Below, piece after piece: positions 1-15,565 of a stretch of 15,565 nucleotides of DNA; positions within the stretch are counted from its first letter, which is position 1, and the number at the start of each line of letters is the position of its first letter. The notes below the pieces were generated by a model. That model had not been told where the DNA came from. It was given only the letters and a program-made list of their open reading frames with translations, and ran no database searches. This stretch comes from a virus. Its lineage: Duplodnaviria > Heunggongvirae > Uroviricota > Caudoviricetes. The position numbers were made by a program, and so were the translations under genes. Location of the stretch: IMG/VR virus record IMGVR_UViG_2667527717_000002. One strand, written 5' to 3'.

Positions 1-349
1 ATAAACTCACTACAACGCACCTGAAACCTCTTGCTATATATATGTCAACCGTTTGAATTTAAAATAAAAAGAGTATCATTTTTACTTGCATTTCTTATCA
101 AGTCACATTCAACAACAGTAAAAAAACATTATTAGAACCATTCAATTAACAAAAAACCAACATCCAGCTTGCTTAATTTTTCTTTATTAAACGATATTGA
201 AAATCAATTGATAAAATACATCTAAACAACCTTTTTGGGCGCAAAAGCATAACATCAAACAAACAAATAACACACCGAAAAAACTCACAATTAATAACCT
301 ATGATATACATACTGTTTATTATGGTTGAATAAGCCACTCGATATCTGG
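1..349. other. AT-rich non-coding tract at the distal end of the tail-fibre module, with A-runs and no ORF of 60 aa or more on either strand
   Basis: Read directly: visibly low GC compared with the tail genes, several oligo-A tracts, no ORF in the supplied six-frame track. Function unknown; could be a prophage boundary or regulatory DNA. Confidence 0.4.
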
Positions 350-449
350 TGCTACGGAAGTGTCCACACGGTTTAGCAGCACCCGATACTTTTTCCAGGC
401 TTCCAGCAACGAGTTTTCTTCCTCCGTTGCATATACAGCTCACCTTTTT

Positions 450-743
450 TCACCCACGATTAACCAACAGCCAGACCAGCAGACACGCCACCACCGGCAC
501 AGCAAAATCCATCAGGCTTGCCACATCCCATGCACGTGTATCAAAACCGCCCCACCACGGCATATTCATTCGCTTGCCATGCCCGAACATTTCGATCCAG
601 CGATATTCTGCCTGGGTGTGTTCACGCGCAATGAAGAACGTACAACCGGCTATCGCCCCGTAAGCCCAGTTCCCGGTAAAAAGACCAATCAGTAGCTGCG
701 CAGCCACAGCACAAAGCGCATGAAGGAAAGGTGTTATATCCAT
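450..743 (-). CDS. Small predicted integral membrane protein, about 97 aa with three hydrophobic segments; function unknown, possibly a prophage accessory (moron) gene
   Basis: ORF 450..758 in the track begins at a TTG; I prefer the ATG at 743 (MDITPFLHAL...), which has an AGGA 5 nt upstream, with the ATG at 749 as an alternative. Hydrophobic stretches ITPFLHALCAVAAQLLIGLF, WAYGAIAGCTFFIA and AVPVVACLLVWLLV flank a Trp-rich loop (MPWWGGFD). I do not recognise the family. Confidence 0.5.
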   Translation of the reverse strand: MDITPFLHALCAVAAQLLIGLFTGNWAYGAIAGCTFFIAREHTQAEYRWIEMFGHGKRMNMPWWGGFDTRAWDVASLMDFAVPVVACLLVWLLVNRG

Positions 744-756
744 TTTCATCCTACCC

Positions 757-779
757 AATAAAACGGGGCGCTCGGCCCC
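757..779 (-). terminator. Candidate intrinsic terminator after the 346-aa gene
   Basis: Five-bp GC stem (765-769 ggggc pairs with 775-779 gcccc), 5-nt loop, followed on the minus strand by GUUUUAUU; starts 6 nt after the TAA stop at 786-788. Confidence 0.4.
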
Positions 780-785
780 TTAATA

Positions 786-1826
786 TTATTTAGACGCAAG
801 CGCCGCATCAATTGCAGATAATCTTTGTCTTAATTCTGCGTTTTCTTCTTCCAGTGCTGTTATTCTGTCGTCTGACTCTCTGGCTACCTGAACAAGCAAG
901 CCAGTAACACCAGAATAATCAACTGTGTAATAACGTTCACCTTCTTCACCTTCCGATCCGCTTGCACCGTCCTGATATTTCATTGCGGAACCTACAACTT
1001 CTGGGATTGCTTCCAGAGCTTCCTGTGCAATGACTCCAGCATAGGGCATACCGTTTTCTTTAAGCGTGTATGTATAGCCGTTCATTTTACGGATGCGGTC
1101 GGTTGCATTATCGATCACCTGAATGTTGTCTTTCAGATCCCGGTCGGAATGCTGGTTAAATGCGGTGGCATGACATGCACCATTAACGCTTAACATATAG
1201 GTGTTATCGGTATTTTTCTGCGCATAGAACATATAAGCGCCACCATCAGCACCAACTTCATATACAACCGGACGGGTAGAGTTACCCCACAAACTAGTAG
1301 TAGCGCCAGAATGAGCGGTTCCCTGTGTGTTGATTGTCATGGTTGACCCATGATTGGCATATTTGATTTGTAATGTGTCTGTGCAGTCAAACTTAATAAG
1401 CGCGTTACTTCCCCGCACACCATACGACATGAGACAGTTCCCCATCTTAAGGTAACCATCACTGCCTGGAAAAATTAATGTTCCGCCGTAAAGATCGCTA
1501 AAATCCCAAAAGATACCTTTTGTTCCATTGTGTGTGACAATCCTTGTCATTGTATCTTTTGTACCGTCAATATTTTTTCTGGTGTACATCTCACTATAAG
1601 CGTTTTCGGTTTCTCCTGTCTTATTTGACAAGTGAATCTTACCGCTAAATATAGTTCCAGTGGTCGGCAATGTCTTTTGATTATAGATTACATTGCAATA
1701 ACTATTCCATGTTGTTTTATTGTCTACATATGATTTTGTTGCGTAGCTTCCTTGATCGTTTTTTAATTTGCTAACGTCGGATTTTAGCGTTTTGATATCA
1801 TCAGGAATTACTGTCGATGTAGCCAT
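786..1826 (-). CDS. Tail fibre or tailspike-like protein with a C-terminal intramolecular chaperone, self-cleaving domain (peptidase S74-like)
   Basis: 346-aa ORF, ATG at 1824-1826 with GAGGA 7 nt upstream. The C-terminal ~110 aa (HSDRDLKDNIQVIDNATDRIRKMNGYTYTLKENG...YAGVIAQEALEAIPEVV...YTVDYSGVTGLLVQVARESDDRITALEEENAELRQRLSAIDAAL) fit the pattern I know from the self-cleaving chaperone domain of endosialidase and other phage fibres. N-terminal ~35 aa are coiled-coil-like; the middle is Gly/Thr/Asn-rich. Lower GC than the lambda-like genes. Confidence 0.75.
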   Translation of the reverse strand: MATSTVIPDDIKTLKSDVSKLKNDQGSYATKSYVDNKTTWNSYCNVIYNQKTLPTTGTIFSGKIHLSNKTGETENAYSEMYTRKNIDGTKDTMTRIVTHNGTKGIFWDFSDLYGGTLIFPGSDGYLKMGNCLMSYGVRGSNALIKFDCTDTLQIKYANHGSTMTINTQGTAHSGATTSLWGNSTRPVVYEVGADGGAYMFYAQKNTDNTYMLSVNGACHATAFNQHSDRDLKDNIQVIDNATDRIRKMNGYTYTLKENGMPYAGVIAQEALEAIPEVVGSAMKYQDGASGSEGEEGERYYTVDYSGVTGLLVQVARESDDRITALEEENAELRQRLSAIDAALASK

Positions 1827-1835
1827 TTTTCTTCC

Positions 1836-2117
1836 TCACATCCAGCCACGAAGTTGATGCTCAACAGCAACCGCGTATTCATCGAATAATGACGATATTT
1901 GCGAATCATTAATGATGCGCACGTTTACAAAATATCCGTCCTCCTTAACACATACCGGCTCGCCATCTTCAGTAAGTTCTCCGGTTTCTTTGTACACATT
2001 ACCTATCACGTCAATAAGAATATCATCCTGCATCGACTCGTCATCATAATAGCCAATACTCTCCATAAAGGCCGAAAAGTCGGCCCTGTCGGCAAATTTG
2101 AGTGTTAAATCTTTCAT
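1836..2117 (-). CDS. Hypothetical small acidic protein (93 aa), translationally coupled to the fibre gene; candidate fibre assembly or adaptor factor
   Basis: ATG at 2115-2117 shares one base with the stf TAA stop (TAATG); GGGGGAG 8 nt upstream; its stop at 1836-1838 lies 9 nt before the next gene's ATG. Sits where lambda has tfa but is shorter and I see no similarity to Tfa. Confidence 0.6.
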   Translation of the reverse strand: MKDLTLKFADRADFSAFMESIGYYDDESMQDDILIDVIGNVYKETGELTEDGEPVCVKEDGYFVNVRIINDSQISSLFDEYAVAVEHQLRGWM

Positions 2118-4495
2118 TAGATTGACTCCCCCATCTGAGCATCAGTCAATGCCTTGTGCCATATTCTGAAATTCCTGACATGACCAAATAAATGACGCAA
2201 CCCAGCTGTAGTCTGGCCTCCAATACGGATAATTGCGGTGTTCTGAATATAGGACCATGTGGCTTTCTTTTCGCTGGATATACGCCCGTTACTTACTGAG
2301 CACGTAGACTGATCTGACTTTACACGCATCCCCATAACCATTTTTTCAAGCGATGCGTTTTCGTTTACCCGTCTGTTAGCCAAACCTATATCGCAATAAG
2401 GAAATCCGTCGTAATCTGTTGAACGACCGAAGCCAAGAATAATAGCCGCTCCGGTTTGATGACCGCCGGTATCAAAAACACGCGGTGCTGCATTTGGCGT
2501 TTTATACCAGTTCTTATGTACCTCACAAAGAACTGTAAAAGGAAGATTATAAAGGTTATTCTTGATTGAGACTGTCACCATATCGCTTGCGCGAGTGCTT
2601 GCAATTATATCAGTTACAATAAATGACGAAGCACTTGATCCACCTTCCACTTGTGGAGTTGCGATATCCAGATAGTCTCCAGATGCTGTGCCTGAACCTT
2701 TTACTGGAGCATATTGAACCATCGCACCAATCATGCTCTCTGTATCTAGTGCATTAATTGTAGCCTGATAGAAAATCCAACCAGTAGCCTCATCTTTTAC
2801 AGCCTTTGCAATAATACGATTTGCTGCACCACCAGTCTTATCAATTACAAGTGTTGATAAATTGAGGTAAGCATCTCCCAAAAAAGTGTAAGTAGAACCA
2901 TCATGATGTTCAAATCTTAAACGACACCTTATATTTTCAACATCACTTCTGACACGGCATGAAATGGTCACATATTTTTCATCACCTGTGACATCAAATC
3001 CTTTACTGCCAGAAACCGTTACGATATTAATCGCACTTGTCTGATCAATAAGAGTATCTTTTACAGTAAATCTCCCATAAGTAAAATTAAAAGAATCCGT
3101 GGATATTTCTGTGAGTTCCAGATTGCCTGACTTATTCCATTTAGATGGATTTGTTGAATTAAGCAGAAGATTAGTTCTTTGCCCCTCAATAAGCAGGCCA
3201 TCACGTTCAAATCGCGGCTCGTCAATGGCAGCCTCTGTCAGTACACCAGATTTATTAATATAGGTTGCTTTCGATGCGCGTTTAAACTTAACAACCTTGT
3301 CACCAGGCATCGTTATTTCATCATCACCAATAACAATCTTTTTATATGATGGCGAAAAGCCCGTAATCATATCCAGTGAATCGTTAAACGGTATCCACAC
3401 ATCGGGAAGCGGCTGCAAAACTTGTTTATACGGCTCCGCAGCCTGGCTTGCATACTCTCTGGCTGCGTCTTCACTTGCTTTTGCAGCCGTCTGGCTTGCA
3501 GCGGATGCTTTCGCCGAGTTAGCCGCCGCAGTCTCGCTCGCCTTTGCGTTGGTTTCACTGGTTTTTGCAGCTTTTTGACTGTTGGCTGATGCAGTGGCAG
3601 AAGAAGCCGCCGCACTTGCAGAACCAGCTGCGGCACTCTCGCTTTGGGCTGCAGCATCCTGACTGTTTTTCGCCGCAGTTTCACTGGCTTTGGCATTCGT
3701 TTCGCTGGTCTTCGCTGCCGTCTGGCTGGACTTTGCGTTAGTTTCACTCGTCTTCGCAGCTTTCTGGCTGTTAGCCGCAGCAGTTGCTGATCCAGCTGCT
3801 GAAGTCGCAGAACCGGCTGCCGCGCTCTCGCTTTGGGCTGCTGCAACCTGGCTGTTTTTTGCCGCAGTTTCACTGGCTTTGGCATTCGTTTCGCTGGTCT
3901 TCGCTGCCGTCTGGCTGGACTTTGCGTTGGTTTCGCTCGTCTTTGCGGCTGTCTCGCTATTTTTCGCGTTGGTTTCTGATTTTTTGGCTGCTGCCGCGGA
4001 GTTTGCTGATGCAGTCTGTGAGGTCGCTGCCGCCTGTGCACTATTAGCTGCATTCGTTTCTGAGGTTTTCGCCGCGTTCTTCGATGATGCCGCTGCAGTT
4101 TCGGATTTCTTTGCCGCCGCTGCGCTCTGAGAGGCGGCTTCAGCGTTGCGTGCCGCTTCTTCCACCATTTCCTCAAAACGACGCAATGCCTCCGGCATGA
4201 CATCATCTTCCGTCATGGCACCGAGAAAATCATTCAGCGTACCTGGTCTGGAACCTTCATAGACGGTAATGGTCCCGGCATGCGAAGGCGGAAAACCTTC
4301 AACCAGCAGGGTGACGCTGTACTGGCCATACTCAACATCCATGCTGTAACGCCCGGCTTCATCAGGATTTTCAGAGGCCACCGTGTTCACCAGTACCGTG
4401 GTGCTGTTACGCTTTGCCTTCAGTTGAATAGTGCAGTTCTGTATTGGTTTTCCCGCACCATCTTTCAGCACACCTGAGATTTTTACTGCTGCCAT
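2117..4495 (-). CDS. stf: Side tail fibre protein (Stf-like): lambda-like N-terminus, Ala/Ser/Thr-rich repeat shaft, and a divergent C-terminal domain predicted to be lectin-like
   Basis: N-terminus MAAVKISGVLKDGAGKPIQNCTIQLKAKRNSTTV...GRYSMDVEYGQYSVTLLVEGFPPSHAGTITVYEGSRPGTLNDFL matches my recollection of lambda Stf. Start taken as the ATG at 4495 (GGAG 5-6 nt upstream) rather than the GTG at 4501. The C-terminal ~450 aa are unlike lambda Stf and end in ...GLRHLFGHVRNFRIWHKALTDAQM, reminiscent of concanavalin-A-like (LamG-like) lectin domains; that fold assignment is inference. Confidence 0.85.
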   Translation of the reverse strand: MAAVKISGVLKDGAGKPIQNCTIQLKAKRNSTTVLVNTVASENPDEAGRYSMDVEYGQYSVTLLVEGFPPSHAGTITVYEGSRPGTLNDFLGAMTEDDVMPEALRRFEEMVEEAARNAEAASQSAAAAKKSETAAASSKNAAKTSETNAANSAQAAATSQTASANSAAAAKKSETNAKNSETAAKTSETNAKSSQTAAKTSETNAKASETAAKNSQVAAAQSESAAAGSATSAAGSATAAANSQKAAKTSETNAKSSQTAAKTSETNAKASETAAKNSQDAAAQSESAAAGSASAAASSATASANSQKAAKTSETNAKASETAAANSAKASAASQTAAKASEDAAREYASQAAEPYKQVLQPLPDVWIPFNDSLDMITGFSPSYKKIVIGDDEITMPGDKVVKFKRASKATYINKSGVLTEAAIDEPRFERDGLLIEGQRTNLLLNSTNPSKWNKSGNLELTEISTDSFNFTYGRFTVKDTLIDQTSAINIVTVSGSKGFDVTGDEKYVTISCRVRSDVENIRCRLRFEHHDGSTYTFLGDAYLNLSTLVIDKTGGAANRIIAKAVKDEATGWIFYQATINALDTESMIGAMVQYAPVKGSGTASGDYLDIATPQVEGGSSASSFIVTDIIASTRASDMVTVSIKNNLYNLPFTVLCEVHKNWYKTPNAAPRVFDTGGHQTGAAIILGFGRSTDYDGFPYCDIGLANRRVNENASLEKMVMGMRVKSDQSTCSVSNGRISSEKKATWSYIQNTAIIRIGGQTTAGLRHLFGHVRNFRIWHKALTDAQMGESI
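3480..4120 (-). repeat. In-frame tandem repeat inside stf with a 189-bp (63-aa) unit: two near-identical copies plus degenerate flanking copies
   Basis: Read directly: gccgcagtttcactggctttggcattcgtttcgctggtcttcgctgccgtctggctggactttgcgtt occurs at 3672 and 3861; gaacc(a/g)gctgc...ctctcgctttgggctgc occurs at 3621 and 3810. Protein level: AAKTSETNAKSSQTAAKTSETNAKASETAAKNSQ(V/D)AAAQSESAAAGSA... twice. Confidence 0.85.
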
Positions 4496-4504
4496 ATCCA
4501 CTCC

Positions 4505-4533
4505 ACAAAAAAGCCCGCCTGAACCGGCGGGCT
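4505..4533 (-). terminator. Intrinsic terminator downstream of lom
   Basis: Eight-bp GC-rich stem (4512-4519 agcccgcc pairs with 4526-4533 ggcgggct), 6-nt loop, followed on the minus strand by UUUUUU (plus 4507-4512 aaaaaa); about 27 nt after the lom stop. Confidence 0.65.
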
Positions 4534-4559
4534 GTCATAACACTGTGTTACCTGGCTAA

Positions 4560-5159
4560 TCAGAATTTATAACCGACACCCACGATGAAACCGTCAGTGC
4601 GCCAGTCACCACTGCCGGAACCTTCATAAGCAAGGTCAATGGCCACGGATTCGGTCGGGTTAAACTGCACGCCAGCCCCCCACGCCAGAGACGTGTTGCT
4701 GTGGCGACCGTCATCACTTCCGGTCAGCACATCGTGCGTTTTCCCCTTGTTGTCAGTTACGCGGAGATAATCCCCGGAGAAGGTCGACACACGGCTGTAA
4801 GCCATACCCGCCATCGCATAAGCACTGAACCATTCATTCACGCGTACAGATGGCCCCGCCATCATGCTGAACCAGCGGTTACGCACTGAATCTTCATGCC
4901 AGCGGGTATCGCTGTAATGCGTTTTTTGCTCATCTTTGGCATTGGCATAACTGAATGACGTCACCAGCCCCAGCGTGTCCGTAAATTCATAACGGTATTT
5001 CACGTTAATGCCCTTCAGGTCATCACTGCCTGGCATATCAGTATGGGTCTGAAGATACCCGGCGCTTAGTGTGGACTGATGCTCTGCTGCGCTCGCTGGC
5101 GTACCAGCGGCAACCAGCCAGACTACTGCGGACAGAATAACAGCACATAATTTACGCAT
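4560..5159 (-). CDS. lom: Lom, an Ail/Lom-family outer-membrane beta-barrel protein (prophage accessory gene)
   Basis: 199 aa with an N-terminal signal peptide (MRKLCAVILSAVVWLVAAGTPASA) and C-terminal ...AYEGSGSGDWRTDGFIVGVGYKF, matching my recollection of lambda Lom; GAGAGG 4-5 nt upstream. Confidence 0.9.
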   Translation of the reverse strand: MRKLCAVILSAVVWLVAAGTPASAAEHQSTLSAGYLQTHTDMPGSDDLKGINVKYRYEFTDTLGLVTSFSYANAKDEQKTHYSDTRWHEDSVRNRWFSMMAGPSVRVNEWFSAYAMAGMAYSRVSTFSGDYLRVTDNKGKTHDVLTGSDDGRHSNTSLAWGAGVQFNPTESVAIDLAYEGSGSGDWRTDGFIVGVGYKF

Positions 5160-5183
5160 AATTACCTCTCGCTTTTCTGCAAT

Positions 5184-5207
5184 AAAAAAGGCGTCATTTC
5201 TGACGCC
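5184..5207 (-). terminator. Intrinsic terminator downstream of J
   Basis: Seven-bp stem (5190-5196 ggcgtca pairs with 5201-5207 tgacgcc), 4-nt loop, followed on the minus strand by UUUUUUAUU (plus 5184-5189 aaaaaa). Confidence 0.65.
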
Positions 5208-5226
5208 CGTATTGAGGTTATAAAAT

Positions 5227-8200
5227 TCAGCTGATACTGATGCCTGCGGTGGCTTTCTTCATCACCACAACCAGCAAATCGCTGATACTTGCTGTGGGAT
5301 ACCAGTCATTTACCAGCCATGCTGACACCGAAAACTCCAGCGTCATGTGACCGTGACCGGCAGGCATATCAATAACGCCACTGTAAATCAGCGTATTATC
5401 CAGCGCGGTACGGTTATAAATTTCAGCACCGTTTTTCCGCACTATCAGACGGCATGAGGAGTAAATATCAGTATGCTCTCTCTCATGTTTAGCGCCGCTG
5501 AATGCCACCGCCGGAATAACAATCTGCCGGTCAAACGGCTGATCGTCATAAACCCTGACGGTAATGGTCCCTGATGGCCACCGTTCCGGTGCACGGGAGT
5601 CCCGGGGGAAAGCTTTGCCCACTGTTTTAACGAGATCGCCTTCAATCTGGTTCGCGGACAGTTTTCCCAGAACCCGGCAGTTCTCGTTAATCGTGACGTT
5701 GTTGAGCGTCCCGGAGTTCGCATTCACGTTACCGCTGATATCGGCATTTTTCGCCGTCAGCCGCCCGTCCGGTGTCAGGGAAAATGCCGGAGGATTACCG
5801 CCGCTGGTAATGGTGGGAGCCGTCAGATATTTCAGGAACACTTCGTTCATGAATATCTGATCGCCCTGACCAACAAACATCGGCTTTGTGTTGCCATTCG
5901 CAGGATTAACCATCGCAATCCTGTCCGCCGCCAGCAGCACCTGACTCTGCATGCCGTCAGGGGTGTTCTCAATACCGGCACCAATACCCGCGATATAAAG
6001 GCGTCCGTCCTGCATCTGCTGCAGCTTCACAGCCCACATGCTGTTCAGGTTATTATTTGTATCAACCTGAACCTTCTGTATCTGCTGAATTGCCGCACTC
6101 TGGTCTTCCAGTTTCTTATTGACGGTCTGCGTGATTTCATTGCTGACATCCGTAATGGACGTCCTGATTTCAGCCAGGTCAGGCGCAAGCTGACCGTTAT
6201 CAATCTGCGTCCACAGCTCCTGAGCCAGATGGCTTTTCCCTATCTCGCCTTTGAAAAAATCCAGATAGCCGGATGCATCATCACTCGGCTGGCCAACAGC
6301 CTCCACAAATGCCGATTTGCCAACGGTGTTCACACTGCGGATGTAAAAATAATAATCATGGCCCGGTTTGATATTGATACTGGCGGCTATCCAGTACAGC
6401 GCCGTGCCAAGATAGCGGGCTGTGGTTTCAACCTGCCTGATATCGGTAATCCGCGTTTCCGAGAACCAGAACTCAAACTGTACCGTCGGATCATAAACCG
6501 CAAGATGCGGCGTGGCAGTTATCTGAAAATAGCCCGGCGTCAGCTCAATCCGCGACGGCGCTGCCGGTGCGGCAATCCGGAACGATACCGATGCCGGATC
6601 GCCCTGCTGTCCCCACGCATTTACCGCCCGGACCGTCAGCGTGTAACGCCCCAGCGCCAGTTGCCTGAAGCGGTATGTGGTTTCCGTCGTCCTGGCCGTG
6701 CTGACCAGCCGCTCACTGCCGTCGTCCGCTGCCACGGTCAGGCGAAGCAGGAAGCTCACGCCCTTCACCACCTTCGGCGTGTCCCAGCGGGCCAGTACCT
6801 GATACTCCCCGCTGTCTGCAGTGACTTCGGCAGTCAGGTGCTGCACCGCTGGCGGCGTGACACCATTCACCGTGCCGCTCTGGTCACCGTCAAAGTGCGC
6901 CCCGTTATCCACGATGGCTTCTTTCTCCGGTACATGCTGCACGGCAGTGATGGCATACGTGCCGTCGTCGTTCTCACGGATACTCACACAGCGGAACAGT
7001 CGCTGACGCAGCGTCGGCAGCTTCAGCCCCCATACGCTGTATTCAGCAACACCGTCAGGAACACGGCTCACTTTTACCTTCACGCCGTCGGTGACGGACT
7101 GAACCTCCACGCTGACCGGATTGCCACTTCCGTCAACCAGGCTTATCAGCGTGGTACCGGAGGATGGCAGCGTGATTTCACGGTCGAGCGTCAGCGTCCG
7201 GGTCTGGCTGTTTACCGCCAGCACGCGCCCGCCGGTGCTGATACCGGCATAGTCATCATCGCAGATTTCAATGACATCGCCCGGTACATGGCGAAGCCCT
7301 TCTGCACCCACGCTGAAGTCCACGGTCTGCGTTTCCAGCAGTTCCGTTTTAATCAGCCACAGCCCGGCGCGGTGCGCCTGCCCCCGGCTGGTACAGCCAA
7401 AGGCATCCATCTTCGTGACATTACGACCGTAACGGGCAATGGCCTGCGTATCTTCAACAAGCTCTGTCGCCGTCTCCCAGCCGTTGTTCGGGTCAATCCA
7501 GTTCACCTCAACGGCATTATGGCGGTCCTTCAGGGCGCTGAAGCTGTAGCGGAACGGCGCGCCATCATCCGGCATCACCACATTACTGCGGTTATAGGTC
7601 CACACCTTATCTGATGGTCGGTCCTGCACGAACGTCAGCGTCTGCCCGTTCCATACCGGCATACAGCGCATCGCCGAGCAGAAATCACTGAGCACATCCC
7701 ACGCCTTACGCTGCGTGGTCAGGTAGGCATTACAGGTGATGCGCGGCTCCGTGCCGCCAAAACCGTCCGGCACTGACTGGTCGCAGTACTGGCCGATGAC
7801 ATACAGCGCCCATTTATCCACATCCGCCGCACAAAGACGTTTCCCCATGCCGTAGCGCGGGTGGGTCAGCATATCCCACAGACACCAGGCCGGGTTGTTG
7901 CTGTATGCCGGCTTAAACGTTCCGTCCCAGATACCGCTGTATTGCCGCGTCTGCGGGTTATAGTTCGACGGCACCTGCAGAATGCGCCCGCGAAGATGAT
8001 AATTACGGCTCACCTGCTGGCTGCCGAACTGCTCCGAGTCCACCTGCACGCCGACCAGTGCCGTGTTCGGGTAGCACTGTTTCACATCGATGATTTCGGT
8101 GTATGACGACCAGAGCGTTTTGTTCTGCAGCTGGTCTGTGGTGCTGTCCGGCGTCATCCTGCGCATCCGGATATTAAACGGGCGCGGCGGCAGGCTACCC

Positions 8201-8706
8201 ACCACCACCGAGGCCAGATACTGCGAGGTGGTTTTGCCCTTAATGGTGATGTCTTTTTCCGTCACCCAGCCACCGTTACGTTGTATCTGAACCAGCAGAC
8301 GGACTTCCGACGGATTCCTGTCCCCCTTTGAGGTGGTTTCCACCAGTGCCTGTACACCGAAGGTAAAGCGCAGACGGTCGATGTTTGCAGACGTAATGGT
8401 GCGGGTGATCGGCGTGTCATATTTCACTTCCGTACCCAGCACCGTCTCGGAGCCGGAGGATTCAAACCCCTCCGGCGGTGTCTGCTCCTGCTCACCGGCA
8501 CGGAACACCACCGTGACACCGGAGATGTTGGTATTCCCCTCAGTGTCCAGCACCGGCGTACTGTTCAGCAGCACGCTTTTTAATCCATCCACCGGACCTT
8601 CAACCGGCCCTTCGCTGATGGCATCGATCACACTCAGCAACTGCGTGGACTTCAGGTTGTCCTTCGCTTCGCGCGGGGTATGCCCCTTACTGCTTCCTTT
8701 ACCCAT
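5227..8706 (-). CDS. J: Tail tip, central fibre, host-specificity protein J
   Basis: 1159 aa beginning [34 protein letters not shown]...; most of the length is close to lambda J as I recall it. GTGAGGA upstream of the ATG. Confidence 0.95.
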
Positions 8707-8728
8707 TCCTCACGCTCCATAAATGACA

Positions 8729-8748
8729 AAACCGCCCGCAGGCGGTTT
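8729..8748 (-). promoter_or_regulatory. GC-rich hairpin with a U-tract in the I-J intergenic spacer (candidate attenuator or RNA-processing structure)
   Basis: Plus strand aaccgccc-gca-ggcggtt: 6 to 8 bp stem; on the minus-strand transcript it is followed by UUUUGUCAUUU and then the J ribosome-binding site. Confidence 0.35.
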
Positions 8749-8766
8749 CACATAAAACATTTTGCA

Positions 8767-9438
8767 TCAGCGACCAATCACCACAACCTGACCACCGTCC
8801 CCTTCGTCTGCCGTGCTGATCTCCTGAGAAACCACGCGTGACCCCACGCGCATTTCCCCGTACAGAACAGGCAGAACATTGCCCTGGGCAACCATGTTAT
8901 CCAGTGAAGAGAAATAGGTGTTCTGCTTACCGTTATCCGTTGTCTGTGTACGGGGAGTTCTGGCTTTCGGTGCCAGCATCTGCGCCACACCACCGAGCAC
9001 CATACTGGCACCGAGAGAAAACAGGATGCCGGTCATACCACCGGCCCCAATGGCTGCCCCCCATGCTGCAAGGGTGGCTCCGGCGGTAAAGAATGATCCG
9101 GCAATGGCGGCAGCCCCCAGGACAATCTGGAATACGCCACCTGACTTGGCCCCGGCGACTCTGGGAACAATATGAATCACAGCGCCATCAGGCAGAGTCT
9201 CATGTAACTGCGCCGTTAACCCGGACGTGCTGACGTCCCGCCCGGCAATCCGTACCTGATACCAGCCGTCGCTCAGTTTCTGACGAAACGCCGGGAGCTG
9301 TGTGACCAGTGCCCGGATGGCTTCAGCCCCCGTTTTCACACGAAGGTCGATGCGGCGACCAAATCGTTGTAAATCCCCGTAAAGGCAGATGCGCGCCATG
9401 CCCGGTGACGCCAGAGGGAGTGTGTGCGTCGCTGCCAT
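8767..9438 (-). CDS. I: Tail assembly protein I
   Basis: 223 aa, MAATHTLPLASPGMARICLYGDLQRFGRRIDLRVKTGAEAIRAL..., with a Gly/Ala-rich hydrophobic C-terminal half; lambda gpI-like in sequence and position. Its 5' end overlaps the 3' end of K by about 100 nt. Confidence 0.9.
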   Translation of the reverse strand: MAATHTLPLASPGMARICLYGDLQRFGRRIDLRVKTGAEAIRALVTQLPAFRQKLSDGWYQVRIAGRDVSTSGLTAQLHETLPDGAVIHIVPRVAGAKSGGVFQIVLGAAAIAGSFFTAGATLAAWGAAIGAGGMTGILFSLGASMVLGGVAQMLAPKARTPRTQTTDNGKQNTYFSSLDNMVAQGNVLPVLYGEMRVGSRVVSQEISTADEGDGGQVVVIGR

Positions 9439-10079
9439 TTGTCGGTGTACCTCTCTCGTTTGCTCAGTTGTTCAGGAATATGGTGCAGCAGCTCGCCGTC
9501 ACCACAGTAAATGGCGGCATGATTCGGCACCGATGAACCAAAACAGCACAGCAGCACATCGCCCGGCTGCGCCGCTGACAACGGCACCTGATACAGCCCT
9601 GTGGCCTCCAGATTATCCAGATAGAGATTCTGGCCGTTACGCCACCAGTCATCCTCACGATGAAAGTCCGGCATCTCAATCCCCGCCAGATGGTAAGCGT
9701 CCCGGAACAGCGTGTAACAGTCCGTCACCCCGTGCTCAAAGCGCCGCCCGGTGAGATGCGGCACACAGCGGAACTTATGAATCGCCCCCCGGCAGACCAG
9801 CCACCACGGCAAATCACTCTGCACCTGCAGCCGCCGGTCGGCCTCACTCAGCCAGGGCAGACCACCGGGATGACTGTGGACCAGCGCCACAATCTCACCC
9901 TGCATTTCTGCCTGCAGCCAGTCCTCCGGCGACATCCGGAAATAATCCTCCGGCTCACCGGAGATATTCACGCAGGGAAAATATCTTTCCCCCTCCGGCG
10001 TTCTCACCACGAAGCCGCACGACTCCGCTGGCGCACATCGCCGGGCGTGCGCCAGAATCGCTGATTCTGTCTCTGTCAT
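9336..10079 (-). CDS. K: Tail assembly protein K (JAMM/MPN metalloprotease-like domain plus NlpC/P60-like domain)
   Basis: Start taken at the ATG at 10077-10079 (MTETESAILAHARRCAP...), 4 nt after the L stop; the track ORF extends further to 10154 across L. HSHPGG...SEAD is a JAMM-type motif and ...GVTDCYTLFRDAYH...NHAAIY has the Cys/His arrangement of NlpC/P60. Confidence 0.9.
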   Translation of the reverse strand: MTETESAILAHARRCAPAESCGFVVRTPEGERYFPCVNISGEPEDYFRMSPEDWLQAEMQGEIVALVHSHPGGLPWLSEADRRLQVQSDLPWWLVCRGAIHKFRCVPHLTGRRFEHGVTDCYTLFRDAYHLAGIEMPDFHREDDWWRNGQNLYLDNLEATGLYQVPLSAAQPGDVLLCCFGSSVPNHAAIYCGDGELLHHIPEQLSKRERYTDKWQRRTHSLWRHRAWRASAFTGIYNDLVAASTFV

Positions 10080-10083
10080 GGGA

Positions 10084-10782
10084 TTACTGCGAAAGTTTGT
10101 TAATGGAAAGGAAGCCGCCAAAGTTGCCGACGTTATTGCGGAACTTACAGCCACTCAGGCATTTGCTGCATTTATCCTTCGTGATATCGGACGTCGGCTG
10201 GTCATATTCATCCGCGACCGCCGGACCGCTATAACCGCACTCATCACCGCGATAGGTCCAGGTGCAGGTGTTGGCCAGCATGATGCGCCCCGGAAAAACA
10301 GCACCATCCGTTTCCGTCGGCGTGGACAACACAAAGGAGGCACTGACCGCGCTCAGTTCGCTGCACTGCTCGACGCGCCAGCGGCTGATCACCTCCTGCT
10401 CCGGATCGGCATCACTGTTTCCGTTGACGAAATTCACCGCATCCAGAAAACGGGCGTAAACCTTACGCCTGACCACCGTTCCGCCGACCAGACTCTGCAG
10501 ATCTTCCACCATCCCGGTGACCATACCGTACAGGTTAGAAACCGTCAGCGTGGGGCGCGTACTGGTGCCTTTGCCATTCAGTTCAAAACCGCTCCCCTGA
10601 ATGGGATACGCCTGATACTGTCGCCCCTGCCAGGTGACCGGCTCACCTTTTTCGTTCTGCTCATTACAGAAAAAATAACGCTCTCCACCGACCTCTGTCA
10701 GATCGATTTCCCAGAGCACCACGCTGGCCGACTGCTCCGCACGGGTGCATTCATTCAGTGTTTCCTGCCGGATATCCTGCAT
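10084..10782 (-). CDS. L: Minor tail protein L
   Basis: 232 aa, MQDIRQETLNECTRAEQSASVVLWEIDLTEVGGERYFFCNEQNE...; C-terminal cysteine cluster (C...CSKCLSGC) consistent with the Fe-S site reported for gpL. Start ATG overlaps the M stop by 1 nt. Confidence 0.9.
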   Translation of the reverse strand: MQDIRQETLNECTRAEQSASVVLWEIDLTEVGGERYFFCNEQNEKGEPVTWQGRQYQAYPIQGSGFELNGKGTSTRPTLTVSNLYGMVTGMVEDLQSLVGGTVVRRKVYARFLDAVNFVNGNSDADPEQEVISRWRVEQCSELSAVSASFVLSTPTETDGAVFPGRIMLANTCTWTYRGDECGYSGPAVADEYDQPTSDITKDKCSKCLSGCKFRNNVGNFGGFLSINKLSQ

Positions 10783-11111
10783 CAGTTCACCACCTGTTTA
10801 AACTCTGCGCTGAACTCAACACGCAACATACTGACCTGCGACGACCATTTTGCGCAGGTCACCTTTATCTGCCTGTAACCATAAGGCGGCGTCCACAGAA
10901 AGGCCTTCCAGCCCCCGTGCTCAGCCAGAAACGACTCCAGCGCCGTGGCCTCCTCACGGGAGACAGACAGCGTCACGCTGTACGTTTTCAGGTCAGCGTT
11001 CAGCCCGGCAGGCGCACGCTGGGAATAGCCATCACCAAAGCGCACCTCCCTGACGGAAGGAGCCGATGTCACATCCATCCCGGGTTTCACTTTCCAGCGG
11101 AAGGTTTTCAT
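10782..11111 (-). CDS. M: Minor tail protein M
   Basis: 109 aa, MKTFRWKVKPGMDVTSAPSVREVRFGDGYSQRAPAGLNADLKTYSVTLSV...; ATGA overlap with the H stop. Confidence 0.9.
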   Translation of the reverse strand: MKTFRWKVKPGMDVTSAPSVREVRFGDGYSQRAPAGLNADLKTYSVTLSVSREEATALESFLAEHGGWKAFLWTPPYGYRQIKVTCAKWSSQVSMLRVEFSAEFKQVVN

Positions 11112-13669
11112 CGTCCACCTCCGGAGAACAGACCACCATCGCGCATCTGTGCCTGGATTTCATCACGGGCACCCTTGCGGGCCATGTCATACACCGCCTT
11201 CATCATCTGTGGACCTGGCAGACCATTCGTACCGTCGTTCTGAATCACCACGTTGTTGTTCTGCTCAAACCTGATACCCTCTGAACGCCGCATTTGCGCC
11301 GGACTTCCGGTGCCACCGACATAACCGCCGGTGGCATAGCCGCGCATCAGCCGGTAGAGATTTCCCACGCCAATCCGGCTGGTTGCCTCCTTCGTGAAGA
11401 CAAATTCACCACGGTGAACAATCCCCGCTGGCTCATATTTGCCGCCGGTTCCCGTAAATCCTCCGGTTGCAAAATGGAGTTTCGCCGCAGCGGCCTGAAT
11501 GGCTGTACCGCCTGACGCGGATGCGCCGCCACCAACAGCCCCGCCAATAGCGCTGCCGATACTCCCGACAATCCCCACCATTGCCTGCTTAAGCAGAATT
11601 TCTGTCATCATGGACAGCACGGAACGGGTGAAGCTGCGCCAGTTCTGTTCACTGCCGGTCAGCATCGCCGCCATATTCTGTGCAATACCATCAAAGGTCT
11701 GCGTGGCAGCACTTTTTACCTGCGACATACTGTCCGTGGCGCTCTCTTCCCACTCACTCCAGCCGGACTTCAGGCCTGCCATCCAGCTCCCGCGAAGCTG
11801 GTCTTCAGCCGCCCAGGTCTTTTTCTGCTCTGACATGACGTTATTCAGCGCCAGCGGATTATCGCCATACTGTTCCTTCAGGCGCTGTTCCGTGGCTTCC
11901 CGCGCTGCCTGCCGGTCAGTCAGCCCCCGGTTTTTTGCATCAATGGCGGCCCGTTTTGCCCGTTGCTGCTGTGCGAATTTATCCGCCTGCTGCGCCAGCG
12001 CATTCAGGTGCTCCTGATACGTGACCTTATCGCCAAGTGCAGCCAGCTGGCGCTTGTACTCCAGCGTCTCGTCTTTATGCGCCAGCAGGGATTTCTCCTG
12101 TGCAGACAGCTGGCGACGTTGCGCCGCCTCCTCCAGTACCGCGAACTGATTCTCCGCCTTCCACAAATCCCGGCGCTGCTGGCTGATTTTCTCATTCGCT
12201 ACGGCATGCTTCTCCAGCGTCCGGAGTTCTGCCTGAAGCGTCAGCAGGGCAGCATGAGCACTGTCTTCCTGACGATCGCCCGCAGACACCTTCACGCCGG
12301 ACTGCTTCGGCTTTTTCAGCGTCGATTCATAATCCTTTTTCGCTGCCGCCATCAGCGTGTTGTAATCTGCCTGCAGGATTTTCCCGTCTTTCAGTGCCTT
12401 ATTCAGTTCTTCCTGACGGGCGGTATATTTCTCCAGCGGCGTCTGCAGGCGTTCGTAAGCCTTCTGCGCCTCTTCGGTATATTTAAGCCGTGACGCTTCG
12501 GTATCGCTCTGCTGCTGCGCATTTTTGTCCTGTTGAGTCTGCTGCTCAGCCTTCTTTCGGGCGGCTTCAAGCGCAAGACGGGCCTTTTCACGATCATCCC
12601 AGTAACGCGCCCGCGCTTCATCGTTAACAAAATAATCATCCTTGCGCAGATTCCAGATGTCGTCTGCTTTCTTAAACGCAGCCTCTGCCTTAATCAGCAT
12701 CTCCTGAGCGGTATCAGGACGACCAATATCCAGCACCGCATCCCACATGGATTTGAATTCCCGTGCTGTCCTGTCTGCCCAGGTCTCCAGCGTGCCCATG
12801 TTCTCTTTCAGGCGGCGGGTCTGGTCATCAAACCCTTTCGTTGCGGCCTCGTTCGCCGCCTGCAATGCCCCTGCCTCATCGCCGGAACGCTGCAACTGAG
12901 CGACATACGCAATCTGCTCCGCCGTCACGTTATGGAACTGGCGTGCCATCGCCGTCAGCCCCGACGTCGGGTCTGTGGTCAGCTTCCCGAAGGCTTCAGC
13001 GACCTTGTCCACCTCCACGCCGGATGCAGAGGAGAAACGCGCCACACTCTGGCTGATGGATGCAATCTGAGCCTCACCGCTTACTCCCGCCTTAACCAGT
13101 GCGCTGAGTGACTCGCTGGTCTGGTTAAACGTCAGCCCTGCCGCCTGCCCGGCTCTGGACAGGACCAGCATACGATCTGCCGTCAGTCCTGCCTGATTAC
13201 CGGAAAGGACCAGCGTTTTGTTGAAATCGGACAGGGTTGAGTTGCCCTGATACCAGGCATACGCCAGCGCACCGGTCGCCACCGCCAGCGAGGTGGCCCC
13301 GACCATCGGCAGGGTGATCGCACCGGCAAGCCCCCTGAACATGGGGATCATCCCGCCGAAGGAGTCCTTCACCTGACCACCCTGTTGCAGCAGGATCAGC
13401 CACGGACTTTGCCCGCCTGCAAGCTGCGTGGCCACGTCGGTGAACTGTGCAGGCAGCATACGCATGGCGGCTTTATACTGCCCGACGGAAATCCCCGCTT
13501 TCTGTGCAGCCAGCGCCTGTCGGCTCAGCGACTGTTCAACGACTGCCGCTGTTTTTTTCGCATCACTTTCCGTACCGGAAAAATGACGCCTGACTCTGGC
13601 CATCTGCTCGTCAAACCTGGCCGCATCCAGACTTAAATCAACGACCAGATCGCCTACCGGTTCAGCCAT
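11108..13669 (-). CDS. H: Tail tape measure protein H
   Basis: 853 aa, the same length as lambda gpH; long Ala/Gln/Lys/Glu-rich helical core and Gly-rich C-terminus (GGAVGGGASASGG...LFSGGGR). Its start overlaps the 3' end of the T frame. Confidence 0.95.
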   Translation of the reverse strand: MAEPVGDLVVDLSLDAARFDEQMARVRRHFSGTESDAKKTAAVVEQSLSRQALAAQKAGISVGQYKAAMRMLPAQFTDVATQLAGGQSPWLILLQQGGQVKDSFGGMIPMFRGLAGAITLPMVGATSLAVATGALAYAWYQGNSTLSDFNKTLVLSGNQAGLTADRMLVLSRAGQAAGLTFNQTSESLSALVKAGVSGEAQIASISQSVARFSSASGVEVDKVAEAFGKLTTDPTSGLTAMARQFHNVTAEQIAYVAQLQRSGDEAGALQAANEAATKGFDDQTRRLKENMGTLETWADRTAREFKSMWDAVLDIGRPDTAQEMLIKAEAAFKKADDIWNLRKDDYFVNDEARARYWDDREKARLALEAARKKAEQQTQQDKNAQQQSDTEASRLKYTEEAQKAYERLQTPLEKYTARQEELNKALKDGKILQADYNTLMAAAKKDYESTLKKPKQSGVKVSAGDRQEDSAHAALLTLQAELRTLEKHAVANEKISQQRRDLWKAENQFAVLEEAAQRRQLSAQEKSLLAHKDETLEYKRQLAALGDKVTYQEHLNALAQQADKFAQQQRAKRAAIDAKNRGLTDRQAAREATEQRLKEQYGDNPLALNNVMSEQKKTWAAEDQLRGSWMAGLKSGWSEWEESATDSMSQVKSAATQTFDGIAQNMAAMLTGSEQNWRSFTRSVLSMMTEILLKQAMVGIVGSIGSAIGGAVGGGASASGGTAIQAAAAKLHFATGGFTGTGGKYEPAGIVHRGEFVFTKEATSRIGVGNLYRLMRGYATGGYVGGTGSPAQMRRSEGIRFEQNNNVVIQNDGTNGLPGPQMMKAVYDMARKGARDEIQAQMRDGGLFSGGGR

Positions 13670-14500
13670 ACCGGACTCCTCCTGCGATCCCTTCTGATAC
13701 TGTCATCAGCATTACGTCATCCTCCGTCATTTCAGCCACATCCGGGGAAGCGCGGATAACTTCATTCCCGTCCGGACCAAAGCGGACGCCTCCGGCAAGC
13801 CCTGCCGCTTTCTGCATCAGCACATCATCTTCAGGCTCTTCGTCAGCCTCACGCCGGTTCAGCAGACTGAAATCCAGCGGATGCATATCCGGATCGCTGA
13901 AAAACAGGCTGAGTACGGTGTACGTCAGCCCGGAAAAGTGCATATCCAGCAGAACATCATGAAAATAATGGGTACTGTAAAAGCGGTGCCAGTCGGCGTA
14001 CTCCGTGGATGACATCCCGGCAAGCATGGCGCGCCAGTCGGGTCGCCCCATCTCTCGCGCCAGTTTCAGGGCAAAACTCAGCTCACCGTCGAACACTTTC
14101 CCGCAGAAACAGGCTCTGCAGGCCCGGCGTCATCTGCCTGTTCAGGAGCATCATTCACCACAAACTCATACATACCGGACAGCCGGTACACCACGTTTTC
14201 AGCATGAGAAATTGCCTCTGTGGGCCAGGTGGTAAGCACTTCCTGCTCAATCTGCGTAACGGCTTCATTCATGGACGGCTGCTTTGTCTTCTGTGGATGG
14301 TTATGCCACAGGGACATCGCCACCACAAAAGCACCGGTTCTGATGGCGTCTTCCACAGTAAACTTCCGGTTGCTGTCTGACTCCGCCTGTTCTGCCTGCC
14401 GTTTCATCAGGGCGAGATGCTCAATACGCTGCAGGGCTGACAGTTCAGAAAGCGTGACGGTCACGCCGTTATGTTCAAATGATTCTGTTTTCAGGAACAT
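13662..14500 (-). CDS. T: Tail assembly chaperone G-T fusion, made by a programmed -1 ribosomal frameshift near the end of G
   Basis: The -1 frame ORF (track 13662..14096) overlaps the 3' end of G, and the G GGA AAG slippery heptamer sits at minus 14102..14096 in the G frame. After the slip the reading is GKVFDGELSFALKLAREMGRP...IAGGVRYG. Confidence 0.85.
14078..14500 (-). CDS. G: Tail assembly chaperone G
   Basis: 140 aa, MFLKTESFEHNGVTVTLSELSALQRIEHLALMKRQAEQAESDSNRKF...AGKCSTVS, matching lambda gpG as I recall it. Confidence 0.9.
   Translation of the reverse strand: MFLKTESFEHNGVTVTLSELSALQRIEHLALMKRQAEQAESDSNRKFTVEDAIRTGAFVVAMSLWHNHPQKTKQPSMNEAVTQIEQEVLTTWPTEAISHAENVVYRLSGMYEFVVNDAPEQADDAGPAEPVSAGKCSTVS
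14096..14102 (-). promoter_or_regulatory. Slippery heptanucleotide G GGA AAG for the G to G-T -1 frameshift
   Basis: Read directly: plus 14096-14102 ctttccc is GGGAAAG on the minus strand, positioned as X XXY YYZ in the G frame (gcG GGA AAG). Confidence 0.8.
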
Positions 14501-14515
14501 CGCTGACTCTCCGGA

Positions 14516-15256
14516 TTAACTGGCGGTGACGGTGATTTCTGCAACCGCAGCAAACTCACCATTACCGGATACAACCGGAATGTTGACCTTGCCTGCAGCA
14601 ACGCCGTTCACGGTGATGATCATACCACTGACCGACACGGTGGCTTTTGTTTTATCCGCTGACACCGCACGGAAGCTCTTGTCGGTTGCGCCTTCCGGCT
14701 GGAATGCCACGGTCAGCGTCGTGCTCTGCCCTTTCACTACGGAAGCACTGGCTGGCGTTACCGTCATGCCGGTGGCCGCTGTTACCGTGCTGCGATCTTC
14801 TGCCATCGACGGGCGTCCCACATTGGTGACCTTCACCGTGCGGGTGATCACTTCCTTCGCCGTCACCGCTTTACCGATACTGCTGACCCAGCCACGGAAC
14901 ACATCGACCGTGCCGTTCGGGAAGCGGATTTTATAGGCACGGGTATCACCTTCATTAAACCACGCCAGCAGCGCCTGCTGCCCCTGCTCTCCGGGCATCC
15001 ACGCCAGCGTGAAGCTGGTATCTCCGGCTGATTTCTGCCCCTGCCCGGTCGCAGTCCAGTCCGCATCCTCATCATCGAGATAACTGTCGTCATAGGAATC
15101 AGCGGTCAGTTCGCCGGGCGTCAGGTCTTTAACTTTTGCCAGACGCGACCAGTCAACGTCTGAAAGCGGGTTCGCATAAGGGTCACCGTTCCCCTTATAA
15201 ACCCACAGTGTGGTCCCGGCCCCTTTCACCGGCATTGTAGGATTTGGTACAGGCAT
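14516..15256 (-). CDS. V: Major tail tube protein V, with a C-terminal Ig-like (Big_2-type) domain
   Basis: Start taken at the ATG at 15254-15256 ([22 protein letters not shown]...), with GAGGA upstream; the track ORF extends 10 codons further into U. The C-terminal ~90 aa (...[90 protein letters not shown]) look Ig-like. Confidence 0.95.
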
Positions 15257-15263
15257 AGCGTCC

Positions 15264-15419
15264 TCACATTTCATAGGTAATGACATACGTCAGATCGGCT
15301 GAACTCCACAGGCCCGCATCATCGTCGCGTCGGTAGTCATAGCCACTGGCCACCATACTGGTGATCAAATCTGACAGTGCCGGAATATCGCTCATCACCG
15401 GATAAATCCGGGACTCCAT
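15264..15419 (-). pseudogene. U: 3' remnant of tail terminator gene U (about the last 51 codons); the 5' part is absent
   Basis: Minus-strand translation ending at the TGA at 15264-15266 reads ...[51 protein letters not shown], matching the C-terminus of lambda gpU as I recall it. Going upstream, the frame hits an in-frame TAA (plus 15447-15449) 9 codons before the first Met, so only about 52 codons of the expected ~131 are present. Confidence 0.7.
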
Positions 15420-15565
15420 CCACGCTGGATACACTGAAAGGCCAGCTTAGCCCACAGCGAGTGGCGATCATTAATAATGCTTTGGGTAATGGGACGCTGG
15501 CTAACTTAACGCTCAGCCCAACAGAGCAGCAATACGTTGTTAATGCTAATGACGCAATAATGGCA

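Follow-up and report, generated by a model that had tools for sequence, protein, structure and literature searches.

A lambda-like prophage of E. coli whose side tail fibre has its outer half replaced by a widely shared three-gene module

Introduction

In anchor-branch dual receptor-binding-protein systems, the second receptor-binding protein reportedly docks by nothing more than a short N-terminal peptide, itself conserved, on a conserved domain of the tail-anchored first protein, an arrangement that is said to permit free exchange of the receptor-binding bodies. G7C gp66/gp63.1 is said to be one such system, alongside those reportedly described for Klebsiella podophages by Latka et al. 2019.

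The T5-like phages DT57C and DT571/2 possess branched, L-shaped LtfA/LtfB fibres (Golomidova et al. 2016, PMC4728585; Ayala et al. 2023, PMC10713586), and genetic evidence indicates that LtfB depends on LtfA (PMC4728585; PMC10713586). The module considered here has already been noted in T5-like phages, where the trio at the lateral tail fibre locus of Tequintavirus IrisVonRoten (Bas32), bas32_0022/0023/0024, was modelled in 2025 as a proximal fibre, Gp22, whose C-terminal domain is "galectin-like", and a distal fibre, Gp24, that is T-shaped (Humolli et al. 2025, PMC11990801, Fig 12B). The AlphaFold-Multimer model places the distal fibre on the proximal one and the lectin-like domain is regarded as an extra receptor-binding domain; the arrangement is a structure prediction, and neither the small protein nor the plug peptide is taken up in that study (PMC11990801). 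The head spike fibre of the Rhodobacter gene transfer agent (RcGTA), Rcc01080, is a flexible, single-subunit binder of capsule polysaccharide that makes the first, reversible attachment (Westbye 2016; Bardy et al. 2020, PMC7296036).

Here we analyse a 15,565-nucleotide stretch of DNA (the window) from a lambda-like prophage of E. coli in which the outer half of the side tail fibre has been swapped for a widely shared three-gene module. We consider it rather probable that this cassette, gained by module exchange, builds a branched side tail fibre with two receptor-binding proteins, with a putative docking surface and a putative role for the small protein.

Results

An ORF check found three intact open reading frames on the minus strand at the positions given by the sequence-only reading, namely stf, a 93-aa ORF and a 346-aa ORF (Table 1); the stf frame extends upstream to a GTG at 4501. 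Both of the proposed translational links were seen in the sequence: the stf stop and the start of the 93-aa gene overlap in TAATG, and a 9-nt spacer (GGAAGAAAA) separates the stop of the 93-aa gene from the next ATG, with the Shine-Dalgarno element GAGGAAG spanning that stop. Because each protein matched a PHROG end to end (Stf, phrog_1419, E=0; 93-aa protein, phrog_1361, E=5e-46; 346-aa protein, phrog_4563, E=6e-208), the three ORFs are conserved genes and not chance ORFs. Terminator-like hairpins bracket the cassette, which is weak evidence given that a consensus scan yielded 5 sites versus 5.5 expected by chance from shuffled sequence.

Table 1. Features of the fibre cassette and its flanks (positions in the window)
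Feature	Position	Strand	Basis or remark
Terminator-like hairpin downstream of lom, marking the upstream edge of the fibre unit	4512-4533	(-)	8-bp stem, 7 G-C pairs, then T run
stf	2117-4495, including stop codon	(-)	792 aa from ATG; chimeric side tail fibre
Stf residues 3-132, prophage tail fibre N-terminal domain, lambda-type tail-tip anchor	4100-4489	(-)	PF08400, E 7.3e-67
Stf residues 133-354, Ala/Ser/Thr-rich repeat shaft, GC 0.55	3434-4099	(-)	Aligns with lambda orf-401
Stf residues 355-792, imported head module, GC 0.41	2120-3433	(-)	GC step; frame conserved, two variable stretches
Stf residues 435-636, GTA head-spike-fibre-like, CBM-like beta-sandwich, putative glycan-binding domain	2588-3193	(-)	
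93-aa gene, acidic accessory protein, pI 4.05	1836-2117	(-)	Coupled translationally to stf via TAATG
346-aa gene, second fibre	786-1826	(-)	Putative plug peptide, T5-pb1-like tip, predicted self-cleaving intramolecular chaperone
Second-fibre residues 1-17, conserved N-terminal motif, putative docking peptide	1776-1826	(-)	MATSTVIPDDIKTLKSD
Second-fibre residues 227-278, Peptidase_S74 intramolecular chaperone	993-1148	(-)	PF13884, E 6.4e-14, profile positions 1-57 of 58
Terminator-like hairpin directly after the second fibre gene	765-779	(-)	GGGGCCGAGCGCCCC then GTTTTATT
97-aa predicted membrane protein, cassette neighbour	450-743	(-)	phrog_1443, function unknown; GC 0.53
tfa gene 3' remnant	320-430	(-)	Translation

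The N-terminus of Stf is lambda-like and its C-terminal domain differs, as had been recognized from the sequence. We observed 59% identity to lambda orf-401 over 341 aa (∼85% in the first 120) together with the PF08400 match, and the N-terminal domain also matched a chain of solved structure (9e7m_Ta, "Tail fiber protein", E 8e-49); the likeness stopped near residue 350, and the C-terminal half was unrelated to lambda Stf. The shaft, with 189-nt tandem repeats at 3524-3958, is native to the lambdoid backbone. The low GC attributed to all three genes proved to be confined to 786-3433 (0.41-0.42), i.e., Stf residues 355-792 and the two following genes, whereas the first 354 stf codons had a GC of 0.55, similar to lom (0.54) and J (0.57). 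On sequence comparison, stf was thereby shown to be a chimera, in which residues 1-354 form a lambda-type anchor and Ala-rich shaft and are followed by an imported head of ∼435 residues. This head module was 87-93% identical to that of a Tequintavirus fibre. Comparison of gene context found the same C-terminal head, small gene, and second fibre in T5-like, T1-like, 9g-like, and Dhillonvirus phages, joined there to unrelated N-termini. The tfa stump, which in E. coli 7CC bears the RefSeq label partial tail fiber assembly protein, is a relic of the displaced stf-tfa arrangement. Gain of the cassette by module exchange, proposed by the sequence-only reading, is well supported by the GC step inside stf, the unrelated N-termini, and the downstream tfa 3' stump. 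The 97-aa gene lies outside the imported block, and a homologue of it directly follows the small gene in phage-21-type loci.

The small gene followed this head type at every one of the 184 loci surveyed (113 distinct haplotypes), and it was kept at 47 loci without a second fibre. Carriers of the head and small gene belonged to at least six groups (lambdoid, Drexlerviridae, Dhillonvirus, Nonagvirus, Tequintavirus, and Vequintavirus phages), with distant relatives still keeping the pair, and the whole trio occurred also in Drexlerviridae, Dhillonvirus, Nonagvirus, and Tequintavirus. The cassette is carried by the isolated, viable phages Tritos, 2G7b, HannyBb, and PhiR63_1, and the trio is conserved in plaque-forming phages, both lytic and temperate.

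The suggestion that the C-terminal domain of Stf is a docking site for the second fibre found no support in that simple form. Stf residues 404-651 were homologous in sequence to the RcGTA head spike fibre, and the sole confidently modelled domain of the head exhibited a carbohydrate-binding-module fold in the predicted structure; because of this homology and fold, the head is probably a receptor-binding domain and not merely a dock. The conservation profile revealed a conserved frame (residues 362-441 and 767-792), on which many allelic versions of the head occur, and two variable stretches (452-616 and 677-766). The latter behave like receptor-binding surfaces and do not vary in step with whether a second fibre is present. 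The frame was modelled at pLDDT < 50, and a Laminin_G_3 match at the C-terminal end of Stf was weak (E 0.02, below threshold). A socket could be formed only by the conserved frame or by the 93-aa protein; since phage-21-type loci have the same frame and a well-conserved small protein but no second fibre, the existence of neither can be attributed to docking.

Residues 1-17 of the second fibre, present at 129 of the 184 loci, averaged 70% identity across nine fibre types versus 30% for the bodies. The motif was confined to a distance of 2-20 nt downstream of the small gene, and the gap to the motif-bearing gene 3 was 9 nt in 127 of these 129 cases. The distal half of the second fibre matched the C-terminal ends of fibres 1210 and 1567 aa long (phrog_6578 and phrog_5668), residues 30-226 were homologous to the receptor-binding tips of long fibres, and this tip and chaperone are elsewhere fused to the ends of long single-chain fibres. 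The terminal domain had been described as a self-cleaving chaperone standing as a separate short protein. It is indeed a Peptidase_S74 domain, beginning SDRDLKDNI as read from the sequence, and membership in this family suggests autocleavage; the 346-aa protein itself, however, is an entire short fibre that bears a tip of its own, and neither a detached chaperone nor a fragment of stf.

The 93-aa protein had no match in Pfam, NCBIfam, or PDB, no informative fold match, and no detectable relative with known function, phrog_1361 being annotated as function unknown. An AF2 model was compact and confident, with an exposed beta-sheet. Identity as an ordinary Tfa-type chaperone was ruled out by profile searches without a Tfa match and by an hhalign probability of 0.1% against Tfa. 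Neither a tfa gene nor an S74 domain serves Stf, for which the tfa stump alone remains. We infer from genomic context that the 93-aa protein acts as a chaperone-like assembly partner of the head. Small-protein clade was associated with second-fibre presence, an association confounded by the adjacency of the two genes.

Discussion

Sequence comparisons and structural models point to the two-component fibre as the best reading, because the plug is conserved across nine unrelated bodies, occurs only next to the small gene, has a candidate partner within the cassette, and agrees with the IrisVonRoten model. The tail tips of the carrier phages are unrelated, being of T5 LtfC/pb-type in some and lambda J in others, and any partner of the second fibre that is common to all of them must therefore lie inside the cassette. 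The branched apparatus put forward by the sequence-only reading is retained on these grounds, with the docking surface as the part that we infer. Q-antiterminated late transcription would pass the hairpin after lom, such that the three genes would be expressed together. The Stf head would bind surface polysaccharide, either O-antigen or capsule, and the 93-aa protein would be its dedicated assembly partner in place of the lost Tfa, possibly staying bound as a component of the socket. The short fibre would trimerise with the help of its C-terminal chaperone, which may then cleave itself off at the SDRDLK motif to leave ∼226 residues. The N-terminal peptide of the short fibre would plug into the conserved Stf head frame, the 93-aa protein, or both, and would add a second receptor specificity. 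The module itself is genuine, and recognition of two surface receptors is probably what it gives the phage.

An alternative, which we regard as unlikely, is that the 93-aa protein is a structural adaptor instead of a chaperone, staying on the Stf head in the virion and forming the socket for the N-terminal peptide of the second fibre. The constant adjacency of the small gene to the start of the motif-bearing gene 3 is consistent with such a role, as are the exposed beta-sheet of the modelled fold and the GenBank label "tail fiber protein" of the IrisVonRoten homologue; in the Salmonella T5-like cassette, moreover, the small protein (41% identity) and plug peptide (10/17) diverged together while the Stf head kept ∼90% identity. 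Against an adaptor, the 93-aa protein is equally conserved in the 47 loci and in rV5-like phages that lack a motif-bearing fibre, no fusion of its domain to a fibre was found, and plug variants are not strictly tied to small-protein clades, with KarlJaspers and KarlBarth sharing the plug TNIPADITALK but having different small proteins.

It is improbable that the 346-aa protein is a trans-acting folding chaperone of Stf that is not part of the virion, even though Stf lacks its own chaperone domain and tfa is lost. S74 domains are known to act in cis on the fibre that they terminate, as in endosialidase, T5 pb1, and phi29 gp12. Database labels such as "endosialidase chaperone" and "putative lateral tail fiber chaperone" (ESCO3, KarlJaspers, JK16, and others) favor the trans role, as does the T1-like gene 3 product of only 221-224 aa, with a mature part of ∼100 residues. 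The homology of residues 30-226 to receptor-binding tips argues against it, and the gene-3 bodies are hypervariable like receptor-binding proteins, with the N-terminal 17 residues alone fixed. Furthermore, the T5-like versions are 574-586-aa dual-RBD fibres (PMC11990801), and phage-21-type Stf heads lack gene 3.

Some phages encode separate fibre sets side by side, and the second fibre could on that model be an independent appendage, attached at J or another baseplate protein of the tail tip rather than to Stf, its adjacency to stf reflecting clustering of fibre genes. We consider this improbable: the same N-terminal peptide is found in lambdoid, T1-like, 9g-like, Dhillonvirus, and T5-like phages despite their unrelated tail-tip proteins, and the peptide was never seen without the upstream pair of head and small gene. 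That the locus is decaying prophage DNA, with the 346-aa ORF a frameshifted 3' end of stf and the 93-aa ORF an artefact, has a negligible probability, for although stf is annotated as two CDS in the 99.9% identical E. coli 7CC copy and a few loci have truncated genes (L016, L036, and L146), the ORFs in the window are intact, Stf ends at the conserved RHLFGHVRNFRIWHKALTD, gene 3 is preceded by a ribosome-binding site of its own and begins with an ATG and a conserved N-terminus, and the trio is conserved in plaque-forming phages; the end-to-end PHROG matches, the conserved start of gene 3, and the 184-locus survey refute this reading.

Compared with the lambda Stf-Tfa pair (Ur-lambda), the locus shares the anchor, the shaft, and the genomic position after J and lom, but Stf carries a replacement distal half, Tfa is reduced to a 3' stump, a second fibre gene is added, and the 93-aa protein is unrelated to Tfa. 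Likeness to RcGTA Rcc01080 (NCBIfam NF048003) lies in the sequence homology of Stf 404-651; the RcGTA protein decorates capsid pentons via an N-terminal Leu-repeat peptide, whereas here the domain forms a fusion with the end of a trimeric tail fibre shaft and lies within a larger, weakly LamG-like frame. LtfA/LtfB follow the same logic, in which a tail-anchored fibre carries a second fibre and each has its own O-antigen specificity, but a sequence relationship is absent (Stf head versus LtfA, E 0.49; second fibre versus LtfB, E 2.5). The N-terminus of LtfB is phiEco32 gp15-like and has no relation to the plug motif, an S74 chaperone is part of LtfA itself, and no small gene lies between ltfA and ltfB. 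The anchor-branch systems, which reportedly share the docking of a short conserved N-terminal peptide, are said to differ in that their docking domain is T4 gp10-like and near the N-terminus of the first protein, and in that they are podovirus tailspikes with no small accessory protein involved. The IrisVonRoten trio differs in its anchor, which is T5 pb1/LtfC-type there and lambda Stf/PF08400-type here, and in its distal fibre, which has 574 aa and two receptor-binding domains compared to 346 aa and one T5-like tip. It shares the three-gene order, the head module (with 76% identity over the last 160 residues), a 92-aa protein that has 39% identity to the 93-aa protein, and a second fibre that starts with MVTKTVIPTDITKLKNE and ends in an S74 chaperone.

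Organization and origin of the fibre cassette

The three fibre ORFs described in the sequence-only reading are present at exactly the coordinates proposed for them, on the minus strand and downstream of the lambda-like V-to-J tail block, J, and lom. All three encoded proteins matched PHROG families end to end and are therefore products of conserved genes. The proposed translational linkage was borne out as well: the stf stop and the start of the 93-aa gene (hereafter, the small gene) overlap in TAATG, and the stop of the small gene is followed by the 9-nt spacer GGAAGAAAA and then the ATG of the 346-aa gene (gene 3, encoding a second fibre). A consensus scan placed terminator-like hairpins at both ends of the cassette, at a frequency no greater than in shuffled sequence.

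Features of the fibre cassette and the adjoining lambda-like tail genes in the window.
Feature	Coordinates	Strand	Description
J	5227-8706	-	Part of the lambda-like tail region upstream of the cassette
lom	4560-5159	-	Between J and stf
Terminator-like hairpin	4533-4512	-	Just upstream of stf; consensus scan
stf	2117-4495	-	ORF, 792 aa counted from ATG; end-to-end match to phrog_1419
93-aa gene	1836-2117	-	ORF; end-to-end match to phrog_1361
346-aa gene	786-1826	-	ORF; end-to-end match to phrog_4563
Terminator-like hairpin	779-765	-	Just after the 346-aa gene; consensus scan

The three genes had been described as lower in GC than the V-to-J block. This holds from 786 to 3433 (GC 0.41-0.42), a block that comprises Stf residues 355-792, the small gene, and gene 3, but not for the first 354 codons of stf, whose GC of 0.55 is similar to that of lom and J. 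Beyond about AEPYK-QPLPDVW, Stf follows the lateral fibre of a T5-like Salmonella phage at 87-93% identity; the N-terminus of that fibre is T5 pb1-like. The stf gene is therefore chimeric, joining a lambda-like start to the head of a T5-like fibre (head here denotes the C-terminal half of Stf, residues 355-792), and the unit that moves consists of the head, the small gene, and the second fibre. The step in GC inside stf, together with a head common to a T5-like fibre with another N-terminus, demonstrates the acquisition by module exchange that had been suspected.

No intact tfa gene was found in the window, only a 37-codon 3' remnant at 320-430 (minus strand), which RefSeq annotates as partial tfa in Escherichia coli 7CC and which resembles the tfa fragments ending the DLP12 prophage of K-12. 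This stump fits a history in which an earlier stf-tfa pair was displaced. The 7CC chromosome carries a 99.9% identical region adjoining appY-ompT. The very AT-rich edge of the prophage (window 1-319, 27.6% GC) corresponds to the region upstream of appY in 7CC, which places the prophage at a DLP12-like position beside appY-ompT. In the 7CC copy (L001 7818-10196), stf is annotated as two CDS of 573 aa and 205 aa, implying a frameshift, stop, or sequencing error there; unlike that split annotation, stf in the window is intact.

A 97-aa gene at 450-743 (minus strand, GC 0.53) encodes a predicted two-TM membrane protein (phrog_1443, function unknown) that may be a moron or exclusion gene product. 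It trails the cassette in lambdoid prophages with or without a second fibre; in the window it is set apart from the fibre genes by a terminator-like hairpin. Just past the cassette and membrane-protein gene of phage Tritos (L002 2267-2857) is a gene for a PinR-type site-specific recombinase, which may be left over from an invertible fibre segment.

Stf combines a lambda-like shaft with a putative glycan-binding head

Stf had been described as having a lambda-like N-terminus and a different C-terminal domain, and profile and pairwise comparisons upheld that description. The PF08400 tail-attachment domain occupies the first 130 residues (Pfam, E 7.3e-67) and matched the solved-structure chain 9e7m (E 8e-49), and residues 1-341, including the Ala-rich shaft, are 59% identical to lambda orf-401 across 341 aa. 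Past about residue 350, no similarity to lambda Stf was found. The window Stf therefore shares the attachment domain and Ala-rich shaft of lambda-type Stf proteins, whereas the distal half of the lambda orf-314/T4 gp37 type and the downstream Tfa gene are absent from the window. The coding region of the Ala/Ser/Thr-rich shaft contains 189-nt tandem repeats at 3524-3976 (2.3 copies, 84% matches), within which periods of 42 nt and 21 nt are nested. These repeats give rise to long spurious ORFs on either strand (e.g., 3367-4206 minus and 3690-4130 plus).

Within the head, residues 435-636 correspond to the GTA head spike fibre domain (NCBIfam NF048003, 57.9 bits versus a cut-off of 36). A phmmer search of the PDB matched the head to Rcc01080 of RcGTA (6tb9 chain F3, E 6.4e-5), a flexible single subunit that binds capsule polysaccharide (PMC7296036). 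A Laminin_G_3 match was confined to the last 50 residues and scored below the cut-off (15.5 versus 27.6 bits), and AF2 prediction of the whole head modelled only the central domain well, with flanks 354-446 and 620-792 at pLDDT <50; a LamG-like frame (concanavalin A-like jelly roll) around the central domain is a tentative reading. Across 21 non-redundant versions, the head is conserved at residues 362-441 and 767-792 (0.74-0.99), referred to below as the frame, and variable at residues 452-616 and 677-766 (0.40-0.63). A profile of this kind is typical of a receptor-binding domain in which the putative binding surfaces can be exchanged while the scaffold stays fixed.

More than 2500 relatives of the head module are present in the protein collection, and the module occurs also on P2-type and rV5-type fibre N-termini. 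Examples include two proteins with P2-type N-termini (PF03406/PF12571; P0220 and P0257) and the 1478-aa rV5-like fibre of EmilHeitz (L009). As these grafts indicate, the module crosses the divide between siphovirus and myovirus tails.

The sequence-only reading had cast the Stf C-terminal domain as a possible docking site for the second fibre, a role that needs revision. If the last domain were the dock, it should track the second fibre; instead, the last 160 residues fall into at least five types that assort independently of gene 3. For example, a phage-21-like last domain occurs together with a second fibre in L007, and a window-like last domain occurs without one in L142. A variable domain that is independent of second-fibre presence is not the dock, and we regard the C-terminal domain as itself a putative glycan-binding head. 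Candidates for the socket, the putative surface that receives the second fibre, are limited to the conserved head frame and/or the 93-aa protein.

The 346-aa protein is predicted to be a complete short fibre

The proposed self-cleaving-type domain at the C-terminal end of the 346-aa protein was confirmed as Peptidase_S74 (PF13884, residues 227-278, E 6.4e-14, profile positions 1-57 of 58). Residues 226-235 read HSDRDLKDNI, with the domain beginning at SDRDLKDNI; the protein thus carries the Ser-Asp-x-Arg-x-Lys motif of fibres and spikes that end in S74, such as K1F endosialidase and T5 pb1. It does not appear to be a bare chaperone, and its sequence argues for a short fibre that is complete in itself. 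From about residue 30 or 70 to residue 342, it matched fibres of 1210 aa and 1567 aa (phrog_6578, phrog_5668) at their distal ends. Since phrog_6578 also matched the N-terminal region of Stf, the same tip is fused to a long fibre elsewhere.

The most striking feature of gene 3 products lies at the opposite end. Residues 1-17 (MATSTVIPDDIKTLKSD) form a conserved peptide, here called the plug, and 129 of the 184 loci collected have a gene 3 that opens with M-[AV]-[TI]-x-T-[VN]-I-P-x-D-I. Across nine types of gene 3 product, 98 to 581 aa long, residues 1-17 show a mean identity of 70% versus 30% for the bodies. When the N-terminal 37 residues were used in tblastn searches, 60 phage records were recovered, all in groups that possess the small gene, and wherever coordinates were comparable the match started 10-20 nt past that gene. 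The tail tips of the carrier phages are unrelated, which leaves the head and the small protein as the only possible common partners of a conserved attachment peptide.

The 93-aa protein accompanies the head

The 93-aa protein is acidic (pI 4.05) and was modelled confidently by AF2 as a small alpha/beta fold (pLDDT 84.7). Searches of Pfam, NCBIfam, and the PDB yielded no match, and a fold search gave no informative one. The possibility that it is an ordinary Tfa-type chaperone is contradicted by hhalign, which assigned a probability of 0.1% to the match with lambda Tfa; the protein is unrelated in sequence and profile to the Tfa-type chaperones (Caudo_TAP, lambda Tfa/Mu U). The protein belongs to a small family, with 94 clusters at 50% identity. 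An exhaustive profile search for fusions of this domain to fibres gave multi-stretch matches in giant proteins, which were PKD/TPR-repeat artefacts.

The survey comprised 184 loci (113 distinct haplotypes), to which a scan of genome contigs contributed only 4. In all 184, the small gene begins at the stop codon of the head-bearing fibre gene. It occurs in 181 phage records from lambdoid phages, Drexlerviridae, Dhillonvirus, Nonagvirus, Tequintavirus, and Vequintavirus, and distant environmental homologues again lie downstream of a fibre that ends in ...RHLRIWHRALTD. Where a second fibre is missing, in 47 loci of the phage-21 type and in rV5-like phages, the protein is still there and well conserved. 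Being invariably behind the head and retained without the second fibre, the small protein has the head as its primary partner, and because this Stf has neither Tfa nor S74, we infer that the 93-aa protein acts as the assembly factor of the head; it is possibly retained on the fibre. The clade of the small protein tracks second-fibre presence, an association explained by linkage between these neighbouring genes. A literature search turned up neither proteomic nor genetic data on the small protein, and nothing on its function in the CRISPRi-ART EdH4 work, the papers from Eligo on Stf engineering, or the SIA3lw and swan01 papers.

Phage 21 (L006) and 47 related loci carry the head type and the small protein with no second fibre, and the membrane-protein gene follows after 12 nt, in phage 21 directly behind the 92-aa gene; these loci offer a natural 'minus fibre 2' comparison. 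In the window (1824-1838) and in 127 of 129 related loci, the small gene and gene 3 share a frame, with one UGA and three codons (9 nt) between them. Read-through of this UGA to fuse the two products was considered and rejected, as the in-frame spacing is lost in KarlJaspers (2 nt) and KarlBarth (11 nt).

A putative two-receptor fibre

The surface polysaccharides of E. coli that a lambdoid phage can get past are determined by its side tail fibres. The two-component or branched apparatus suggested from the sequence survives here, apart from the docking role of the Stf C-terminal domain: a branched fibre for two receptors is the best-supported model, and we consider it somewhat probable. The cassette would then equip a lambda-type particle with two binders directed at glycans or LPS, replacing the classical Stf-Tfa pair. 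Across at least five phage groups, its components recombine independently of one another, and of 5426 complete E. coli genomes, 135 have a version that spans 80% or more of the region. Confirmation of plug and socket would explain the exchange of second fibres between unrelated phages, give annotators a rule for classing 'chaperone of endosialidase' ORFs as true fibres, and supply a modular handle for retargeting lambda-derived vectors.

More tentatively, and with the odds against it, the 93-aa protein may found a new fibre-tip accessory family and, with the head frame, form a universal socket for the 17-residue plug M-A/V-T-x-T-V/N-I-P-x-D-I-x-x-L-K. If so, relatives of lambda, T1, 9g, and T5 could trade second receptor-binding fibres freely, and new receptor-binding proteins could be bolted onto lambda-based delivery particles without re-engineering Stf.

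Comparison with known systems

The genetically proven branched fibre of DT57C, LtfA/LtfB, whose junction is of the phiEco32 gp14/gp15 kind, follows the same principle, but its sequences are unrelated and it has no small gene. Membership of the cassette in that type was rejected: BLASTP of the head against LtfA gave E 0.49, that of the second fibre against LtfB gave E 2.5, and the plug motif bears no relation to the N-terminus of LtfB (MSRPLMPKSGAM...). The closest system described so far is the lateral fibre locus of the Tequintavirus IrisVonRoten (Bas32; bas32_0022/0023/0024), where a fibre with a lectin-like head, a protein of ~92 aa, and an S74 fibre occur in the same order and are homologous one for one to the window genes. 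The tail region of the head is 76% identical between the two and the small protein 39% identical, and the second fibres have the N-terminal motif and the S74 domain in common. Salmonella phage vB_Si_CECAV_FGS017 also has this three-gene order, with all genes homologous. A 2025 BASEL paper modelled Gp24 of IrisVonRoten as a distal fibre on the proximal fibre Gp22 and suggested that the 'galectin-like' C-terminal domain of Gp22 is an extra receptor-binding domain, with no mention of the small protein or the plug peptide (PMC11990801). Plug conservation, gene context, and that published prediction (PMC11990801) indirectly support attachment of the predicted distal fibre to the proximal one. By its gene order and homologies, the window cassette appears to be the lambdoid counterpart of an apparatus already described in T5-like phages.

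Follow-up and report, generated by a model that had tools for sequence, protein, structure and literature searches.

Gene order at the fibre locus

What does a small acidic protein do when its gene lies directly behind that of a side tail fibre, at the site of a tfa gene that has been displaced? The question arises from a stretch of viral DNA of 15,565 nucleotides (IMG/VR record IMGVR_UViG_2667527717_000002; hereafter, the window), which covers the tail-fibre end of an E. coli prophage of the lambdoid type. A prophage of E. coli 7CC that adjoins appY/ompT is 99.9% identical to the window, and the region 400-4600 is matched over at least 80% in 203 of 5,426 complete genomes.

All features considered here lie on the minus strand. 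J (5227-8706) and lom (4560-5159) are followed by stf (2117..4501), which encodes a proximal side tail fibre of 794 aa and matches phrog_1419 over its full length. The small ORF comes next (1836..2117), and behind it lies the gene for a distal fibre of 346 aa (786..1826, with a full-length match to phrog_4563). The cassette is thus made of three genes, a point absent from the original prediction made for this locus. A gene for a membrane protein of about 97 aa (450..743; phrog_1443) comes last in the cassette of each lambdoid locus, with or without a distal fibre; in the window, the mechanical ORF runs to 758 from a TTG. The membrane protein gave no match in Pfam, NCBIfam or PADLOC, and it might act in exclusion or in lysogenic conversion.

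Some 1.4 kb further downstream than the small ORF, at about 320-430, lies a truncated tfa pseudogene, which the PGAP annotation of the 99.9%-identical 7CC prophage records; similar tfa fragments exist in phages 2G7b and ev243. The presence of this remnant downstream makes it appear that the lectin-tip cassette has replaced the ancestral C-terminus of stf and most of tfa.

The small ORF is a conserved phage gene

The original prediction described an ORF of 93 aa at positions 1836-2117, with no indication of strand, that was strongly acidic and started on the stf stop codon behind a ribosome-binding site. All these features were confirmed, with the ORF on the minus strand. The protein has a mass of 10.7 kDa and a pI of 4.05, with 21 Asp and Glu residues versus 7 Lys and Arg. 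The TAA stop codon of stf and the ATG of the small ORF share one A (TAATG), and a ribosome-binding site, GGGGGAG (2126..2132), is located inside the last stf codons, 8 nt 5' of the ATG. Acidity varies within the family, as the homologue of phage phiG7 has a pI of 6.7.

The sequence, not recognised in the original prediction, was placed in a catalogued family by homology searches. Residues 1-93 of the small protein align with profile positions 1-92 of 92 in PHROG 1361 (E = 5e-46), a family listed as of unknown function; its SEED label, 'FIG00639828 hypothetical protein', appears in lambdoid phage records too. Homologues were detected in 181 phage records by tblastn, in 372 protein clusters by a profile search of 5.8 billion proteins, and in 82 representatives among 1.84 billion proteins by hmmsearch. 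In 191 loci, the ORF is almost always intact, with a length of 85-110 aa. Medians of pairwise dN/dS range from 0.23 to 0.42 depending on the subfamily, and values of 0.2-0.4 indicate moderate constraint only. The residues most conserved in the family are an N-terminal LKF..D, a G-x-x-V-N-x-R motif and a C-terminal R-x-W. AlphaFold2, run with an alignment of 40 sequences, yielded a compact alpha+beta fold (pLDDT 86.5, pTM 0.73). Because the match to PHROG 1361 is full length, homologues are widespread, the ORF is kept intact under constraint and the fold is confident, the small ORF is a real, conserved protein-coding phage gene, far beyond a chance ORF.

Membership in PHROG 1361 says nothing about mechanism, as the family has no assigned function. 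The small protein matched no Pfam family at E ≤ 1 and no NCBIfam family, so it is not a Tfa; defence models (PADLOC) gave no family at E ≤ 0.1. Two outcomes would have spoken against the original prediction, a match to a known family unrelated to fibre assembly and conservation as an untranslated spacer only. Neither was seen: what is conserved is clearly the protein. Giant PKD/TPR repeat proteins found among the hmmsearch matches were considered repeat or composition artefacts and not fusions. Database entries of 102-150 aa were likewise rejected as natural fusions, as they are frameshift or junction artefacts.

The upstream fibre ends in a lectin-like tip

Stf starts with an N-terminal anchor (Pfam PF08400, aa 5-134), continues with an Ala/Ser/Thr-rich repeat shaft, and carries a C-terminal module of lectin-like appearance. 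The stf gene contains 2.3 copies of a 189-bp repeat (3524-3958), with nested periods of 21 and 42 bp, which code for the shaft, rich in Ala, Ser, Thr and Lys. The annotation of strain 7CC divides stf into two CDS, a split that might fit repeat-mediated indels.

A GTA head-spike-fibre domain (NCBIfam NF048003, GTA_spike_fiber) spans Stf aa 437-638 (2588..3193), with a score of 57.9 bits, above the curated cut-off of 36. The same domain is matched by PDB entry 6tb9, which corresponds to Rcc01080 (E = 7e-5). In an AlphaFold2 model of Stf residues 400-794, residues ~445-625 form a confident beta-sandwich (pLDDT 80-95), and Foldseek searches with this part retrieved legume lectins, CBM6 and CBM30. 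Foldseek matches of the module to Pa193/E217 were discarded as generic beta-sandwich matches, uninformative on the small protein. The C-terminal 427 aa of Stf are 65% identical to Gp22 of phage IrisVonRoten, whose C-terminus has been published as a galectin-like domain (PMC11990801). The match to NF048003, the identity with Gp22 and the lectin and carbohydrate-binding-module matches of the model together support the lectin-like nature of the tip, a proposal already contained in the original prediction.

Behind this domain lies a terminal domain (aa 639-794; 2120..2587) with a hypervariable body and a conserved stretch of about 35 aa at its end (nt 2120-2224), finishing in ...RHLFGHVRNFRIWHKALTDAQMGESI. 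In the AlphaFold2 model of Stf residues 400-794, an isolated monomer, pLDDT values of the terminal domain (aa 626-794, nt 2120-2620) were 23-42, and the first 45 residues of the modelled module fell in the same range. Such low values in the terminal domain admit more than one explanation: they may reflect the need for a partner, a domain formed jointly by N- and C-terminal segments, or a shallow hypervariable alignment alike.

One type of fibre tip accompanies the small gene across distant phages

In about 200 loci, the small ORF was always found directly after a fibre gene whose product combines a GTA head-spike-fibre domain with a terminal domain ending in ...HLFGHVRNFRIWH. The upstream gene ends in the same C-terminal strand in all 191 loci. 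Overlap of the fibre stop codon with the start of the small ORF occurs in 189 of 191, by 4 nt in 131 and by 1 nt in 58, so that the predicted location directly behind stf and the coupling to it hold well beyond the TAATG of the window.

Annotated phages from seven groups were inspected, among them lambdoid phages (2G7b, IdasGreatGrand, phage 21, ev243 and PhiR40_1), Drexlerviridae (KarlJaspers, tuinn), T5-like phages (IrisVonRoten, SelmaRatti, AKFV33), Queuovirinae (JenP2, phiG7), Dhillonvirus (Ioannina) and rV5-like phages (EmilHeitz). The fibre ends in ...GGQ..G.RHLFGH(V/I)RNFRIWHK.LTD.Q... in all of them, and the small ORF is next. Depending on the locus, the upstream partner is a tail or a head fibre gene. 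In phage D2, an IS element lies between the fibre gene and the small ORF, and both genes are present. Certain GenBank records labelled 'Campylobacter phage' or 'Listeria phage' (e.g., MG065666 and OR848352) contain rV5-like or T5-like E. coli phage sequence, with identities up to 99%; records of this type are probably mislabelled or contaminated.

The association was also examined from the side of the fibre. A tblastn search with the last 210 aa of Stf yielded 205 phage records; the small ORF had given 181, and both sets cover the same taxonomic range. Even the weakest fibre-tip matches (27-32% identity) have full-length family members of 88 aa next to them (E = 3e-16 and 5e-15). In environmental viral contigs, reached via the homologues P0221 and P0224, a family member of 96-108 aa follows standalone proteins of 391-920 aa, which start with ...TFTRAS.ATYV...PRFSYDP, like the head-spike-fibre module, and end in a strand of the same type as that of the phage fibres, NGY.Q.I.YYP.RL.N.E.QALT. 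Family membership of these environmental proteins was established by hhalign over the full length (probability 98.8%, E = 1e-16). The genes found downstream encode capsid or unrelated proteins, and no distal fibre is present.

A search of 185,579 species genomes gave a single match, an islet of Martelella sp. HB161492 (L205, 2360-4357) that codes for a protein of 103 aa, another of 446 aa that is head-spike-fibre-like, and a family member of 118 aa (E = 3.7e-13). The gene for the latter overlaps the stop codon of the 446-aa gene, and no distal fibre follows. The islet lies among chromosomal genes such as xseA, and resembles the head-spike locus of a GTA, apart from the additional small gene. 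Altogether, the association spans lambdoid, T1-like, T5-like, rV5-like and Queuovirinae phages, distant environmental phages and the Martelella islet. As judged from sequence comparison, the association between the small ORF and the fibre tip is firm, being invariant and reciprocal in very distant phages.

A proposed role in building or completing the tip

Because the gene always lies directly behind fibres with one sugar-binding tip, its product most likely helps to build or complete that tip. Roles related to the fibre tip, of any kind, can be considered highly probable. Our preferred reading, to which we assign a probability of roughly 0.5, is that the small protein is translated together with Stf and serves its lectin-like tip as an accessory or in assembly, as a functional analogue of Tfa; we infer from the sequence context both its binding to the tip and its role in assembly or capping. 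Owing to the overlapping stop and start codons, the small protein would be made in step with Stf. It would then bind the conserved framework of the Stf terminal domain (the end in ...HLFGHVRNFRIWH...) and not the hypervariable sugar-binding surface, and the bound protein would help the tip to fold or assemble, or would cap it. Such a role would be independent of the distal fibre. In phages that do have a distal fibre with a TxIPxDIxxLK peptide, the unit made of tip and small protein would probably serve as docking site as well.

The observation that AlphaFold2 folds the lectin domain but not the isolated terminal domain weakly favours this proposal. On the other side, lectin-like beta-sandwiches usually fold unaided, which counts against an assembly role. 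A relevant case is Rcc01080 (GhsB) of the gene transfer agent RcGTA, which is a relative of Stf aa 437-638 and not of the small protein. The RcGTA head-fibre domain is a single-subunit, lectin-like module that binds capsule polysaccharide (PMC7296036, PMC10218006), and Rcc01080 produced by itself in E. coli is a soluble protein with capsule-binding activity (PMC10218006). That Rcc01080 folds alone counts against an assembly role too, though it does not have the terminal domain of ~150 aa found in Stf. Its gene is followed by capsule-synthesis genes, and no homologue of the small ORF is found there.

The distal fibre and its putative docking peptide

The distal fibre gene of the window starts 9 nt after the TGA of the small ORF, behind GAGGAAG, and its product contains a Peptidase_S74 intramolecular chaperone (aa 227-278, nt 993-1148). 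Its first 26 aa (MATSTVIPDDIKTLK...; 1749..1826) constitute a putative docking peptide, found only in cassette-bearing phages. In all 83 loci of the window type, which share a near-identical small ORF, a third gene begins after 9 nt and its product starts with MATSTVIP(D/G/E)DI(K/T)TLK. The distal-fibre bodies behind this shared peptide are unrelated, as shown by comparison of loci L025-L088: some are 346 aa long with an S74 domain, others ~234 aa. From the sequences, the swap of bodies is a clean cassette exchange at a conserved joint.

Other subfamilies show N-terminal variants that include MATVT(N/V)IP.DIT.LK, MVTKT(V/I)IP.DIT.LK and MTTYTNIPQDITKLK, and the window-like motif can be written as TxIPxDIxxLK. 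Residues 1-120 of IrisVonRoten Gp24 have full-length matches in cassette-bearing phages only, whereas LtfA of DT57C and the fibres of Dhillon-, Wifce- and Kuravirus phages match Gp24 only from residue ~27-49. For the 40-aa N-terminus of the distal fibre of the window, all 60 matching records (60/60) were cassette-bearing. Since distal-fibre residues ~1-26 are confined to phages with the cassette, this segment looks like a docking peptide specific to the junction.

Drexlerviridae, T5-like phages and Queuovirinae likewise have the small ORF between a proximal and a distal fibre gene, and the gap is always 9-12 nt. At positions 1826-1838 of the window, the small ORF and the distal fibre gene are in the same frame, separated by the TGA and three codons. 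A read-through fusion of both was discarded because the arrangement is not conserved: the gap is 10 nt in SelmaRatti and phiG7, and in PhiR40_1 an in-frame TAG precedes the gene for the membrane protein.

The above gene order, found in the window, in the 83 loci of its type and in the three other groups, is one of several observations that would suit a different explanation: the small protein might be a structural hinge or adaptor kept in the virion, providing a socket for the docking peptide of the distal fibre, and a leftover or a cap in phages where no distal fibre exists. The confinement of the peptide to cassette phages, while homologous distal fibres elsewhere match from residue ~27-49 onwards, is in line with this explanation, and so is the combination of a near-identical small ORF and one same peptide with unrelated distal bodies. 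In addition, published models attach the distal to the proximal fibre with the mode of attachment unspecified (PMC11990801). We consider a primary function as hinge or adaptor possible but rather unlikely, for reasons that involve phages devoid of a distal fibre.

Lineages without a distal fibre

The distal fibre is absent from all 98 loci of the phage 21 type (51) and the ev243 type (47), and the membrane-protein gene lies directly after the small ORF in 92 of the 92 informative loci among them. The small ORF remains intact there, with dN/dS of 0.32 in the phage 21 type and 0.42 in the ev243 type. The value of 0.23 found in the presence of a distal fibre is somewhat lower, which is a point in favour of a hinge. 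A search for a protein with the docking peptide elsewhere in phages without a distal fibre found none. Dhillonvirus, rV5-like phages, environmental phages and the Martelella islet also keep the small ORF and have no motif-bearing distal fibre. Constraint on the small ORF in all these lineages argues against a protein that acts mainly as hinge. Furthermore, the conserved residues of the family are common to lineages without a distal fibre and therefore cannot exist to hold one; the most deeply conserved of them predate the distal fibre.

Comparison of neighbouring modules revealed a mosaic structure. Among small ORFs at least 90% identical, tip bodies diverge down to 24% identity and distal bodies down to 13%, and the divergence of the small ORF correlates poorly with that of the tip body (rho = 0.21). 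The conserved unit runs from the C-terminal ~35 aa of Stf through the small ORF into the N-terminal ~20-26 aa of the distal fibre. As the small ORF does not track the tip body, it would appear to be a partner of the conserved framework and not of the receptor-binding surface.

Divergence of the small ORF does correlate with that of the N-terminal 20 aa of the distal fibre (rho = 0.81-0.86). A linkage control, the N-terminus of the unrelated membrane protein that is equally adjacent, gave rho = 0.74; the C-terminal 35 aa of the fibre gave 0.89. The correlation with the docking peptide was thus rejected as a sign of contact, because the control value of 0.74 indicates linkage, and the hinge explanation loses one of its potential arguments.

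On these grounds, a role in assembly or capping of the tip is favoured over a role primarily as adaptor or hinge, and the two are not mutually exclusive. A speculative combination, which we regard as slightly less probable still than a hinge, is that the small protein is an obligate third subunit of a plug-and-socket junction: one copy would clamp the conserved framework of each lobe of the tip, and tip and copies together would offer a socket for the ~26-residue plug of exchangeable distal fibres, giving a portable 3:3:3 connector; in the absence of a distal fibre, the protein would be a cap. A connector of this kind would explain why the fibre end, the small ORF and the peptide move as a unit between two hypervariable modules. 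If true, it would also allow siphoviruses and myoviruses to place on the first fibre another one that binds receptors and can be exchanged.

Relationship to known fibre systems

Proteins of the Tfa type (lambda Tfa, Mu U and P2 G; Caudo_TAP, PF02413) come from a gene that directly follows the fibre gene and is expressed along with it; the same holds for the small ORF, which sits where the displaced tfa was. The presumed target is in both cases the C-terminal, receptor-binding end of the fibre. In contrast with Tfa, the small protein has no Caudo_TAP match, is half the size and consists of a single alpha+beta domain. It does not co-vary with the tip body, as reflected in the rho value given above, and its putative client is a monomeric lectin-like beta-sandwich instead of a trimeric beta-helical tip.

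Another precedent is T4 gp35, encoded in the order 34-35-36-37. It is likewise the product of a small gene located between half-fibre genes, and in both systems a segment dedicated to attachment lies at the N-terminus of the distal fibre. However, gp35 is a protein of 372 aa, unrelated in sequence, and the small protein is kept in many lineages without a distal fibre. The small ORF lies between two fibre genes, as the gp35 gene does, in the window and 89 loci that bear the motif, but not in the phage 21 and ev243 types, in environmental phages or in Martelella.

The T5-like phage IrisVonRoten has the same three-gene cassette as the window: Gp22 and Gp24 are the fibres, and Gp23 is a homologue of the small protein with 39% identity. 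LtfA/LtfB of DT57C were considered as a precedent and set aside, because they represent a different fibre type in which LtfA ends in an S74 domain and no small ORF exists. Similarly, rV5 proper has an S74-ended variant of the fibre and is without the small gene. In AKFV33, the fibre protein ORF137 was found at 95.8 kDa on SDS-PAGE in a study that covered only four gel bands (PMC3326045). The predicted mass of ORF137 (L203, orf137/orf136) is 83.1 kDa, and the adjoining small protein has 10.1 kDa, close to the excess; the excess is, however, probably a gel anomaly.

A different possibility is that the small protein is cargo that rides in the fibre operon and is unrelated to fibre assembly, with a regulatory, exclusion or anti-defence function. 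Inhibitors of host targets are common among small acidic proteins of phages, the small protein carries no functional annotation anywhere, and the cassette also holds a membrane protein of no assigned role. Against such an explanation, overlap with one and the same fibre domain is maintained in siphovirus-, myovirus- and podovirus-like phages, both virulent and temperate, and in an alphaproteobacterial islet. The absence of a PADLOC match points in the same direction, and the gene is also found in strictly virulent phages (T5-like and rV5-like), inside late structural operons. A cargo function seems therefore improbable.

The gp38 gene of phages T2 and S16 comes right behind the fibre gene, as does the small ORF. 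That the small protein belongs to the receptor-binding site itself, as an adhesin subunit of the gp38 type placed on the tip and touching the host glycan, is the least credible reading, despite speculation on gp38-like adhesins of related rV5-like fibres in an atlas preprint: adhesins are hypervariable and the small protein is a conserved element between two hypervariable modules, at least 90% identical while tip and distal bodies fall to 24% and 13%, respectively.

Implications for lectin-tip fibres

We found no paper that discusses the small protein. The study of IrisVonRoten (PMC11990801) and the tail-fibre atlas preprint model proximal and distal fibres and omit the Gp23-type protein, and the Eligo paper on lambda-Stf chimeras contains no mention of accessory proteins. 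Lectin-tip fibres are common in phages of E. coli and Salmonella, including phage 21, many phages of the BASEL collection and T5-like therapeutic candidates, and the lectin-tip cassette is found in a large share of E. coli prophages. Should the small protein be dispensable, it would be one more conserved phage ORF without an assigned function. If folding or capping of the tip, or attachment of the distal fibre, depends on it, fibre swaps that omit it would fail. For structural work, the joint of two-part lateral fibres becomes directly testable at the molecular level.

Follow-up and report, generated by a model that had tools for sequence, protein, structure and literature searches.

The abrupt end of lambda similarity within gene U of a prophage contig is probably an assembly false join to a P22 gp20-type gene fragment

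The lambda-like tail module carried by a viral DNA stretch of 15,565 nt (the whole of which is termed the window here) breaks off within U, the tail terminator gene, and abuts an internal piece of a P22 gp20-type DNA-ejection protein gene encoded on the opposite strand. At this end of contig CCBS01000239.1 there is probably a false join made during assembly or scaffolding, or else a chimeric extension, the prophage itself not having been rearranged. The initial annotation had concluded that the prophage was truncated or rearranged within U. A junction is indeed present in the record and U is not full length, but biological truncation is probably the wrong conclusion, as near-identical relatives are intact and the break lies at a contig end. 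The lambda-like prophage is most likely complete. Taken at face value, the record suggests a head-less or rearranged lambda-like prophage; caution is therefore needed, and no reliance should be placed on the final 141 bases of the contig. The features at and around the junction were as follows.

14516 to 15256, minus strand: intact gene for the major tail protein V, 246 aa (called at 310-1050 in the CCBS01000239.1 record; PF16461/PF02368)
15264 to 15424, minus strand: 3′ fragment of U, a lambda-type tail terminator gene (last two bases of codon 79, codons 80 to 131 and the stop)
15365 to 15565, plus strand: composite open frame of 67 codons (20 codons antisense to U and 47 codons of the gp20 frame, in register by chance)
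15425: orphan base C at the join, templated by neither parent
15426 to 15565, plus strand: piece from within a P22 gp20-type DNA-ejection protein gene (second base of codon 331 to the end of codon 377, of 473)
15447 to 15449, minus strand: in-frame TAA, identified by minus-strand translation, closing the U frame upstream of the join

An exact match to the tape-measure protein identified the source of the window as contig CCBS01000239.1 of the draft assembly GCA_000938175.1; the reverse complement of this contig is the window, and the range given for the record is 1108-15565. The minus strand encodes a lambda-like tail module consisting of tail fibre genes, lom, J, I, K, L, M, H, T/G and V. The V gene lies immediately downstream of U, inside a block that is 100% identical to sibling contigs, and the order of genes beside the U fragment is that of lambda, with V, G, T and H following. 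The fragment thus occupies the place of U in the series Z-U-V-G-T-H, with Z missing from the contig. Within the stf gene, also on the minus strand, an internal 249-nt repeat was observed (window positions ~3524-3772 and ~3713-3961), its two copies sharing 84% identity and starting 189 nt (63 codons) apart.

Minus-strand translation detected lambda-U-like codons from W80 to M131 (52 codons, bases 15267 to 15422), followed by termination of the frame at 15264-15266. In the upstream direction, eight non-U codons separate W80 from the TAA, which is located nine codons upstream of W80; a frame that is lambda-like for its last ~52 codons and then meets an in-frame stop had been correctly described in the initial annotation. 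This TAA is a chance stop lying inside the antisense of the gp20-type fragment and is not a sequencing error in U. The 56-aa open reading frame at 15264-15434 matched the Pfam family PF06141 (Phage_tail_U) only at profile positions 80-130 of 130 (E = 2.6e-20), and no complete frame of ~131 aa spanning the domain was found. The fragment resembles lambda gpU (PF06141) in encoding residues 80 to 131, with DNA that is 97-99.7% identical to lambda, 434, HK630 and many prophages, but differs in that residues 1 to 79 are absent and have no replacement N terminus. Judging by its sequence, the fragment would be incapable of working as a terminator. The 43-aa "U" product listed in the contig record was called by the gene caller from this broken gene.

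Two other accounts of the stop had been named in the initial annotation as observations that would refute a break, and neither was sustained by the DNA upstream of the break, which is the antisense of a gp20-type gene at 100% identity. For a full-length U broken by a sequencing error, similarity to U would have to resume upstream of 15424, and there was none, only the perfect identity to an opposite-strand gene. A U variant with another N-terminal half was rejected on the grounds that the DNA there runs antisense to an unrelated gene and the frame closes after nine codons.

The position of the join was established by nucleotide comparison. Megablast matches to lambda-like prophages and phages (3,627 of the 5,426 complete E. 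coli genomes and 91 phage records) all ended at 15424 or 15425, indicating that the break is sharp with no gradual loss of similarity. This alignment placed the last lambda-like base at 15424 and bore out the earlier statement that lambda similarity ends abruptly inside U. In an ungapped comparison, the window was 100.000% identical to two sibling contigs up to 15424 (from 2373 in one and 2383 in the other), and 15426-15565 was 100% identical to another gene. Matches to the ejection gene, 60 of which were sampled across the ranking, started at 15426 or later. The intervening base, C at 15425, reads A in three identical or near-identical copies of the prophage (L002, L003 and L015, described below) and also in E. 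coli 042; some other lambda-type U alleles, those with matches extending to 15425, do carry C at this position. The joint reads ...CCACG / C / TGGATACACTG... and is blunt; the 27-mer spanning it is GGGACTCCATCCACGCTGGATACACTG. Ungapped comparison of both parents detected no shared bases at the joint, and microhomology-mediated recombination was rejected since zero bases are common to the two parents there.

Two other candidates for the break were also rejected. An IS element or host gene was discarded, the tail being a fragment of a phage ejection-protein gene with no IS ends. The idea that assemblies break at a mosaic boundary or recombination hotspot within U was discarded because divergence was unchanged at the breakpoint in U alignments covering 20 loci. 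A 5-bp inverted repeat with a 3-nt loop was observed at the joint, with ATCCA (15418-15422) separated by cgc from TGGAT (15426-15430); one arm lies in U and the other makes up bases 1 to 5 of the foreign piece. Such an inverted repeat may be due to chance, estimated at roughly 1%.

The DNA beyond the break was identified by blastn. The 140 nt from 15426 to 15565 were identical at 140/140 positions to the gene for WP_000246959.1, a "phage DNA ejection protein", in E. coli 042 (E = 1e-64; positions 12001-12140 of the extracted region NC_017626.1 4198135-4217750, the whole gene occupying 4209778-4211199), and many other genomes matched too. Among the possibilities listed in the initial annotation, which were an IS element, a host gene or another phage module, it is therefore the last that applies. 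The 473-aa parent protein matched PF16928 (P22 injectosome translocase, Inj_translocase; 1.4e-58) and, over its full length, phrog_917 (1.2e-111), which places it in the P22 gp20 family. In E. coli 042 its gene is accompanied by genes for gp14-like (DUF2824), gp7 (PF25688) and gp16-like (phrog_770) proteins in the order gp14-gp7-gp20-gp16-like. The resemblance of the window to P22 gp20 resides in the identity of its 140-nt tail to the gene of this family member; it differs in comprising only 47 codons, which lie outside the Pfam-defined N-terminal domain, such that the fragment alone fits no family. Only codons 331 to 377 are present, with neither start nor stop nor gp7 and gp16 neighbours, and the fragment continues to the contig end. 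DNA of the gp20-type gene was detected in 321 of the 5,426 complete E. coli genomes, and no match was found at the DNA level in the phage record collection.

An unrecognised plus-strand open frame without an ATG, running from about 15365 out of the window, had been reported in the initial annotation. The frame exists. It opens past a stop at 15362-15364 and extends for 67 codons, with GTG at 15377, GTG at 15461, TTG at 15482 and ATG at 15560 as the only start-type codons. The contig record contains no gene call for this frame, and the frame is no gene.

Intact versions of the same prophage were present in other assemblies. L002 (contig CCBR01000014.1, 39.9 kb) exhibited 0 mismatches to the window over 13,042 nt (2383-15424) and L003 (CDRV01000079.1) 0 mismatches over 13,052 nt (2373-15424). 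In both of these contigs U is intact (its region in L002 being 7711-8706), encodes 131 aa and is preceded by Z, FII, FI, E, D, C, B, W and A. L015, a 227-kb contig from an unrelated assembly project, had a single mismatch to window positions 1-15424 (at 11800) and likewise an intact U beyond. An identical J protein was encoded at eight places, and a 131-aa U was found in 8/8 of these. The proposal that the head genes are not contiguous with the tail module is thus probably wrong, as Z and the head genes lie upstream of an intact U in the near-identical copies.

The junction itself was not found elsewhere. No place in the 5,426 complete E. coli genomes covered at least 80% of window positions 15100-15565. 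A 36-nt junction pattern had 0 matches in species-representative genomes, JGI metagenome contigs and IMG/VR, and a relaxed pattern allowing 0 to 6 free bases at the joint had 0 matches in the species-representative genomes and JGI metagenome contigs; as these contig collections are without most draft E. coli assemblies, the negative result is weaker than it appears. A literature search on the accession numbers gave no match. In the contig index, CCBS01000239.1 was seen in 3 samples; this count probably reflects duplicate deposits, megabase contigs also showing counts of 2, and was not taken as independent replication. A genuine scar would be reproducible in independent assemblies or related strains and would have kilobases of unique sequence on both sides, and neither property was observed for this junction.

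The position of the join within the contig was also suggestive. The join (15424/15426) is 141 nt short of the end of CCBS01000239.1; 15.4 kb were assembled on one side of it and 141 nt on the other, after which the contig ends. Only about 2% of single-copy real junctions would be expected this near to either end of a 15.6-kb contig, which favours a false join.

Odd tails were also present on the sibling contigs. The CCBS01, CCBR01 and CDRV01 records appear, from their accession style and identical DNA, to derive from one pipeline, and L003 was the sole other complete contig compared from these presumed sister submissions. The start of L003 (1-36) consists of 32 nt from within the core gene thiF plus the letters 'NNGN', after which the contig enters the terminase gene A at an internal point; of the 5,426 complete E. 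coli genomes, 5,421 contain the thiF piece. As an N-containing joint between thiF and terminase cannot be read-through, the ends of L003 must include pieces placed by inference. The other end (20320-20417, 98 nt) passes from mid-stf through an orphan G, where both parents have A, into 97 nt spanning the end of ypfJ and the start of tmcA. The tail of the window has the same form as the L003 tails, namely, a long correct contig, a misfit base and a short unrelated piece, and this similarity favours a false join. Placeholder or ambiguous bases were thus observed at the joint in the window (C 15425) and, as part of the same pattern, at the other ends ('NNGN' and the orphan G of L003); the join is near a contig end, and in other genomes each of its parts adjoins a different partner. 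No consistent value for the assembler k emerged from the tail lengths (140/141 and 97/98 nt).

This argument from analogy is weakened by L002. At 21287-21300, stf is joined in register, and 10 nt sooner, to the same ypfJ/tmcA host DNA; this join may be real, being internal to the 39.9-kb contig. Two further contigs had the same gene arrangement in the stf-tmcA neighbourhood, and none of the 5,426 complete E. coli genomes contained the L002 join. The L002 stf-tmcA join may be either a real rearrangement of the lineage or a reproducible misjoin.

The false join would have arisen as follows. The organism would carry a complete lambda-like prophage with an intact U and, elsewhere in the same chromosome, a P22 gp20-type ejection-protein gene; a 140-nt piece of the latter would then have been attached to the end of the prophage contig in the course of assembly, scaffolding or gap closing, with a single placeholder base, the orphan C at 15425, linking the two pieces. 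It is at one of these three steps, we infer, that the join was made. Misassembly, which had been raised in the initial annotation as something to exclude, is in fact the reading favoured by the evidence of the contig end, the intact relatives, the unique join and the sibling tails. In particular, the combination of intact relatives with 0 or 1 differences, a unique junction and an absence of microhomology favours a false join. Greedy scaffolders and gap fillers are known to make such joins, 4 to 10 misassemblies per bacterial test genome having been reported with Velvet/SSPACE/GapFiller (Page et al. 2016, PMC5320598), a combination that may not be the pipeline used for CCBS01. The window resembles the false joins of scaffolded drafts described there (PMC5320598) in the proximity of a contig end, the perfect copies on both sides, the single misfit base and the N-joints in siblings, but differs in that the two loci share no repeat that would explain their linkage. 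The lack of a repeat common to U and the gp20-type gene, which could have misled a scaffolder, counts against a false join, as does the low likelihood of at least five random chimeric read pairs linking the same two loci. Furthermore, the contig runs unbroken through the U breakpoint, as would be expected if the reads contained no intact U.

The principal alternative is that the junction is real and that illegitimate, homology-independent recombination joined the prophage at codon 79 of U to the 3′ part of a gp20-type gene from another resident element. Such a junction may mark one endpoint of a deletion, inversion or duplication, and the contig would stop 140 nt further on since an intact gp20-type copy branches the assembly graph. 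We regard this as unlikely, even though the junction is present in the deposited sequence, genuine E. coli mobile-element DNA is perfectly matched on either side of it, the U breakpoint was passed without a contig break and prophage decay by deletion is common. The location of the join 141 nt from the contig end would require an extra gp20-type copy or a mixed culture, and the intactness of relatives with 0 or 1 differences in 13 to 15 kb would make the event extremely recent and private. Illegitimate recombination in E. coli usually uses a few bases of homology, but this joint has no microhomology and includes an untemplated base. The prophage and the island carrying the gp20-type gene also occupy different contexts, as the L015 prophage adjoins AraC-family and omptin genes and the 042 island adjoins dinD/yicG; if they are similarly far apart in this isolate, a simple deletion would probably remove essential genes. 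While the second homology-free join in L002 (stf to tmcA, mid-contig) is in keeping with a real event, the same family of assemblies also exhibits the plainly non-biological thiF-NNGN-terminase joint.

Known junctions provide a further comparison. Truncated lambdoid prophages and aberrant-excision junctions of the lambda dgal type are similar to the window in that a late gene is cut and foreign DNA is abutted without homology. These and other decayed-prophage junctions differ, however, in being inherited in related strains, in lying beside the attachment site and in assembling through both sides, none of which was seen here. If real, the junction would represent a cross between a P4-like island with a P22-type ejection module and a lambda-like prophage, giving a head-less tail module ending in U. 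It would be an ordinary, private and very recent decay scar without a functional product or broader significance, the genes diverging from the joint and both fragments being without a start.

Truncations in related prophages were considered as further support for a real junction. In three loci (L017, L021 and L022, ~1-1660), this tail module occurs together with a capsid gene E shortened to 254 aa, which has an opposite-strand DUF2971 gene as its neighbour; these look like genuine, shared head-region truncations of a related prophage. In L014, U is cut 10 nt from the window breakpoint. At 9555-10132 of this locus (CAXKMX010000001.1, GCA_964054145.1), the truncated lambda-like U abuts non-phage DNA downstream of an integrase gene and a TPR-protein gene; this site adjoins yqgA and is 1.7 kb from a contig end. 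A different disruption was observed in L009 (CADGQN010000121.1), where a 26-nt tandem duplication, GGAGTCCCGGATTTATCCGGTGATGA, at ~9975-10005 frameshifts U at the spot of the window breakpoint. L014 and L009 were found with the 43-aa fragment, and because such a search favours U genes disrupted shortly upstream of Met89, it is probably selection that accounts for the proximity of these two disruptions to the breakpoint. Other matches to this fragment were restricted to unrelated frameshifted or gapped assemblies.

It is highly improbable that the junction existed only in the sequencing library, with chimeric molecules that arose through ligation or template switching as the library was prepared having been used to extend the contig end: the blunt, homology-free join of two unrelated loci, its location at the extreme end of the contig and the flanking ATCCA/TGGAT inverted repeat, which could favour strand switching, are in agreement with such an origin, but coverage cut-offs normally eliminate random chimeras, which have low depth, the 140-nt tail exceeds what a typical short read of the period adds past its anchor and, by our reasoning, simple priming at the inverted repeat would not yield the product seen here. 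This origin was counted as a sub-case of an artefactual junction.

The 042 island from which the matching gp20-type gene was taken had an unusual composition. Within the first 19000 nt of NC_017626.1 4198135-4217750, there were no head or tail genes; the island consists of an integrase, AntA/B, an Ash-family protein and a TOPRIM+DUF927 primase, followed only by the P22-like gp14, gp7, gp20 and gp16-like genes. It could be a satellite-like element that keeps only the ejection-protein module or a prophage remnant.
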